DNA from: a virus
Length of the DNA: 11,347 nucleotides
Virus genome (UHGV): UHGV-1347074
Direction: 5' to 3' (one strand)
Shown here: piece after piece, positions 1-11,347 of the stretch
How positions within the stretch are numbered: position 1 is the first letter of the stretch
How the letters are laid out: each line of letters begins with the position of its first letter
Made by a program: the position numbers and the translations under genes
The notes under the pieces: generated by a model
Told to the model about the DNA's origin: nothing
The model's input: the letters and a program-made list of their open reading frames with translations, nothing else
Database searches by the model: none

Positions 1-57
1 ATATAACGAGCCCCTCCTAAGGGCTAGTTGCAGGTTCGATTCCTGCAGGGGACACCA
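1..57 (+). tRNA. argW: tRNA-Arg (anticodon CCU), 3' portion only; the 5' end lies upstream of the window
   Basis: Anticodon stem-loop agccc/CTCCTAA/gggct at 9-25 with anticodon CCT at 16-18; T-arm gcagg/TTCGATT/cctgc at 30-46; acceptor 3' strand plus discriminator and CCA ending at 57. Matches from memory the E. coli argW sequence, with one possible difference. Confidence 0.85.
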
Positions 58-217
58 TGAACACCTCCCACAAAGTCCAACTTAGTACGTAACTCATTGA
101 TTTTAATTCATACATCTTATTTTATTCGTCCAGTAAAGTGCCATTATTTCTAATGGAATCTATACATCTTTGCGTATAACATTGTGTATAACTGAGTTCG
201 ATCTTTTTTCTATACAC

Positions 218-1393
218 ATGCTGCTATCTGACATCCAAATAAAAAGAGCAAAACCGAAGGACAAACCCTATACGCTTAACGATGGTATGGGACTATCACT
301 CCTCATCGACACAGCGGGCAGCAAAGGCTGGCGTTTCCGCTATCGCTTTGCAGGTAAGCCAAAGATGATTTCCTTTGGTGTATATGGCGATGTGTCGTTG
401 GCACAGGCACGTACCAAACGTGATGAAGCGCGTTCGATGTTGGCCAAAGGGATCAACCCAAGTGAAGCCAGAAAGGCAGATAAGATTGCTTTGCAGTTCG
501 CACATGAGAACAGCTTTGAGTCTGTGGCCAGAGAATGGCACTCATCGAAAAAAGCCACCTGGTCAGAGGGGTATGCAAAAGAGGTTCTCAATTGTATGGA
601 AAAGGATATTTTTCCTTTTATCGGCCAGCGCCCAATTGAGCAGATTGAACCACTAGAGCTGCTAACCGTCCTGCAAAAAATAGAGAAAAGAGGTGCGCTA
701 GAGCAAACCAGCAAGATCCGCCGCCGTTGTGGTGAAGTGCTTCGTTATGCTGTTGCCACTGGCAGAGCAAAGTATAATTTTGCACCCGATTTAGCTATCG
801 CACTCAACAAACCTAAAACTCAACACTTCCCGTTCCTGACTGAAAGCGAGTTGCCCGAGTTCGTCAATGCTCTGGATAACTATCAGGGCAGTTTAGTCAC
901 CAAATACGCCACGCAGCTGTTGATGCTAACAGGCGTGCGAACAATTGAACTACGTGCAGCGGAATGGGCTGAGTTTGATTTAGATAATGCCTTATGGGAG
1001 ATCCCCAAAGAACGGATGAAGAAACGCCGCCCCCATCTGGTTCCGTTATCTACTCAGGCGATCAGCATCCTGAAAAAGCTGCAAGAAATAACTGGGAATT
1101 ACAGCCTCGTTTTCCCTGGGCGAAACGACGTCAGGAAACCAATGAGCGAAGCCAGTATCAACAAAGTGATAAAGCTGCTTGGCTATCATGGTCGGTTAAC
1201 GGGTCACGGCTTCAGGCATACCATGAGTACTATTTTGCATGAACATGGTTTTGAAAGCGCCTGGATTGAAATGCAGCTTGCGCATGTTGATAAGAACTCT
1301 ATTAGAGGGACTTATAATCATGCGCAGTATTTAGAACCGAGAAGAAAAATGCTAACGTTTTATAGCAACCTTATATATAAATCATATATATGA
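218..1393 (+). CDS. int: Tyrosine site-specific integrase, P4 family (about 392 aa from the first ATG)
   Basis: N-terminus from the ATG at 218 (MLLSDIQIKRAKPKDKPYTLNDGMGLSLLIDTAGSKGWRFRY...) matches the conserved P4-type integrase N-terminal domain. C-terminal catalytic region has HGFRH ... LAHVDKNSIRGTYNHAQYLEPRR (box II and tyrosine). The ORF-track start at 170 is a TTG and was not used. Confidence 0.9.
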   Translation: MLLSDIQIKRAKPKDKPYTLNDGMGLSLLIDTAGSKGWRFRYRFAGKPKMISFGVYGDVSLAQARTKRDEARSMLAKGINPSEARKADKIALQFAHENSFESVAREWHSSKKATWSEGYAKEVLNCMEKDIFPFIGQRPIEQIEPLELLTVLQKIEKRGALEQTSKIRRRCGEVLRYAVATGRAKYNFAPDLAIALNKPKTQHFPFLTESELPEFVNALDNYQGSLVTKYATQLLMLTGVRTIELRAAEWAEFDLDNALWEIPKERMKKRRPHLVPLSTQAISILKKLQEITGNYSLVFPGRNDVRKPMSEASINKVIKLLGYHGRLTGHGFRHTMSTILHEHGFESAWIEMQLAHVDKNSIRGTYNHAQYLEPRRKMLTFYSNLIYKSYI

Positions 1394-2443
1394 TCTTTTT
1401 ATATCCGTTAAAATAGTATCTACATCGGTAAATGTTATGTTTATACAATCAATTAACTCAAATACTTGCTCTTCAATAAGAATAAAATCATTTTTTGGTC
1501 CAGTACTAATTTTTATACCAAGATCCCCAACTTTCTCCAATAAACTAACCTGATGATTTGTGTAAATATATTTTCCTCCGGGCTCTGTTATCTCTCTATT
1601 TGCAGAAAAAACAACATCAGCTATCGCATCAACTTTTAGCTTATACGAAGAAGAAACAGTAACATCACCTTTCTTCGAAAGTGGGAATATTAAACTATAC
1701 CATTTATATATATTCACCTTGTCTGGAGAAATAAACTTTCGTTTGTTTATTTCTGCATTCATATAATCTCTAAACATATTTAGATGTGAAATATGATTTG
1801 TTAGATTACTATTTTTTACGCCAGCTTTATAAGTCAACAACGCTATTCCAATACCACCAACGGTGGTGATCAATGTAATCAACCATGCTATTGACTGAAG
1901 GATAATTGATATGCCATTAAATCTACCAAAAAAGTAAGAAACACACTTATCTGATAGGCAAAATTCTTTCACATACAGTTTTTCATTATAGATCGTAATG
2001 CATAGTATGATGAGACAAGAAATGATACCAAGCATAAAAATAGCAAGGATAGTAATAACCAAGACTTTTAGCTCTTTTTCTTTCCCAAAATCCCCCAAAG
2101 GTAATTTATTAACCAAAGAACTAGTAATTTTATAAATATAAATAATAGTAGTTTTAATGCTCTTTATTAAAGCTGAAGGAGAATTAAGAACAAAGCAATA
2201 CAATGTATTAGCTAAAAATTTAACTCGTATAAAAATAAAGCTTCCTCTAATCTTTACCTTCCTATATTTTCTTTTTAGTTCAAATACTATTTTTCTACCT
2301 TCATCTGTCCCCAGAAGAACTAATCCAATATGTGATACTATATCCCTTAAGCTAACTCCCACCCCAATAAACGCCTTATGAAAAGATGACAAACTGCGTT
2401 TGAGAGATTCATAATTAGATTTTATTTCAGCTAAGCTACCCAT
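1382..2443 (-). CDS. Predicted two-transmembrane-helix membrane protein, candidate retron effector (353 aa)
   Basis: Two long hydrophobic segments (VLVITILAIFMLGIISCLIILCITIY and ISIILQSIAWLITLITTVGGIGIALLTY) separated by a short loop. Its ATG shares one base with the RT stop (TGATG on the - strand), indicating translational coupling. Very AT-rich, like the RT gene. Confidence 0.75.
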   Translation of the reverse strand: MGSLAEIKSNYESLKRSLSSFHKAFIGVGVSLRDIVSHIGLVLLGTDEGRKIVFELKRKYRKVKIRGSFIFIRVKFLANTLYCFVLNSPSALIKSIKTTIIYIYKITSSLVNKLPLGDFGKEKELKVLVITILAIFMLGIISCLIILCITIYNEKLYVKEFCLSDKCVSYFFGRFNGISIILQSIAWLITLITTVGGIGIALLTYKAGVKNSNLTNHISHLNMFRDYMNAEINKRKFISPDKVNIYKWYSLIFPLSKKGDVTVSSSYKLKVDAIADVVFSANREITEPGGKYIYTNHQVSLLEKVGDLGIKISTGPKNDFILIEEQVFELIDCINITFTDVDTILTDIKRSYI

Positions 2444-3639
2444 CAGTATTTAACCTTTTGAAGACGATCTCTGAATCCTTTTTCAATCAATAAAAAACCG
2501 GGAGTTCTTCTTAAAATAATAAGATTATATAGTGTAAGATCATATTTTTTCTTGTAATAATCTTTTTTAGAGTTCCCACCTTTATAGGAGTTCTCTAAAA
2601 ATTTAATAGCCCTATCAATTTTAACAATATCTCTTTTTGCTGCCTTAGGCTGAATATCTTTTAGTCTTAATGATAGCACCTTATATTTATTGTGATTAAG
2701 CCTACCTAATTTGTTCACGCGCCCAACACATCTATTATACTCTATCCTATAGGCTACACTTGTTATTGAGTTATTTTTCTTTGCCAGTTTTTCTAAATTA
2801 TGCACAGACGCTCGAATACGTCCGACCTCATCAGAAGGTAAGCGTGGTTCATTAAATGAGATTCGTAACCCATGTACTTTTAATGATTCAGTTGATATAT
2901 TGTGTACTTGAGTTTTATCTTCATTTATAGGTAAATCTTTACCAGCAAGCATATCTTTAATATGATCTAAAATCTGATTCATATTGTAGTTAACTAATTT
3001 TGATGAAACTGTAATATCATCTACCAGTCTCGTATAGACTAATTTCTTCCTTTCTGCTCTATTTACAATGTCAGATTCAACATCAAAAAGACATAACGAT
3101 GCTATATAACTAGAGGTCAAAGCGCCCTGAACAATAGTGTCGTCATAACAGCATATATCAGTTAAGTACTCTAATGCTTCGCCTTTAAATTTTAAAACCT
3201 TAGAAAATATACTATATACTATATCTCTATGAATATTATCAAAAAAATTTTTGATATCTACTTTAAGTATTGTTTTTGCATTACAGTGCTTACGGGCACA
3301 AGCGATATAATGCCGCTCAATTCCTTTTTTTTTCTCATCTTTATTGGTTGGAACTGAGCCATAAATGTAATCTGGCCATAATATCAGCTCTTTAAAGATC
3401 CTATTGTTTATCCTTTTTTGAATACGCCTTATTAGCTGGTGTGGATCATAAACATCTCTAAGTTCACCATTTATTTTTTTTACTTGCTTTTTCTTGTATC
3501 TTTGGTGGGAAGGCATTGCAATAGCAGTTTTTAAATCTGCTAACGTAATATCCAAGCAAGAACTTAAAGATTGCAAAGATCTGAGAGATTGTGCACCAGG
3601 TTTTTTTATAGGATTACGGGCAACCATAATATCTTCCAT
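2443..3639 (-). CDS. Reverse transcriptase, retron-type (398 aa)
   Basis: RT motifs readable in the translation: ILKVDIKNFFDNI (motif A aspartate), ICCYDDTIVQGALTSSYIASL (motif B), YTRLVDDITVSS (motif C) and a downstream KVHGLRIS at the position of the retron VTG motif. Overall pattern resembles Ec86-type retron RTs from memory. Confidence 0.85.
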   Translation of the reverse strand: MEDIMVARNPIKKPGAQSLRSLQSLSSCLDITLADLKTAIAMPSHQRYKKKQVKKINGELRDVYDPHQLIRRIQKRINNRIFKELILWPDYIYGSVPTNKDEKKKGIERHYIACARKHCNAKTILKVDIKNFFDNIHRDIVYSIFSKVLKFKGEALEYLTDICCYDDTIVQGALTSSYIASLCLFDVESDIVNRAERKKLVYTRLVDDITVSSKLVNYNMNQILDHIKDMLAGKDLPINEDKTQVHNISTESLKVHGLRISFNEPRLPSDEVGRIRASVHNLEKLAKKNNSITSVAYRIEYNRCVGRVNKLGRLNHNKYKVLSLRLKDIQPKAAKRDIVKIDRAIKFLENSYKGGNSKKDYYKKKYDLTLYNLIILRRTPGFLLIEKGFRDRLQKVKY

Positions 3640-3960
3640 TCCATGAAATCAAAATTACATCCGGCCTCCCTCATACTCAAGTGGGCAAAAGAATAGGGTT
3701 GCTTTCGTCAAAAGCCCTTAGCAACTGCCCCTATTCTTTGACCGGACGCAATTGAGGACGGCTACAGCCCCATCGTTGCCGGCCAGGCTTTGTGGGGGTT
3801 CCGTTCCAGCCTATGCTACTGCATAGGCGCTCTCACTTTTCTGTTGCGAGAGCGGAAGCTAAGAAACTATAAACTTTGACTGCCACAGGCAAACGGAACG
3901 TTTGCGCGAAGCAGATATTACCATTGATGTTTCTAGTTTCAAGACTTAACTAGCATTTTT
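3640..3960 (-). ncRNA. Candidate retron non-coding RNA (msr/msd) upstream of the RT; boundaries approximate
   Basis: No ORF of 60 aa or more on either strand. Cluster of stable hairpins: 11-bp stem 3688-3698/3729-3739; 8-bp stem with tetraloop 3809-3816/3821-3828; 7-bp stem 3828-3834/3848-3854; 7-bp stem with GAA triloop 3889-3895/3899-3905. G+C is higher than in the adjacent RT gene. The a1/a2 inverted repeats could not be located. Confidence 0.35.
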
Positions 3961-4299
3961 CACATCACCTACCAAAATTGTAATGGACTGACCAAAAAGG
4001 CACTACACCGCACCCGCCTGCGGTTTTCATATCACTAAAATTTTTCAGTTGTGATTTTTTACAAACGATACCGCCAGCCCGCGCCCGTGCTGGGGATACA
4101 CTGCGAGGCAGGAACTGAAAAGAATGAAAAGAAATTCAGCTTTTTTCAGTTTTACTGTCCGTAGTATCTATGGCCTGAATACGCAACTCTATGATATTAA
4201 ATGGATAATTATTTTTAGGTGTGTGATTTTATGAAGTTTTGGAAACATGAAAAACATAACAAATTGAAAAATAATAATTTTATGTCCGTATAAACTGAA

Positions 4300-4340
4300 A
4301 TCCGGTGTTCAGGTTCCGGGAATGGATCGGCCATTCCCGA
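4300..4340 (-). terminator. Candidate transcription terminator downstream of the Ogr/Delta gene
   Basis: 9-bp perfect hairpin cgggaatgg/ccattcccg (4316-4340) just 3' of the stop at 4349 on the - strand, followed by a moderately U-rich stretch (AUUUCAGUUUAUA). The U-tract is not immediately adjacent, so this is a weak call. Confidence 0.3.
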
Positions 4341-4348
4341 CGCATACT

Positions 4349-4621
4349 TTACCCATTCTTTTGCGCAGCCAGCAGCAACTTTAAAGCCTTTTCCCGTTCC
4401 TCGGGTGGAATTGCATCAATTAGCTCTTTAACCCTCCCCTGCCCGTTCAGCGCGCTTGGACTAACGGAATGGGAGAAAGCAACATTCATCACAAACGAGT
4501 GACCGCACTCCACATTAGAGCAATAGCAGTACACATCGTACAGTTGTGGGTGTTTCCTGTTTGTTTTACCTATCCGCGCTACTGCCTGACATGTGGGGCA
4601 GTACATTCTCATCATCTTCAT
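4349..4621 (-). CDS. Ogr/Delta-family zinc-finger late-gene transcriptional activator (single-domain, about 85-90 aa)
   Basis: C-x2-C-x22-C-x4-C spacing (MYCPTCQ ... YCSNVECGHSF) as in P2 Ogr / P4 Delta. The start is ambiguous among several in-frame ATGs (4621 to 4606); homology favours MYCPTCQ. Confidence 0.85.
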   Translation of the reverse strand: MKMMRMYCPTCQAVARIGKTNRKHPQLYDVYCYCSNVECGHSFVMNVAFSHSVSPSALNGQGRVKELIDAIPPEEREKALKLLLAAQKNG

Positions 4622-4687
4622 CGTTCTGTGCCCTATACTGTTGCCCGCCAGAAGAAGGGATTTGACTCCCTACCTCTTGTTCTGAAC

Positions 4688-4880
4688 GTGTAACACTGGT
4701 AACACGTGTAACGCTATTGATTTAAAAGGATTTAATCTGTTACCAGTTAGCAAAATCAAGAGGTAACGCGTGGTAACACACCATTTTTTGTTACCTCTGT
4801 TACCAGTCAGTATTTTTGACTGGTAACACTGAAGAACCGTATCAGTAGCGGGTGTTACCTCTGTTACCAGTGTTACCTCA
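4688..4880. repeat. Iteron cluster, candidate replication origin (P4 ori/crr-like) for the adjacent primase-helicase
   Basis: At least 12 copies of GGTAAC(A/G)C / its complement TGTTACC in both orientations. An 18-bp direct repeat TGTTACCTCTGTTACCAG occurs at 4789-4806 and 4853-4870. An 11-bp perfect inverted repeat lies at 4799-4809 / 4817-4827. No ORF spans the region. Confidence 0.6.
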
Positions 4881-4903
4881 TATAAATAAGACTCACGCGA
4901 TAA

Positions 4904-7591
4904 TTACTCAGGTTCGGCGCTTCCCAGTACCTGTGTATTGAACTGGTACACACGTTTAAGCCCTATTTCTGGCAGGCGAATGCTGTTTTGCGTCCGGCCA
5001 TCTTCACCGGGTTTCAGCCAGCCCGCGTCCACACACAACCTGGCCACCTTACGCGAATCAAATCCCTTACAGATCTCCTTCCAGCCTGACGGGAGAACGT
5101 AGAACGTCACAACCGGCTCTGTCACGTTGTCTCCTTTATCGACTTTTCTGAATCCCATCATTGAAACAGGCCGGTTCCTGTCGTCATTCCAGTCAGCAAA
5201 CCGACTGAACTGATTACGCGTCATGAAGTCCCGTACCTGTTCAAGTGCCGCTTTATCTTCCTGATTAGCTGTATGGCCCCGGTCAGCCATCCATGCAGCC
5301 AGACAACTTTGAGCGGCACGAAAGGCCTCTCCCTCCGGCCATCCTGTGATGCCCGCTTTTGTGGCCAGCTCCCCGGCCATAGCAACCAGAGCAAAACGGG
5401 TAACAGCCCGGCCAACCTGATTCCCGGCATTTTCCGGCGTCAGCCTCCGGGTGTACTCTTTCAATAAGGCTTTCGCCTGGCTGGTCAGTTCCGGCAGATC
5501 AGCGGTCAGGCAATGCAGCCAGTCGCGGAATGGTGCACCATGATAATGCGCTACATGCTGCTCAAGATGCTCAGCCAGGGTTTTCCCGCTACTGAAGCCA
5601 TGAAGTTCTTCAAACACGCCATACTTGCCCGAATCGCTTGGGATCTGGATCATTCTGACCTCAACCCCGGCATACGTACGTTCCCCGGCGCTTGCCGCAT
5701 GTTCTACCAGTGACAGTTCCCCGGTGGACAGAAACAACAGATTCCAGCGGTTGGTTTCCCTTACAGAACCATCTGTTCTGGCTCTGGCTTTGCCCTGCCC
5801 GTTAGCCAGCATATAAGCGATATTCCCCGCCTCCCTGCCGTCAACCTCCCGGATTTCATCCAGCATCAGCGTGGCATCATTGCGGCGGCTCGCCGTTCCT
5901 TCTAAGGCATTCCCCGTCGCCCGCCACGTATGCCAGAAATCTGTTCCACCACATACTGATGCAGCCACTTTCATCGTCGTGGTTTTGCCGTCCGTCGATT
6001 CCCCTTTGAGGTGATAACCTCCACCGCCGATACCAACCAGTTTCAGAAGGGGGGCAGCAAATGCCAGGCTCACCGCAAAGGCCAGACGGGCATTCTTTAT
6101 GCAGTAACGGCCAAGATTTTCACGCCATTCCTCTGATGTACCGCTGACACGAAAATCACGCCCCTGCACGCTCGATGTTTGTAAGATGACTGACTGGGCT
6201 TCGCGCCCTATCACTTCATCCTGGAGAACGTAAACCCCGCCGTGCCAGCCCGTTTTATTTACACAGGTAACTTTTCTGTCCGGTTTACACAGCGAGATAT
6301 ATTCCATCAGGAATGCTCTGGCCATACCGTTAATGTTGATGTAAGAAAGCCCGTTAACCAGCAGAACGCGGCGCAGTTCTTCCCCGCTGCCACCCAGCAT
6401 CTCCATCGGCATTGCCCATTTACGGCTGTTTCCGTTGGTATCTTCCCATTCCAGCAAACGCCCGTAATTACTCCCATCAGCATCACTGGTGATTGCCGTC
6501 ACCCGCAACGGGCTGCAAATTTTGATATTGCGTATCTCCGTATCACCATCAGACTTATTAACCAGCTTGTCGTACCACAAATATTCTTTTGTCAGCCGGA
6601 ACCCTTCTGGTAAACGGGTCTGCCCTTTGCCATGCAGCGTCATTTCTTCACGAAAGGCATCTCTCGCCCGTTCTTTCCCCACTTCCTGCCGATAGTCATC
6701 CCAGTCAGCCTTATGGCGTACCGGAGGGAGCGTTACCCAGCCATCCACCGCTTTGGCGGCTTTCTCTGCCTGAATACGCCCGGTGTTTTCTTTCCCGTCA
6801 GCCAGATCATTATCTCCGGCCAGAATGATCCGGGTTTCCGGCCAGCGTTTTCGGATCTGCTCCGTCACCTTCAGTAAATTGGTGGCAGCGACAGCCGCCA
6901 CGATCCATCCTTCAGTCAGCAGACTGACGGTAAGCGCCGTGGCAAAACCCTCAGTGATAATCACCTGTTCAGGTGTTTCAGCGGGTATATCGGTCAGGGC
7001 AATGAATGCGCCAGACAGCTGGCTACCGGGCAGCAGACTTTTATCCCCGTCAGGATTGATAAGCTGACCACCGGTAATATTCCCGGAAATATCCGTCAAC
7101 GGCAGCAGTAATGAACCGGAGGAAAATGTTATTCCGGCCAGATTCAAAGGTTGTGACAGCAAGGGAAGTGAATACCCGTGTAAGCCCTTGTTTGTCAGAT
7201 AGACCGGCTCACCATTGCAGGACTGCTGTCTGAGTCTGGTATATCGCTCCGCACCCGCTTCTTTTCCTGTGGCCTTTTTCCTAGCGGGCAAAGCGGGCTT
7301 CTCCTGTATTTCTGGTAATGCAAGCGCCTCAGATACCATCCCGGCGGCTTCTTTTATCTTTCTTCCTGTCACCAGACGAACCAGATCAAGACCATCGCCA
7401 TGACCGCACTGATTACAAAACCACGTCCCACGCCCCGCTTTATCGTCCAGTCGAAAGCGATCTTTGCCACCACAGGCAGGGCAAGCCCCATGATGTCCTG
7501 CGGACGGTACTTTGATACCTAATGCTGACAGGATATAAGGCCAGCGCCCAATCGCAGCCCCGGAAATAGTGGATACAGACAGTGTTTTCAC
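4904..7591 (-). CDS. Alpha-type DNA primase-helicase (895 aa): zinc-binding domain + TOPRIM primase + P-loop helicase
   Basis: N-terminal CPACGGKDRFR ... WFCNQCGHGDG zinc-binding motif; TOPRIM-like ITEGFATA ... ILAGDND; Walker A GESTDGKT. GTG start at 7591 preceded by AGGAGG (7-nt spacer) and overlapping the upstream gene's stop (GTGA). Confidence 0.9.
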   Translation of the reverse strand: MKTLSVSTISGAAIGRWPYILSALGIKVPSAGHHGACPACGGKDRFRLDDKAGRGTWFCNQCGHGDGLDLVRLVTGRKIKEAAGMVSEALALPEIQEKPALPARKKATGKEAGAERYTRLRQQSCNGEPVYLTNKGLHGYSLPLLSQPLNLAGITFSSGSLLLPLTDISGNITGGQLINPDGDKSLLPGSQLSGAFIALTDIPAETPEQVIITEGFATALTVSLLTEGWIVAAVAATNLLKVTEQIRKRWPETRIILAGDNDLADGKENTGRIQAEKAAKAVDGWVTLPPVRHKADWDDYRQEVGKERARDAFREEMTLHGKGQTRLPEGFRLTKEYLWYDKLVNKSDGDTEIRNIKICSPLRVTAITSDADGSNYGRLLEWEDTNGNSRKWAMPMEMLGGSGEELRRVLLVNGLSYININGMARAFLMEYISLCKPDRKVTCVNKTGWHGGVYVLQDEVIGREAQSVILQTSSVQGRDFRVSGTSEEWRENLGRYCIKNARLAFAVSLAFAAPLLKLVGIGGGGYHLKGESTDGKTTTMKVAASVCGGTDFWHTWRATGNALEGTASRRNDATLMLDEIREVDGREAGNIAYMLANGQGKARARTDGSVRETNRWNLLFLSTGELSLVEHAASAGERTYAGVEVRMIQIPSDSGKYGVFEELHGFSSGKTLAEHLEQHVAHYHGAPFRDWLHCLTADLPELTSQAKALLKEYTRRLTPENAGNQVGRAVTRFALVAMAGELATKAGITGWPEGEAFRAAQSCLAAWMADRGHTANQEDKAALEQVRDFMTRNQFSRFADWNDDRNRPVSMMGFRKVDKGDNVTEPVVTFYVLPSGWKEICKGFDSRKVARLCVDAGWLKPGEDGRTQNSIRLPEIGLKRVYQFNTQVLGSAEPE

Positions 7592-7998
7592 AGCAGCACC
7601 TCCTGACCTTCCGGCTTCACAAATTCAAAACCTTCGGGTAGTTCGCCATCAGGTGCACCGAAAATAATATCCCGGTAAACCTCACGCATCTCTGTGACAC
7701 CAAAAACTGACAGGCGAATATTTTCTGACATAAAGCCCGGTTTAAGCATTTTTTCCAGTTTCTCTGCGGCCAGTATGCAACCAGCATCAGCCCCAAACTC
7801 ATTCACCCACGGCATTTCAATATGGTAAATAATATTGCTCACCACTTTTTCGTGGGTGAGTTCTATTCGTTCGCCATCTTCAATATAAACAGGTTCATTA
7901 TGAACACGCTCCATTAAGGAAATGAATGCATCAGCAATGTAGTACCGTAAGACTGCTGTTCGTAAAGCATGCGCCTTTAAATTTTGATTATTATTCAT
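7588..7998 (-). CDS. Hypothetical protein (136 aa from the ATG at 7998), first gene upstream of the primase
   Basis: ATG at 7998 preceded by GGGAGAG; start overlaps the stop of the upstream 78-aa gene (ATGAATAA) and the stop overlaps the primase GTG. The longer TTG-initiated ORF to 8058 was not used. Confidence 0.65.
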   Translation of the reverse strand: MNNNQNLKAHALRTAVLRYYIADAFISLMERVHNEPVYIEDGERIELTHEKVVSNIIYHIEMPWVNEFGADAGCILAAEKLEKMLKPGFMSENIRLSVFGVTEMREVYRDIIFGAPDGELPEGFEFVKPEGQEVLL

Positions 7999-8227
7999 CG
8001 CGCATCTCTCCCTTAATTGTGCTGGTTTCCTTAACAACGCCATCAAGTTGTTCGGCAATACAGGCCACTAAAGCCGCAGCGCCTTCCGCTGAAACAGTTC
8101 TCGCTCCATTCACTGTGGGAACGGACAGGACCTCTGCAAGAAACTCACTGGCCAGTGCCGCCCGTAACAGACGACTCTCACCCAGTTCGCTCAATATGCA
8201 GCCTTGCTTAAAATTCATGGATTTCAT
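7991..8227 (-). CDS. Hypothetical small protein (78 aa)
   Basis: ATG at 8227 preceded by GGAGGTG with a 5-nt spacer; overlaps the upstream gene stop (ATGA) and the downstream gene start. No recognisable motif. Confidence 0.6.
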   Translation of the reverse strand: MKSMNFKQGCILSELGESRLLRAALASEFLAEVLSVPTVNGARTVSAEGAAALVACIAEQLDGVVKETSTIKGEMRDE

Positions 8228-8427
8228 GCAACCACCTCCCCGGCACTTTTCACAGGGATGTGGGCAGCAAAGCTCAGGATAAATTCAGTGGCAAGTTTAA
8301 GGCGTGCAGCATGCTCGCAGTCTGCGATTACACGCACAGGACGTGGACGGGCATCACGGTCTGTACGGCGAACAGCCAGAAAGACAAAGATAAATTCAGG
8401 GTGAGATAAAGCAGGGACTGTAGCCAT
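8224..8427 (-). CDS. Hypothetical small protein (67 aa), first ORF of the replication operon (positionally analogous to P4 kil, function unknown)
   Basis: ATG at 8427 preceded by GGAGG with an 8-nt spacer. The ORF track extends this frame to 8814 (196 aa), but that extension crosses a repeat- and hairpin-rich leader and looks non-coding. Confidence 0.5.
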   Translation of the reverse strand: MATVPALSHPEFIFVFLAVRRTDRDARPRPVRVIADCEHAARLKLATEFILSFAAHIPVKSAGEVVA

Positions 8428-8429
8428 AA

Positions 8430-8725
8430 TGGCAACCTCCGTTAGATAGCGGGTAACGCTACCACCGGAGTTCCTACGCTCATGGGTGGTAGCCCAGACG
8501 GGGGTAGGAATACCGGCTCTAACGGATACCGGCCAGCCCGAAAGCTGCCCCGCCTGGACTACCATAATTCTGATGATGTGGCGTAAAAAATAAAAACATG
8601 CAGTCAGCCACCACACCATAAATTTTAGGTGAGTCAAAGCTACGACACAAAAAAACACGCCTGGCGCGTGTTGTGTCGCCGTTAGATTACACGGGTTCCT
8701 ACGCCCGGCTGCCGATTTTGCGGCA
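8430..8725 (-). ncRNA. Candidate structured leader / immunity RNA region (P4 CI-RNA-like; Rfam C4-type), boundaries approximate
   Basis: Direct repeats CCGTTAGAT...GTTCCTACGC at 8439-8479 and 8679-8708. An internal segment (8499-8516, containing GTAGGAA) is largely complementary to both copies. Strong hairpins at 8458-8466/8485-8493 and 8643-8678. Confidence 0.3.
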
Positions 8726-8733
8726 ACCTTTAA

Positions 8734-8763
8734 ACTATATCCCGCGCATTCCTGGTGAGGCAA
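8734..8763 (-). promoter_or_regulatory. Candidate sigma70 promoter for the leader and replication operon
   Basis: On the - strand, TTGCCT (-35; + strand 8758-8763), an 18-bp spacer, then TATAGT (-10; + strand 8734-8739). Predicted start near 8726, just upstream of the first repeat copy. Confidence 0.3.
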
Positions 8764-8866
8764 GAAATTTATAACCGAAAACTGAACATTGCCTGGATTA
8801 ATTAACGCTGGCATGCTTAAGCCTCTGCTTAAAAATAGTTCTTCATTTTTCCTGATGCTGTAAACG

Positions 8867-8888
8867 AGACCCGCCTCTGAGCGGGTCT
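8867..8888 (-). terminator. Candidate terminator hairpin downstream of the capsid-homolog gene
   Basis: Stem agacccgc/gcgggtct with a 6-nt loop, 14 nt past the stop at 8902. The U-tract on the - strand is weak (CGUUUACAG). Confidence 0.3.
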
Positions 8889-8901
8889 TTCTGTCGCGAA
8901 G

Positions 8902-9906
8902 TCAATCAGCAAACGTCAGGGCGCTCTCATCAACAGCCGCGTACAGTTCAGGTTCACCGAGTGCATAGCCTTCATTGCGCAGGTAGGAATGTACGTATTC
9001 ACTGTTTTCATCATCAAACTCAGCACGAAACCACCGTGTTATCGCCTGAGTGTAAATATGCAGATTATTCAGCGTCGTTACTGCCAGACGCTTACCCGGC
9101 ATAAACGGGGGAATAAACGCAAAGCGGCCAGCAACAGAACTTGTAGCCATCTGTGCAGCATTCACATCAGCCGGGCGGTCTGCGGCATTAAATAACTTCA
9201 GGCGTTGATGTGCTGCCAGCTCTGCCCCAACCAGAACAACCAGACGGGGATCTTCACGAAACTGCTCAGCAATAAGCTCAGTAATCAGATGGTTGGCCAT
9301 CGCATCAATATTTTTCCAGGTGCCAGTCTCTCCCAGCGTGACAGGCTCAGAGATGATTTGCTTTCCGTTCCCGTAGGCTTTCGCCAGTGCATGCCAGCCA
9401 ATATTGACATCCTCGCCTTTTTTATTGATTTCCGGGTTTGTAGTATTTGCAATCGACACACCATTGAAACCGACCCGCAGCATGTCCAGCGCATATGCCT
9501 GGGCAAAAAAGCTCTCAACCGTTTTCTCAAACCCATCCGGCACGCCGGTATGGTAAATATGAGACATATCGGAATAGCTGATCCGGGCGCAGGTATCCGT
9601 CTCTGTCAGAAAGAACTCCGTACCATTGATTGCCATTTTTTTGTGGAAACGGCCACCATCCACACGTCCGGTATGCAGTTCACTGGCACCAATATTGACT
9701 GCATTACCTGACACGGCGTTAACATCACGTAGCGTGATATTTTTAATAAGCCACCCGGATTCCAGAATTGACGTACGCAGTATATTTTCAGTGGGTTCGC
9801 TTAATGCAAAGCGTCTTTTTGATTCCTCCTGATAGTTAGTGCCAGTAACGAATTTATTATGATAACGACGTGCTGCGTCCGGCCTTTCAGTTTTGAAGGC
9901 ATACAT
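8902..9906 (-). CDS. P2 GpN-like major capsid protein homolog (334 aa)
   Basis: Several blocks align by eye with P2 gpN as recalled from memory: GFNGV, DV.(I/V)GW, EDPRLVVLVGAELAA (vs EDPDLVVIVGRQLLA) and TTLNNLHIY (vs TKLENLSIY). ATG at 9906 preceded by GGTGA. Confidence 0.7.
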   Translation of the reverse strand: MYAFKTERPDAARRYHNKFVTGTNYQEESKRRFALSEPTENILRTSILESGWLIKNITLRDVNAVSGNAVNIGASELHTGRVDGGRFHKKMAINGTEFFLTETDTCARISYSDMSHIYHTGVPDGFEKTVESFFAQAYALDMLRVGFNGVSIANTTNPEINKKGEDVNIGWHALAKAYGNGKQIISEPVTLGETGTWKNIDAMANHLITELIAEQFREDPRLVVLVGAELAAHQRLKLFNAADRPADVNAAQMATSSVAGRFAFIPPFMPGKRLAVTTLNNLHIYTQAITRWFRAEFDDENSEYVHSYLRNEGYALGEPELYAAVDESALTFAD

Positions 9907-9929
9907 AGTTTTTTCACCTTTTTTAGTAT

Positions 9930-10790
9930 TTAAGAAAAGATTTTATTTTTGTACTCAGTAACCCGATTGTATTTCATTACATGCTCAACATAATCCCGGT
10001 CACTTACGACTGAACGTAATACATAATTATCTGCTCGATAGTACTCCCTGTAAGCCATAGCTCTTGCCATTCCACCGTTATTTAATACATAACGATCAGT
10101 TGGAACGCTACAACGGCTAATAATTTCATTCACGGAATCAGACAAAGATTTGAGTGCGTCTGTAATAAATTTAATATCACGGACAACGTCACCGTCATTA
10201 AATACAGAAATAAAATCAGCAGGGATCTGGCCGGATTGAGGAAATATGTTCAGTAAACGCTTCTCGACTCCCTTACCAATGTAGTTCACTTCATCGGCCA
10301 GTACGCCCGGTAAAAGCTTGATCGTGCTCAGTCGGCTATGTTGCTCATTCAGCCGGGAAACAGCCAGATGGTAACACCGTTCAGCATCCGCTCGTTCAGC
10401 ATGCCCCGTTTTATTCGTTTTGGCTTCAGCAATGCTACTGACGCCGTTTTTTGAGAATGTGCTTTTCCATGCAACTTCCGCATTTGTCACTTCACGCTGC
10501 CGGAAAGATAACTCTTCCTCTTCCTGACGACACAACTGGGCATAACGGCTTAGGAGCAGGTTGATCTCATTCGCCACAGCTTCCGTATCAGGTACTGTTA
10601 ACCCCGTAAGTGAATACAGCTTTTCACCTTTAGCACGCAGCTTATTCAGTGAATAGATTTCGATAATACGCACAATACAGGCTGTGTCGCTATGAGTTTC
10701 TTTAAATGGTCTTACTTTGTAACTATCTAACACCGACACATGTTCGTTCTTAATTGATGCCAATTTTTTCTTAAAAACATTGTCAACCAT
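9930..10790 (-). CDS. Hypothetical protein (286 aa), immediately upstream of and co-oriented with the capsid homolog
   Basis: ATG at 10790 preceded by GAGGTG; 23-nt gap to the capsid gene. Lower G+C than the flanking capsid and primase genes. No motif recognised; not similar by eye to P2 gpO. Confidence 0.8.
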   Translation of the reverse strand: MVDNVFKKKLASIKNEHVSVLDSYKVRPFKETHSDTACIVRIIEIYSLNKLRAKGEKLYSLTGLTVPDTEAVANEINLLLSRYAQLCRQEEEELSFRQREVTNAEVAWKSTFSKNGVSSIAEAKTNKTGHAERADAERCYHLAVSRLNEQHSRLSTIKLLPGVLADEVNYIGKGVEKRLLNIFPQSGQIPADFISVFNDGDVVRDIKFITDALKSLSDSVNEIISRCSVPTDRYVLNNGGMARAMAYREYYRADNYVLRSVVSDRDYVEHVMKYNRVTEYKNKIFS

Positions 10791-10807
10791 ATATTTGCCA
10801 CCTCAAT

Positions 10808-11035
10808 TTAGGAGTTTAATTTTCTATTGAGAATATTCTTCTCTATCCATTCATTAACTTCATGCTCCACCCATGCAACAGAACGAGAACCGATAGAAAC
10901 TTGGTTCGGAAATTCATCATTCTTTATCTTTAGATAAATTGTTGACTTGGGTAAGCCAGTCAAATTAATCACTTCTGATATTCTCAGAAGTCTATATCTT
11001 TTTTGGGGTGCGTTTTCCCGAGGCAATAAGCTCAT
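10808..11035 (-). CDS. alpA: AlpA-family prophage regulatory protein (HTH; excisionase/transcriptional regulator-like), about 75 aa
   Basis: Pattern RLLRISEVINLTGLPKSTIY ... FP ... G.RSVAWVEHEVNEWI matches the AlpA family. ATG at 11035 preceded by GAAGGA; the ORF-track start at 11050 is a GTG five codons upstream. Confidence 0.8.
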   Translation of the reverse strand: MSLLPRENAPQKRYRLLRISEVINLTGLPKSTIYLKIKNDEFPNQVSIGSRSVAWVEHEVNEWIEKNILNRKLNS

Positions 11036-11145
11036 GGCTATGTCCTTCACATTAGATATTTATACTAAGACTTAATTAGTCTCTATTGGGTGTATATATA
11101 CTTGCACAGAAGAATTAATACGTAAAGAATGACACTTTCAAACTT

Positions 11146-11162
11146 ATTCAAATAATTTGAAT
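11146..11162. promoter_or_regulatory. 17-bp palindrome (candidate operator) in the AT-rich region upstream of alpA
   Basis: ATTCAAAT-A-ATTTGAAT, perfect 8-bp arms around a central base, followed by tandem 13-bp near-repeats AATAATGGTGAAT / AATAATAGTGAAT. Confidence 0.25.
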
Positions 11163-11290
11163 GGTAAATAATGGTGAATAATAGTGAATGTTAGGGAATA
11201 TTACTGAGTGACAATCTTTGCCAGTGCTTGTTAATCGCTGATAACGATGAAATTTGATGAACAAAATATGTAACAATTTGTAAATTAAAA

Positions 11291-11325
11291 GGCTGGGCTG
11301 GGCTGGGCTGGGCTGGGCTGGGCTT
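11291..11325. repeat. Pentanucleotide simple-sequence repeat (GGCTG)6 plus one imperfect unit
   Basis: Six perfect tandem GGCTG units at 11291-11320 followed by GGCTT; read directly from the sequence. Confidence 0.9.
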
Positions 11326-11347
11326 GCCCGGGAGACAGAATGTGGAG

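Follow-up and report, generated by a model that had tools for sequence, protein, structure and literature searches.

The window, by which we mean the whole stretch of 11,347 nucleotides analysed here (UHGV virus genome UHGV-1347074), matches a Klebsiella chromosome with 100% identity. It holds a P4-like satellite integrated at a Klebsiella tRNA gene, with genes for delta/ogr, a DUF927 primase and AlpA and a C4-type immunity RNA. Next to the satellite integrase, and read from the opposite strand, lies a variable cassette in which a sigma-70-like promoter is followed by a structured ncRNA of about 256 nt, a reverse transcriptase (RT) and a 353-aa membrane protein. The features are as follows, with the basis for each in brackets.

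170–1393, plus strand: satellite tyrosine integrase (Pfam Phage_integrase, Phage_int_M and Arm-DNA-bind_3)
1330–3973, minus strand: retron operon, the whole variable cassette (blastn breakpoints against the E. coli satellite L001, and low GC)
1382–2443, minus strand: Ec48-family effector membrane protein, long form, 353 aa (NF038235, PADLOC 2TM_IV, PF28197)
1835–2062, minus strand: two conserved TM helices of the effector and their connecting loop (Kyte-Doolittle, window 19)
2084–2443, minus strand: N-terminal extension of the effector, residues 1–120 (the family models begin at residue 121–126)
2443–3627, minus strand: type IV retron RT of 394 aa, counted from the ATG at 3627 (PADLOC RT_IV, Pfam RVT_1, motifs)
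3653–3908, minus strand: retron ncRNA, the msr-msd precursor, about 256 nt (homology to the Ec48 ncRNA, covariation, fold energy)
3915–3942, minus strand: sigma-70-like promoter of the ncRNA and operon (promoter scan)

The system used for comparison throughout, Retron-Eco6 (Ec48), is reportedly a type IV retron of E. coli, known from work of Mao and colleagues in 1997 and of Millman and colleagues in 2020. Its representative here is locus L002 of E. coli EC93, which lies in a P2 prophage and was taken as Ec48 because its RT termini and msd hairpin match the published Ec48 primers (PMC8563936 supplement).

The borders of the cassette were derived from a blastn comparison of the window with a sibling satellite of E. 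coli (L001, NZ_LR778152.1), located at a tRNA-Arg gene between yfdC and dsdC. Positions 1–1329 and 3974–11324 of the window are 95.3% and 97.5% identical to this satellite, and only weak matches of 66–71%, confined to the RT and effector genes, were found between 1329 and 3974. The homology stops within the 3' end of the integrase gene, the last 21 or so codons of which are replaced by the cassette, and the last 12 bp of the gene convergently overlap the 3' end of the effector gene. The GC content is 0.27–0.35 across 1350–3450 versus about 0.44–0.58 in the integrase gene and around the primase; as overall figures, the cassette has 28–33% GC and the backbone about 50%. An earlier note, written from the letters of the window, had already described an AT-rich insert between the integrase and the rest of the satellite, and in view of the blastn borders its limits of 1382–3960 were nearly exact; it was also right that the RT stop codon overlaps the start of the 353-aa protein, the two reading frames having a single base in common (2443).

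No recognisable psu or sid genes were found in the satellite, which carries a homologue of a P2-family capsid protein, and the slot is therefore int-delta/ogr rather than int-psu. In E. coli satellites with a backbone that is 95–97% identical, these borders enclose a different retron of the Ec48 family, and the cassette has been exchanged as one unit between near-identical satellite backbones. The retron of L001 (WP_180344603.1 and WP_180344604.1) occupies the same slot in the same orientation and is of the same type, with the same ncRNA architecture, whereas its RT is only 53% and its effector, a short form of 235 aa, only 43% identical to those in the window. A megablast search of our cassette against that of L001 detected no similarity. 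The suggestion that this is the integrase-proximal defence hotspot of a P4-like satellite is thus borne out by the second Ec48-family retron that E. coli has at this place. The retronphage phiR73, reported by Inouye and colleagues in 1991, is likewise said to carry a retron, Retron-Eco3 (Ec73), in a P4-like satellite. As at the P4 psu-int hotspot, the retron cargo of phiR73 lies beside the integrase of a tRNA-integrated P4-like satellite, but Ec73 is of type II-A1, with an RT from another clade and a ribosyltransferase effector. Retrons have also been described in P4 and P2 hotspots, including the int-proximal hotspot of P4 (Rousset et al., PMC9122126), and Ec48 itself sits in a P2 prophage hotspot; the carrier here is a Klebsiella satellite.

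The RT reading frame (2443–3639, minus strand) encodes 398 aa if read from the ATG at 3639 and 394 aa if read from that at 3627, where database homologues begin. The PADLOC model RT_IV matched it with 603.6 bits (E 4.1e-182) over model positions 6–385 of 386, about 390 bits more than the second-best model, RT_V (216.5 bits, E 1.6e-64); RT_VI gave 179 bits and Pfam RVT_1 83.9 bits. The catalytic LVDD is present, and the protein has VHG in place of VTG and C-A-x-x-H in place of N-A-x-x-H, oddities that have been described for RT-Eco6 (Simon et al.). It falls in the same RT clade as the Ec48 RT, to which it is 54% identical. What the earlier note had taken for an RT with retron-like motifs is thus a type IV retron RT over the full length of the model. 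The same note had named a grouping with group II intron, DGR or Abi-type RTs as the result that would speak against a retron, and the profile search did not return it.

We give practically no credence to the possibility that the RT is not a retron enzyme but a group II intron maturase, a DGR or an Abi/UG/DRT enzyme, and that the membrane protein is unrelated cargo. The weak matches to group II intron RT, Drt3a and Drt2 models are expected for any RT domain and all stay below threshold, with 42.6 bits for TIGR04416 (group II intron RT; cut-off 300), 40.3 for Drt3a (cut-off 200) and 26.2 for Drt2 (cut-off 390). With scores so far below the curated cut-offs, and with retron RT models making up all of the best 25 PADLOC matches, an assignment to the group II intron RTs or DRTs is refuted. 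Neither a DGR template/variable repeat nor an intron RNA family turned up, and the membrane protein, far from being unrelated, scores above the cut-off of the Ec48-effector model and is coupled in translation to the RT.

That model, NCBIfam NF038235 (retron_Ec48_2TM), matched residues 126–340 of the effector with 217 bits (cut-off 65), which answers for this protein the profile search proposed earlier. PADLOC 2TM_IV matched residues 121–353 (E 2.4e-87), and the precomputed Pfam assignment is PF28197 (Retron_Ec48_antiviral). An identical protein is present in 40 contigs of K. pneumoniae, under the NCBI name "retron Ec48 family effector membrane protein", and the effector was found in 79 index blocks from Klebsiella, Salmonella, Citrobacter and Enterobacter. 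The two central transmembrane helices that had been proposed coincide with Kyte-Doolittle peaks (window 19) of 3.05 at residues 128–146 (2006–2062) and 2.17 at residues 185–203 (1835–1891). Equivalent peaks occur in every homologue compared; those of Ec48, at residues 10–28 and 65–83, agree with the delta3-85 deletion, in which both TM helices are lost (Millman et al., bioRxiv 2020.06.21.156273). The core of the effector, from TM1 through the helical C-terminal domain, is shared with Ec48 (43% identity over 218 aa) and is intact, with an AlphaFold2 pLDDT above 90.

The effector is longer than that of Ec48 (353 versus 235 aa) because of an N-terminal extension of about 120 residues, which is absent from Ec48 and from the other family members of 235–250 aa. 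These 120 codons are open in DNA of about 28% GC and in 13 clusters of long-form homologues with 50–64% identity, and they are therefore real coding sequence rather than a chance reading frame. The long forms (345–353 aa; P0031–P0044) come from Cedecea neteri, Serratia ureilytica and metagenomes and align over their full length with the effector in the window. In them the extension ends in a conserved IPLGDFG(R/K)(D/E)KE motif before TM1, whereas the N-terminal 110 or so residues are barely conserved in sequence; likewise, seven of the nine substitutions among near-identical effector variants lie in residues 1–100. AlphaFold2 places three long helices in the extension (residues 4–43, 48–87 and 89–113; pLDDT 67–82), which is basic (20 K+R versus 7 D+E) and of borderline hydropathy at residues 26–44 and 68–86. 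Several other long forms have two clearly hydrophobic N-terminal segments, with Kyte-Doolittle values of up to 2.3 and 2.76, and in these the extension resembles two extra TM helices, possibly making four in all. A search with the extension as a separate protein found no homologue standing alone, and neither a fold match nor a detectable homologue was obtained for it. Its role is therefore a guess, and ours would be a cytoplasmic or membrane-surface module with a regulatory or partner-binding function.

The stretch upstream of the RT, which had been noted as hairpin-rich and non-coding, folds strongly (3909–3645; MFE −100.4 kcal/mol, z −3.8), and none of 200 dinucleotide shuffles was as stable. 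Transcription is predicted to start near 3908, downstream of a −35 element (TTGAAA, 3942–3937), a 16-nt spacer and a TG-extended −10 element (TAATAT, 3920–3915); a −35/−10 pair lies equally far from the first hairpin in the majority of related loci that were compared. The following elements were distinguished in the ncRNA.

3889–3905, minus strand: hairpin A, GCAAACG-TTC-CGTTTGC (helix 1 of the covariation test)
3858–3887, minus strand: 5' strand of the long-range duplex R/P/Q (covariation for R and P, RNAduplex for Q)
3829–3853, minus strand: hairpin B, GCTCTC...GAGAGC (MFE fold)
3810–3827, minus strand: hairpin C, CCTATGC-AGTA-GCATAGG (MFE fold)
3756–3807, minus strand: hairpin D with its basal stem (MFE fold; positional counterpart in Ec48)
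3653–3753, minus strand: 3' domain with helices Y and X and hairpin Z (covariation test)

The order of these elements and their motifs are homologous to those of the Ec48 ncRNA and of 18 other type IV loci, although a search of Rfam gave no family matches. In a covariation test on 20 loci, the 39 modelled pairs were 95.3% paired versus 74.6% in shuffles, a value reached in none of 500, and 34–43% in slid controls; 33 of the 39 showed compensatory changes on both sides. A blind scan of column pairs in the alignment recovered only Y, X, P and A. Hairpin A (7 pairs, 5 compensatory) is 95% paired and has a conserved apex GCG-NNN-CGC, with apical C-G/G-C pairs that are invariant in the 20 loci. Compensatory changes were also frequent in helix Y (3753–3740 / 3666–3653; helix 4; 10 of 12 pairs), helix X (3739–3729 / 3698–3688; helix 5; 8 of 9) and hairpin Z (3685–3668; helix 6; 2 of 3), the loop of which, TTGAGTATG, is conserved. 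The 5' segment made up of R (3887–3885), P (3880–3874) and Q (3865–3858, terminating in ...TTAGC) pairs with the apical part of X, where Q3' (3722–3715), P3' (3713–3707) and R3' (3702–3700) lie. Helices R and P (2 and 3) are 98–99% paired, with all eight pairs changed on both sides, and RNAduplex placed Q at the same position in 20 of 20 loci, 16 of which were checked by eye.

The architecture of hairpins A–D, helices X, Y and Z and the R/P/Q duplex is thus that of Ec48, whereas the stem sequences of B, C, D, X and Y differ. By inspection, related loci have in place of B a hairpin with GC...GCG closing bases and another stem sequence, and enterobacterial relatives have a hairpin of variable sequence at the position of C. 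Hairpin D (basal stem 3807–3801 / 3761–3756, apical part 3797–3768) measures 30 nt plus the basal stem versus 23 nt in Ec48, and contains an AG at 3763–3762 (A147/G148) that is invariant in our alignment (A4). The AUG in the Z loop, from which the Ec48 RT is said in the literature to start, is out of frame here.

Hairpin D is the positional counterpart of the Ec48 hairpin that has been treated in published work as the replaceable msd stem-loop, with primers that put the donor in the loop of CACCGTCGT-CAACT-ACGATGGTG (Kong et al., PMC8563936 supplement), and D is a candidate for the reverse-transcribed msd. No a1/a2 pair of the canonical kind, with a branching G that is the same throughout, was located in the ncRNA of the related loci compared: the G closing Q5' is present in most but not all of them, and the stem GCGGCA/TGCCGT, which would fit the canonical layout in Ec48, is broken in three others (L001, L004 and L029). 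The best candidate for the a1/a2 stem is R/P/Q, being the sole conserved long-range duplex, and its 5' strand would then be the a1-like element. If so, canonical priming would copy the X5' and Y5' strands, and copying in Ec48 would end after 45–48 nt, at the foot of hairpin D. Such a stop conflicts with the published placement of the donor in the D loop (PMC8563936).

The RT, effector and ncRNA homologies all agree with the layout of the Retron-Eco6 (Ec48) type, an ncRNA, an RT and a two-TM effector, that had been put forward earlier, and the order of promoter, ncRNA, RT and overlapping effector is that of Ec48. We therefore have high confidence in reading 1330–3973 (minus strand) as a type IV retron of the Ec48/Retron-Eco6 family, complete and carried as cargo in the int-proximal slot of a P4-like Klebsiella satellite. 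Whether it was a known retron or a divergent relative had been left undecided; by sequence comparison it is a divergent relative of Ec48, already recognised by the family models, and apart from the extra N-terminal arm of its effector it is an ordinary member of the family. Truncated copies do occur in some Klebsiella assemblies (RT of 225–371 aa, effector of 76–259 aa), and in the window hairpin Z differs from that of the relatives by one broken pair or a larger loop, as might be expected of a decaying or inactive remnant passively carried by the satellite. We consider this very unlikely, since the RT and effector reading frames are full length against the family models, the catalytic LVDD is retained, all ncRNA helices other than Z are 100% paired in the window, and the identical effector occurs without frameshifts in many genomes of four genera.

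By extrapolation from Ec48, the RT would prime a short msDNA from a guanosine 2'-OH in the ncRNA, and the msDNA would stay linked to the RNA. The effector, which we assume to be kept inactive before infection, may be released to damage the membrane once RecBCD has been put out of action by a phage protein, for example lambda Gam or T7 gp5.9. Defence by Ec48 requires RT catalysis and the TM helices of the effector (Millman et al., bioRxiv 2020.06.21.156273), and the Gam trigger has been confirmed for Eco6 (bioRxiv 2025.10.22.683967). Over-expression of the Eco6 effector alone was not toxic (Palka et al., PMC8989520), and a simple toxin/antitoxin picture is therefore not established even for Ec48.

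Another reading, which we regard as a minority possibility, is that this family member has a different trigger or output and that the RecBCD-guardian mechanism is not transferable. The N-terminal arm and the different msd hairpin could have retuned the sensing or the membrane attack, for example toward another phage recombination or anti-nuclease protein. The divergence from Ec48 (54% and 43% identity for RT and effector) would be compatible with this, as would the unrelated sequence of hairpin D and a long-form N-terminus that is a subfamily-specific and fast-evolving module, with two additional strongly hydrophobic segments in some members. The remaining members of RT clade 3, with related RTs, bear on the question from both sides. 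Type VI, whose effector consists of an HTH protein and of a small toxic peptide with its coding sequence inside a hybrid RNA, includes the close relative Retron-Vpa2, which needs Beta and Exo rather than Gam (bioRxiv 2025.10.22.683967). Type V is represented by Retron-Sen1 (Se72), the effector of which is a cold-shock DNA-binding protein, unlike the membrane effector here; Eco6 and Sen1 are nevertheless both Gam-triggered despite their greater divergence (bioRxiv 2025.10.22.683967), which suggests that this part of the clade has kept a RecBCD-linked trigger. The intact and confidently modelled core of the effector also argues against a changed mechanism.

We therefore favor the hypothesis of an Ec48-like retron that would produce msDNA and defend against phages through a RecBCD-linked trigger, by extrapolation from a system with 54% identity in the RT and 43% in the effector core. 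Under this hypothesis, the infected cell would die or halt its growth ahead of phage release, and such abortive infection would shield the clone bearing the satellite along with its helper prophage.

The segment at 1330-3973 (minus strand) of the P4-like satellite holds an intact operon, with a promoter, a conserved non-coding RNA (ncRNA), a type IV reverse transcriptase (RT) and a coupled membrane effector of the Ec48 family, and it is mobile as a cassette. Ec48 is Retron-Eco6, a type IV retron of E. coli, and by every sequence-level criterion that could be tested the cassette is a member of the type IV/Ec48 family.

Layout of the satellite (window coordinates)
1-54: 3' part of a tRNA gene (Rfam match to a tRNA fragment)
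170-1393, plus strand: tyrosine integrase gene, int (Pfam)
1382-2443, minus strand: open reading frame (ORF) of 353 aa, the effector
2443-3639, minus strand: ORF of 398 aa, the RT
upstream of the RT ORF, minus strand: stretch of ~330 nt without ORFs
4349-4621, minus strand: ogr/delta zinc-finger gene (Pfam Ogr_Delta)
4904-7591, minus strand: DUF927/Toprim primase
8482-8740, minus strand: C4-type and isrK RNAs
8902-9906, minus strand: P2-family capsid-protein homologue
10808-11050, minus strand: AlpA regulator

The earlier note had described an AT-rich insert between the integrase and the rest of the satellite, and the composition agrees, with a GC fraction of 0.27-0.35 over ~1350-3450 as against ~0.44-0.58 on both flanks. 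Base 2443 is common to both ORFs, and the RT stop therefore overlaps the start of the 353-aa protein, again as had been read from the sequence; in ORFs, composition and overlap that observation was correct in every particular. A Klebsiella chromosome contig (GCA_014526175.1) matches the window with 100% identity over 11,322 bp, and there the satellite adjoins the yfdC/mlaA/fadL genes. A sibling satellite at the equivalent tRNA-Arg site in E. coli (L001) is 95.3% identical to window positions 1-1329 and 97.5% identical to positions 3974-11324, and matches 1330-3973 only in patches of 66-71% identity (blastn). The same slot in L001 is occupied by an RT and a 235-aa "retron Ec48 family effector membrane protein," 53 and 43% identical, respectively, to the window proteins. 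Because the backbone is near-identical on both sides and a diverged Ec48-family retron sits in the slot of L001, we conclude that 1330-3973 is exchanged as a unit. The proposal that the cassette fills a variable slot beside int is thereby confirmed, with borders at 1329/1330 and 3973/3974, flanks that are 95-97% identical and cargo that is less than 70% identical. The break in homology with L001 falls within the integrase gene (window 1330-1393), so that the last ~21 int codons are part of the exchanged unit and come with each cassette; int and the effector gene are convergent, with a 12-bp overlap (1382-1393).

Rousset et al. (PMC9122126) reported retrons in the P2 hotspot as well as in a hotspot close to int in P4-like satellites. 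The slot differs in location from the P4 hotspot of Rousset et al., which lies between psu and int; no psu or sid homologue was detected in the satellite, and the neighbour of the cassette is the ogr/delta gene. With its DUF927 primase and its homologue of a P2-family capsid protein, the satellite represents a variant of the P4-like type. Ec48-family retrons of E. coli are indeed located in P2 prophages (L002, the Ec48 locus of strain EC93). When the cassette was searched by megablast, neither 5,426 complete E. coli genomes nor 50,697 phage records gave a match; the E. coli Ec48-family loci, at ~66% identity, were reached only with the "distant" blastn setting.

Other features of the satellite and its relatives were noted in passing. 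The conserved backbone that separates the delta/ogr gene from the retron promoter contains a GC-rich hairpin (3998-4024) whose two strands both carry T runs; it resembles a bidirectional terminator and probably shields the cassette from transcription of the satellite. The capsid homologue (334 aa, 8902-9906, minus strand; Pfam Phage_cap_P2, E 9e-67) occurs without a recognisable sid or psu. This combination is not usual in P4-like elements and may reflect another route by which capsid assembly is redirected or supplied. An ORF of 196 aa (8224-8814, minus strand), annotated in relatives as an Icd-like or Phage_ASH protein, overlaps on the same strand a C4 antisense RNA (8482-8569, 81 bits), isrK (8650-8727, 71.8 bits) and a c4-a1b1 target element (8688-8740). 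Two explanations offer themselves: a partly spurious ORF call, or RNAs that lie within the leader or the coding part of the ORF, an arrangement known from c4-icd-ant of P1/P7. In a 461,902-bp Klebsiella pneumoniae record labelled as a plasmid by NCBI (CP196645.1), the same cassette lies at the very end (1-3359), with the RT cut to 292 aa by the record start; this placement may be an artefact of assembly or circularisation, or the record may be a mislabelled chromosomal fragment. The P2 prophage of EC93 has another gene for an "RNA-directed DNA polymerase" (514 aa; L002 10139-11683, plus strand), which is divergent and lies immediately upstream of Ec48, and two RT-based systems are thus found side by side in the P2 hotspot.

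The 25 best PADLOC matches of the RT are all retron RT models, the first of which is RT_IV (E 4.1e-182; 603.6 bits over the full length), as compared with 216.5 bits for RT_V and 179.2 bits for RT_VI. The protein also matches Pfam RVT_1 (83.9 bits, cut-off 29.6) and is 53-54% identical to two E. coli Ec48-family RTs, one of which is Ec48 itself. The outcome that the earlier note had named as speaking against a retron, an RT grouping with those of group II introns, DGRs or Abi systems, was not what we found: the non-retron models stayed far below their curated cut-offs (group II intron TIGR04416, 42.6 vs. 300; Drt3a, 40.3 vs. 200; Drt2, 26.2 vs. 390), and no intron RNA family appeared in the Rfam search. 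The motifs KVHGLRI and CARKHC have VHG for VTG and C-A-x-x-H for N-A-x-x-H; a VHG and a substituted N of NAxxH are the outlier features of RT-Eco6 (Simon et al.). By these profiles and identities the RT belongs to the retron lineage and, within clade 3, to type IV. Database homologues begin at the ATG at 3627, which gives a protein of 394 aa, and in our reading this ATG has the better Shine-Dalgarno-like sequence (GGAAG).

The effector scored 217 bits against the NCBIfam equivalog NF038235, "retron Ec48 family effector membrane protein" (cut-off 65), and E 2.4e-87 against PADLOC 2TM_IV, and together with the RT_IV score this bears out the Ec48-type layout suggested earlier. An effector that overlaps the RT or lies just downstream of it agrees with the type IV loci described by Mestre et al. 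The identical protein already carries this name at NCBI in 40 K. pneumoniae contigs, Salmonella and Citrobacter have variants of 99% identity, and Enterobacter has partial members of the cluster. The two central transmembrane (TM) helices that had been predicted were recovered as hydropathy peaks at residues 128-146 (3.05) and 185-203 (2.17), which align with the Ec48 TM segments at 10-28 and 65-83 and with the peaks of all homologues. These positions agree with the published Δ3-85 deletion, which takes out both Ec48 TM helices (Millman et al., bioRxiv 2020.06.21.156273). An AlphaFold2 model (41-sequence alignment, mean pLDDT 82) has helices at 123-153 and 178-233 in the TM region and an all-helical C-terminal domain with pLDDT >90.

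Both NF038235 and 2TM_IV cover only residues ~121-353, and the first ~120 residues are without counterpart in the short family members of 235-250 aa. The extension was found in 13 homologue clusters of 345-353 aa with 50-64% overall identity (Cedecea, Serratia, metagenomes), in which it is barely conserved up to the motif IPLGDFG(R/K)(D/E)KE directly before TM1. Among nine near-identical variants of the effector, seven of the nine substitutions fall within residues 1-100 and none breaks the frame. In the AlphaFold2 model the extension forms three long helices (4-43, 48-87 and 89-113). It is basic (20 K+R vs. 7 D+E) and of borderline hydrophobicity in the window protein; in several long-form relatives two of its segments reach Kyte-Doolittle values of up to 2.3 and 2.76, and those relatives may therefore carry four TM helices. 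A phmmer search with residues 1-126 against 1.84 billion representatives returned no matches, Pfam gave none, and a Foldseek search of the model against the PDB found nothing below E 0.25, the matches being generic long-helix proteins such as Vipp1/PspA. Our guess is that the N-terminal arm is a regulatory or partner-binding module.

For the ncRNA, the region upstream of the RT was compared among Ec48, the E. coli satellite retron of L001, 15 type IV loci (Kosakonia, Pseudomonas, Marinobacter, Oceanimonas, Thioalkalivibrio, Variovorax and others) and IMG/VR prophages, in an alignment of 20 sequences. We identified L002 as Ec48 because the primers that Kong et al. (PMC8563936) used for Ec48 agree with its RT termini, GRPYVTLN and LASLKPL, and with the RNA CAGCGAGGCCCCACCGTCGTCAACT...ACTACGATGGTGCCGTAGCCGAC. 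A search of the whole window against Rfam (E <= 1) returned no retron or msr family, the only matches being elsewhere (C4, isrK, c4-a1b1 and the tRNA fragment). One architecture is common to all compared loci, with an ncRNA of ~256 nt directly upstream of the RT and on the same strand.

Elements of the ncRNA and its promoter in the window (all minus strand)
3942-3937 and 3920-3915: promoter -35 and -10 elements, at a fixed distance
3905-3889: hairpin A, with the invariant apex GCG-NNN-CGC
after hairpin A: motif TGCNGCA, then segments P5' and Q5', then a U-rich linker
3853-3829: hairpin B
3827-3810: hairpin C, then a purine-rich stretch
3797-3768: hairpin D, variable; its basal stem in the window
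3763-3762: invariant AG, then an 8-nt linker
3753-3740 / 3666-3653: helix Y (3' domain)
3739-3729 / 3698-3688: helix X (3' domain)
3685-3668: hairpin Z, with the conserved loop TTGAGTATG
3887-3885 with 3702-3700: duplex R, 5' segment with apical X
3880-3874 with 3713-3707: duplex P, 5' segment with apical X
3865-3858 with 3722-3715: duplex Q, 5' segment with apical X

Across the 20 sequences, the 39 base pairs of A, R, P, X, Y and Z are paired in 95.3% of cases, with changes on both sides in 33 of them; column shuffles gave 74.6% (0 of 500 as high as observed) and slid partners 34-43%. A blind scan of all column pairs returned exactly Y, X, P and A. The alignment is poor at Q, but RNAduplex puts Q at the same place in every locus, and this was checked by eye in 16 loci. 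The window RNA has a minimum free energy of -100.4 kcal/mol (z -3.8), in a fold that contains A, B, C, D, X, Y and Z. On the basis of architecture, covariation and folding energy, the hairpin-rich stretch that the earlier note had seen ahead of the RT is a conserved structured RNA homologous to the Ec48 ncRNA. Another possible partner for P5' (GTCAAAG), besides 3707-3714, is present in the window alone: the sequence TTTTGAT after helix Y (3646-3652). The minimum-energy fold uses it in place of the partner in the X loop; this pairing may reflect an alternative conformer or be coincidental.

The loop of hairpin Z, TTGAGTATGGG (window 3668-3685; L002 9605-9640, minus strand), contains the ATG that is taken in the literature as the start of the Ec48 RT (MGRPYVTLN..., with the numbering D216/D217). 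In the window this ATG does not lie in the reading frame of the RT, in L001 it is followed by a stop after three codons, and the NCBI start of the Ec48-family RTs is 15 codons downstream of it. Judged by these comparisons, the AUG motif is conserved as RNA and not as a start codon.

Which strands serve as a1 and a2 was considered for several candidates. Repeats flanking the whole RNA, upstream of hairpin A and after helix Y, were excluded because the region is occupied by the positionally conserved -35/-10 promoter and complementarity is at chance level: the best flanking stems were no better than shuffles, with roughly uniform p-values (Ec48, p = 0.74). In Ec48 itself, the stem GGTATGCGGCA / TGCCGTAGCC with the following G as branching G was rejected as a family feature, since the stem, canonical-looking in Ec48 (GCGGCA/TGCCGT with flanking Gs), has mismatches in three of the compared loci (L001, L004, L029) and the G is an A in five (L001, L003, L004, L007, L029). 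In L029 and L009 the nucleotides of the Ec48 stem covary with the R3' strand instead (UGC/GCA to UGU/ACA), and these compensatory changes favour helix R. Helix Y was also rejected, as neither strand is followed by a conserved G in the required geometry.

The sole conserved long-range duplex is R/P/Q, in which a G ends Q5' in most of the loci though not in every one, and an invariant GGCNG stands immediately 5' of Q3'. In the window the G is G3859, one candidate for the branch point. From this pattern of conservation we infer that R/P/Q is the best a1/a2 candidate. If so, canonical priming would copy the X5' and Y5' strands, which lie at 3753-3723 in the window, and in Ec48 45-48 nt of copying from R/P/Q would end at the foot of hairpin D, which fits the reported msDNA length of 48 nt, or 45 nt by sequencing (Palka et al., PMC8989520). 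Hairpin D, on the other hand, appears to be the positional counterpart of the hairpin treated as the msd stem-loop in published work. Kong et al. (PMC8563936) handled the loop of D as a replaceable msd loop, which conflicts with R/P/Q as a1/a2; in their study Ec48 was the only one of four retrons without editing. The Eco6 "donor location 130;136" of Khan et al. matches the D loop only if their ncRNA begins 16 nt upstream of the trimmed sequence used here. The published sequence data used for the Ec48 RNA are the donor-cloning primers of Kong et al.

By analogy with Ec48, the RT would make msDNA, and the inactivation of RecBCD by phage anti-RecBCD proteins would release the effector, compromise the membrane and abort the infection. 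Defence by Ec48 needs both RT catalysis and the TM helices of the effector (Millman et al., bioRxiv 2020.06.21.156273), and the trigger has been confirmed for Gam (bioRxiv 2025.10.22.683967); abortive infection triggered through RecBCD is known for Ec48 only. In one study, the over-expressed Eco6 effector alone was not toxic (Palka et al., PMC8989520), and the control logic is therefore not fully understood even for the type member.

We also considered two wider readings, although we regard it as unlikely that either applies: in one, the pseudoknotted 3' domain would link operon expression to reverse transcription; in the other, the long-form effector would be a functional subtype of its own. 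Compared with the canonical a1-msr-msd-a2 layout, the type IV ncRNA may be larger and pseudoknotted, with the 5' segment R/P/Q joined to the apical part of the 3' domain X/Y/Z. This 3' domain ends just before the RT start, and reverse transcription or RNase H removal of X5'/Y5' may remodel the leader of the RT-effector mRNA and so couple msDNA synthesis to expression, which, if true, would resemble the relief of translational repression that has lately been reported in type VI retrons. The long form, with its extra helical arm and four TM helices in some relatives, may for its part represent a subtype with its own control or trigger.

The cassette proteins are already covered by PADLOC, NCBIfam and Pfam (PF28197) and named in public annotation, and the result, though correct and useful, amounts to annotation and not to a discovery. 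The cassette differs from Ec48 in sequence (RT 54% and effector 43% identical), in its long-form effector, in the hairpin of the msd region and in its carrier. As by-products, the analysis yields a covariation-backed structure for the type IV ncRNA, with a pseudoknot-like duplex and a conserved 3' domain and without an Rfam family; evidence that the AUG taken in the literature as the Ec48 RT start is conserved as an RNA motif and not as a start codon; and a defined long-form effector subfamily, which amounts to a natural experiment on the control of membrane effectors. Ec48-type retrons circulate in Klebsiella, Salmonella, Citrobacter and E. coli, where P4-like satellites carry them as exchangeable cargo, and their circulation bears on the prediction of phage susceptibility, a question that arises, for instance, when Klebsiella is to be treated with phages.

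What the first reader, a model, noticed from the sequence alone, without database searches (positions are those of the whole stretch)
1340..1400. Integrase 3' end is encoded inside the AT-rich cassette and overlaps the effector gene convergently
Base composition switches sharply to AT-rich around 1350. The last 12 codons of int (TFYSNLIYKSYI) lie in cassette-type DNA, and the int stop (1393) and the effector stop (1382) overlap by 12 bp on opposite strands. This suggests cassette exchange right at the int 3' end, so the integrase tail is partly defined by the cargo, and convergent transcription may link int expression to the defence cassette.
Basis: seen in the sequence. Interest (0 to 1): 0.45.

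Follow-up and report, generated by a model that had tools for sequence, protein, structure and literature searches.

The report
Integrase tail swaps with defence cargo
In this Klebsiella phage-satellite island, the swappable anti-phage "cargo slot" begins inside the integrase gene, so the last 20 amino acids of the integrase travel with the cargo; this refines a known defence hotspot and is not a new kind of system.

Summary
That overlap, TCATATATATGA, is a perfect palindrome, so both proteins end in SYI.

The window is a P4-like satellite at tRNA-Arg(CCU)/argW of Klebsiella pneumoniae. Its cargo is a type IV retron.

Related argW elements have integrases 94-97% identical and carry other cargos: sce7725/7726, PARIS-like, an Sll1717 ATPase and a hypothetical. 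They lose DNA homology at 1331-1334, right after the YNHAQY codons, and regain it at about 3986. The exchangeable cassette therefore holds the last 20 int codons, not 12.

Across 67 loci, tail identity follows cargo, not integrase core. Tails are about 41% identical with unrelated cargo even when cores are ≥90% identical. They are 68-79% identical with related cargo, whatever the core. Every tail keeps R..M[LM]..Y.

Some exchanged tracts reach 360-550 nt into int, and no terminal repeats are shared. This points to homologous recombination between conserved flanks.

The effector C-terminus KR[ASL]Y[ITV] is conserved. The last two Int residues (YI) exist only because int reads into the effector's conserved end; relatives end at …KS.

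Regulatory coupling by convergent transcription was not tested.

The parts
1..57 (+). 3' part of tRNA-Arg (anticodon CCU, argW), the attachment site end of the island
   Evidence: Rfam tRNA hit at 1-54. 5368 E. coli genomes match 1-58 at their annotated tRNA-Arg. The neighbours yfdC, mlaA and fadL appear in every locus carrying the identical effector.
218..1393 (+). P4-type tyrosine integrase, 391 aa (ATG at 218; the mechanical ORF starts at TTG 170)
   Evidence: Pfam Arm-DNA-bind_3, Phage_int_M and Phage_integrase. It has the same length and start as the annotated E. coli orthologues. R241, H330, R333, H356 and Y366 are invariant in 26 relatives.
1313..1330 (+). Codons for YNHAQY (Int residues 366-371, with the putative catalytic Tyr366). 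This is the last conserved DNA before the variable cassette and the left homology arm.
   Evidence: LAHVDKNSIRG[TI]YNHA[QL]Y is essentially invariant in 120 family representatives. Identity to relatives carrying other cargo falls from 0.9-1.0 to about 0.4 immediately after it. In 16 of 22 informative pairs the change point lies between -12 and +17 nt of this point.
1331..1390 (+). Cargo-linked Int C-terminal tail, residues 372-391 (LEPRRKMLTFYSNLIYKSYI)
   Evidence: It has no DNA homology to tails of elements with other cargo. GC is 0.27 and GC3 0.26, like the cargo. It is homologous to tails found next to Ec48-type retrons in other genera. It keeps the invariant R375, M378 and Y382. It is predicted helical with pLDDT 73-80, in an otherwise poor model.
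1382..1393 (.). 12-bp overlap of the two convergent ORF ends, the perfect palindrome TCATATATATGA
   Evidence: On the - strand it encodes the conserved effector end S-Y-I-stop. On the + strand it gives Int its last residues S-Y-I-stop. Relatives have a spacer of +7 to +33 nt or a 4-nt TTAA stop overlap instead.
1382..2443 (-). Retron Ec48-family membrane effector (2TM), 353 aa
   Evidence: PADLOC 2TM_IV, E=2.4e-87. Pfam PF28197 Retron_Ec48_antiviral in the precomputed table. It is 100% identical to a Klebsiella pneumoniae protein.
2443..3639 (-). Retron reverse transcriptase, type IV, 398 aa
   Evidence: PADLOC RT_IV, E=4e-182. Pfam RVT_1.
3660..3915 (-). Probable retron non-coding RNA (msr-msd), including an 11-bp perfect stem at 3688-3698/3729-3739
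   Evidence: This block is 90-97% identical to L011 where the neighbouring coding DNA is about 70-80% identical. Inverted repeats I4-I6 lie here. The sequence was read. No Rfam family matched, so the assignment is inferred.
3915..3942 (-). Promoter-like site (TTGAAA-16-TAATAT with a TG) inside the cassette, upstream of the ncRNA
   Evidence: Consensus scan only. The count of such sites in the region is no higher than in shuffles.
1331..3985 (.). The exchangeable cassette (about 2.65 kb): Int tail, effector, RT, ncRNA and promoter
   Evidence: The right limit comes from homology to 475 E. coli genomes resuming at window 3986-3993. In 15 argW-group loci the conserved right flank starts within 15 nt of the same point, and cassettes are 1.85-3.3 kb.
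3998..4024 (.). Terminator-like GC hairpin, scored on both strands, at the start of the conserved right flank
   Evidence: It lies in the block conserved across cargo types.
4349..4621 (-). Ogr/Delta-like zinc-finger activator, the first conserved satellite gene to the right of the cassette
   Evidence: Pfam Ogr_Delta. It is annotated the same way in E. coli relatives.

Best explanation
The window is the left end of a P4-like phage satellite integrated at tRNA-Arg(CCU)/argW of Klebsiella pneumoniae. Its known defence hotspot is here filled by a type IV (Ec48-family) retron.

The hotspot is a slot bounded by two conserved homology arms. On the left the arm is the integrase codons up to the catalytic-tyrosine box YNHAQY, ending at nt 1330. 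On the right it is the terminator-bearing non-coding block downstream of ogr/delta, starting at about nt 3986. Cargo is exchanged between related satellites by homologous recombination in these arms.

The last stretch of conserved DNA on the left lies 20 codons before the int stop. Every imported cassette therefore brings its own version of the integrase C-terminal helix. The tail is a true integrase tail that keeps R375, M378 and Y382, but it is inherited with the cargo and not with the integrase core.

Strong compaction, inferred to come from the small-capsid size limit of P4-like satellites, has removed intergenic DNA, so cargo ends abut or overlap int. In this lineage a small deletion of about 13 nt relative to L011 removed the spacer and the old int stop. 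Int now reads two codons (YI) further, into the reverse complement of the effector's conserved end, and this produces the 12-bp palindromic overlap.

Shown here: the boundaries, the tail-cargo co-inheritance, the conserved motif and the variability of the junction. Inferred: homologous recombination as the mechanism, the deletion event, the compaction pressure and a still-functional integrase.
For: - Element type: int, Ogr/Delta, a DUF927/Toprim primase, Ash and AlpA, plus C4 antisense RNA and isrK.
- Cargo: RT_IV and 2TM_IV.
- Source: Klebsiella pneumoniae, always in the argW context.
- Different cargo beside 94-97% identical Int, each with a different tail.
- Sharp identity drop at the end of the YNHAQY codons. 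Change points cluster there, median 0, with 16 of 22 within -12 to +17 nt.
- The right boundary is fixed within 15 nt in 15 loci.
- Tail tracks cargo. With core ≥90% and unrelated cargo, tails are 41% identical (n=184). With related cargo they are 68-79% identical, even when the core is <75%.
- L048/L053: cargo 98%, tail 100%, core 87%.
- Exchanged tracts extend 360-550 nt into int in L048/L053 and L054/L060, as expected for homologous crossovers.
- Tail GC matches cargo GC in most loci.
- Ec48-retron loci in other genera carry a related tail family, FYS..I[YL]KS(N).
- The effector C-terminus KR[ASL]Y[ITV] is conserved in nearly all of 42 homologues.
- L011 has AAATCA[TGATCAAGCATCA]TATATATG where the window has AAATCATATATATG.
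- No shared terminal repeats at cassette ends in relatives.
Against: - The groups with related cargo are small (4, 6 and 4 pairs), and the loci are not phylogenetically independent.
- Homologous recombination is inferred from patterns. No recombination event was observed.
- If crossovers can occur anywhere in int, the strong clustering at the very last conserved codons needs an extra assumption: selection for an unchanged core, or frequent exchange with distant donors that share only this box.
- Integrase activity of the short-tailed proteins was not tested. Several retron-bearing relatives have decayed int genes.
- The deletion scenario rests on comparison with relatives whose effectors are only 54-64% identical.
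- The P2/P4 cos 19-mer was not found, and no psu or sid was detected, so the size-limit argument is borrowed from canonical P4.
Confidence: 0.75

Rival explanations
1. There is no exchange at the int end. The last 20 codons are simply weakly constrained and have drifted fast and AT-ward in place, so tails differ between lineages for that reason alone.
For: Only three tail positions are invariant. Tail lengths vary from 16 to 27 aa in the subfamily. The junction is indel-prone.
Against: - Pairs with 94-100% identical DNA up to nt 1330 fall to random-level identity within a few bases. Drift cannot produce this while the adjacent core stays nearly identical.
- Tails are 100% or 82% identical between loci whose cores are only 87% or 69% identical but whose cargo is shared.
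- Tail identity does not rise with core identity when the cargo is unrelated: 41% at ≥90% core and 41% at 75-90% core.
Confidence: 0.07
2. Cargo insertion truncated the integrase. The native long C-terminus (…QWYADYIDSL…) was cut off and replaced by read-through into foreign DNA, leaving a crippled integrase and an immobilised island.
For: More distant P4/IntA-type relatives have longer, conserved tails with core-like GC and wide spacing to the next gene (L067-L092). Several Ec48-retron loci at argW hold only int fragments and no satellite genes. L009 has a stop and a frameshift in its tail.
Against: - The window's int is a full-length ORF with all catalytic residues, and its tail keeps the invariant R375, M378 and Y382.
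- The same motif is kept in every one of about 54 short-tail loci from many genera. That indicates purifying selection on a working helix, not random read-through.
- The tail is homologous to other integrase tails.
Confidence: 0.1
3. Cassettes are inserted by a site-specific, integron-like or transposon-like mechanism at a fixed site just after the Tyr-box codons.
For: Left and right boundaries coincide within a few nucleotides in many loci. The window has an 11-nt inverted repeat GAAAAATGCTA near both cassette ends, at 1344-1354 and 3951-3961; a direct match of that length arose in only 2 of 300 shuffles, and the inverted case was not shuffled separately.
Against: - The 11-mer is absent from the closest retron-bearing relatives, and no comparable terminal repeat occurs in 14 other cassettes.
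- 6 of 22 pairs have change points away from the box, four of them 170-270 nt inside int, and L048/L053 and L054/L060 show tracts of 360-550 nt.
- No extra recombinase or transposase lies in the cassette.
- Cargo occurs in both orientations.
Confidence: 0.04
4. The tail-to-tail overlap is a selected regulatory device. Read-through of the retron operon produces antisense RNA over int, or the reverse, tying island mobility to expression of the defence system.
For: No terminator-like site lies between the genes. The palindrome forms only a weak hairpin, -5 to -7 kcal/mol with z about -1.6, so read-through is likely. Convergent overlaps occur in 11 of 24 convergent loci.
Against: - 30 of 54 related loci have co-directional cargo.
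- Close retron-bearing relatives have spacers of +7 to +33 nt or only a 4-nt overlap, so neither the overlap nor its length is conserved.
- No expression data exist here.
Confidence: 0.1

Closest known systems
Defence hotspot of P4-like satellites, between int and the psu-delta-sid operon (Rousset et al. 2022, PMC9122126; NAR 2026, PMC13586616)
   Same: A satellite with a P4-type int at a tRNA gene, an alpha-like primase, ogr/delta, AlpA, Ash and CI/C4 RNA. One slot next to int holds different anti-phage systems in otherwise similar elements, in either orientation. Retrons and PARIS are among the cargos.
   Different: Both papers place the hotspot between the genes. In text searches of these two papers I found no statement that the variable DNA begins inside int or that the Int C-terminus is inherited with the cargo. 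This element also lacks detectable psu and sid and the P2/P4 cos 19-mer, and it carries a P2-family major head protein homologue.
Retron Ec48 (type IV retron: RT plus 2TM effector; Millman et al. 2020, cited in PMC9122126) and retronphage φR73 (Inouye et al. 1991, cited in PMC9122126; its P4-like character is from my own knowledge)
   Same: RT_IV and the Ec48-family membrane effector match with very strong HMM scores. A conserved structured non-coding block lies upstream of the RT. A retron carried as cargo of a P4-like element has a precedent.
   Different: The effector is 353 aa, with an N-terminal extension beyond the 2TM_IV profile (the match covers residues 121-353). It is only about 32% identical to the E. 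coli Ec48-type proteins (P0161). msDNA production and defence were not tested.
C-terminal segment after the catalytic tyrosine in tyrosine recombinases (λ Int tail, Cre helix N, XerD C-terminus), from established structural knowledge
   Same: A short helix or strand following the catalytic Tyr, with a few conserved contact residues. Here the tail starts 6 residues after Tyr366, is predicted helical and keeps R, M and Y.
   Different: No solved structure covers the catalytic domain of this family, only the arm-binding and core-binding domains, so the role of the tail is inferred. I know of no report that this segment is horizontally exchanged together with neighbouring cargo in those model systems.

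Membership tests
P4-like phage satellite | Core genes: int, alpha primase/helicase, delta (ogr-like), AlpA and ash/epsilon | tested here: met
   Pfam: integrase domains, Zn_Ribbon_Prim + Toprim_3 + DUF927, Ogr_Delta, Phage_AlpA and Phage_ASH.
P4-like phage satellite | CI/C4-type immunity RNA | tested here: met
   Rfam C4 antisense RNA at 81 bits (gathering score 45) at 8482-8569(-), and isrK at 8650-8727(-).
P4-like phage satellite | psu and sid capsid-hijacking genes | tested here: not met
   No Psu or Sid family hit among the ten Pfam-scanned ORFs. A P2-family major head protein homologue (8902-9906) and an unassigned 286-aa ORF sit in that position. The window ends at 11347, so genes beyond it were not seen.
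P4-like phage satellite | P2/P4 cos site next to the hotspot | tested here: not met
   The 19-mer GGCGAGGCGGGGAAAGCAC, recalled from memory, gives no match with up to 3 mismatches. A divergent cos site cannot be excluded.
P4-satellite defence hotspot | Related elements carry different systems at the same slot next to int | tested here: met
   sce7725/7726, an Sll1717 ATPase, a 482-aa hypothetical and AAA+DUF4435 (PARIS-like) sit beside 94-97% identical Int at argW. There are 15 cassettes of 1.85-3.3 kb between the same flanks.
Type IV (Ec48-family) retron | Retron-clade reverse transcriptase of type IV | tested here: met
   PADLOC RT_IV E=4.1e-182 over 15-398, far above the other RT types. Pfam RVT_1.
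Type IV (Ec48-family) retron | Adjacent two-transmembrane effector | tested here: met
   PADLOC 2TM_IV E=2.4e-87. PF28197 Retron_Ec48_antiviral. The effector start overlaps the RT stop by 1 nt.
Type IV (Ec48-family) retron | msr-msd non-coding RNA upstream of the RT, producing msDNA | tested here: inconclusive
   A conserved block (90-97% to L011) with inverted repeats lies at 3660-3915. No Rfam model matched. msDNA cannot be tested here.
P4-type tyrosine integrase | Arm-binding, core-binding and catalytic domains with the R-H-R-H-Y catalytic residues | tested here: met
   Three Pfam domains. R241, H330, R333, H356 and Y366 are invariant in the alignment. Assigning these residues as catalytic is by analogy.
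P4-type tyrosine integrase | Catalyses integration and excision at argW | not testable with these tools
   Only the location next to tRNA-Arg supports it.
Integron-like or transposon-like cassette system | Conserved recombination sites or terminal repeats at cassette ends | tested here: not met
   The only repeat is a window-specific 11-mer. None is shared by relatives or by other cassettes.

The most novel reading that the evidence does not exclude
The integrase C-terminal helix is a module that is rewritten every time the satellite swaps its defence cargo. In other tyrosine recombinases this segment controls protomer contacts and the timing of cleavage. Cargo identity could then tune integrase activity, through the tail sequence and through read-through antisense transcription, and so tune how readily the satellite excises. 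That would be a cargo-dependent control of satellite mobility.
Probability: 0.12. Interest if true: 0.55.

Novelty: new member of a known kind. Interest (0 to 1): 0.33.

Why it matters
It fixes, to the nucleotide, where the P4-satellite defence hotspot begins and ends in this integrase clade: Int codon 372 on the left and the terminator downstream of ogr on the right. That gives a simple rule for extracting cargo from genomes. It also warns that integrase C-termini in these elements are mosaic, which matters for integrase phylogenies, for att-site prediction and for clustering integrases at 90% identity.

It offers a testable explanation, homologous recombination in two short conserved arms, for how cargo moves between satellites. 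The NAR 2026 survey (PMC13586616) lists several possible exchange mechanisms, homologous recombination among them, without settling on one. If the tails differ in activity, cargo exchange would have a side effect on satellite mobility.

Tried and rejected
- The first genome-contig scan, with the effector protein, found nothing.
- Megablast of the retron cassette against complete E. coli genomes found no copy of the cargo. It only defined the right flank.
- Searching E. coli for the PARIS-like and sce7725 junctions beside other integrases gave only clonal copies, mostly ST131, so it could not test tail-cargo linkage. The 80-species locus set did.
- Rfam has no model that matched the retron ncRNA.
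- The AlphaFold model of Int was poor (mean pLDDT 58). I did not run fold searches on it and used only the helical tail prediction, as weak evidence.
- PDB sequence search found no structure of the catalytic domain or tail of this family.
- The P2/P4 cos 19-mer gave no match, and no second copy of the tRNA 3' end (attR) lies in the window.
- The 11-nt inverted repeat near both cassette ends looked like a terminal repeat. It is absent from relatives and was judged to be chance.
- The palindrome as a bidirectional terminator was rejected. The hairpins are weak and not significant, and the scan found no terminator there.
Full report
**What is at the coordinates**

The window opens with the 3' part of tRNA-Arg(CCU), argW (1-57). 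A P4-type tyrosine integrase follows at 218-1393 on the + strand, 391 aa, with arm-binding, core-binding and catalytic domains.

Two AT-rich genes converge on it from the - strand. One is a 353-aa Ec48-family membrane effector at 1382-2443 (PADLOC 2TM_IV, E=2.4e-87). The other is a type IV retron reverse transcriptase at 2443-3639 (RT_IV, E=4e-182).

The int stop TGA is at 1391-1393, and the effector stop occupies 1382-1384 on the other strand. The overlap TCATATATATGA is its own reverse complement, so both proteins end in S-Y-I.

GC falls from 0.48 in the int core to 0.30 beyond it. Composition alone places the change at 1283-1290, with support from 1217 to 1357, so it is not a sharp step at 1350.

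**Context**

The rest of the window is the core of a P4-like satellite:
- Ogr/Delta at 4349-4621;
- a Zn-ribbon/Toprim/DUF927 primase at 4904-7591;
- Ash and AlpA;
- the P4-type C4 antisense RNA and isrK.

The identical effector occurs in Klebsiella pneumoniae and, wherever it was looked up, in the same argW-yfdC-mlaA-fadL context.

In complete E. coli genomes, 439 carry an int that is mostly 95-96% identical in DNA at argW. None carries this retron. Four examples were fetched. They hold sce7725/sce7726, an Sll1717-type ATPase, a 482-aa hypothetical protein and an AAA+DUF4435 (PARIS-like) pair between int and ogr/delta.

Their Int proteins are 94-97% identical to the window's up to YNHAQY(L/I). 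After that, each has a different tail and a different junction. DNA identity drops from 0.9-1.0 to about 0.4 at window 1331-1334 and returns at 3986-3993.

The variable cassette is 1331-3985 and includes the last 20 int codons, not the last 12.

**Generality**

A profile of 26 Int relatives recovered 80 loci from different species. In 120 family representatives the segment LAHVDKNSIRG[TI]YNHA[QL]Y is almost invariant. What follows is hypervariable but always fits [LI]xxRxxM[LMI]xxY[SA]xx[ILV] plus 2-12 residues. R375, M378 and Y382 are invariant in the alignment.

Findings in the 54 short-tail loci:
- The tail has cargo-like GC (0.25-0.38, against 0.42-0.49 in the core).
- The first cargo ORF overlaps the int end in 29 loci and lies within 35 nt in 17 more.
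- The cargo is convergent in 24 loci and co-directional in 30.

More distant P4/IntA-type integrases (L067-L092) have longer, conserved tails (…QWYADYIDSL…), core-like GC and wide spacing. The cargo-embedded tail is thus a property of this clade.

**Does the tail travel with the cargo?**

Tail identity by Int-core identity and cargo relatedness:

| Int core identity | Cargo | Pairs | Tail identity |
|---|---|---|---|
| ≥90% | unrelated | 184 | 41% |
| 75-90% | unrelated | 270 | 41% |
| <75% | unrelated | 1721 | 35.5% |
| ≥90% | ≥70% identical | 4 | 79% |
| 75-90% | ≥50% identical | 6 | 67% |
| <75% | ≥70% identical | 4 | 68% |

With unrelated cargo, tail identity stays at the same baseline whatever the core identity.

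Individual pairs show the same thing:
- L048/L053: cargo 98%, tail 100%, core 87%.
- L054/L060: cargo 88%, tail 82%, core 69%.
- L032/L034: core 95%, cargo 64%, tail 39%.

The groups with related cargo are small and not phylogenetically independent, but the effect is large and consistent.

Ec48-type retrons at argW in other genera sit beside tails of one recognisable family: …FYSNLIYKSYI, …YYNNLIYTLA, …FYGDYIYKS, …FYSYHILKSN and …EYSNYILSN.

**Mechanism**

Three observations bear on it:
- Change points between nearly identical cores with unrelated cargo have a median of 0, and 16 of 22 lie within -12 to +17 nt of the end of the YNHAQY codons. Four lie 170-270 nt inside int. The near-identical tracts of L048/L053 and L054/L060 begin about 360 and 550 nt inside int.
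- The right edge coincides within 15 nt in 15 loci, just inside a terminator-like hairpin at 3998-4024.
- No terminal repeats are shared by cassettes. The window's 11-nt inverted repeat at 1344-1354/3951-3961 is absent from its closest relatives. No recombinase lies in the cassette.

This pattern fits homologous recombination in two conserved arms. The Tyr-box codons are the last usable homology on the left. It does not fit a site-specific insertion.

**Origin of the 12-bp overlap**

The effector C-terminus KR[ASL]Y[ITV]-stop is conserved in nearly all of 42 homologues. The overlap is therefore genuine effector coding sequence.

Relatives show various junctions:
- L011 has int ending …YIYKS-TGA, a 7-nt gap and then the effector stop.
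- L097 and L100 have 4-nt TTAA stop overlaps.
- L095 has a gap of about 7 nt, and L009 a gap of 33 nt.

L011 reads AAATCA[TGATCAAGCATCA]TATATATG where the window reads AAATCATATATATG. This is consistent with a 13-nt deletion that removed the spacer and the old stop and extended Int by Y-I. That event is inferred, not shown.

**Function of the tail and the regulatory idea**

No solved structure covers this family's catalytic domain. The AlphaFold model is poor overall (mean pLDDT 58) but predicts a helix across 362-390, with pLDDT 73-80 in the tail. From general knowledge of tyrosine recombinases, the segment after the catalytic Tyr mediates protomer contacts. That would explain the conserved R, M and Y.

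No terminator-like site separates int and the effector, and the palindrome folds weakly. Mutual read-through is therefore plausible. However, orientation and overlap are not conserved among relatives, so a selected regulatory role is unsupported.

**Comparison with the literature**

Rousset et al. 2022 (PMC9122126) and the 2026 NAR survey (PMC13586616) describe this hotspot as lying between int and psu, with cargo in either orientation and including retrons and PARIS. In text searches of these two papers I found no statement that the variable DNA starts inside int or that the Int C-terminus is inherited with the cargo.

The finding is a correct and slightly under-stated observation about a known hotspot, filled here by a known retron type. 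The refinement is modest but appears not to have been spelled out before.

**Verdict**

It is a new member of a known kind, of moderate-to-low interest.

Noticed in passing
window 8902-9906 (-) and 9930-10790 (-): The satellite encodes a P2-family major head protein homologue (Pfam Phage_cap_P2 E=9e-67; PHROG 70 E=7e-85) and an unassigned 286-aa ORF where canonical P4 has sid and psu. No psu or sid hit was found. This may be a capsid-encoding variant of P4-like satellites.
   Followed up: partly
window 8224-8814 (-), 8482-8569 (-), 8650-8727 (-): The mechanical 196-aa ORF that hits Phage_ASH contains both the C4 antisense RNA and the isrK RNA matches. The real Ash coding region is probably shorter than this ORF.
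   Followed up: no
L093-L100 (Cedecea, Serratia, Providencia and metagenomes): Ec48-type retrons sit at the same argW/yfdC locus with only int fragments, or no int, and no satellite core genes. They look like decayed satellites that kept their defence cargo.
   Followed up: partly
L006 4966-6001 (K. pneumoniae CP058544.1): In one genome carrying the identical effector, the RT is called as two ORFs (88 and 225 aa) instead of 394 aa. The retron RT may be disrupted there while the effector stays intact.
   Followed up: no
L029-L065 (Int clade about 65% identical to the window's): Here the cargo is mostly co-directional with int, and its start codon overlaps the int stop by 4 or 11 nt. This suggests co-transcription or translational coupling of cargo with int.
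   Followed up: no
L004 1-5629 (E. coli 15A23CPO013): A second P4-like gene set (TOPRIM/DUF927, two psu genes, ogr/delta and two hypotheticals) lies directly upstream of the argW-type int. The two satellites appear to be in tandem.
   Followed up: no
window 1344-1354 (+) and 3951-3961 (-): An 11-nt inverted repeat GAAAAATGCTA lies near both cassette ends. A direct match of that length arose in 2 of 300 shuffles; the inverted case was not shuffled separately. It is absent from relatives and was judged to be chance.
   Followed up: yes
L028, L042, L046, L067, L087: Close Int relatives occur on short contigs of MAGs labelled Lachnospiraceae, Streptococcus, Clostridiales, Wohlfahrtiimonas and Ignatzschineria. 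The first three are probably mis-binned Enterobacterales contigs.
   Followed up: no

Follow-up and report, generated by a model that had tools for sequence, protein, structure and literature searches.

LVDD and VHG as inherited motifs of a type IV (Ec48/Eco6-family) retron reverse transcriptase in a probable P4-like satellite

The window analysed here is the whole 11,347-nucleotide stretch of virus genome UHGV-1347074, and its features are collected in Table 1. The element appears to be a P4-like satellite prophage at tRNA-Arg, a gene annotated at the same place in Escherichia coli SC477. Its backbone genes encode Ogr/Delta, a P4 alpha-type primase with DUF927, Toprim and Zn-ribbon domains, a DUF5375-like protein, Ash with C4/isrK RNAs, a P2-family capsid protein, a 286-aa unknown protein, and AlpA. 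In place of the psu and sid genes of canonical P4, neither of which was recognised, the window has a P2-family major capsid gene. The cargo slot between the integrase gene and the Ogr/Delta gene is occupied by a retron cassette consisting of a structured non-coding RNA (ncRNA), a reverse transcriptase (RT) and an Ec48-family effector.

Table 1. Positions of the retron cassette, its ncRNA elements and the surrounding satellite genes in the window.
Feature	Position	Strand	Remarks
tRNA-Arg, 3' part	1-54		Rfam tRNA match; adjoins integrase
Tyrosine integrase of P4-like satellite	170..1393	+	Pfam integrase domains
Ec48-family two-transmembrane effector, 353 aa	1382..2443	-	PADLOC 2TM_IV, 2.4e-87 over aa 121-353
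Retron RT, type IV (Ec48/Eco6 family)	2443..3627	-	394 aa from probable start M5
VHG, site of retron VTG triplet (start of region Y / RT7)	2869..2877	-	aligned to Ec86 VTG
LVDD, RT motif C (YXDD box), aa 205-208	3016..3027	-	aligned to Ec86 YADD
CARKH, site of retron NAXXH (region X), aa 114-118	3286..3300	-	aligned to Ec86 NATPH
Retron ncRNA (msr-msd and downstream domain)	3653..3907	-	homologous region directly upstream of RT in >30 type IV loci
ncRNA P1	3753-3740 with 3666-3653	-	
ncRNA P3	3685-3668	-	
ncRNA P2	3739-3688	-	
Pseudoknot 3' strand GCUAAGGG, P2 apical loop	3715..3722	-	pairs with 3858..3865
Predicted msd template, msDNA ~53 nt	3744..3796	-	homology to sequenced Retron-Eco6 RT-DNA
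ncRNA msd hairpin	3807-3756	-	
ncRNA H3	3828-3809	-	
ncRNA H2	3854-3828	-	
Pseudoknot 5' strand UUCUUAGC	3858..3865	-	holds conserved G, candidate branching residue
ncRNA H1	3907-3889	-	
Probable sigma-70 promoter of retron transcript	3915..3942	-	inferred; TTGAAA, 16 nt, TG-TAATAT
Satellite backbone	4349..11050	-	Pfam/Rfam matches

The RT is encoded on the minus strand by an open reading frame listed as 2443..3639 (398 aa); read on the plus strand, these coordinates yield nothing but stops. Translation probably starts at M5 (position 3627) rather than at 3639, because 394 aa is the commonest homologue length, found in the majority of 633 homologues, and GGAAG lies 7 nt 5' of the second ATG. 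The protein matches Pfam RVT_1 (1.7e-23), and among the PADLOC profiles RT_IV scores 604 bits (4e-182), compared with 216 bits for RT_V and 179 bits for RT_VI. A structural model predicted by AF2 has a pLDDT of 92.7, and its top structural matches are all retron RTs; the copy of the PDB that was searched holds no type IV RT structure. The closest sequence matches are likewise retron RTs, and the identification of the protein as a retron RT in a preliminary description of this DNA is upheld.

The same description drew attention to two segments of the protein, YTRLVDDITV (aa 202-211, nt 3007-3036) and KVHGLRIS (aa 254-261, nt 2857-2880), both of which are present in the translation. When the RT is compared with PDB chains, phmmer pairs ‘ytrlvddit’ with ‘ytryaddlt’ of the Ec86 RT and ‘kvhglris’ with ‘kvtglvis’, so LVDD stands at the YADD site and VHG at the VTG site. 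Misalignment by eye had been raised as a possible source of error; the HMMER alignment holds, and no canonical YxDD or VTG was found elsewhere in the whole 398-aa frame. The motif A aspartate is kept (KVDIKNFFD, aa 126-134), as are both catalytic aspartates of motif C, in agreement with the earlier reading, with Leu rather than Tyr or Phe opening the box. Retron RTs are defined by NAXXH (region X), in which His is the most conserved residue, and VTG (region Y), in which it is Gly (PMC7736814). Both of these residues are present, in CARKH and VHG, respectively. CARKH, which the HMMER alignment sets opposite ‘natph’ of Ec86, is a third altered retron signature and was absent from the preliminary description. 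Chance is not at issue for these differences, because the single residues sit at aligned positions that are conserved in the family.

Conservation was counted in 119 RT homologues with 47-99% identity. Leu opens the motif C box in 115 of them and is followed by Val/Asp/Asp in all 119; the His and Gly of VHG and the Cys and His of CAxxH are each found in 119/119. A further 36 more distant type IV or type IV-like representatives are more varied at the first YXDD residue (Leu in 21, Tyr in 13, Phe in 2), with the VHG His kept in 34/36 and the CAxxH Cys in 30/36. These two sets were used for the frequency of Leu since the loci compared for the ncRNA had been picked with the pattern YTRLVDDIT, which makes them unusable for that count. 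Leu in the YXDD box is also common to type V RTs, which retain VTG, and the VHG His to type VI-like RTs and type IX Kva2, both of which retain Tyr or Phe; Leu and His are therefore not one joint character. A neighbour-joining tree was built from the query and 135 clade-3 representatives, with Ec86 as the outgroup (137 RTs in all); on it the query falls within a C-[LYF]-H block, and the residue that opens the YXDD box switches at least 31 times.

The group to which the RT belongs is type IV, defined by a clade 3 RT with a two-transmembrane protein encoded just downstream of it or overlapping it. Judging from the title of Mao et al. (1996), the LVDD of Ec48 has been known since 1996, and a 2019 review records the T-to-H change (VTG to VHG) and the change of NAXXH to CAXXH for RT-Eco6. 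Identical YTRLVDDITV, together with KVHGLRV, occurs in an E. coli RT adjoining an annotated ‘retron Ec48 family effector’, and the same motifs are found in the RTs of E. coli EC93, phage pro147 and E. coli SC477, each of which also adjoins an annotated Ec48-family effector. Identity between the window's RT and the E. coli Ec48-family RTs is about 53-55% (52.7% for SC477), and nothing was found that contradicts type IV membership. This gene did not acquire LVDD, VHG and CAxxH on its own; they are inherited as the signature of the Ec48/Eco6 family. In this respect the observation is an ordinary one: a long-known family hallmark in a recognisable type IV retron.

The effector gene encodes the partner expected of this type. 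NCBIfam retron_Ec48_2TM scores 217 bits (cut-off 65), and two transmembrane helices were judged by eye. The two reading frames overlap where the RT stops and the effector starts (TGATG), and the pair is translationally coupled. An N-terminal extension of ~115 aa, absent from the Ec48 effector, is weakly conserved and varies in length among relatives. Deletion of the transmembrane segment abolishes defence by Ec48; in one study the Eco6 effector alone was not toxic, so the toxin-release step is unsettled even for Ec48.

Upstream of the RT gene lies a structured ncRNA of roughly 265 nt, homologous to the published Eco6 msr-msd. Its fold is supported by covariation: 43 pairs are 94.5% paired, compared with about 40% when one strand is slid against the other, and 34 of them have compensatory changes. 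The sequenced RT-DNA of Eco6 begins GTACGTAATGTCGTCGGCTACGG (PMC10849725, supplement), a sequence also present in the E. coli EC93 locus, which aligns with the window. By this homology the msDNA of the window is predicted to be about 50 nt long, with a 5' start near GGACGCAATTGAGG. An Rfam scan of the window returned no retron RNA family, and the matches were to tRNA, C4, isrK and c4-a1b1 only. The match of the putative promoter in a consensus scan is not significant alone; close relatives retain a -35/-10 pair, and every lineage has a TAnnnT hexamer 6-9 nt upstream of H1. This conserved -10-like box would put the transcript start at H1, at about 3907-3908.

The architecture around the template start is unusual. 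Throughout the lineages compared, P1 belongs to a covarying three-way junction (P1-P2-P3) and encloses the template start within its helix, and no type IV locus compared showed an a1/a2 repeat lying flush with that start. The one a1/a2-like helix is a long-range pseudoknot in the canonical a1/a2 order, with its 3' strand ~26 nt beyond the start of the Eco6 RT-DNA; compensatory changes are seen at 8/8 of its pairs, and it is 82% paired compared with 28-58% when slid. Candidates for the branch point are G3859, the G of CUUAGC, and G3907, with which H1 begins. The junction and pseudoknot are hard to square with canonical a1/a2 priming. P1 itself was considered as a canonical a1/a2 with the msd in P2/P3, and rejected because the sequenced Eco6 RT-DNA lies upstream of P1 and takes in its 5' strand. 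Another candidate duplex joins an a1 that immediately precedes the conserved G to an a2 located at the start codon of the RT. With background fractions of 0.01-0.17 and 0.09, this pairing is strong in Pseudomonas loci alone and marginal in the window; other loci lack it. Placing a1 upstream of H1, following census ncRNA boundaries, with the P2 5' strand as partner gave z-scores around 0 and no signal. A permuted arrangement that puts the priming G in the 3' strand of P1 was also rejected, since its partner column (A in 12 loci, G in 11) is not conserved. The flank upstream of H1 also resembles a conserved -10 box.

Among known systems the closest is Retron-Eco6 (Ec48; Mao et al. 1996/1997, Millman et al. 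2020), which has the same order of ncRNA, RT and overlapping two-transmembrane effector, an RT of the same length (about 394 aa) with YTRLVDDITV, VHG and CAxxH identical to those of the window, and a homologous ncRNA, msd hairpin included. It differs in having an effector of 235 aa, compared with 353 aa, and msDNA of 48 nt, compared with the ~53 nt predicted here. The EC93 and pro147 retrons are carried by P2-like prophages rather than by a P4-like satellite. Two sister groups in clade 3 each share part of the motif pattern. Type V RTs (Sen1/Se72) resemble the window's RT in the Leu of L[LI]DD and in their ~395-aa length, but keep NAXXH and VTG and have a cold-shock-domain partner; Gam is a trigger common to Eco6 and Sen1. 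Type VI-like RTs share the His, in VHG or VHN, but keep Tyr or Phe, are about 320 aa long, and have HTH and small-protein partners. The RT of Retron-Eco1 (Ec86) has the same fold as the model of the window's RT (TM 0.80, rmsd 3.3 A over ~316 columns), with the same order of fingers, palm and thumb and with motifs that align residue for residue. Unlike the window's RT, it has YADD, VTG and NAXXH, and at 320 aa it is without the three additional helices that the model shows at the C terminus (about aa 331-390). A nucleoside deoxyribosyltransferase-like protein serves as the Ec86 effector.

Taken as a whole, the locus is best explained, with a probability of roughly 0.92, as a type IV retron whose RT has inherited its motifs and which serves as a three-part anti-phage cassette in a P4-like satellite, acting by an Ec48-like mechanism. 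The upstream ncRNA, the RT and the translationally coupled two-transmembrane effector would work together as they do in Ec48. The RT would copy the msd hairpin into msDNA of ~50 nt, primed from a guanosine 2'-OH, and the RT-msDNA complex would silence the membrane effector while RecBCD is intact. Inhibitors of RecBCD, such as lambda Gam and T7 gp5.9, would then free the effector, leading to membrane damage and aborted infection. Ec48, with LVDD, makes msDNA and defends, its defence is abolished by D216A/D217A, it guards RecBCD, and Gam triggers Eco6. By analogy, synthesis of msDNA by the cassette in the window may be expected, and the allele may behave like Ec48.

The preliminary description had suggested a divergent subclade or altered handling of template or primer. 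The first part of this stands in so far as the variants mark a phylogenetic group, which is nevertheless the well-populated and recognised type IV of clade 3, with motif changes that are already published. A previously unrecognised subclade defined by LVDD and VHG, with different primer or template handling, is quite unlikely: the Leu and His depart from 14 of the 16 validated retrons, but they are unlinked in other types, 13 of the 36 type IV representatives have Tyr, and the first YXDD residue switches repeatedly on the tree. In favour of altered handling, the Tyr of YADD touches primer-terminal bases and VTG adjoins the priming guanosine in retron complexes, solved or predicted, and the ncRNA of type IV is atypical at its template start. 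In Eco2 the Tyr hydrogen-bonds these bases, a contact that Leu would be expected to remove. Against this, the msDNA of Ec48 is an ordinary-looking hairpin, and the first YXDD residue appears to be a tolerated, labile position because the Ec48 enzyme works and Leu, Tyr and Phe interchange inside type IV. The His and Cys are better candidates than Leu for contacts specific to the type IV ncRNA, because they are fixed in type IV, and this difference between a labile position across clade 3 and two fixed ones can guide the choice of substitutions to test. That these two residues co-evolved with the non-canonical ncRNA architecture is a tentative idea, somewhat less improbable than a new subclade and still unlikely. 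If true, priming or its gating in type IV retrons would depart from the textbook a1/a2 model; the RNA might, for example, alternate between a closed P1/P2 state and one competent for priming. Such a switch would echo the regulated synthesis of msDNA recently reported for type VI retrons, a sister group of type IV. The junction and pseudoknot are directly testable on the well-studied Eco6.

Loss of the YXDD Tyr is unusual among RTs generally and might be read as a sign of a decaying or catalytically impaired enzyme in a degenerate cassette. This is very improbable for a frame that is intact and full length, that retains its catalytic aspartates and that shares its residues with hundreds of homologues in many genera. 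Furthermore, the ncRNA helices keep their pairing through compensatory changes, the RT and effector genes are translationally coupled, and Ec48 is active with the same motifs. Least probable of all is a non-retron defence RT of the Abi-like or DRT/UG kinds, although P2/P4 hotspots do carry such enzymes and in an E. coli P2 prophage the locus of an Ec48-type retron also holds an unrelated RT of 514 aa next to it. The window's RT scores 40 bits with Drt3a (cut-off 200) and 26 bits with Drt2 (cut-off 390), is closest in sequence and fold to retron RTs, and has as neighbours an ncRNA of retron type and an effector of the Ec48 family.

A type IV retron in this setting can be compared with that of a nearly identical satellite. 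The E. coli SC477 element (NZ_LR778152.1) is 97.7% identical to the window over 3990-10348 and 95.8% over 1-1308, and has the same tRNA-Arg/yfdC/mlaA/fadL insertion site and the same slot between int and ogr/delta; its cargo is a different type IV allele, with the 52.7%-identical RT noted above and an effector of 235 aa. When the cassette was compared by megablast with the complete genomes of E. coli, the backbone segment 3990-4348 alone matched, so a near-identical cassette is absent from those genomes. Retrons 81-82% identical to the window's occur in Citrobacter freundii and Enterobacter kobei, and the same satellite with the same slot is found in E. coli and Citrobacter. The retron cassette has been exchanged between conserved satellite flanks, and the locus is a clean case of such exchange in a defence hotspot, with type IV alleles ~53% identical between flanks 96-98% identical. 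The retronphage phiR73 offers a parallel, in that a P4-like satellite integrated at a tRNA gene likewise carries a retron, Ec73, as cargo; that retron is of type II, and the tRNA target is a different one.

The leucine at motif C and the histidine at the VTG position of the reverse transcriptase (RT), both reported in the preliminary description, are borne out, since residues were assigned to the signature positions by an HMM-based phmmer alignment against all PDB chains and not by eye. In this alignment 'ytrlvddit' pairs with 'ytryaddlt' of Ec86 (Retron-Eco1, the reference retron RT) and 'kvhglris' pairs with 'kvtglvis', and the RT protein contains no canonical YxDD or VTG at other sites. A third signature, which had gone unremarked, is also altered: 'acarkhcnak' pairs with the 'nnatphigan' region of Ec86, placing CARKH where NAXXH is expected, and this type of change is a published Ec48 trait. 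The plus-strand translation of the same interval is full of stops. The true RT start is probably M5 at 3627 and not the listed 3639, because most homologues have 394 aa and a Shine-Dalgarno-like GGAAG lies 7 nt upstream of this second ATG.

Features of the window discussed in the text
Feature	Coordinates	Strand	Remarks
Effector ORF	1382..2443	minus	start within RT stop codon (TGATG)
RT ORF	2443..3639	minus	398 aa
YTRLVDDITV	RT aa 202-211	minus	
KVHGLRIS	RT aa 254-261	minus	
CARKH	3286-3300	minus	at NAXXH position
P1	3753-3740 with 3666-3653	minus	
P2	3739-3688	minus	
P3	3685-3668	minus	loop CUUGAGUAUG conserved
Predicted msd template	3796-3744	minus	by alignment to Eco6
Ash-family ORF	8224-8814		
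P2-family major capsid protein	8902-9906	minus	full length; Pfam 9e-67, PHROG 7e-85
286-aa protein adjoining capsid gene	9930-10790	minus	without family match

The RT matches Pfam RVT_1, and its best defence-system profile in PADLOC is the type IV retron RT (4e-182, 604 bits), followed by type V (216 bits) and type VI (179 bits); DRT profiles score far under their cut-offs. An AlphaFold2 model built from 28 homologues is confident (pLDDT 92.7) and its top structural matches are all retron RTs, with Ec86 first (TM 0.80, 3.3 Å). Compared with Ec86 (320 aa), which lacks them, the modelled protein is predicted to have three additional C-terminal helices; no type IV RT structure was found among the PDB chains searched by sequence and by fold. 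Type IV was defined by Mestre et al. as clade 3 RTs accompanied by a two-transmembrane membrane protein just downstream or overlapping, with Ec48 as the example. The effector encoded by the ORF downstream matches PADLOC 2TM_IV (2e-87) and the NCBIfam 'retron Ec48 family effector membrane protein' (217 bits; cut-off 65). It carries an N-terminal extension of ∼115 aa (aa 1-115, about 2100-2443, minus strand) running from the RT stop codon, in which a hydrophobic stretch could form a third transmembrane helix. A weakly similar extension is present in the Enterobacter kobei effector (346 aa) and a shorter one, with stops upstream, in that of Citrobacter, whereas Ec48-type effectors of E. coli, Serratia, and Pectobacterium (234-247 aa) have none.

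LVDD and VHG are not unusual within the family of this RT. Across 119 homologues with 47-99% identity, from Enterobacterales, Pseudomonas, Burkholderia, Vibrio, Aeromonas, and others, the first residue of the YXDD box is Leu in 115, Tyr in three, and Phe in one; the remaining Val-Asp-Asp, the His and Gly of VHG, and the Cys of CAxxH are found in all 119. The RTs of E. coli EC93, phage pro147, and E. coli SC477 read YTRLVDDITV, [KV]VHGLR[VI], and CA..H, and each adjoins an annotated 'retron Ec48 family effector membrane protein'. The literature agrees: LVDD was already described for Ec48 in 1996, and a 2019 review describes both the T-to-H change in VTG and substitution of the Asn of NAXXH in RT-Eco6 (Ec48).

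Wider relatives were sought among 1.84 billion cluster representatives, the three signature positions were tabulated, and ten representatives were typed with PADLOC. The 36 closest have Cys at NAXXH in 30, His at VTG in 34, and Leu (21), Tyr (13), or Phe (2) at YXDD, and RT_IV was the top profile for each of the five that were typed. A block of 24, for which three typed examples were all RT_V best, combines NAxxH, L[LI]DD, and VTG; ∼75 shorter, RT_VI/V-like RTs combine [DN]AxxH, [YF]xDD, and VH[GN]; and the type IX Kva2 RT in the PDB has YADD together with VHG. At least 31 changes at the first YXDD residue are required on a neighbour-joining tree that comprises the query and 135 representatives and is rooted with Ec86 (137 RTs in all). 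From these tabulated positions and tree changes, Leu is a labile state common to types IV and V. His is found in type IV and type VI-like retrons as well as in some others, and neither residue identifies type IV unless combined with Cys. Types V, VI-like, and IX thus split the two residues, which do not mark one clade as a linked innovation. The PADLOC assignment, the Ec48-family motifs, and the literature all equate the proposed 'divergent subclade' with the known type IV family; the observation itself stands and its interpretation holds in part. LVDD and VHG are a known signature of Ec48-type retron RTs, and the locus is a new member of that family.

Altered template or primer handling had also been suggested. 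Leu occurs at the first YXDD position in telomerase RTs too, and in Tetrahymena telomerase a Leu-to-Tyr change reportedly increased processivity, which serves as a lead only. The Tyr of YADD forms hydrogen bonds with primer-terminal bases in the Eco2 structure, so Leu would take away one contact. We read Leu as a tolerated variant, because Ec48, also LVDD, still makes msDNA; its defence requires both aspartates. In a type I-A retron, VTG is close to the guanosine used for priming and makes contact with the backbone of the nucleic acid. Family-specific contacts are more likely for His and Cys, since these are fixed in the family.

The architecture of the retron ncRNA is the sole part that might repay further work. 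An Rfam scan gave no match for a retron ncRNA; 3640-3910 aligns with the region upstream of E. coli Ec48-family RTs and of closer relatives. A profile built from six loci recovers a full-length homologue immediately 5' of the RT gene at over 30 type IV loci, with matches outside the building set in Rahnella (1e-63), Kosakonia (6e-44), Pseudomonas (2e-10), Marinobacter, and Aliivibrio. Over 25 distinct sequences, the 43 pairs of its six helices are 94.5% paired, against ∼40% when partners are slid, and 34 show compensatory changes. A retron census supplement (PMC10849725) gives the Retron-Eco6 ncRNA together with the sequenced RT-DNA, whose first bases are GTACGTAATGTCGTCGGCTACGG. Because GTACGTAATGTCGTCGGCTACGG recurs in the EC93 locus, the msd is placed on the variable hairpin P0/H4 and the first nucleotides of helix P1, and the predicted msDNA would be ∼53 nt and fold as a hairpin. 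The RNA downstream of the msd (3653-3753, minus strand) forms a three-way junction, P1-P2-P3, with strong covariation, and the predicted start of the template is buried in it.

A canonical duplex of the flanking repeats a1 and a2 flush with the template start was searched for and not found. There is instead a pseudoknot, in which UUCUUAGC (3865-3858, with a conserved G before H2) pairs with GCUAAGGG (3722-3715), the 5' half of the P2 apical loop. Differing lineages make it with differing sequences: AAUUGUCAGU with GCUGACAAUU in EC93 and, in three further loci, AUUUGUUAGC with GCUAACAAAU (L040), UUUGCUAAAG with CUUUAGCAAA (L012), and AAAACAUUUGG with CCAAAUGUUUU (L037). All eight pairs show compensatory changes, and pairing amounts to 82%, compared with 28-58% for slid partners. 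With the two pseudoknot strands as candidate a1 and a2, the order of elements (a1, G, H2, H3, msd, a2) is canonical; however, this a2 is separated from the point where the Eco6 RT-DNA begins by ∼26 nt, which P1/P2 take up. Every lineage has a TAnnnT hexamer 6-9 nt before H1; a predicted promoter, TTGAAA-16-TGTAATAT, is found there in the window, and the native transcript probably begins at H1. Between the Ogr/Delta gene and this promoter is a terminator-like hairpin followed by a T-run (3998-4015, minus strand), which fits a retron transcribed independently.

The retron is cargo of a P4-like satellite. An Rfam scan identifies window 1-54 as the 3' two-thirds of a tRNA gene, likely the attachment site, and tRNA-Arg is annotated at the equivalent place in E. 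coli SC477. A tyrosine integrase and the retron cassette follow; beyond are Ogr/Delta, a P4 alpha-type primase, a DUF5375-like protein, and Ash with C4/isrK RNAs, and the window ends with the P2-family major capsid protein, the 286-aa protein, and AlpA. The capsid and 286-aa genes also occur in E. coli and Citrobacter satellite copies, and no psu or sid homologue was recognised in the window. Within or beside the Ash-family ORF, 8482-8740 (minus strand) is the P4 CI-type immunity RNA region, with C4 antisense RNA (81 bits), isrK (72 bits), and a c4-a1b1 target at 43.7 bits, under its gathering score of 46.7.

E. coli SC477 has the same satellite at the same site (97.7% identity over 3990-10348, 95.8% over 1-1308) with a different type IV retron, its RT 52.7% identical in amino acids and its effector 235 aa. 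Comparison with this locus (L060, NZ_LR778152.1) shows cassette exchange in a satellite hotspot, at window 1309-3989. The left breakpoint of the exchanged cargo lies inside the 3' end of the integrase gene. The same satellite in Citrobacter freundii encodes an RT with 81% identity. The Enterobacter kobei RT is 82% identical and lies in the same chromosomal neighbourhood, marked by Form_Nir_trans/MlaA/Toluene_X genes; one locus has an integrase, and no satellite backbone genes were seen upstream of the RT on the long contig. EC93 and phage pro147 carry the Ec48-type retron in a P2 prophage hotspot, adjoining a second, unrelated RT. This is a divergently oriented 514-aa 'RNA-directed DNA polymerase' (1555-3099 of the EC93 locus, L001; 825-2369 of the pro147 locus, L002), and the P2-type hotspot thus holds two RT-based systems together.

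Follow-up and report, generated by a model that had tools for sequence, protein, structure and literature searches.

Retron-Eco6 (Ec48) of Escherichia coli, a type IV retron, was reportedly described by Mao et al. 1997, Mestre et al. 2020 and Millman et al. 2020; the defence hotspots of P4-like satellites are said to have been described by Rousset et al. 2022. Defence by Ec48 needs RT activity and the transmembrane helices; it is triggered by lambda Gam, T7 gp5.9 or loss of RecB, and its outcome is abortive infection (Millman et al., bioRxiv 10.1101/2020.06.21.156273). Triggering of Eco6 by Gam was reproduced in 2025. VHG and CAxxH substitutions have been reported for the RT of Eco6/Ec48 (Simon et al., PMC6868368). 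Eco6 makes abundant RT-DNA of 45-48 nt without phage and shows RNase H1 dependence (Palka et al., PMC8989520). Placing the donor in a hairpin loop selected on the basis of RNAfold gave no editing with Ec48 (Kong et al., PMC8563936), and editing with Eco6 in a retron census was 0.2x that with Eco1 (PMC10849725).

The stretch of DNA analysed here (hereafter the window; 11,347 nt, UHGV virus genome UHGV-1347074) is a P4-like phage satellite. Its positions 3942-3628, on the minus strand, are almost certainly the promoter and the ncRNA of a type IV (Ec48/Retron-Eco6 family) retron, with the RT and the two-transmembrane (2TM) effector encoded by the same operon; the retron would occupy, as cargo, the variable hotspot of a P4-like satellite inserted at a tRNA gene (Table 1). 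This cargo would comprise all three parts of a retron defence system (RNA, RT and membrane effector).

The gene order (ncRNA, RT, 2TM effector) is that of Retron-Eco6. Also shared are an RT with VHG and CAxxH, an RNA that is homologous over its full length (hairpins A, B and C, msd stem-loop, GUAGCC, P1-P2-P3, S1-S3) and a carrier related to temperate phages. The differences concern the sequences of the RT and of the effector, which are only 55% and 43% identical, the ~120 extra N-terminal residues of the effector of the window, its msd stem-loop, which differs in sequence and is weaker, and the carrier (hotspot of a P4-like satellite for the window, P2 prophage for Eco6). Type VI (Retron-Vpa2, hybrid RNA) and type V (Retron-Sen1/Se72) retrons likewise have an RT of clade 3, a long multi-arm RNA whose 3' segment folds back onto the msr-msd arm and, on this clade, triggers related to phage recombination or RecBCD. 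However, the RNA of the window harbors no small-protein ORF, an HTH gene is lacking, a separate 2TM protein serves as the effector, and the type IV reference makes msDNA constitutively. In Retron-Eco1 (Ec86), too, a structured RNA near the promoter precedes the RT, the msr hairpins come before an msd stem-loop, and a long-range helix closes the msr-msd domain. The a1/a2 stem of Ec86 directly adjoins the branching G and the base that is templated first, whereas the covarying closing helix of the window (S1-S3) ends ~25 nt 3' of the homologous template start; this start is located within P1, and the P2 loop contains the 3' strand of S1-S3.

Table 1. Positions of the genes, RNA elements and candidate sites in the window, sorted by position
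Feature	Position	Strand	Details
P4-type tyrosine integrase	170-1393		
Ec48-family two-transmembrane effector	1382-2443	-	NCBIfam NF038235; PADLOC 2TM_IV
Retron type IV RT	2443-3627	-	Pfam RVT_1; PADLOC RT_IV
Retron type IV ncRNA (msr/msd and structured leader), very probable	3628-3908	-	~280 nt; contiguous with the RT mRNA
P1, 3' arm	3653-3666	-	GGCCGGAUGUAAUU
Candidate priming guanosine 2	3662	-	Located in P1 (3' arm), immediately after its four inner pairs; partner, C3744
P3 hairpin	3667-3684	-	Conserved loop UUGAGUAU (3680-3673)
P2, 3' strand	3688-3699	-	
Long-range a1/a2-like helix, 3' strand	3700-3722	-	S3' 3722-3713; S2' 3712-3707; GAAA 3706-3703; S1' 3702-3700
P2, 5' strand	3728-3739	-	AAAGAAUAGGGG; perfect 11-nt inverted repeat
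P1, 5' arm	3740-3753	-	AAUUGCGUCCGGUC; outer part overlaps the msd start
Predicted msd	3744-3795	-	First templated base ~C3744, end ~3791-3795; transferred from Eco6
Predicted msd stem-loop	3756-3784	-	Loop AUGGGGC; GUAGCC 3765-3760
Stem-loop with conserved GUAGCC	3756-3797	-	GUAGCC 3765-3760
Hairpin C, msr-type stem-loop	3809-3828	-	
Hairpin B, msr-type stem-loop	3829-3853	-	
Long-range a1/a2-like helix, 5' strand	3858-3887	-	S1 3887-3885; S2 3880-3875; S3 3868-3858; conserved GGCA 3884-3881
Hairpin A	3889-3905	-	GCAAACG UUC CGUUUGC; 5' end of the RNA
Candidate priming guanosine 1	3907	-	Homologue of the G in Eco6 UUAG-CGCACC
Sigma-70-type promoter	3915-3942	-	-35 TTGAAA 3942-3937; TG-extended -10 TAATAT 3920-3915; consensus scan
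Ogr/Delta zinc-finger gene	4349-4621	-	
Primase/DUF927 gene	4904-7591	-	
Ash-family gene	8224-8814	-	
C4/isrK antisense RNA module	8482-8740	-	
P2-family capsid gene	8902-9906	-	

Genes of the retron and their satellite setting

The RT matches the PADLOC profile RT_IV with 603.6 bits (4.1e-182) over 15-398; RT_V and RT_VI are the next-best profiles. Its translation shows LKVHGLRI (VHG for the usual VTG) and IACARKHC (CAxxH for the usual NAxxH). Translation could start at ATG 3627 (394 aa) or at the in-frame upstream ATG 3639 (398 aa); the former is the probable start, since most homologues have 394 aa. The cut-offs of the NCBIfam retron-RT models were not reached (St85, 121.1 for a cut-off of 235; Ec67, 87.3 for 450; TIR-retron, 95.3 for 600), these scores reflecting general retron-RT similarity only. 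The effector scores 217 bits with NCBIfam NF038235 (retron_Ec48_2TM; cut-off, 65) and its residues 121-353 match PADLOC 2TM_IV (2.4e-87); the N-terminal extension of ~120 aa is absent from the effector of E. coli EC93. The RT and effector ORFs share one base, at 2443.

The closest studied relative is the locus of E. coli EC93 (L001), which is located inside a P2 prophage and in which a gene annotated in RefSeq as 'retron Ec48 family effector membrane protein' adjoins the RT gene. Identity to EC93 is 55% for the RT and 43% over 218 aa for the effector. L001 is Retron-Eco6: it contains, verbatim, the primers with which Kong et al. (PMC8563936) cloned Ec48, and the Eco6 ncRNA of the census (PMC10849725, supplement 3) agrees with it save for a few single-letter differences, which are attributed to machine reading of the supplement. 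The window has the features of the type IV family, i.e. a clade 3 RT with VHG and CAxxH, an adjoining 2TM gene and a family-specific ncRNA directly upstream of the RT gene. The locus is a divergent member of the type IV (Ec48) family, its RT being 55% identical to that of Eco6.

An Rfam tRNA match at 1-54 (33.7 bits) corresponds to the 3' part of a tRNA gene. Between the integrase gene and the Ogr/Delta-type gene lies a low-GC cassette (~0.30 G+C) with two minus-strand ORFs (2443-3639 and 1382-2443). In a megablast search of 475 complete E. coli genomes with P4-like backbones, matches were obtained only to 3990-4350 (91-96% identity) and none to 1382-3989. Since these backbones match 3990-4350 only, the cassette and the non-coding DNA upstream of it are considered to be hotspot cargo with an edge at ~3989. 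The structured element stops at ~3908 and the cargo-specific DNA at ~3989, where the P4-type backbone common to E. coli begins. The RNA, RT and 2TM cassette was found in a P2 prophage, in P4-like elements and in other chromosomal contexts; its close relatives in Enterobacteriaceae (82-99% RT identity) are likewise carried by P4-like elements. The template RNA moves with the RT, not with P4. As in the defence hotspots of P4-like satellites, a low-GC defence cassette occupies the variable part, and the backbone flanks are common to hundreds of E. coli genomes; nothing is unusual in this respect, the retron being one further cargo type.

Homology and secondary structure of the RNA

The preliminary description of this DNA had pointed to 3640-3960 as a hairpin-dense region free of sizeable ORFs, with a higher G+C than the RT gene, where a retron template RNA (msr/msd) would sit. 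The longest ORF in 3640-3990, in any frame, has 29 aa, and the G+C content is 0.46-0.48 versus ~0.30 for the RT gene. Folding of the minus strand, which had been proposed as a check, gave -114 kcal/mol (z = -3.93 relative to dinucleotide shuffles; 1 of 100 shuffles was equally good); for the plus strand, z = -3.25. The four stem-loops that had been listed are all on the minus strand: 3688-3739 consists of two 11-nt arms that are 100% complementary (helix P2), and 3809-3828 (C), 3828-3854 (B) and 3889-3905 (A) were recovered by RNAalifold and have compensatory changes in relatives. The reading as a template RNA was upheld by the assignment of the RT and effector to type IV and by the end-to-end homology between the RNA and the Retron-Eco6 ncRNA. 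Two long-range inverted repeats had been missed (3753-3740 with 3666-3653; 3887-3858 with 3722-3700). No convincing a1/a2 repeats had been found; a canonical a1/a2 beside a priming G is indeed not evident, but conserved long-range pairings do exist, in an unusual arrangement.

A scan with covariance models had also been proposed. The part of it that relied on existing models gave nothing: none of the 4227 families of Rfam release 15 matches in 3640-3990, even at E up to 10. Family-specific models match strongly, including one trained without the window. R1 is a 284-position model of the whole RNA, the training set of which includes the window. It matches the window at 3625-3908 with 292.6 bits and scores 186.7 bits on Eco6/EC93; in ~143 of the ~160 homologous loci, gathered via RT homology from genomes, viral contigs and metagenomes, its positions 1-284 match the RT strand and end at the RT start codon. 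Because R1 contains the window, a second model (R3) was built for the 3' domain from 18 relatives with an RT identity to the window of 55% or less. In an unfiltered scan of the entire window, R3 matches 3654-3752 (minus strand) with 74 bits (E 4.5e-17); the next match has 16 bits. From end to end, the non-coding region of the window is homologous to the RNA that precedes the EC93 RT gene. For 11 relatives (RT identity, 55-87%), the DNA before the RT gene can be aligned from the promoter to the RT start, and the RNA is conserved in Pseudomonas, Vibrio-like and Marinobacter genomes.

In these 11 relatives, a -35 box (TTGAAA/TTGATT/TTGCTT), a spacer of ~17 nt and TGnTAnnAT are found at a fixed distance from a conserved GCGCA. 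The RNA 5' end is predicted near 3908-3906, since the spacer and the 6-8 nt that follow the -10 box vary and the next bases, GCGCA, are invariant.

The RNA includes eight helices with compensatory changes. In 90 non-redundant sequences, 92.5% of the pair cells are standard pairs, versus 35-47% when the partners are slid, and 54 of the 57 pairs are changed on both sides. This alignment was fitted to the model; a structure-agnostic MAFFT alignment of 11 sequences (A2) gives a similar picture. Hairpin A is paired in 96.8% of the cells, with 6 of 7 pairs doubly changed (90 sequences), and in 100% on A2. Hairpin B is paired in 92.8-100% (5 of 6 pairs doubly changed) and its closing G-C is invariant (84/84); hairpin C is paired in 99.7% (4 of 4 pairs doubly changed). 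P3 is paired in 99%, with CCC/GGG, CUC/GAG and UCC/GGA variants, and the sequence of its loop is kept from Enterobacteria to Pseudomonas and Vibrio-like relatives. This loop is likely a protein-recognition element, which the RT may bind.

The long-range helices were controlled independently of the alignment, by comparing the duplex energy of each strand with its own partner and with foreign partners. P1 is paired in 95% of the cells (13 of 13 pairs doubly changed), with -17.6 kcal/mol for own and -7.7 kcal/mol for foreign partners (own better in 89/90). For P2, which also covaries, these values are -12.8 and -4.3 kcal/mol (90/90). When the single-stranded stretch that follows hairpin A was confronted with the interior of P2 (RNAduplex), the same three-segment helix, S1-S3, was obtained in 90/90 sequences, with -21.7 kcal/mol for own and -12.2 kcal/mol for foreign partners (own better in 90/90). 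S1, S2 and S3 are paired in 98, 97 and 89% (86 sequences); on A2, S2 is 100% paired (4/6 doubly changed) and S3 94% (5/11). The S3 strands wholly differ among subfamilies and stay complementary (AGUUUCUUAGC/GCUAAGAAAUU, AAAUUGUCAGU/GCUGACAAUU, CAUCCGCUGGU/UUCAGCGGAUG, GAACCCUUUUA/UUAAAGGGGC). The S1/S2 internal loop is conserved in sequence (xGCA opposite GAAx). S1-S3 closes the entire msr-msd domain, as a1/a2 does in other retrons. P1, P2 and S1-S3 cannot all nest, because the 3' strand of S1-S3 sits in the loop closed by P2; P1/P2 and S1-S3 form either a pseudoknot or alternative folds. Two other pairings were discarded: GCUGC/GUAGC between the segment that follows hairpin A and the linker, proposed by RNAalifold (no covariation, no own-partner preference), and the P2 5' strand with hairpins B, C or the msd flank (no own-partner preference).

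Predicted template and mode of action

The sequence obtained for the Eco6 RT-DNA (GTACGTAATGTCGTCGGCTACGG...) is, over its first 65 nt, perfectly reverse-complementary to L001. In EC93, the 5' end of this RT-DNA (GTACGTAAT...) corresponds to a C of the P1 5' arm that precedes GGUC (UUACGUAC, then GGUC) and that is aligned with C3744 of the window. The Eco6 48-nt product spans the stem-loop GUCGUC..CUACG-AUGGUGC-CGUAG..GACGAC; as DNA, this 48-mer forms a hairpin of 13 bp (-11.1 kcal/mol, z -2.66). By transfer of these positions, the msDNA of the window is predicted to be the plus-strand sequence from 3744 to ~3791-3795 (GGACGCAATTGAGGACGGCTACAGCCCCATCGTTGCCGGCC...). This predicted msDNA folds weakly (-7.4 kcal/mol, no better than shuffles). 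Two hairpins, H (CCCCA/UGGGG) and H' (loop AUGGGGC), are both possible in the RNA as the msd stem; the Eco6 DNA folds as H'.

A mode of action can be proposed for the retron of the window. Its own promoter would transcribe the RNA together with the RT and effector genes, from a start near 3907. The RNA would fold into the 5' hairpin A, the msr-type hairpins B and C, the msd stem-loop and, on the 3' side, a three-way junction of P1, P2 and P3, and the helix 3887-3858/3722-3700 would link the 5' region to the P2 loop. The RT would recognise this RNA, the P3 loop and the S1/S2 internal loop being candidate contacts; it would prime from the 2'-OH of a guanosine and, by homology with Eco6, copy ~45-52 nt from ~C3744 to ~3791-3795. 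Host RNase H1 would trim the template and define the 3' end, as expected from Eco6 (PMC8989520), leading to a small branched hairpin msDNA. If the system behaves as Ec48, the RT-msDNA complex would hold the membrane effector silent, and phage proteins that inhibit RecBCD (lambda Gam, T7 gp5.9) would trigger it, leading to cell death by abortive infection. For the window, we infer msDNA production, template coordinates, RNase H1 dependence, trigger and killing mode by homology.

As a divergent relative of Ec48, this retron could serve to produce short RT-DNA from a compact system. The RNA model of the family (~140 loci, eight covarying helices) gives coordinates for the msd, P1-P3 and the closing helix, and allows direct tests of how priming is arranged in clade 3 retrons. 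The a1/a2 boundaries now used for Eco6 are not conserved, which may explain the poor editing obtained in type IV with donors placed according to RNAfold; neither this nor the pseudoknotted arrangement is claimed as new.

Priming and competing interpretations

Three guanosines, G3907, G3662 and G3859, were considered as candidates for priming, each with evidence against it (for G3859, see Model Z below). G3907 is a G in 11/11 close relatives and lies 1-2 nt 5' of hairpin A. In Ec86, the priming G is likewise 1-2 nt 5' of the first hairpin, and the UUAG-CG context resembles that of Ec86. Against G3907, the predicted transcription start falls on this position, and pairing of the preceding 24 nt with the P2 5' strand is as good in foreign as in own combinations (-7.07 and -7.08 kcal/mol; own better in 40/90). 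G3662 would, if it is the primer, explain the observed template start and make the retron permuted; against it, the homologous column is an A in most relatives.

Several arrangements were rejected. For an a1 upstream of G3907 with a downstream partner, rejected as a conserved feature, the best partners are inconsistent in the 11 close relatives and there is no own-partner preference in the 90 sequences. For P1 as a1/a2 with a branching G in the tail past its 3' arm, this tail includes no conserved G, and the G of UUUUG pairs in a short extension of P1. Other segments compared with the linker or with the P2 5' strand revealed no partner-specific complementarity. Beside the template start transferred from Eco6, no helix followed by a family-wide conserved G was found, and thus the priming step cannot be drawn in the canonical way; the covarying terminal helix (S1-S3) is not adjacent to the template start as determined for Eco6.

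A canonical layout could still be envisaged, with a1 directly upstream of G3907 and the P2 5' strand as a2, P1, P2 and S1-S3 being incidental. The Ec86-like UUAG-CG context speaks for it. So do the bounds of the Eco6 ncRNA in the census, TTTTTGTTGC... to ...GCAGAGG, which imply it (PMC10849725), and the weak, wobble-rich pairing that can be drawn in EC93 (UUUUUGUUG/UAGCAGAGG and UCUU/AAGA). However, the 24 nt upstream of the G do not prefer their own P2 5' strand, Eco6 RT-DNA begins 4 nt further 5' than this layout predicts, and P1, P2 and S1-S3 are all strongly partner-specific; the segment upstream of G3907 is moreover probably untranscribed, because of the conserved promoter. This layout is judged unlikely. 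Slightly better placed, and still rather improbable in our estimation, is a priming outside the canonical a1/a2 manner in type IV retron RNAs, including that of the window: the template start and its 3' flank would be locked in P1/P2 with the sequence located just upstream of the RT ribosome-binding site, and S1-S3 would tie the 5' msr region to the P2 loop. If so, reverse transcription must open P1, leaving its 3' arm unpaired, and msDNA synthesis would be coupled to the remodelling of the leader of the RT/effector mRNA, close to the type VI hybrid RNA; the branching G might even be located 3' of the template, which would make the layout permuted.

The pairing of P1 and P2 with the sequence upstream of the ribosome-binding site would also suit a structured 5' leader that regulates RT/effector translation and yields little or no msDNA at rest, like the type VI 'hybrid RNA'. 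Type VI retrons, also of RT clade 3, make msDNA only on triggering (bioRxiv 10.1101/2025.10.22.683967), and PAGE revealed no RT-DNA for one type IV retron of the census (entry 530, from Acinetobacter; PMC10849725). The construct that failed relied on a predicted and perhaps truncated ncRNA, however, whereas Eco6, the type IV reference with a like RNA architecture, yields its 45-48-nt RT-DNA abundantly and phage-free (PMC8989520); a leader of this kind is judged very unlikely. The attribution of the hairpins to the P4-like backbone, as a regulatory RNA or a packaging- or att-related structure unrelated to the RT cassette, has a negligible probability. With its integrase, Ogr/Delta, primase and Ash genes and its C4/isrK RNAs, the window is P4-like, and such elements do bear structured regulatory RNAs, but the 475 E. 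coli genomes with this backbone match 3990-4350 only and not 3640-3989, the RNA adjoins homologous RTs in P2 prophages and non-phage contexts, and it is conserved in Pseudomonas, Vibrio-like and Marinobacter genomes; together, these results already refute this reading.

One earlier model of this RNA (Model Z) placed the template start beside S3', with G3859, at the end of S3, as the primer. It was rejected: the predicted DNA is devoid of a hairpin, and the mapped start of Eco6 RT-DNA, which is 25 nt further 5', excludes G3859. In EC93, the 48-nt distance of this model had fitted the GUAGCC motif neatly; the S1-S3 helix itself stands.

RT start codon and leader of the RT gene

Two in-frame ATGs, at 3627 and 3639 (minus strand; MEDIMVARN...), are candidate start codons of the RT. 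The start at 3627 is favoured because almost all RT homologues have 394 aa; the conserved AUGGA located about 10 nt upstream would then be a weak ribosome-binding site.

The internal loop of S1/S2 (two segments of one helix of the template RNA), formed by 3881-3884 and 3703-3706 (minus strand), is conserved in its sequence itself, beyond pairing, in all 90 relatives. Its consensus, UGC-x-GCA-RUYGA facing UCGAU-GAA-x-GCA, suggests by this conservation a protein-binding or kink-type motif.

In Pseudomonas loci, including L006 and L010, the 3′ arm (UGGUCAAACCUAUU) of the long-range helix P1 can alternatively pair with the next AAUAGGGUUU, giving a hairpin of 9-10 bp. This hairpin lies in the final ~40 nt ahead of the RT start, over the ribosome-binding region; in these loci, P1 and a translation-controlling hairpin may be the two states of a switch.

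R3 (covariance model of the 3′ domain of the RNA) gave a weak secondary match (16 bits, E 0.02) at 4058-4165 (minus strand), where the P4 backbone resumes immediately past the cargo boundary. The matched segment carries an inverted repeat of high G+C content as well as direct repeats (TGAAAAGAA, two copies), and the match is probably due to chance.

Effector and neighbouring polymerase gene

Residues 1-120 of the 2TM effector ORF (1382-2443, minus strand) constitute an N-terminal extension of ~120 aa that is missing in the Eco6 effector (235 aa). The effector ORFs of relatives encode 226-353 aa, so either the extension is variable or the true start is internal.

The P2 prophage of Escherichia coli EC93 (L001) carries, ~550 bp away from the Eco6 RT gene and divergent from it, a second gene annotated "RNA-directed DNA polymerase" (4667-6211, plus strand; 514 aa). 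Two RT-based systems are thus adjacent in this P2 hotspot.

Probable attachment site and immunity module

Features of the satellite
Feature	Position	Strand	Score
tRNA gene, 3′ part (truncated by window edge)	1-54	+	
P4-type integrase, adjoining the partial tRNA gene	170-1393	+	
C4 antisense RNA	within 8482-8740	-	81 bits
isrK	within 8482-8740	-	71.8 bits
c4 a1/b1 target element	within 8482-8740	-	43.7 bits (slightly below gathering score)

No complete tRNA was found by ARAGORN. The partial tRNA gene beside the integrase likely corresponds to the satellite attachment site. The region encompassing C4, isrK and the c4 a1/b1 element is a P1/P7/P4-type antisense immunity module, intact in the satellite. 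These three elements are located inside the 5′ part of an Ash-family ORF (8224-8814) and just downstream of that part.

Follow-up and report, generated by a model that had tools for sequence, protein, structure and literature searches.

The window, i.e. the whole stretch of 11,347 bp analysed here, corresponds to an integrative element of E. coli that resembles phage satellites. At its integrase end, the attachment site is marked by the 3' portion of a tRNA gene (positions 1-54), with which the window begins; in a relative of 98.8% identity, the element was found at tRNA-Arg and adjoined yfdC. The integrase gene lies on the plus strand (170-1393) and all other genes described here on the minus strand. 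Next to the integrase comes a type IV retron pair (1382-3639; RT_IV, E = 4e-182; 2TM_IV, E = 2e-87), then an Ogr/Delta gene (4349-4621) and a gene coding for an 895-aa primase-helicase (4904-7591), hereafter called PriRep, in which Zn_Ribbon_Prim and Toprim_3 domains are fused to a DUF927 domain. The remaining part carries an Ash/Icd-like ORF (8224-8814), a P2-family major capsid gene (8902-9906; Pfam E = 9e-67), an ORF of 286 aa upstream of the capsid gene (9930-10790), which gave neither a Pfam nor a PHROG match and possibly encodes a scaffold, and an AlpA gene (10808-11050). Two RNAs recognised by Rfam are contained in the Ash/Icd-like ORF, on the same strand: a C4 antisense RNA (8482-8569, 81 bits) and isrK (8650-8727, 72 bits). 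They are immunity RNAs of the P4 CI/seqA type, and 14 of 16 positions are complementary between the segments CAGCCGGGCGUAGGAA of isrK and UUCCUACCCCCGUCUG of C4. Searches of the window for psu and sid, for partition or small-terminase genes, and for the P2/P4 cos sequence (up to three mismatches) gave no match.

The interval between the integrase and ogr genes is a variable defence hotspot, since a near-identical element (L001) carried DUF4435 and AAA ATPase genes at the very place where the window has its retron. Upstream of the reverse transcriptase gene (interval 3640-4349), an AT-rich stretch of 700 bp, where GC content falls as low as 0.22, is a possible location of the retron non-coding RNA; an Rfam search of this stretch gave no match.

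The element is widespread in its host. Of 5,426 complete E. coli genomes, 447 contained the 321 bp around the array described below with 95-99% identity, and two others contained them with 80-90% identity (449 in total), every copy being chromosomal, and no similarity to this region was found in phage records. The element was likewise absent from the reference Gram-negative PICIs, none of which was integrated at tRNA-Arg. A Salmonella "plasmid" record of 6,989 bp encoding a 99% identical protein was considered as evidence for an episome and rejected, the record being a linear contig. Our literature search found no description of the replication origin of this satellite family.

Anatomy of the iteron array

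Between the stop codon of the primase-helicase gene and the start of the Ogr/Delta gene lies an array of short repeats (4688-4880), located there by the original prediction, which had also taken it to be non-coding; indeed, no ORF of at least 50 aa crossed positions 4694-4903. The prediction of twelve or more GGTAAC-type units in both orientations could be sharpened to exactly 12 units with a GTAAC core. Six of these cores lie on the plus strand (4690, 4699, 4708, 4763, 4773 and 4823) and six on the minus strand (4739, 4790, 4799, 4854, 4863 and 4872). Ten of the 12 units read GGTAAC, the two others (4690 and 4708) displaying the variant TGTAAC, and the overall consensus was WGGTAACAS. Such a density is far from random: the word GGTAACRC occurred nine times in the window, six of them within 4698-4877, for an expectation of 0.36 derived from shuffled sequences, and GGTAAC occurred 15 times (ten within 4698-4877) for 3.85 expected; none of 200 shuffles reached the observed number for either word. 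A weight-matrix scan of the whole window did not reveal a second iteron cluster.

The first iteron is located 27 nt past the stop codon of the primase-helicase gene, and the 12 sites form two mirror-image sets of six. Reading the plus strand from the ogr side, their order is three plus, one minus and two plus, followed by two minus, one plus and three minus. The ogr-proximal set begins with an outer triple of plus-strand iterons at 9-bp spacing (4689-4713), composed of TGTAACA (4689-4695), GGTAACA (4698-4704) and TGTAACG (4707-4713). It is followed by an AT-rich spacer, TATTGATTTAAAAGGATTTAATC (4714-4737), then by a single TGTTACC iteron on the minus strand (4738-4744), opposed to its neighbours, and by an inner pair on the plus strand (4762-4778), made of GGTAACG (4762-4768) and GGTAACA (4772-4778). 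The dyad centre (4779-4788, centred at 4783) carries the short A/T tract CACCATTTTT and then a T. On its other side, an inner TGTTACC pair on the minus strand (4789-4804; units at 4789-4795 and 4798-4804) mirrors the pair at 4762-4778, a single plus-strand GGTAACA (4822-4828) mirrors the iteron at 4738-4744, and a helicase-proximal outer triple of minus-strand TGTTACC (4853-4877; units at 4853-4859, 4862-4868 and 4871-4877) completes the array, again at 9-bp spacing.

The centres of mirrored sites average at position 4783, one pair being 1 nt off, and lie about 9, 18, 42, 73, 82 and 91 bp on either side of it. This symmetry concerns the sites themselves, since comparison of the two arms showed identity at 34 of 42 iteron bases versus 20 of 55 spacer bases; the array is a palindrome of binding sites and not a sequence palindrome. 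Two further repeats had been announced and both turned out slightly longer. What had been given as an "18-bp direct repeat" proved to be a perfect repeat of 19 nt, TGTTACCTCTGTTACCAGT, with copies at 4789-4807 and 4853-4871, and the "11-bp inverted repeat" to have perfect arms of 12 nt (4798-4809 and 4817-4828, the latter including the single iteron at 4822-4828) separated by a 7-nt loop. The corresponding hairpin was examined as a possible conserved structure and rejected: relatives kept only the iteron parts of its arms, so that it is best regarded as a by-product of two inverted iterons.

The least stable 20-mer of the region falls within the spacer at 4714-4737, which across relatives displayed a mean AT content of 0.76 versus 0.46 for its mirror spacer and is a candidate unwinding element. 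This spacer is off-centre, and its stability is moderately low and not extreme for the window (-19.6 kcal/mol per 20-mer, the least stable 1% of the window starting at -18.8). The dyad centre itself offers only an A/T tract of about 10 bp, the classical large AT-rich region being absent. Neither a DnaA box nor an IHF consensus was found in the array, and neither an intrinsic terminator nor a sigma-70 promoter was predicted inside it.

Two non-iteron boxes flank the array. The first, TCTTAT in gene orientation (4886-4891, minus strand), precedes the first iteron by 9-10 nt and was invariant in 44 distinct arrays belonging to five iteron classes. The second, TTCTGGCGGGC / TtttTCTGGCnGGC (4643-4653, minus strand), lies about 25 nt past the last iteron; it was present in all iteron classes, including elements devoid of ogr, and may be located outside the origin proper. 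In sequence, it is similar to the 5' stem half of the CI-like C4 RNA of the element and also to a motif near P4 ori (9464-9474 in L002).

Conservation of the array and switching of its iterons

Loci encoding relatives of PriRep (50-93% identity) were collected from contigs representing one genome per species. Among these 55 loci, 52 displayed a usable gene end, and in 47 of them the 200 bp following the stop codon contained 6-13 exact copies of a single hexamer, arranged in the positional pattern of the window. The original prediction had counted on conservation of the repeats in related elements, and this was borne out: these 47 of the 52 loci, from many genera of Enterobacterales, displayed the same 12-site grammar about 27 nt past the helicase stop codon, and three others (L037, L044 and L057) carried the array 1.15 kb downstream with its grammar unchanged. 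Here the array lies behind an inserted recombinase-like gene, which was read in L037 (6664-8050) as an ORF of 335 aa resembling tyrosine recombinases. The displaced array was composed of GTGGGAACA iterons and had moved as a unit together with its pre-box, which there reads TATTAT. As for the other loci, the contig of L036 ended too early to show the array, and L056, a truncated match, had none.

Conservation was concentrated in the iterons. Class A (GGTAACA) comprised 24 distinct arrays, with protein identities as low as about 61%; in these arrays, the majority-base fraction reached 0.94 in iterons versus 0.62 in spacers (Mann-Whitney p = 3e-24). Likewise, the window and a Pectobacterium element (L022) differed at four of 84 iteron bases versus 53 of 104 spacer bases.

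The iteron word, on the other hand, was found to vary between lineages versus the constant grammar. At least seven cores were recorded, i.e. GGTAACA, GGTGTAACA, GGTGGAACA, GGATACA, a mixture of GGTTACA and GGTGACA, a CATGTA type and GTGGGAACA. The clearest exchange was observed between the Pectobacterium element L022 and a Brenneria element (L009), whose arrays could be aligned site by site, all 12 sites having passed from GGTAACA to GGATACA. Their proteins differed at 56 residues, of which 37 belonged to the fast-evolving primase domain, four to residues 331-689, none to residues 690-794 and 15 to the last 100 residues. Positions that changed recurrently upon such switches (846, 850, 861-871, 878 and 880) fell in the predicted second (recognition) helix and the wing strands of the C-terminal domain described below. 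Among protein pairs with cores at least 97% identical, C-terminal identity was 0.99 within the same iteron class and 0.91 between different classes, a difference confounded by general divergence, as primase identity also dropped, and more so in B/C pairs. Taken together, these comparisons are suggestive of an iteron class that tracks the C-terminal domain of the helicase. A simple code relating residues of the winged helix to bases was considered and rejected: position 880 is R or K in classes A-C and W or F elsewhere, and does not track the core cleanly.

Three genomes harbouring two elements were sampled (Pantoea stewartii, Pantoea leporis and Enterobacter intestinihominis). In all three, iteron classes differed between the two copies, with classes C/B, B/A and A/C for the pairs L026/L053, L042/L043 and L004/L050, respectively. 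At n = 3 this is not significant, and it fits avoidance of cross-talk between co-resident replicons.

A more distant, PICI-like TOPRIM-DUF927 element of E. coli (L060, NZ_CP148430.1; 33% identity) was deposited as a circular molecule, or plasmid, of 12,152 bp. Its helicase stop codon is followed by three copies of GTTGGTTCA, an AT-rich spacer of 43 bp and three inverted copies, and this 3+3 arrangement is the textbook Rep-ori layout. It also displayed, 1.9 kb away, a second cluster in which this hexamer occurs seven times (the two clusters being located at 6540-6650 and 8408-8549), which recalls the P4 pair of ori and crr.

The primase-helicase and related replicons

The 895-aa protein displayed three Pfam domains (Zn_Ribbon_Prim, Toprim_3 and DUF927, the latter with E = 4e-91). 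The original prediction had called its gene an alpha gene, by reference to satellite P4. This holds for the primase module only: in a BLASTP comparison, resemblance to P4 alpha (39% identity, 325 aligned residues, E = 3e-50) was confined to residues 1-317, and the helicase/initiator part belongs to a different family, DUF927. The D5_N, DUF5906 and Pox_D5 domains, which are present both in P4 alpha and in the Pri protein of the Gram-negative PICI EcCICFT073, were absent from PriRep, and no similarity was detectable between PriRep and EcCICFT073 Pri. Among proteins of solved structure, the only sequence relatives were SaPIbov1 Rep (8TCH; phmmer E = 3e-12) and SCCmec Cch (5DGK). Judged by its domains and similarities, the replicase is a mosaic in which a P4-type primase is fused to an initiator-helicase of the SaPI-Rep/Cch DUF927 type.

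In the full-length AlphaFold2 model, the helicase core was of low quality (pLDDT below 50 for residues 517-689) and structural interpretation was therefore limited to a C-terminal model. In this model of residues 690-895 (pLDDT 86), four long helices precede a beta-beta-helix-helix-beta-beta unit, and Foldseek matched it to both 8TCH and 5DGK with a probability of 1.0 over about 200 columns; the winged-helix protein TcpK was matched as well. Residues 795-895 (encoded by 4907-5209, minus strand) are predicted to form a winged-helix DNA-binding domain, with a helix at 846-855 and wing strands at 869-873 and 877-884, and this domain is proposed to be the iteron reader. By homology and prediction, PriRep is thus an AAA+ helicase of the Rep/Cch (DUF927) family ending in a winged helix, and a putative self-loading enzyme.

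In staphylococcal pathogenicity islands, Rep proteins recognise iterons of 5-6 bp through a winged helix in their C-terminal domain and self-load, probably as two hexamers; the iterons, 6-12 in number, lie directly 3' of rep in two halves of opposed orientation, separated by an AT-rich region (PMC9371898). The same Rep-ori layout was reported for Gram-negative PICIs, where pri of EcCICFT073 together with its 3' region constitutes a replicon in plasmid maintenance assays, the region 3' of pri being the ori (PMC6092414).

The window shares much with the SaPI systems. The DUF927 initiator family is common to PriRep and to the proteins of SaPIbov1 (Rep, 8TCH), SaPI1 (Rep1) and SaPI5 (PriRep5), the C-terminal architecture of helical bundle plus winged helix is the same according to the model, and in both cases short iterons in opposed halves lie directly 3' of the initiator gene. 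PriRep5 even provides a precedent for the fusion of a primase to the helicase (PMC9371898). Differences are the Gram-negative host of the window element, its primase module with a Zn-ribbon and Toprim of the P4-alpha/DnaG kind, its 12 sites, which are the maximum for SaPIs, in a fixed 3-1-2/2-1-3 grammar, and a centre that lacks a large AT-rich block, the spacer richest in AT being off-centre. Moreover, identity between the C-terminal domains of PriRep and SaPI Rep is just 12-15%.

EcCICFT073 resembles the window in gene content (int, alpA, an Icd-like gene and a capsid gene), in size (about 11 kb) and in the position of its ori directly 3' of the primase/initiator gene. This ori (7011-7236 of L058, E. 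coli CFT073) is composed of 11 sites of eight bp, GGTAGAYA/TRTCTACC, in mirror sets spread over about 225 bp. Yet, iteron polarity toward the centre is opposite to that of the window, the sites are grouped differently, Pri is built from D5_N, DUF5906 and Pox_D5, and the window has in addition a P4-type Ogr/Delta gene and the C4/isrK immunity RNAs.

P4 and the window element share a homologous N-terminal Zn-ribbon + Toprim primase with identical Pfam domains, an iteron cluster directly after the gene (crr in P4), a satellite lifestyle, a delta/ogr gene, an alpA/vis-like gene and a CI-type RNA. By contrast, the P4 helicase and origin-binding modules are D5_N/DUF5906/Pox_D5 instead of DUF927, P4 possesses both ori and crr, 4.5 kb apart, instead of one cluster, its crr is made of two 120-bp direct repeats instead of 12 dyad-symmetric sites, and its type II repeats are absent in the window. 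The analogy with P4 ori/crr contained in the original prediction is consequently partial: the position corresponds to that of crr, whereas there is neither a P4-like ori nor a two-site organisation. Similarly, the "different iteron sequence" is not identical to the P4 type I iteron TGTTCACC, but TGTTACC, one base shorter, is not very different from it either. In initiator modules, iteron word and two-site layout, which define the alpha ori/crr system, the window departs from P4 on all these sequence comparisons, the primase being the exception.

As the initiator part is DUF927, the SaPI/PICI Rep-ori, and not P4 alpha-ori, provides the right model. A Rep-ori can be defined by 6-12 short (5-8 bp) opposed iterons, at least two per side, directly 3' of an initiator-helicase gene; the window array displays 12 iterons of 7-9 bp in precisely this position and arrangement and, by such testable sequence criteria, it belongs to this kind. 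Examples of this kind had been described before in satellites of staphylococci and enterobacteria, and the window array most likely adds a new member.

Probable replication origin and alternative roles

Our results indicate that the region at 4688-4880 is very probably the replication origin, of Rep-ori type, of this P4/PICI-like integrative satellite. The original prediction of an origin is supported comparatively by the position and grammar conserved in about 50 relatives, by the concerted switching of iterons and by the SaPI-Rep-type C-terminal winged helix of the protein. Specific binding of the protein and autonomous replication find indirect support in this switching, accompanied by changes in the C-terminal domain, and in the circular 12-kb record of L060. 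Replication might proceed as follows. After induction, the element would produce the 895-aa primase-helicase, whose C-terminal winged-helix domains would bind the twelve WGGTAACAS iterons, the two mirror sets of six placing a pair of self-loading DUF927 hexamers so that they face opposite ways. An A/T-rich segment would then melt, i.e. the spacer at 4714-4737 and/or the tract at the dyad centre, the placement of the melting site being uncertain; the fused Toprim primase would prime and the host polymerase would copy the excised circle bidirectionally. Twelve sites for two hexamers make an appealing match. Still, a picture of one iteron per subunit is speculative because a single ring could not reach six sites spanning some 90 bp of straight DNA, which would need to be bent or wrapped.

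An extended version of this proposal is tentative and, in our opinion, rather doubtful. It sees the array as a strictly ordered double-hexamer platform with six iterons per ring and one per winged-helix domain, assembled with wrapping or bending of DNA, in which the 3-1-2/2-1-3 grammar stayed fixed and the iteron word and the reader wing were switched together at least seven times. If true, mutually orthogonal replicon specificities would result, and several satellites could co-reside without cross-talk.

Another role for the array would be that of an auxiliary cis element akin to crr, to which the initiator would bind and on which replication or its control (looping, handcuffing or copy number) would depend, with synthesis starting elsewhere. 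P4 crr, located like the array directly 3' of the primase-helicase gene, illustrates that an iteron cluster in this position can be auxiliary and not a start site; plasmid iteron clusters often act in copy control too, and the second same-hexamer cluster of the distant relative L060, 1.9 kb off, goes in the same direction. Yet, the single cluster left by the weight-matrix scan of the window, the lack of the 120-bp direct-repeat structure typical of crr and the Rep/DUF927-type initiator, whose known origins sit at this very position (PMC9371898), make this role improbable.

A main function as operator or enhancer of the Ogr/Delta late-activator gene, bound by AlpA, Ogr or a helper-phage protein, is suggested by the location of the array directly upstream of ogr. 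Since no strong sigma-70 promoter was predicted for this gene, an activator-dependent promoter is plausible, and one match to the Ogr/Delta-type activator site TGT-N12-ACA overlaps the array edge (4678-4695). This match was nevertheless rejected as a site, occurring at chance frequency and not being kept in relatives. About half of the loci share the layout of the window (alpA, capsid, ash, helicase, array and ogr, with int on the opposite strand), and in the remaining ones int lies upstream and no ogr gene downstream, yet the same array is retained after the helicase gene, which disfavours a main role as ogr operator. On this comparison of layouts, the array is linked to the helicase gene and not to ogr; as the iteron class moreover shifts together with the helicase C-terminus, we consider the operator role highly improbable.

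Least probable of all is a non-replicative site for packaging, partition or recombination (a pac/cos accessory, a centromere-like site or integrase arm sites), such sites being likewise made of short repeated motifs and P4 having its attP arm repeats near crr, because the window displays no partition or small-terminase gene and no P2-type cos match, its att end with the tRNA fragment and int is 3.3-4.7 kb away, and the array travels with the helicase gene among different integrases and layouts.

With the array read as a Rep-ori, the origin can be regarded with high confidence as pinned for a very common satellite family of E. coli and other Enterobacterales, one that carries defence cargo such as the type IV retron of the window, and its replicase as a mosaic of a P4-type primase and a SaPI-Rep-type initiator-helicase. 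The relatives provide a natural series of arrays with identical grammar and different iterons, in which proteins may differ almost only in their last 100 residues. The pair formed by L022 and L009 is a ready system for studying how origin specificity is encoded and evolves in self-loading (MCM-like) helicases, and the series as a whole could serve for the construction of small orthogonal replicons.

Iteron ends of the form TGT...ACC, possibly by coincidence, are common to P4 (TGTTCACC), EcCICFT073 (TGTCTACC) and the window family (TGTTACC, TGTTACACC and, in class C, TGTTCCACC), and hence span two unrelated initiator families.

Follow-up and report, generated by a model that had tools for sequence, protein, structure and literature searches.

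The region at positions 8430-8766 of the window (the whole 11,347-nt stretch of DNA analyzed here, from the UHGV virus genome UHGV-1347074) is, in our confident reading, an immunity region that belongs to a P4-like satellite prophage and has as its homologue in P4 the PLE - seqA - cI(seqB) - seqC - kil/eta region. Five things were established directly in the window: the homology with P4, the RNA folds, the complementarity of three sites that co-vary among relatives, the location of one of these sites (b2) at the ribosome-binding site of kil, and the gene context of the operon. This type of RNA-based switch is already well described for P4, P1, and their relatives and is captured by Rfam. A preliminary description of the same DNA had pointed to an analogy with the P4 CI RNA, and this analogy is borne out by Rfam matches to both C4 and IsrK, by the homology with P4, and by the covarying sites across 62 loci. 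In a blastn comparison with phage records, the region aligned with the P4 immunity region over ~400 nt at 71.6% identity (query 159-554, P4 8285-8707). All features of the immunity region, read over 8100-9100, are on the minus strand. Together with the downstream operon they are as follows:

8734-8763, minus strand: PLE-like promoter from the promoter scan, TTGCCT (8763-8758), 18-nt spacer, TATAGT (8739-8734)
8650-8727, minus strand: IsrK/seqA leader RNA, full-length match to Rfam RF01394, 71.8 bits against a gathering score of 50
8573-8619, minus strand: spacer hairpin AUGGUGUGGUGGC ... GCCACAUCAU with a U-rich loop, seen when the 313-nt leader is folded and situated 5' of C4 in the precursor
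8482-8569, minus strand: C4/CI antisense RNA (seqB), Rfam RF01695, 81 bits against a gathering score of 45
8436-8477, minus strand: seqC target, with a2 GUAGGAA (8477-8471) and b2 UCUAACGG (8446-8439), exact complements of a' and b'
8224-8427, minus strand: kil/icd-like gene, 67 aa, ATG 8427-8425, NCBIfam phage_ICD_like at 66.6 bits against a cut-off of 25
8224-8814, minus strand: eta-like ORF, 196 aa, ATG at 8814 with AGAGG 8 nt upstream, ending together with kil
4904-8227, minus strand: downstream operon, putatively controlled by the switch, with orf78 (7991-8227), orf156 (7588-8058), and an alpha-like primase (4904-7591)

Leader RNAs and their pairing sites

The promoter proposed in the preliminary description, TTGCCT-18-TATAGT, is present, and no other minus-strand promoter-like site turned up between 8150 and 8950 in the promoter scan. 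The P4 promoter, when aligned pairwise with it, has the same two hexamers at the same spacing, and the same TATAGT is annotated as the -10 box in the early P4 record X02534. The IsrK model starts 7 nt past the -10 box, and the transcript is predicted to start at ~8727. By analogy, the PLE-like promoter would be constitutive.

The IsrK/seqA RNA is predicted to fold into two 5' hairpins, with a1 GUAGGAA (8702-8696) in the loop of the second one and b1 UCUAACGG (8686-8679) single-stranded. According to the terminator scan, positions 8672-8654 form an intrinsic terminator with a U run after it. The c4-a1b1 family RF03163 matches 8688-8740 with 43.7 bits, just below its gathering score of 46.7. Taken alone, the IsrK segment folds no better than its shuffles (z -0.9). 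The two strong hairpins that had been seen earlier in this leader correspond to the intrinsic terminator and to the C4 fold (-47.8 kcal/mol, z = -5.1).

The Rfam scan for C4 that the preliminary description had proposed is positive, with nearly twice the gathering score and with model positions 1-87 of 87 covered. The minimum-free-energy fold of C4 coincides with the consensus fold: two hairpins are closed off by an outer stem of 17 bp (8564-8548 with 8503-8487), the loop of the second hairpin holds b' CCGUUAGA (8525-8518), and a' UUCCUAC (8510-8504) lies in an unpaired stretch 5' of the closing-stem strand. Across 18 homologues, including PY54, phiKO2, and a Stx1a phage, 100% of the cells in this fold are paired, and 13 compensatory pairs were found, as compared with 0-3 when the partners were slid. 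In the Stx1a phage the IsrK and C4 matches lie inside a coding sequence annotated as 'antirepressor Ant'. The closing stem of C4 in the window is followed by ACCA-CCCAU, which resembles the P4 arrangement at the level of sequence; processing of CI and C4 by RNase P has been documented for P4 and P1 (PMC5499578). Upstream of C4, the spacer hairpin holds an in-frame ATG (8619-8617) at the place where the old P4 'cI/ash' ORF was started, and the spacer motif ATGGTGTGGTG is conserved in P4, as seen in the pairwise alignment.

The direct repeats reported for this leader are all exact: on the plus strand, CCGTTAGAT occurs at 8439-8447 and 8679-8687, and GTTCCTACGC at 8470-8479 and 8695-8704. The segment 8499-8516 between them had been described as a single stretch of about 20 nt complementary to both copies. 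It does pair with both, with 8495-8510 complementary to 8696-8711 in 14 of 16 positions and 8504-8516 complementary to 8465-8477 in 11 of 13, but the complementarity extends further, to a second module at 8518-8526 that had been missed and that pairs with 8438-8446 in 9/9 and with 8679-8686 in 8/8 positions. Recognition is bipartite, consisting of an a module and a b module, as in P1 c4, rather than of one continuous segment. The C4 b' CCGTTAGA and a' TTCCTAC have exact complements of 8 nt and 7 nt, respectively, both upstream (a1/b1) and downstream (a2/b2), and b2 (8446-8439) overlaps the kil Shine-Dalgarno sequence GGAGG (8440-8436). The minus strand has two copies of the bipartite motif GTAGGAA-N(1-30)-TCTAACGG, and the complement of this motif is present once; none turned up in 200 dinucleotide-preserving shuffles.

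A scan of duplex energies, in which an unstructured 36-nt seqB was run against the whole window, did not single out seqA and seqC: their duplexes reach ~-35 kcal/mol, and two unrelated minus-strand sites reach ~-38 kcal/mol. Since duplex energy is non-discriminating, the specificity of pairing rests on the exposed loops and on covariation, together with the statistics of the exact motifs.

Concerted changes of the recognition motifs in related satellites

Two public collections were scanned with a C4 scaffold in which the loops were left free (GCCGGTATCC-N6-GCCGGTATTC-N3-CCCCCG). The scan yielded 14 genome loci and 46 viral-contig loci, and the covariation counts given here are over 62 loci. 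Wherever the flanking DNA was long enough, the locus proved to be a P4-like satellite with a primase downstream. A 53-kb viral contig with the window's specificity (L034) was considered as a full phage that has its immunity in common with the satellite. This was rejected, since the locus has the primase of the satellite together with orf78, orf156, and delta; long contigs of this kind in IMG/VR probably represent prophage regions in which a satellite was included.

The 62 loci have nine b' types and two a' types in ten a'/b' combinations, and the b' of the window is found with either a' type. Exact complements of the locus's own type are present at a1 in 62/62 loci, at b1 in 54/62, at a2 in 62/62, and at b2 in 59/62, whereas cross-type matches amount to 1/496, 0/496, 0/62, and 0/62. 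Most of the own-type exceptions are single-base differences, and in some of them a G-U pair is still possible. The offsets of a2 and b2 from C4 (+21 and +52, identical in P4) are fixed in 62 and 59 of the 62 loci, respectively. When the sites were extracted by position, 96.4% of seqA-seqB and 95.8% of seqB-seqC positions were paired, as compared with 31-44% in slid controls, and compensatory changes were observed at 8 of the 15 pairs in either duplex.

The window itself differs from P4 in the same concerted manner. Its recognition loops are not identical to those of P4: the a module is GTAGGAA (a1, a2)/TTCCTAC (a') in the window and GTGAGAA/TTCTCAC in P4, and the b module is TCTAACGG/CCGTTAGA in the window and TTCACAGG/CCTGTGAA in P4. 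Hence two positions in a and four in b, six in total, have changed together at all three sites, and because of these six differences the window element is predicted from its sequence to be heteroimmune to P4. A smaller step is seen in two close relatives (L021 and L025), where b' is CCTTCAGA and the same two substitutions relative to the window occur at each of b1, b', and b2; their AlpA, primase, Delta, and integrase proteins are 97-100% identical to those of the window, and Kil is 94% identical. The exact recognition motifs of the window are kept in a Kosakonia locus (L005) with a 55% identical kil and in an Enterobacter locus (L017) with a 70% identical kil.

Two P4-type satellites from IMG/VR (L039 and L047) have b' CCTATGAC, which does not match their own b1 and b2, and b1 of L047 matches another type (GTTATCGG, the partner of CCGATAAC). 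These two immunity regions may be recombinant or decaying.

The kil gene and the overlapping eta frame

The first translated gene of the operon starting from the PLE-like promoter is predicted to be kil, which is 51% identical to the P4 kil region. The longer, eta-like frame that ends with it starts upstream of the promoter and then extends over the full RNA leader. Of its 196 aa, only 141-188, within the 67-aa ORF, are matched by the Icd-like model, and aa 26-141, a stretch that coincides exactly with the RNA leader (IsrK-C4-seqC), match the Pfam family Phage_ASH (PF10554). The reading of Phage_ASH as a mere spurious translation of the RNA leader was revised, as the frame is kept open and corresponds to P4 eta. 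The 196-aa product is 50% identical to the 199-aa P4 eta (E 4e-51). Among 39 distinct leaders, the frame in line with kil is free of stops in 33, the other two frames averaging 4.9 and 2.8 stops; 38 of the 39 leaders have at least one frame open from end to end; and the leader lengths among relatives differ by multiples of three. The open frame thus kept and the 50% identity together indicate that the 196-aa frame corresponds to P4 eta, and it is probably a genuine ORF.

In P4, the stop of orf88 is overlapped by three tandem ATGs, from which a frame of 199 aa starts; its last part is the 65-aa kil. According to the summary of Forti et al. (1999) given in PMC10111431, the constitutive P4 promoter lies inside eta and Kil is a truncated form, whereas synthesis of the full Eta depends on the upstream late promoter alone, and translating it keeps transcription from terminating. 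The preliminary description had set translation of the 196-aa frame against an RNA-based switch. This is a false dichotomy: P4 eta is translated and coexists with the RNA switch (PMC10111431), and since the 196-aa frame is the homologue of P4 eta, its translation in the window would be compatible with such a switch.

The two parts of the frame evolve differently. In example comparisons, kil has an excess of substitutions at third codon positions (18/15/30, 15/12/26, and 8/8/18 at positions 1/2/3), whereas the eta-only part has no such excess (6/7/7, 7/7/11, and 5/6/4). This pattern is consistent with a situation where translation of eta matters and the amino-acid sequence upstream of kil does not. 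In the P4-type region, a Rho-dependent terminator in kil (timm) acts when kil is left untranslated. The start of kil in the window is C-rich and G-poor, with a C/G ratio of 1.4-1.9 against a background of 0.8, a composition at most compatible with a Rho-loading site.

These data bear on two readings in which the leader would not act as an RNA switch at all. If the region were only a protein-coding gene for a 196-aa Icd-like protein, the repeats and the matches to RNA models would be by-products of coding. This agrees with the current annotation, in which RefSeq/PGAP describes the whole 8224-8814 frame as 'host cell division inhibitor Icd-like protein' (WP_072301592.1 in L003), including in a 99.4%-identical copy, and it also agrees with the Phage_ASH match, the open frame, and the length differences in multiples of three. 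However, the Icd-like model is confined to the last 67 aa, the third-position excess of kil is missing upstream of it, a promoter and an intrinsic terminator lie within the frame, and the compensatory changes in C4 and among three separate sites are left unexplained by protein coding; moreover, the ORF and the RNAs coexist in P4. We consider this reading extremely improbable, and hardly more credit is due to the suggestion that the locus is a decayed remnant, with a non-functional leader in a cryptic prophage and with conservation reflecting recent ancestry. Many enterobacterial P4-like islands are indeed defective, and b' of L039 and L047 no longer matches b1/b2. In the window, however, the three sites match perfectly, all ORFs of the operon and the C4 fold are intact, and Kosakonia and Enterobacter elements with a diverged promoter-proximal region, spacer, and proteins (e.g., kil at 55%) retain this leader type. 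The persistence of this leader type despite its diverged surroundings indicates selection rather than recency.

Another alternative, unlikely in our view but with a better claim than these two, concerns the role of the short RNA and is modeled on the IsrK - STnc1160 - orf45 - anrP locus of Salmonella Gifsy-1. There, an RNA of the IsrK family is followed by a C4-like processed RNA (STnc1160) from the same promoter, and IsrK activates translation of orf45-anrP (PMC4825925). By this model, the IsrK-like RNA of the window would be a trans-acting activator that opens the leader for translation of the first ORF, or a decoy that titrates C4, rather than a co-target of termination. The full-length IsrK match with its own terminator fits such a role, and a1/b1, being exact copies of a2/b2, could compete for C4. 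On the other hand, the Gifsy-1 IsrK is reported as a translation activator of a lambdoid antiterminator module, and the genetic context of the window is different: it is that of a P4-like satellite with a primase, Ogr/Delta, and integrase, not that of a lambdoid antiterminator module. In addition, homology with the P4 leader spans the whole region, and P4 seqA is reported to be needed for the establishment of immunity (PMC3632133). The Gifsy-1-type and P4-type roles of the IsrK RNA are not mutually exclusive.

Proposed switch, its known counterparts, and the satellite context

For the P4-type immunity switch that we favor, the transcription start, the small RNAs, the RNA processing, and the Rho-dependent termination in the window are all predicted by homology, and the following scheme can be suggested. 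Transcription from the constitutive promoter 8763-8734 would start the leader at ~8727, and many transcripts would end at the intrinsic terminator 8672-8654, giving an IsrK/seqA RNA of ~78 nt. Transcripts that read through would serve as the C4/CI precursor, from which RNase P and 3' trimming may produce a stable RNA of ~70-80 nt. In nascent leaders, the exposed b' loop and the a' strand of this RNA would base-pair with seqA at a1/b1 and with seqC at a2/b2. The duplex at b2 would hide the kil ribosome-binding site, so that kil would remain untranslated, and the untranslated C-rich RNA would be open to Rho, leading to termination within kil, before orf78, orf156, and the primase. Replication would thereby stay off in the lysogen, and superinfecting copies that share its specificity would likewise be kept from replicating. 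On transcripts from an upstream late promoter, eta would be translated through the leader, preventing pairing and termination and making this expression insensitive to immunity. Of the genes that would be controlled in this way, the alpha-like primase has the Pfam domains DUF927, Toprim, and Zn-ribbon primase and a PHROG match to DNA primase, and the gene order of the operon is the same in related satellites.

The window shares with P4 the pair of Rfam matches, IsrK and C4, in the same order, the layout with two targets, the nesting of kil within eta, and the replication (primase) operon downstream; in P4-like prophages, IsrK is seqA and C4 is CI (PMC3632133, PMC4825925). There are also differences. 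The terminator-to-C4 spacer is 27 nt shorter than its P4 counterpart and folds into the U-rich hairpin, no epsilon homologue is present, and the primase is only ~38% identical. Further, eta of the window is preceded by a capsid-like gene and a hairpin, whereas P4 eta overlaps the vis/alpA stop. Because eta of the window is thus uncoupled from the alpA/vis homologue, the source of transcripts on which eta would be translated is uncertain.

In the immI locus of P1 and P7, the c4 antisense RNA controls icd-ant by means of a' and b', which are directed against a1/b1 and a2/b2. As in the window, recognition by the a and b modules is bipartite and an Icd-like ORF has b2 at its ribosome-binding site; the RNA, a substrate of RNase P, is released from the very transcript that it targets, and by analogy the same may hold for the window. 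The downstream cargo is different, namely, an antirepressor in P1 and replication genes in the window. Antirepressors are also found downstream in the N15-like linear-plasmid prophages PY54 and phiKO2, where the layout is IsrK - C4 - icd - antA/antB and the antirepressors are beside the protelomerase. These prophages are 83-86% identical to the window over the IsrK and C4 segments and have the same Rfam matches; their a' is TTCCTAC as in the window, but b' differs (CCGTTGGG and CTGATTGG), and the spacer is almost absent.

The window as a whole is a P4-like satellite prophage. Outside the immunity region and its operon, the following features were identified:

1-54, plus strand: 3' tRNA remnant, Rfam tRNA at 33.7 bits, cut at the window edge
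170-1393, plus strand: tyrosine integrase, adjoining the tRNA remnant
1382-2443, minus strand: type IV retron effector 2TM_IV, 290 bits
2443-3639, minus strand: type IV retron reverse transcriptase RT_IV, 603 bits
4349-4621: Ogr/Delta zinc-finger gene
8902-9906, minus strand: full-length homologue of the P2-family major capsid protein, Pfam Phage_cap_P2 E 9e-67, PHROG major head protein
9930-10790: 286-aa ORF
10808-11050: AlpA homologue

The tRNA remnant, whose anticodon loop CUCCUAA is Arg-CCU-like, and the integrase form the attachment-site end of the satellite. The retron cargo (1382-3639, minus strand) is situated between the Ogr/Delta gene and the integrase. At the same position, a 99%-related element of E. 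coli BCE049 contains Kiwa (KwaA/KwaB), and the site looks like a defence hotspot with swapped cargo. Repeats GGTAACA/TGTTACC in both orientations form a dense cluster at 4700-4900, between the primase stop (4904) and Ogr/Delta, which is likely an iteron-type replication origin for the alpha-like primase. The capsid homologue, located directly upstream of eta, is conserved in the subfamily of satellites to which the window belongs, and none was found in loci with the P4-type architecture. It is followed by a GC-rich hairpin, GACCCGC-N6-GCGGGTC (~8866-8889), with a poor U tract. Near the right end, upstream of the alpA region, a tandem pentanucleotide run (CCCAG)n of ~6 units is found on the minus strand at ~11296-11330.

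Sites of the form TGT-N12-ACA, which is that of Ogr/Delta activator sites, occur at 11091-11108, just upstream of the alpA-like gene, and at 4678-4695, upstream of the Ogr/Delta gene; the IsrK segment contains a third, which is there by chance. In the window as a whole, their count (3 versus 2.8 expected) is not above chance. These boxes were therefore rejected as evidence for late promoters, their positions being suggestive only, and we retain 11091-11108 as a candidate PLL-like late promoter that, judging from its sequence, might feed eta translation.

This satellite is common in E. coli. A copy of the immunity region with 99.4% identity is present in E. coli BCE049, where no RNA feature is annotated under the match, and among 5,426 complete E. 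coli genomes, 448 contain 80% or more of the immunity region, almost always at 95% identity or higher. The result for this locus opens no new question and is mainly a correction of annotation: in place of one 'Icd-like' coding sequence, the region should be described by a promoter, two small RNAs, their targets, the 67-aa kil/icd gene, and the overlapping eta. This correction and the catalogue of co-varying a/b specificity types are the parts worth keeping. The predicted heteroimmunity of a common E. coli satellite matters for experiments with P4-like elements that carry defence cargo.

With some hesitation, we suggest that the a/b loops might work as an 'immunity barcode' of P4-like satellites, with modules that recombine and are subject to diversifying selection; the ten a'/b' combinations and the concerted substitutions in L021 and L025 would fit this picture. 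Under such a barcode, the a' module common to the N15-like phages PY54 and phiKO2 would allow partial cross-talk between satellites and phages. If the a/b alleles are truly heteroimmune, one cell could hold several satellites, and specificity could switch through short gene-conversion tracts.

Follow-up and report, generated by a model that had tools for sequence, protein, structure and literature searches.

The window analysed here is the whole 11,347-nt stretch of UHGV virus genome UHGV-1347074. It holds an island of ~11 kb at a tRNA-Arg gene, carrying an integrase gene (int), a hotspot with a retron, a cos site, an ogr/delta gene, iterons, an alpha-like primase gene, a C4 immunity RNA, a major capsid protein (MCP) gene, orf286, and alpA; no terminase, portal, tail, sid, or psu gene was found in the element. 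The features, with the matches that identify them, are:

1..54, plus strand: 3′ part of tRNA-Arg (argW), forming attL (Rfam tRNA hit lacking the 5′ end)
170..1393, plus strand: P4-int-like tyrosine integrase (Pfam Arm-DNA-bind_3, Phage_int_M, and Phage_integrase; 39% identity to P4 Int, E 2e-89)
1382..3880, minus strand: variable defence hotspot with a type IV retron (PADLOC RT_IV, E 4e-182; 2TM_IV, E 2e-87)
1382-2443, minus strand: retron 2TM effector (PADLOC 2TM_IV)
2443-3639, minus strand: retron reverse transcriptase (PADLOC RT_IV)
3640-3880, minus strand: candidate msr/msd, a structured region upstream of the retron reverse transcriptase (RNA fold z = -3.4)
4000..4155, minus strand: cos of ESSI-2-like phages (core GCAGGCGGGTGCGGTGTAGTGCC at 4022-4000, then ~150 nt of cos-flank homology)
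4349..4621, minus strand: Ogr/Delta-type zinc-finger late activator (Pfam Ogr_Delta, E 5e-14; PHROG 603, E 2e-31)
4698..4877, no strand: iteron cluster 3′ of the primase gene, TGTTACC x6 and GGTAACA x3 (direct repeats, motif positions)
4904..7591, minus strand: alpha-like primase/replicase with zinc ribbon, Toprim, and DUF927 (Pfam)
7588-8058, minus strand: conserved DUF5375/P4 orf106-like gene (PHROG 5991, E 5e-38; hypothetical in RefSeq)
7991-8227, minus strand: conserved 78-aa gene (PHROG 38507, E 2e-53; hypothetical in RefSeq)
8224..8814, minus strand: P4-type immunity region within an ORF annotated as Icd-like/Ash (Rfam; Pfam Phage_ASH, E 3e-34)
8482-8569, minus strand: C4 antisense RNA (Rfam C4, 81 bits, E 5e-15)
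8650-8727, minus strand: isrK-like RNA (Rfam isrK, 71.8 bits)
8688-8740, minus strand: a1/b1 targets (Rfam c4-a1b1, 43.7 bits, slightly under the gathering score of 46.7)
8902-9906, minus strand: P2-family MCP of 334 aa, HK97 fold predicted (Pfam, PHROG, AlphaFold2, Foldseek)
9930..10790, minus strand: orf286, all-alpha and satellite-specific (directly upstream of the MCP gene at every satellite locus)
10808..11050, minus strand: AlpA-family regulator/excisionase (Pfam Phage_AlpA, E 6e-20; 46% identity to P4 orf88)

In Escherichia coli A5 and EC958, the island stands in the context yfdC - tRNA-Arg - island, and the 3′ end of the tRNA gene recurs as a 19-20 nt repeat ~450-500 nt past the start of alpA. 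The attR repeat, ATTCCTGCAGGGGACACCA, is just past the right end of the window, and no attL/attR repeat pair was found inside it. The hotspot slot holds other cargo in relatives. The N-terminal 310 aa of the primase share 38% identity with P4 alpha (E 2e-52), the immunity region is 71.6% identical to the P4 cI region at the nucleotide level and 57% at the amino acid level, and the iteron cluster is probably the ori/crr. Analogous 8-nt repeats (type 1) are used by ori/crr in the P4 annotation. The consensus of the P4 type 1 repeat is TGTTCACC.

At the other end of the element, alpA is the first gene of an alpA-orf286-MCP string with gaps of 17 nt (alpA/orf286) and 23 nt (orf286/MCP); its true start is likely the ATG at 11035, and the RefSeq product is 75 aa long. 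The Ogr/Delta activator that the preliminary description had placed in this element is present, and is ~50% identical to the ogr product of ESSI-2-like phages. Its operator motif, TGT-N12-ACA, occurs three times in the window against ~2.8 expected by chance; the copy upstream of alpA (11091-11108) is not kept in Yersinia, Providencia, Pectobacterium, or Salmonella relatives or in the phage PO/PP region, and the window lacks the GTTCGG-N13-CCGAAC dyad of the phage PO/PP region. With the motif at chance level and no such dyad, late-promoter control of the MCP operon is unproven.

The ORF at 8902-9906, which is unbroken over its 334 codons with exactly these coordinates and whose ATG is preceded by a Shine-Dalgarno-like AAGGTG, is a full-length P2-family MCP, with a family match far above chance. 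It matched Pfam Phage_cap_P2 (PF05125) over profile positions 15-325 of 327 with 225.8 bits (E 9.4e-67) against a cut-off of 27 bits, PHROG 70 'major head protein' (E 6.9e-85), and, among solved chains, the phiRSA1 capsid (7oz4, E 5.9e-20) and P2 gpN (7jw1, E 4.5e-15). The AlphaFold2 model adopts an HK97 fold (pLDDT 80.9, pTM 0.80), for which the best Foldseek matches were gpN as it occurs in the P4 procapsid (7jw1, E 1.8e-22, TM 0.71-0.78) and phiRSA1 (7oz4). The gene had been proposed from the DNA alone to encode a gpN-like MCP, and both the family profile and the predicted fold confirm that reading, with identity to P2 gpN itself at only ~21%. Such a protein may assemble into an icosahedral shell, for which the purifying selection and the conserved capsid-family columns given below are indirect support.

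The closest phage MCPs were those of ESSI-2-like Peduoviridae (Cronobacter phage ESSI-2, Escherichia phages ESSI2_ev015/040/129/239, and Yersinia phage vB_YenM_324), with 48-51% identity over 91-96% of the length and a matching length and domain layout. In these phages, which have complete genomes of 29-31 kb, the MCP gene lies between scaffold (gpO) and terS, whereas the satellite copies adjoin orf286. Satellite and helper-type MCPs share a mean identity of ~45% (range 36-52%) and are collinear, with 93 columns conserved in both clades, nine fixed differences, and no domain loss. With P2 gpN as the outgroup, the satellite MCPs were monophyletic in 100 of 100 bootstraps and apart from all prophage MCPs, and are deeply diverged among themselves (identity down to 47%); the phage part of the tree is ladder-like and the outgroup branch long, and the place of the satellite clade among phage MCPs is not fixed. 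The reading frame is intact at every locus examined, and dN/dS values (0.06-0.18 in satellites vs 0.04-0.13 in phages) indicate purifying selection. The monophyly of the satellite MCPs speaks for a single old acquisition.

The cos region points to the helper. It is 71-78% identical to the genome ends of ESSI-2, ESSI2_ev, and vB_YenM_324, and its 23-nt match to the ESSI-2 genome end includes the 15-nt terminal repeat of that phage, whose record carries GCGGGTGCGGTGTAG at both ends. The core lies 0.4-0.7 kb beyond ogr, and its first 19 nt are identical in 24 of the 26 satellite loci listed and in two E. coli prophages. The P2/P4 cos 19-mer, GGCGAGGCGGGGAAAGCAC, had no match in the window with up to three mismatches allowed. 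Because an ESSI-2-type cos core is present and the P2/P4 19-mer is missing, the likely helpers are ESSI-2-like Peduoviridae (Seongnamvirus/Quadragintavirus type), and P2, the helper pictured in the preliminary description, has to be replaced in that role. The element (10.7-11.5 kb) is about one-third the size of the helper genomes (28.8-30.9 kb), the same ratio as P4 to P2. Co-residence with an ESSI-2-like prophage in E. coli was seen in at most four genomes vs ~5.6 expected by chance, so co-occurrence lends the helper link no support. Phage records held helper-type genes only and no packaged satellite DNA, and the IMG/VR matches were mostly 16-65 kb contigs with genome-derived identifiers rather than ~11-kb cos-ended molecules.

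The same architecture was found in 23 further species-representative assemblies. Of 5426 complete E. coli genomes, 450 (~8%) also have it, in near-identical copies, among them ST131 strain EC958, and relatives are present in Citrobacter, Kosakonia, Yersinia, Pectobacterium, Xenorhabdus, Proteus, Providencia, and other Enterobacterales. Satellite loci accounted for 26 of the best 80 genome loci (23 assemblies), with five more from four context look-ups; alpha, ogr, and int were present in them, alpA was detected in about half, and terL, portal, terS, and sheath were found in none. The remaining MCP loci among the best 80 had a full phage gene set. The recurrent order is alpA, a ~285-aa protein, MCP, an optional N-terminal domain of gpO (gpO_N), the C4 region, the alpha-like primase, ogr, cos, the hotspot, and int. 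Neither sid nor psu had a match in any related locus searched (E<=1e-3); in the window, their absence as first noted also holds, with best tblastn E-values of 2.4 (Sid) and 0.59 (Psu). The recurrent gene order, the single MCP clade, and the purifying selection bear out the earlier suggestion of a different satellite family, which is apparently a widespread and undescribed branch of P4-like satellites: we found no description of it in the literature on P4-like satellites and SatelliteFinder, a coverage mostly outside subscription journals.

The capsid gene does not travel alone. Genes of the orf286 family always precede the MCP gene and were found nowhere else; the protein has no known relatives, and no link to a scaffold protein, to Sid, or to Psu could be detected (hhalign probability 0.5% vs Sid and 0.4% vs Psu). 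Its position and co-occurrence with the MCP make it a candidate partner in assembly or size determination. The gpO N-terminal domain is also kept in a sister clade (Yersinia, Pectobacterium, Xenorhabdus, Proteus, Morganella, Providencia, and Pantoea), where D19/H48/S107 are retained and the scaffolding C-terminus is missing. A gpO_N without its scaffold part fits a satellite-owned head-assembly kit in which the orf286-like protein would replace the scaffold.

How this module relates to known satellites is clearest against P4. In P4, the textbook case of capsid-size piracy, helper capsomers are caged by Sid and Psu. Both P4 and this element are integrative, ~11 kb long, located at a tRNA gene, and about one-third the size of the helper genome. 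They share homologous int (39%), alpha N-terminus (38%), alpA/orf88 (46%), and C4/cI RNA region (71.6% nt), and the element is further P4-like in its Ogr/Delta-type activator, its iterons by the primase gene, its helper-type cos site, and its defence hotspot between cos and int. Unlike P4, it has no sid, psu, or epsilon and carries the MCP and orf286 module instead, its alpha C-terminus is DUF927-type, its cos is ESSI-2-like rather than that of P2, and its genes are arranged differently, those from alpA to ogr forming a single co-oriented string. P4-like satellites are recognised by the seven markers of Moura de Sousa and Rocha (int, psu, delta, sid, alpA, epsilon/ash, and alpha), and five are present here by Pfam (integrase, AlpA, alpha primase, the Ash/cI region, and Delta/Ogr), the match of Delta to P4 being at the Pfam level only (tblastn E 0.047). 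By general satellite criteria, int, alpA, alpha, iterons, and a helper cos are present, and terL, terS, portal, and sheath are absent. We propose that excision, replication, and transfer of the element would be helper-dependent.

Capsid homologs are known from other satellites. Ccm of SaPIbov5 (helper phi12, Staphylococcus aureus) is homologous to the capsid protein of its helper; it switches assembly to small capsids (T=4) and thereby causes helper interference (PMC8569155, PMC5052747). Our element likewise is a cos-type satellite encoding an HK97-fold homolog of a helper capsid protein, with 49% identity to ESSI-2-type MCPs and a shared cos. The lineage and host are unrelated to those of Ccm and the similarity is at the level of the fold only (Foldseek TM 0.41-0.50 to 7rwz); the phi12 helper of SaPIbov5 is prolate, SaPIbov5 lacks an orf286-like partner, Ogr, and a P4-type backbone, and the function of Ccm has been demonstrated, that of the MCP described here being proposed. 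Among Gram-negative PICIs, 21 of 29 reference elements carry an MCP gene (PMC10111431), and PmCI172, with an MCP homolog, has small capsids (PMC6092414). Those PICIs (EcCICFT073, PmCI172, 11capE) resemble our element in having int, alpA, and pri, an ori 3′ of pri (here the probable one at the iterons), genes that mostly run in one direction, and a helper cos. They carry capsid genes of lambda E or Mu type and have lambdoid or Mu-like helpers, against a P2-family gene and a Peduoviridae-type helper here; int and alpA are adjacent and divergent in them, and here are separated by attP, with int at the opposite end; they lack the Ogr/Delta and C4 immunity RNA present here; and many have terS or rpp, neither of which was found in our element. 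Finally, cf-PICIs (e.g., EcCIEDL933) encode their own capsid protein and take other virion parts from the helper (PMC10085698; 10.1101/2022.09.08.507074). A satellite-encoded capsid protein is common to them and our element, but cf-PICIs also encode protease, portal, head-tail adaptor and connector, TerS, TerL, and HNH and steal only tails, whereas here the MCP stands by itself (accompanied by gpO_N in the sister clade), and no satellite locus has terL, terS, or portal. Given SaPIbov5 Ccm, the Gram-negative PICIs, and the cf-PICIs, the principle of a capsid homolog in a satellite is not new; what appears to be new is that it occurs in a P4-type, Peduoviridae setting and has orf286 as a partner.

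The reading we favour, to which we give about an even chance, is that the gene encodes a functional HK97-fold MCP of an integrative cos-type satellite of ESSI-2-like phages, which builds capsids, or remodels them, with this MCP and orf286. Upon helper infection or induction, the ~11-kb element would be excised from argW by int and alpA and replicated from the iterons by the alpha-like primase, and the Ogr/Delta homolog could provide cross-talk with helper late transcription. Instead of placing a Sid/Psu cage on helper capsomers, the satellite would supply its own capsid subunit, and MCP with orf286, as scaffold or size determinant, would form procapsids that match an 11-kb genome in size and are probably smaller, with a T=4-like shell. 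Packaging would be carried out by the helper terminase at the shared cos, and portal, terminase, head completion, tail, and lysis functions would come from the helper, as would the gpO protease-scaffold in this Enterobacteriaceae clade. We infer the timing of expression, the assembly of the shell, the role of orf286, and the size of the capsid in this scheme. Since neither portal nor terminase is encoded, a shell made of satellite subunits would need to nucleate on a foreign portal, and a genome of one-third helper size equally allows trimers packaged in full-size heads.

More tentatively, and at somewhat less than even probability, the MCP, orf286 as a novel helical scaffold, and ancestrally the protease domain of gpO may constitute a minimal head-assembly kit for a third route of capsid piracy in the P2/P4 world, a 'semi-capsid-forming' one between P4 and the cf-PICIs that operates on ESSI-2-like helpers. 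Such a lineage would have discarded the Sid/Psu cage or never held it, and would form satellite-specific, probably small capsids on the helper portal, filled by the helper terminase.

Satellite and helper subunits might also share one shell. As with Ccm, a helper-capsid homolog found in the pentamers of T=4 procapsids (PMC8569155), the satellite MCP might co-assemble with the helper MCP (e.g., as pentamers), giving small heads and blocking helper packaging, and PmCI172 offers a second precedent in its MCP homolog and small capsids. The 93 columns and the domain layout common to both MCP types make hetero-assembly conceivable, and a satellite encoding no portal or terminase fits reliance on a helper-nucleated shell. 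Against this stand the divergence between the two MCP types (~45% mean identity, 36-52%) and the dedicated orf286, together with the separate protease domain in the sister clade, which suggest more than a single 'wedge' subunit. We consider mixed shells rather unlikely, although the sequences appear to fit them and a satellite-built capsid alike.

It is less probable still that the MCP is dispensable for transfer and serves as an interference or defence factor, whether as a dominant-negative subunit or in another helper-directed role, with satellite multimers travelling in helper heads. Deletion of the capsid gene in EcCICFT073 did not relieve its interference with lambda, and packaging there was of phage length in full-size heads (PMC6092414); three copies of a 10.7-11.5 kb element would come close to a 29-31 kb helper genome; and the satellite mostly occurs in genomes without a helper prophage, where protection of the host would be the selected trait. 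The strict linkage of the MCP with the orf286-like gene (and gpO_N) across Enterobacterales and the phage-like dN/dS argue instead for an assembly module rather than a poison, no PADLOC defence model matches the MCP or orf286, and a poison should follow particular helpers, not form one old clade.

That the MCP is a functionless leftover of a decaying P2-family prophage, as its being the sole head gene in the window and its prophage-type name in automated annotation might suggest, is highly improbable, and we reject it on the purifying selection (dN/dS 0.06-0.18, with intact frames at all loci examined) and the synteny of a gene that, in many genera, keeps its place within a conserved 10-gene element, belongs to a monophyletic clade with internal identity down to 47%, and has no flanking prophage remnants.

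Together, these results bear on how the P4 family is delimited, which current detection tools define by Sid, Psu, and Delta. The lineage described here would be a sizeable sister lineage of P4 with another capsid module and another helper group, and because two of the seven P4-like markers are missing it may be misfiled, though defence systems occupy its hotspot. The island and the isolated ESSI2_ev phages provide a tractable E. coli system in which to address why many Gram-negative satellites keep a capsid-protein homolog, and whether a diverged subunit and one small helper protein can set capsid size. As capsid-assembly factors, the orf286 proteins would represent a new type. Knowledge of the helper and of cos also bears on predicting the spread of the retron, Kiwa, and other defence cargo carried by these islands.

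The preliminary description had placed a satellite-encoded relative of gpN, the major capsid protein of P2, at 8902-9906 (minus strand), and this identification is confirmed. Exactly there lies an uninterrupted 334-aa ORF (hereafter MCP) preceded by a Shine-Dalgarno-like AAGGTG, which matches Pfam Phage_cap_P2 over nearly the whole profile (E 9.4e-67; 225.8 bits, cut-off 27 bits; profile positions 15-325 of 327) and PHROG 70 'major head protein' (E 6.9e-85). Identity to gpN is only ~21%; a sequence-only search of solved chains retrieved phiRSA1 (7oz4, E 5.9e-20) and gpN in the P4 procapsid (7jw1, E 4.5e-15). The AlphaFold2 model (39 homologs as input; pLDDT 80.9, pTM 0.80) has a predicted HK97 fold, with gpN (E 1.8e-22, TM 0.71-0.78) and phiRSA1 as top Foldseek matches, and encapsulins, other HK97 capsids, and SaPIbov5 Ccm/CP (TM 0.41-0.50) ranking lower.

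Almost exactly one integrative element fills the window, with the following features.

1-54, 3' part of tRNA-Arg
170-1393, P4-like integrase (int)
1382-3880, minus strand, defence slot with a type IV retron (PADLOC: RT_IV E 4e-182, 2TM_IV E 2e-87)
4349-4621, Ogr/Delta gene (ogr), preceded by a non-coding stretch after the defence slot
4698-4877, iteron cluster (TGTTACC six times, GGTAACA three times)
4904-7591, alpha-like primase with zinc ribbon, Toprim, and DUF927
between the primase and the immunity region, two small conserved genes
8224-8814, minus strand, P4-type immunity region (C4 antisense RNA, isrK-like RNA, a1/b1 targets)
8902-9906, minus strand, MCP
9930-10790, minus strand, orf286 (286 aa), between MCP and alpA
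10808-11035/11050, alpA

All genes from alpA to ogr are co-oriented, with gaps of 17 and 23 nt flanking orf286, and the element carries no terminase, portal, scaffold, or tail gene. E. coli A5 and EC958 hold the same element between yfdC-tRNA-Arg(argW) and csc/dsd genes. The attR site repeats 19-20 nt of the tRNA 3' end and falls just past the right end of the window, ~450-500 nt beyond where alpA starts, and the element is thus 10.7-11.5 kb in size; between alpA and the expected attR stands a GGCTG pentanucleotide repeat of ~7 copies (11291-11330). The immunity region is 71.6% identical in nucleotides to the P4 cI region. RefSeq names its ORF (8224-8814, minus strand) a 196-aa 'host cell division inhibitor Icd-like protein', while Rfam places over it C4 RNA (8482-8569), isrK-like RNA with a terminator (8650-8727), and the a1/b1 target family near threshold; at least the 5' half of the annotated CDS probably does not encode protein but consists of RNA genes.

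The neighbor of MCP, orf286, is predicted with high confidence to be all-helical (model pLDDT 87.1, pTM 0.81) and has no family assignment in Pfam, PHROG, or PADLOC, no match in phage records even at E 10, and profile-comparison probabilities below 1% against Sid, Psu, and the ESSI-2-type scaffold. It belongs to a small family, with 109 clusters at 90% identity and 53 representatives among 1.84 billion, whose distant members match no Pfam domain.

Of 5426 complete E. coli genomes, 450, including ST131 strain EC958, carry the 2.4-kb alpA-orf286-MCP segment at 95-99% identity, in every case on the chromosome. Yersinia ruckeri, Providencia rettgeri, and Pectobacterium carotovorum share one order: alpA, a 278-285-aa protein without Pfam match, MCP, gpO_N (a protein related to the P2-family scaffold/protease gpO), in some cases Ash, alpha (DUF927), Ogr/Delta, defence cargo, and int; a Salmonella relative keeps the order but has another integrase, lacks gpO_N, and shows no detectable alpA. 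When one genome per GTDB species was scanned and the best 80 loci were sorted by tblastn searches using marker proteins of satellites and of phages, 26 loci (23 assemblies) carried satellite markers, none of them with terL, portal, terS, or sheath, and the remainder were all complete ESSI-2-like prophages (Peduoviridae) without alpha or orf286. Among these classified loci, an orf286 relative (identity down to 23-36%) accompanied nearly all satellite loci reaching upstream of MCP and no prophage; no locus searched matched Sid or Psu. A third sub-lineage (L007 from Salmonella, L015, L016, and L018) pairs MCP with a ~311-aa, ~30% identical orf286 relative, and L007, the locus read in detail, has an Int_N integrase, a gene of the 'Derepression' family (PF25738) with weak similarity to P4 epsilon, a longer Ogr/Delta-like protein of 162 aa, and no detectable AlpA, differences that indicate modular swapping around a constant capsid module. 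Records P0016 and P0205 from 'Vagococcus sp. WN89Y' (MCP 72% identity, orf286 relative 49%) probably come from a mislabelled or contaminated assembly, since all other family members are Enterobacterales.

In neighbor-joining trees rooted on P2 gpN (29 satellite MCPs, 100 bootstraps), satellite MCPs were monophyletic (100/100) and phage MCPs paraphyletic, and the trees did not settle where among the latter the satellite clade attaches. Clade A, without gpO_N, comprises Enterobacteriaceae, including the window, plus one Erwinia (100/100); clade B, with gpO_N, comprises Yersiniaceae, Pectobacteriaceae, Morganellaceae, and Pantoea (93/100). The clade-B gpO_N (169-177 aa) is ~50% identical to the N-terminal half of helper gpO, lacks the C-terminal scaffolding domain, and keeps the residues aligned with P2 gpO D19, H48, and S107, which we take to be the protease triad. 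Satellite and phage MCPs are 36-52% identical (satellites among themselves, down to 47%) and collinear, with 93 columns conserved in both, 9 fixed differently, and indels of only a few residues near the termini; dN/dS (Nei-Gojobori) is 0.06-0.18 in comparisons between satellites and 0.04-0.13 in those between phages. Judged from these comparisons of sequence, the satellite MCP has been maintained as a full-length capsid subunit, which the satellites took from the helper lineage in a single, old acquisition. Purifying selection and synteny all but rule out a decaying prophage remnant.

The P2/P4 cos 19-mer has no match in the window with up to three mismatches. In blastn against 50,697 phage records, the non-coding stretch matched ESSI-2-like end regions at 71-78% identity and no other phage group (Cronobacter ESSI-2, Escherichia ESSI2_ev015/040/129, Yersinia vB_YenM_324, and one unannotated Salmonella phage contig). 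The 15-mer GCGGGTGCGGTGTAG stands at both ends of the ESSI-2 record, which we read as the signature of a cohesive end, and the window's minus strand at 4022-4000, GCAGGCGGGTGCGGTGTAGTGCC, matches ESSI-2 across its end at 23 of 23 nt, followed by ~150 nt of flanking homology. This cos core lies 0.4-0.7 kb beyond ogr, ahead of the cargo slot, in all satellite loci listed; its first 19 nt are unchanged in 24 of 26 and carry a single substitution in each of the remaining two, and the core is unchanged in two E. coli ESSI-2-like prophages. Because the cos core is shared, the nearest phage MCPs are ESSI-2-like (48-51% identity over 91-96% of length), and satellite ogr is ~50% identical to theirs, the helpers are likely to be Peduoviridae of the ESSI-2 type (genera Seongnamvirus and Quadragintavirus) rather than P2 itself. 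At 28.8-30.9 kb, the genomes of these phages are ~2.7x satellite size. The ESSI2_ev015 record (L002, NC_049395.1) starts, at positions 16-48, with TCGTCGGCAGCGTCAGATGTGTATAAGAGACAG, presumably a Nextera transposase adapter, joined to the sequence after the cos core, and ends inside the core (...GCAGGCGGGTGC); the arrangement resembles an artefact of assembly and incidentally marks a physical DNA end at cos.

Searching complete E. coli genomes with the cos region gave 522 places in 518 genomes, ~450 of them satellite-type at 80-99% identity and 68 at 60-80%, the latter taken as ESSI-2-like prophages on the basis of two that were checked. At most 4 genomes carried both, versus ~5.6 expected by chance, which neither supports nor harms the helper assignment, because P4-like satellites also await incoming helpers. 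Both occur together in three assemblies of the species-level scan, Buttiauxella sp. A111 (L011/L040), Ca. Erwinia dacicola IL (L016/L042), and Xenorhabdus vietnamensis DSM 22392 (L079/L048), candidate natural satellite-helper pairs. The public records searched held no packaged satellite DNA. Operator-motif searches found no link between Ogr and the alpA-orf286-MCP string: a perfect dyad of the P2 Ogr-operator pattern, TGT-N12-ACA, lies at 11091-11108 (centre 65 nt upstream of the alpA ATG) and may be fortuitous, as it is not conserved elsewhere in the family and the window's three such sites equal chance expectation.

How the capsid gene is used can be read in several ways. We see an even chance that the satellite provides its own subunit and that MCP, with orf286 acting as a satellite-specific assembly or size-determining factor, would build procapsids suited to ~11 kb; clade B would also supply the maturation protease, and the helper would provide portal, terminase, head completion, tail, and lysis functions, and in clade A gpO too. 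Identity, fold, selection, synteny, shared cos, and the lack of other virion genes are the observed ground from which we infer capsid building. The main rival, somewhat unlikely in our view, is a mixed shell built jointly from the satellite subunit and helper MCP, on the model of Ccm, the SaPIbov5 capsid-protein homolog, which occupies pentamers (PMC8569155). We doubt more strongly that MCP is dispensable for transfer and serves interference, the satellite being packaged as trimers in full-size heads; in its favor, EcCICFT073 still interfered with lambda after capsid-gene deletion, and this PICI is packaged at phage length (PMC6092414).

The cargo slot (1382-3880), between int and cos, has a GC content of ~30% versus 44-55% in the rest of the element, and the 240 nt upstream of the retron RT fold unusually strongly as RNA (z = -3.4), making them a candidate msr/msd. 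Elsewhere the slot holds a 482-aa hypothetical protein (E. coli A5, L001 5431-6879), sce7725/sce7726 proteins (EC958, L093 6832-8685; P4 cII is likewise annotated sce7726), HATPase_c_3 plus an unknown protein or a DndB-like protein (Yersinia, L004 16383-18346 and L005 16343-18242), Kiwa KwaA/KwaB (Providencia, L006 15322-16914), or a retron with an Ec48-type effector (Pectobacterium, L008 9539-11436). Cargo thus differs among relatives, and the lineage therefore resembles P4 in having a defence hotspot beside cos. Two E. coli ESSI-2-like prophages (L091 6001-7596; L092 6001-7391) have cos between the last tail/baseplate gene and an end cargo gene, a 411-aa hypothetical protein in one and an AbiH-family abortive-infection protein in the other; helper and satellite alike seem to keep accessory or defence genes beside cos.

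Our literature search, with subscription journals incompletely covered, turned up no earlier account of the lineage or of the orf286 family, nor any report of a satellite carrying a P2-family MCP. Lacking portal, terminase, and connectors, the element is not a capsid-forming PICI, while it shares its logic with SaPIbov5 Ccm and with Gram-negative PICIs; lambda-type capsid genes are found in many of the latter. Its backbone is P4-related (int 39%, alpha N-terminus 38%, cI region 57%, and alpA 46% identical). The Ogr/Delta activator anticipated earlier is present at 4349-4621, matching P4 Delta at family level only, and the reported lack of recognisable sid and psu holds, as P4 Sid, Psu, and epsilon have no match in the window (best E 2.4, 0.59, and 0.34). 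Of the seven markers defining P4-like satellites, sid and psu were tested and not found, nor was the P2 cos. The name P4-like satellite, taken strictly, does not suit the family, which is better termed a P4-related sister lineage. Recurrence of the gene order across genera gives substance to the earlier suggestion of a different satellite family.

Follow-up and report, generated by a model that had tools for sequence, protein, structure and literature searches.

T286, a candidate scaffolding or size-determining partner of the capsid protein of a P4-like satellite

The P4-like satellite around T286

The DNA analysed here (the window, 11,347 nucleotides at its full length) corresponds to a P4-like satellite of ~11 kb located at tRNA-Arg (argW) between yfdC and dsdC, with a tRNA-Arg fragment at positions 1-54. 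An alpha primase, an Ogr/Delta activator, a Vis/AlpA gene, a CI (C4-type) RNA, an integrase at a tRNA and a helper-type cos site were all found and place the element among the P4-like satellites. The alpha-like primase/helicase (positions 4904-7591, minus strand) contains Zn-ribbon, Toprim and DUF927 domains in Pfam and shares 38% identity with P4 alpha over 322 aa, and the Ogr/Delta-like late activator (4349-4621, minus strand) matches PF04606 with an E-value of 5e-14. A tyrosine integrase and a DUF5375 gene are also encoded. The conserved backbone of the satellite spans window positions ~3990-10756, and a variable hotspot lies between int and cos, occupied in the window by a type IV (Ec48-like) retron and in strain FDAARGOS_1261 by a DUF4435 and AAA-ATPase pair (PARIS-like).

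A P4-type immunity region (8482-8727, minus strand), 72% identical to the P4 cI region in an alignment of 423 nt, holds the C4/CI antisense RNA (8482-8569, minus strand; Rfam RF01695, 81 bits) and isrK (8650-8727, minus strand; Rfam RF01394, 71.8 bits). It lies directly 3' of a capsid gene (8902-9906, minus strand), and upstream of the latter is the 286-codon gene studied here, T286, inside the conserved backbone and outside the hotspot. The earlier note had called the neighbour of T286 a capsid homolog, and the 334-aa protein is indeed a full-length P2-family major capsid protein (PF05125, E 9e-67; phrog_70, E 7e-85) that covers positions 15-325 of the 327 in the PF05125 profile. It is 25% identical to P2 gpN and 49-51% identical to the capsid proteins of ESSI-2-like peduoviruses.

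P4 is the textbook example of capsid piracy. Searches with P4 Sid and Psu by tblastn and phmmer gave no match, either in the window or across the related loci. As alpha, delta, vis, the C4 RNA and cos are nevertheless present, the capsid-directed functions of P4 must lie elsewhere.

A probable cos/packaging site of the ESSI-2 type (3991-4152, no strand assigned) marks one end of the conserved backbone. Positions 4010-4152 are 76% identical to the last 143 nt of ESSI2_ev015 (E 2e-22), with the match running to the final base of that record, and the Nextera adapter at the start of the record suggests that it ends where the DNA molecule itself ends. Homology between satellite backbones stops ~20 nt beyond the cos-like match, at ~3990, which would fit a cos site that has an overhang of ~19 nt and lies next to the hotspot, as in P4. 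The nearest phage capsid proteins, at 49-51% identity, are those of Cronobacter phage ESSI-2, the Escherichia ESSI2_ev phages, which belong to the Peduoviridae (Quadragintavirus), and Yersinia phage vB_YenM_324. The satellite and an ESSI2-like prophage occur together on one 5.4 Mb contig and in three E. coli genomes (LR778142, LR778146 and LR778152); far fewer genomes hold such a prophage (29-48) than hold the satellite (431-450). Taken together, the sequence comparisons make ESSI-2-like peduoviruses a likely helper candidate. A small shell would be expected, since a satellite of ~11 kb stands to a candidate helper of ~30 kb as P4 does to P2 in genome size.

Sequence, distribution and predicted fold of T286

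T286 occupies positions 9930-10790 on the minus strand, with its ATG at 10790-10788 and its TAA at 9932-9930. As read from the sequence, a Shine-Dalgarno element, GAGGTGG (10798-10804, minus strand), stands 7 nt 5' of the ATG. Upstream, across a gap of 17 nt, is the stop of an alpA/vis-like gene (10808-11050, minus strand; PF05930, E 6e-20; 46% identity to P4 Vis), which heads the co-directional array and for which the RefSeq annotation in locus L001 sets the start ATG at 11035. Downstream, 23 nt separate the end of T286 from the ATG of the capsid gene at 9906, which has a ribosome-binding site of its own, AAGGTGA (9920-9914, minus strand). The gene is therefore as first described, that is, an open reading frame of 286 aa with a strong ribosome-binding site between alpA and the capsid gene; the accompanying remark that its G+C content is lower than that of its neighbours is half right, since T286 (0.419) lies below the capsid gene (0.484) and above alpA (0.366). 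Scans for promoters and terminators stayed at chance level. The P2-type late-promoter dyad TGT-N12-ACA was found three times against 2.8 expected by chance, and the copy at 11091-11108 is neither kept in other loci nor present in the O/P promoter region of ESSI2.

T286 is a real gene under purifying selection. Pairwise comparisons with relatives gave dN/dS values of 0.15-0.22, against 0.07-0.10 in the capsid gene, and no competing open reading frame of at least 50 aa was found on the opposite strand within it. Of 5426 complete E. coli genomes, 450 (~8%) carry the T286-capsid-alpA stretch. Homologues fall into 109 clusters at 90% identity, all of them unnamed 'hypothetical proteins' from Enterobacteriaceae, and a profile search of 1.84 billion representatives returned 54 clusters at 50% identity. 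Full-length members nearly all measure 276-312 aa, and the distant ones that carry a name (Yersinia, Serratia, Morganella and E. albertii) extend the family to the Enterobacterales.

The earlier note had recognised no motif in T286 and no likeness to P2 gpO, and had proposed a remote-homology search in which clear homology to a known, unrelated family would speak against a capsid-associated role; both observations were confirmed and no such homology was found. T286 and 38 diverse members gave no significant match to Pfam or PHROGs, apart from singleton coiled-coil noise, and T286 gave none to NCBIfam or PADLOC. A match to phrog_6880 (E 6e-4) was rejected because it came from a single family member only. 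Neither an enzymatic nor a DNA-binding domain was detected in the Pfam scans. When all PDB sequences were searched with a T286 profile, nothing matched, and tblastn against 50,697 phage genomes was equally negative. PF05929 (Phage_GPO) was not found in T286 or in the 38 members, no alignable gpO protease domain was found in T286, and hhalign returned probabilities of 0.06% against P2 gpO and 1.6% against the gpO profile. The corresponding values were 0.5% for P4 Sid and 0.16% for the Sid profile, and 0.3-0.7% for Psu, for which T286 has no Pfam match either. A C-terminal resemblance between T286 and helper gpO (K-x-K-[IL]-F-S versus K-F-x-[FY]-[LI]) was discarded as too loose and not significant. 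T286 is the founding member of an uncharacterised family confined to this P4-like satellite group.

Structure prediction, likewise proposed at the outset, gave a confident all-alpha model. AlphaFold2 reached a pLDDT of 88.3 and a pTM of 0.82 with close homologues, and 92.7 and 0.85 with a diverse alignment. Both runs place the same helices (residues 35-62, 73-113, 120/127-157, 200-227 and 233-285), and in the model these form a helical core from which the second and third extend as a long hairpin, whose tip combines the lowest model confidence with the highest variability. T286 thus has the alpha-helical make-up with coiled-coil or hairpin elements, and the place next to a capsid gene, that are features of phage scaffolding proteins. 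These are a class by function and do not form a single homologous family; they occur in procapsids, are needed for the shell to assemble correctly and leave it before or during packaging.

Association with the capsid gene and the gpO position

The T286-anchored set comprised 11 genome loci, retrieved with a nine-sequence T286 alignment, 21 IMG/VR loci and the E. coli reference. Every locus with enough downstream sequence has a PF05125 capsid gene 9-30 nt downstream of T286, the only exceptions being a T286 and a capsid gene that each carry a frameshift. The pairing is kept in members from Yersinia, E. albertii and metagenomes that are only 15-20% identical to the T286 of the window (P0139, P0144, P0153 and P0157). 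These distant islands have other integrases and regulators, and their gene order is constant: T286, the capsid gene, small open reading frames, an epsilon-like 'Derepression' gene, the primase and Ogr/Delta.

In P2, the gene upstream of the capsid gene encodes gpO, which consists of an N-terminal serine protease domain (Asp19/His48/Ser107) and a C-terminal domain that binds the capsid protein and promotes procapsid assembly. We therefore also ran the search in reverse, fetching 80 metagenome loci with the satellite capsid protein as the query. All 36 satellite-type loci carry a T286-family open reading frame directly upstream of the capsid gene, whereas all 43 P2-like phage loci carry a gpO homolog in that slot and lack T286, in the order gpQ, gpP | gpO, gpN, gpM, gpL. 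The capsid proteins of the satellites are at least 53% identical to that of the window and those of the P2-like phages 48-52%. It follows from this clean split that T286 sits in the exact position of the scaffold/protease gene.

A further indication comes from a 173-aa gene found straight after the capsid gene in 14 of the 36 satellites. Its product aligns to residues 11-147 of P2 gpO only (33-39% identity, E 1e-26), that is, to the protease domain, and so this sister clade is without precisely the scaffolding domain of gpO. The clade of the window does not have even the protease gene and would have to use the helper's protease. The pairing of T286 with the capsid gene is invariant, and T286 and the gpO scaffold domain are mutually exclusive. 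Judging from this distribution, the lineage appears to have lost the gpO scaffold and gained T286 in its place.

T286 evolves faster than the genes around it. Among Enterobacteriaceae loci, T286 proteins are 46-52% identical where the capsid proteins are 72-84% and the primases 80-89% identical, and T286 identity falls to 18-24% where the capsid proteins are 40-70% identical. When pairs were binned by capsid identity (0.7-0.8, 0.8-0.9 and 0.9-1.0), T286 identity was 0.45, 0.57 and 0.74; in the same bins, the C-terminal scaffold domain of gpO in related phages gave 0.47, 0.63 and 0.81, and the gpO protease domain 0.63, 0.77 and 0.86. At equal capsid divergence, T286 therefore diverges about as fast as the gpO scaffolding domain.

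Recombination divides the protein into two parts. In a natural recombinant (L050), the capsid gene is 97% identical to that of the window while T286 is only 52% identical, which means that most of T286 is not tightly matched to the capsid allele. Homology between L050 and the window starts at ~10114, about residue 225, and a second locus (L043) has a similar boundary at ~10103. From this breakpoint, the C-terminal ~60 codons of T286 (9930-10115, minus strand, from about residue 226) stay with the capsid gene, and the N-terminal 225 residues are exchanged. Many scaffolds bind the capsid protein by their C-terminal end. The recombinant fits a C-terminal segment of ~60 residues as the candidate capsid-binding end of T286, with the qualification that the physical adjacency of this segment to the capsid gene confounds the comparison.

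Possible roles in capsid assembly and relation to other satellites

That T286 is a scaffolding or size-determining protein peculiar to satellites, working together with the satellite capsid protein, has, in our estimation, roughly an even chance of being correct. Most likely, T286 would replace the scaffolding half of gpO and stand in functionally for the Sid/Psu module of P4. The two proteins would be made from one transcript starting at or upstream of alpA. T286 would then bind the capsid protein, probably through the conserved C-terminal ~60 residues, self-associate through its helical bundle and long alpha-hairpin, and direct the formation of small shells, sized for the ~11 kb genome, on the helper's portal. 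Maturation proteolysis may be left to helper gpO or, in the sister clade, to the satellite's own 173-aa gpO-protease gene, and the helper terminase would fill the shells via the ESSI-2-type cos site before helper tails are added. We infer the contact between T286 and the capsid protein, its internal or external placement, the formation of small capsids, the timing of expression and the identity of the helper. For the earlier suggestion of a scaffold or size-determination factor this means that the association with the capsid gene is strongly supported, by virtue of the invariant pairing, the gpO slot, the exclusion of the scaffold domain and the scaffold-like divergence, and that the assembly role itself is one that we infer.

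Several observations count against a scaffold. Neither in sequence nor in fold does T286 resemble gpO, Sid, Psu or a scaffold of solved structure. Most members of its family have a basic pI (range 6.1-9.3), unlike the acidic gpO (5.2) and Sid (5.8). The fold predicted for T286 is compact and rigid, in contrast to the many scaffolds that are flexible, extended molecules. A very different T286 allele is tolerated on a nearly identical capsid gene in L050, and the search for the late-promoter dyad established no P2-type late signal. Finally, the capsid-like genes of a lambda-helped E. coli PICI were reported to be dispensable for interference and transfer (PMC6092414, PMC10111431).

The same data can be read as T286 acting from the outside, as a Sid-like cage or a Psu-like decoration protein that sets or stabilises a small capsid. 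P4 Sid is an external size-determining scaffold and Psu a decoration protein and Rho inhibitor, and both bind gpN shells from outside; T286 would do so on shells of satellite capsid protein, helper capsid protein or both. The pairing with the capsid gene fits this equally well, the element has neither sid nor psu, T286 shares with both proteins an all-alpha make-up with long helices, and its near-neutral to basic pI is nearer to that of Psu (7.8) than to that of gpO. We nevertheless consider an external role unlikely, as profile similarity to Sid or Psu is absent and T286 lies in the gpO slot, 5.3 kb from delta and beyond alpha, outside any sid-delta-psu operon, and as the sister clade, in which just the scaffold domain of gpO is missing, suggests that an internal scaffold was replaced.

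The rapid divergence of T286 relative to the capsid protein, its dN/dS of two to three times that of the capsid gene and the independent exchange of its N-terminal 225 residues in both L050 and L043 would also suit an interference or adaptor protein that binds gpO, the helper capsid protein, the portal or the terminase, and factors of this kind are common in satellites (PMC6893505). Such a protein would block the assembly of large capsids or recruit helper parts to the satellite capsid protein, with the swappable N-terminal ~225 residues setting specificity for the helper. The gpO scaffold domain, however, diverges equally fast without any need of an arms race, T286 is under purifying selection with no whole-gene sign of positive selection, and the model does not demand the strict gpO-slot position, all of which leaves this reading distinctly unlikely in our view.

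T286 might instead have a core function in regulation, or another one unrelated to the capsid, within the early/left operon. It could, for example, sense the helper, act in derepression or assist replication or partition, and its adjacency to the capsid gene would then reflect operon history only. Its place directly after alpA/vis, in an array that holds regulatory and replication genes in P4, and its compact, confidently predicted fold and basic pI are in keeping with this. Yet related islands already have epsilon-like 'Derepression' proteins, AlpA/HTH regulators and Ogr/Delta, the pairing persists to 15-20% identity through rearrangement of all upstream genes, T286 and gpO exclude each other from one slot, and the Pfam scans offer no DNA-binding or enzymatic domain, so that we regard a regulatory role as improbable. 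An unrelated defence or anti-defence cargo gene, which the earlier note had also considered, would suit an uncharacterised family with a G+C content below that of the capsid gene in satellites that carry a retron or a PARIS-like pair, but T286 has no PADLOC match and belongs to the conserved backbone, not to the int-cos hotspot, and it occurs in every member of the lineage and never apart from the capsid gene, which makes this very improbable.

Set against known systems, a scaffolding or size-determining T286 would resemble each of them in part. Like P2 gpO (PF05929), it fills the slot immediately upstream of a P2-family capsid gene on the same strand, and it has a similar size (286 versus 284 aa), a helical make-up and the divergence rate of the scaffolding domain; unlike gpO, it lacks a protease domain, is basic and occurs in satellites only, and the two share no sequence or profile similarity. 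With P4 Sid and Psu it has in common that it is encoded by a P4-like satellite, is predicted to be all-alpha and presumably acts on a P2-family capsid protein, whereas homology and the sid-delta-psu location are missing and T286 always accompanies a satellite capsid gene, of which P4 has none.

Precedents from other satellites, SaPI1 CpmB and SaPIbov5 Ccm, support the scaffold reading. CpmB is an internal scaffold encoded by a satellite that has only a C-terminal motif in common with the helper scaffold (PMC6893505). Like CpmB, T286 would be a helical satellite protein that replaces the helper scaffold in small capsids (PMC6893505); CpmB, however, is a small dimer that works on the helper capsid protein and needs CpmA, whereas T286 has 286 aa and a capsid partner from the satellite. 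Ccm, a capsid homolog of satellite origin, redirects the size and shape of the capsid (PMC8569155). It parallels the T286-capsid module as a satellite copy of a helper-type capsid protein in a cos-packaged satellite, but is reported without a partner gene in the scaffold slot and fills pentamers in helper-capsid shells (PMC8569155). Satellite-encoded capsid proteins are also a feature of the cf-PICIs, which encode the full set of capsid, portal, protease, connectors, TerS and TerL (bioRxiv 10.1101/2022.09.08.507074). The lineage of the window, in contrast, encodes only the capsid protein, T286 and sometimes the protease; as it retains a helper-type cos site, it still needs the helper's portal and terminase. 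Pasteurella PmCI172, which forms small capsids and has a capsid homolog, was considered as a relative and set aside, as its helper is Mu-like and no link was found.

Capsid genes in Gram-negative PICIs were already known (PMC6092414, PMC10111431). In the literature, including the main surveys of P4-like elements and PICIs, we found no description of a P4-like lineage that combines a capsid gene with a T286 partner. In these surveys a P4-like element is recognised by Psu, Delta, Sid, AlpA, epsilon/ash, alpha and Int, and the lineage would accordingly score under the thresholds or only just reach them. Since current satellite finders recognise P4-like elements by Sid, Psu and Delta, elements with a T286-capsid module have likely been missed or mis-typed.

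What T286 would add to the known cases is satellite capsid redirection built on a protein family without known relatives. Our more far-reaching proposal, that T286 represents a new, non-homologous class of scaffolding or size-determining protein with which the satellite builds small shells of its own capsid protein on a stolen portal, is put forward tentatively. The lineage would then stand between the capsid hijackers (P4 and SaPI1) and the capsid-autonomous cf-PICIs, and exchange of the N-terminal ~225 residues might be a means of tuning compatibility with helpers. As these satellites carry retron and PARIS-like cargo, knowledge of their packaging and helpers bears on the spread of defence systems. 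If T286 does scaffold the satellite capsid, it would be a third independent solution to the redirection of capsid size in Gram-negative satellites; the lineage would offer a natural experiment in which the protease and scaffold functions of gpO have been separated, and the T286-capsid pair, a compact system of only two genes, would lend itself to the engineering of small transducing particles.

Candidate packaging site and helper phages

At 76% identity (E 2e-22), window 4010-4152 aligns with the 143 nt that close the record of Escherichia phage ESSI2_ev015, its final base included. Homology of the satellite backbone stops at about position 3990, some 20 nt past this match, and on this sequence comparison window 3991-4152 is a probable cos/packaging site. 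Together, the cos-like match to the phage end and the backbone limit point to ESSI-2-like peduoviruses (Quadragintavirus) as the helpers of the satellite. We observed that the RefSeq record of ESSI2_ev015 (NC_049395.1, L126) opens with a Nextera transposase adapter, TCGTCGGCAGCGTCAGATGTGTATAAGAGACAG, at L126:1-48.

The satellite module is present in 431-450 of 5426 complete E. coli genomes versus just 29-48 with ESSI2-like prophages, indicating that most satellites exist without a resident candidate helper; the two occur together in LR778142, LR778146 and LR778152. In strain FDAARGOS_1261 the alpha-like primase of this island (L001:8105-10792) carries an internal stop and is annotated as a pseudogene, so not every satellite copy may be functional. 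A few members of the family of T286, the 286-aa protein encoded directly upstream of the capsid gene, are credited to non-enterobacteria, namely P0085 and P0194 to the Firmicute 'Vagococcus sp. WN89Y' and P0169 to 'Vibrio vulnificus'. Since the island on the contig assigned to Vagococcus sp. WN89Y (L010) shares its enterobacterial-type backbone with the others, mislabelling or assembly contamination probably accounts for these records.

Island edges and hotspot cargo

The left junction of the island consists of a 3' tRNA gene fragment (window 1-54, plus strand; Rfam tRNA, 33.7 bits), identified as tRNA-Arg by comparison with the FDAARGOS_1261 locus. At the dsdC-proximal edge, beyond alpA, lies a pentanucleotide repeat of about 6-7 copies of GGCTG (CCCAG on the minus strand; window 11290-11325), and no attR, as a copy of the tRNA 3' end, was found within the window. 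The cargo of the variable hotspot includes a type IV, Ec48-like retron on the minus strand (window 1382-3639), comprising a reverse transcriptase (2443-3639; PADLOC RT_IV, E 4e-182) and a 2TM effector (1382-2443; NCBIfam retron_Ec48_2TM, E 2e-64); its msr/msd RNA was not located. The same place in strain FDAARGOS_1261 is occupied by a PARIS-like pair of DUF4435 and AAA-ATPase genes.

Immunity region and the capsid 3' end

Shortly past the capsid stop codon, a G+C-rich hairpin on the minus strand (GACCCGC-TCAGAG-GCGGGTC, window 8864-8886) with only a weak T tract may act as a partial terminator or processing site between the T286-capsid unit and the immunity region. There, a 196-aa ORF named 'Icd-like' in RefSeq (window 8224-8814, minus strand) overlaps two P4-type immunity RNAs, C4/CI RNA (8482-8569) and isrK (8650-8727), and its span contains a good intrinsic terminator (8672-8654). 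The Icd-like NCBIfam domain model covers residues 141-188 only.

A recombinant T286 allele and a separate gpO protease

The capsid genes of the window and of the related locus L050 share 97% identity, whereas the two T286 sequences (window 9930-10790 and L050:4095-4980) share only 52%. The L050 allele is chimeric, with a recombination breakpoint near residue 225 (window ~10114), and L043 shows a similar boundary in T286 at window ~10103.

In a sister satellite clade (L068-L078, L080, L083 and L123), a 173-aa gene lies immediately 3' of the capsid gene (for example L068:5995-6517). Its product aligns to residues 11-147 of P2 gpO (E 1e-26), with a residue aligned to each of gpO Asp19, His48 and Ser107. 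Judged by this alignment, the gene is the gpO protease domain by itself, a natural separation of the scaffold/protease fusion.
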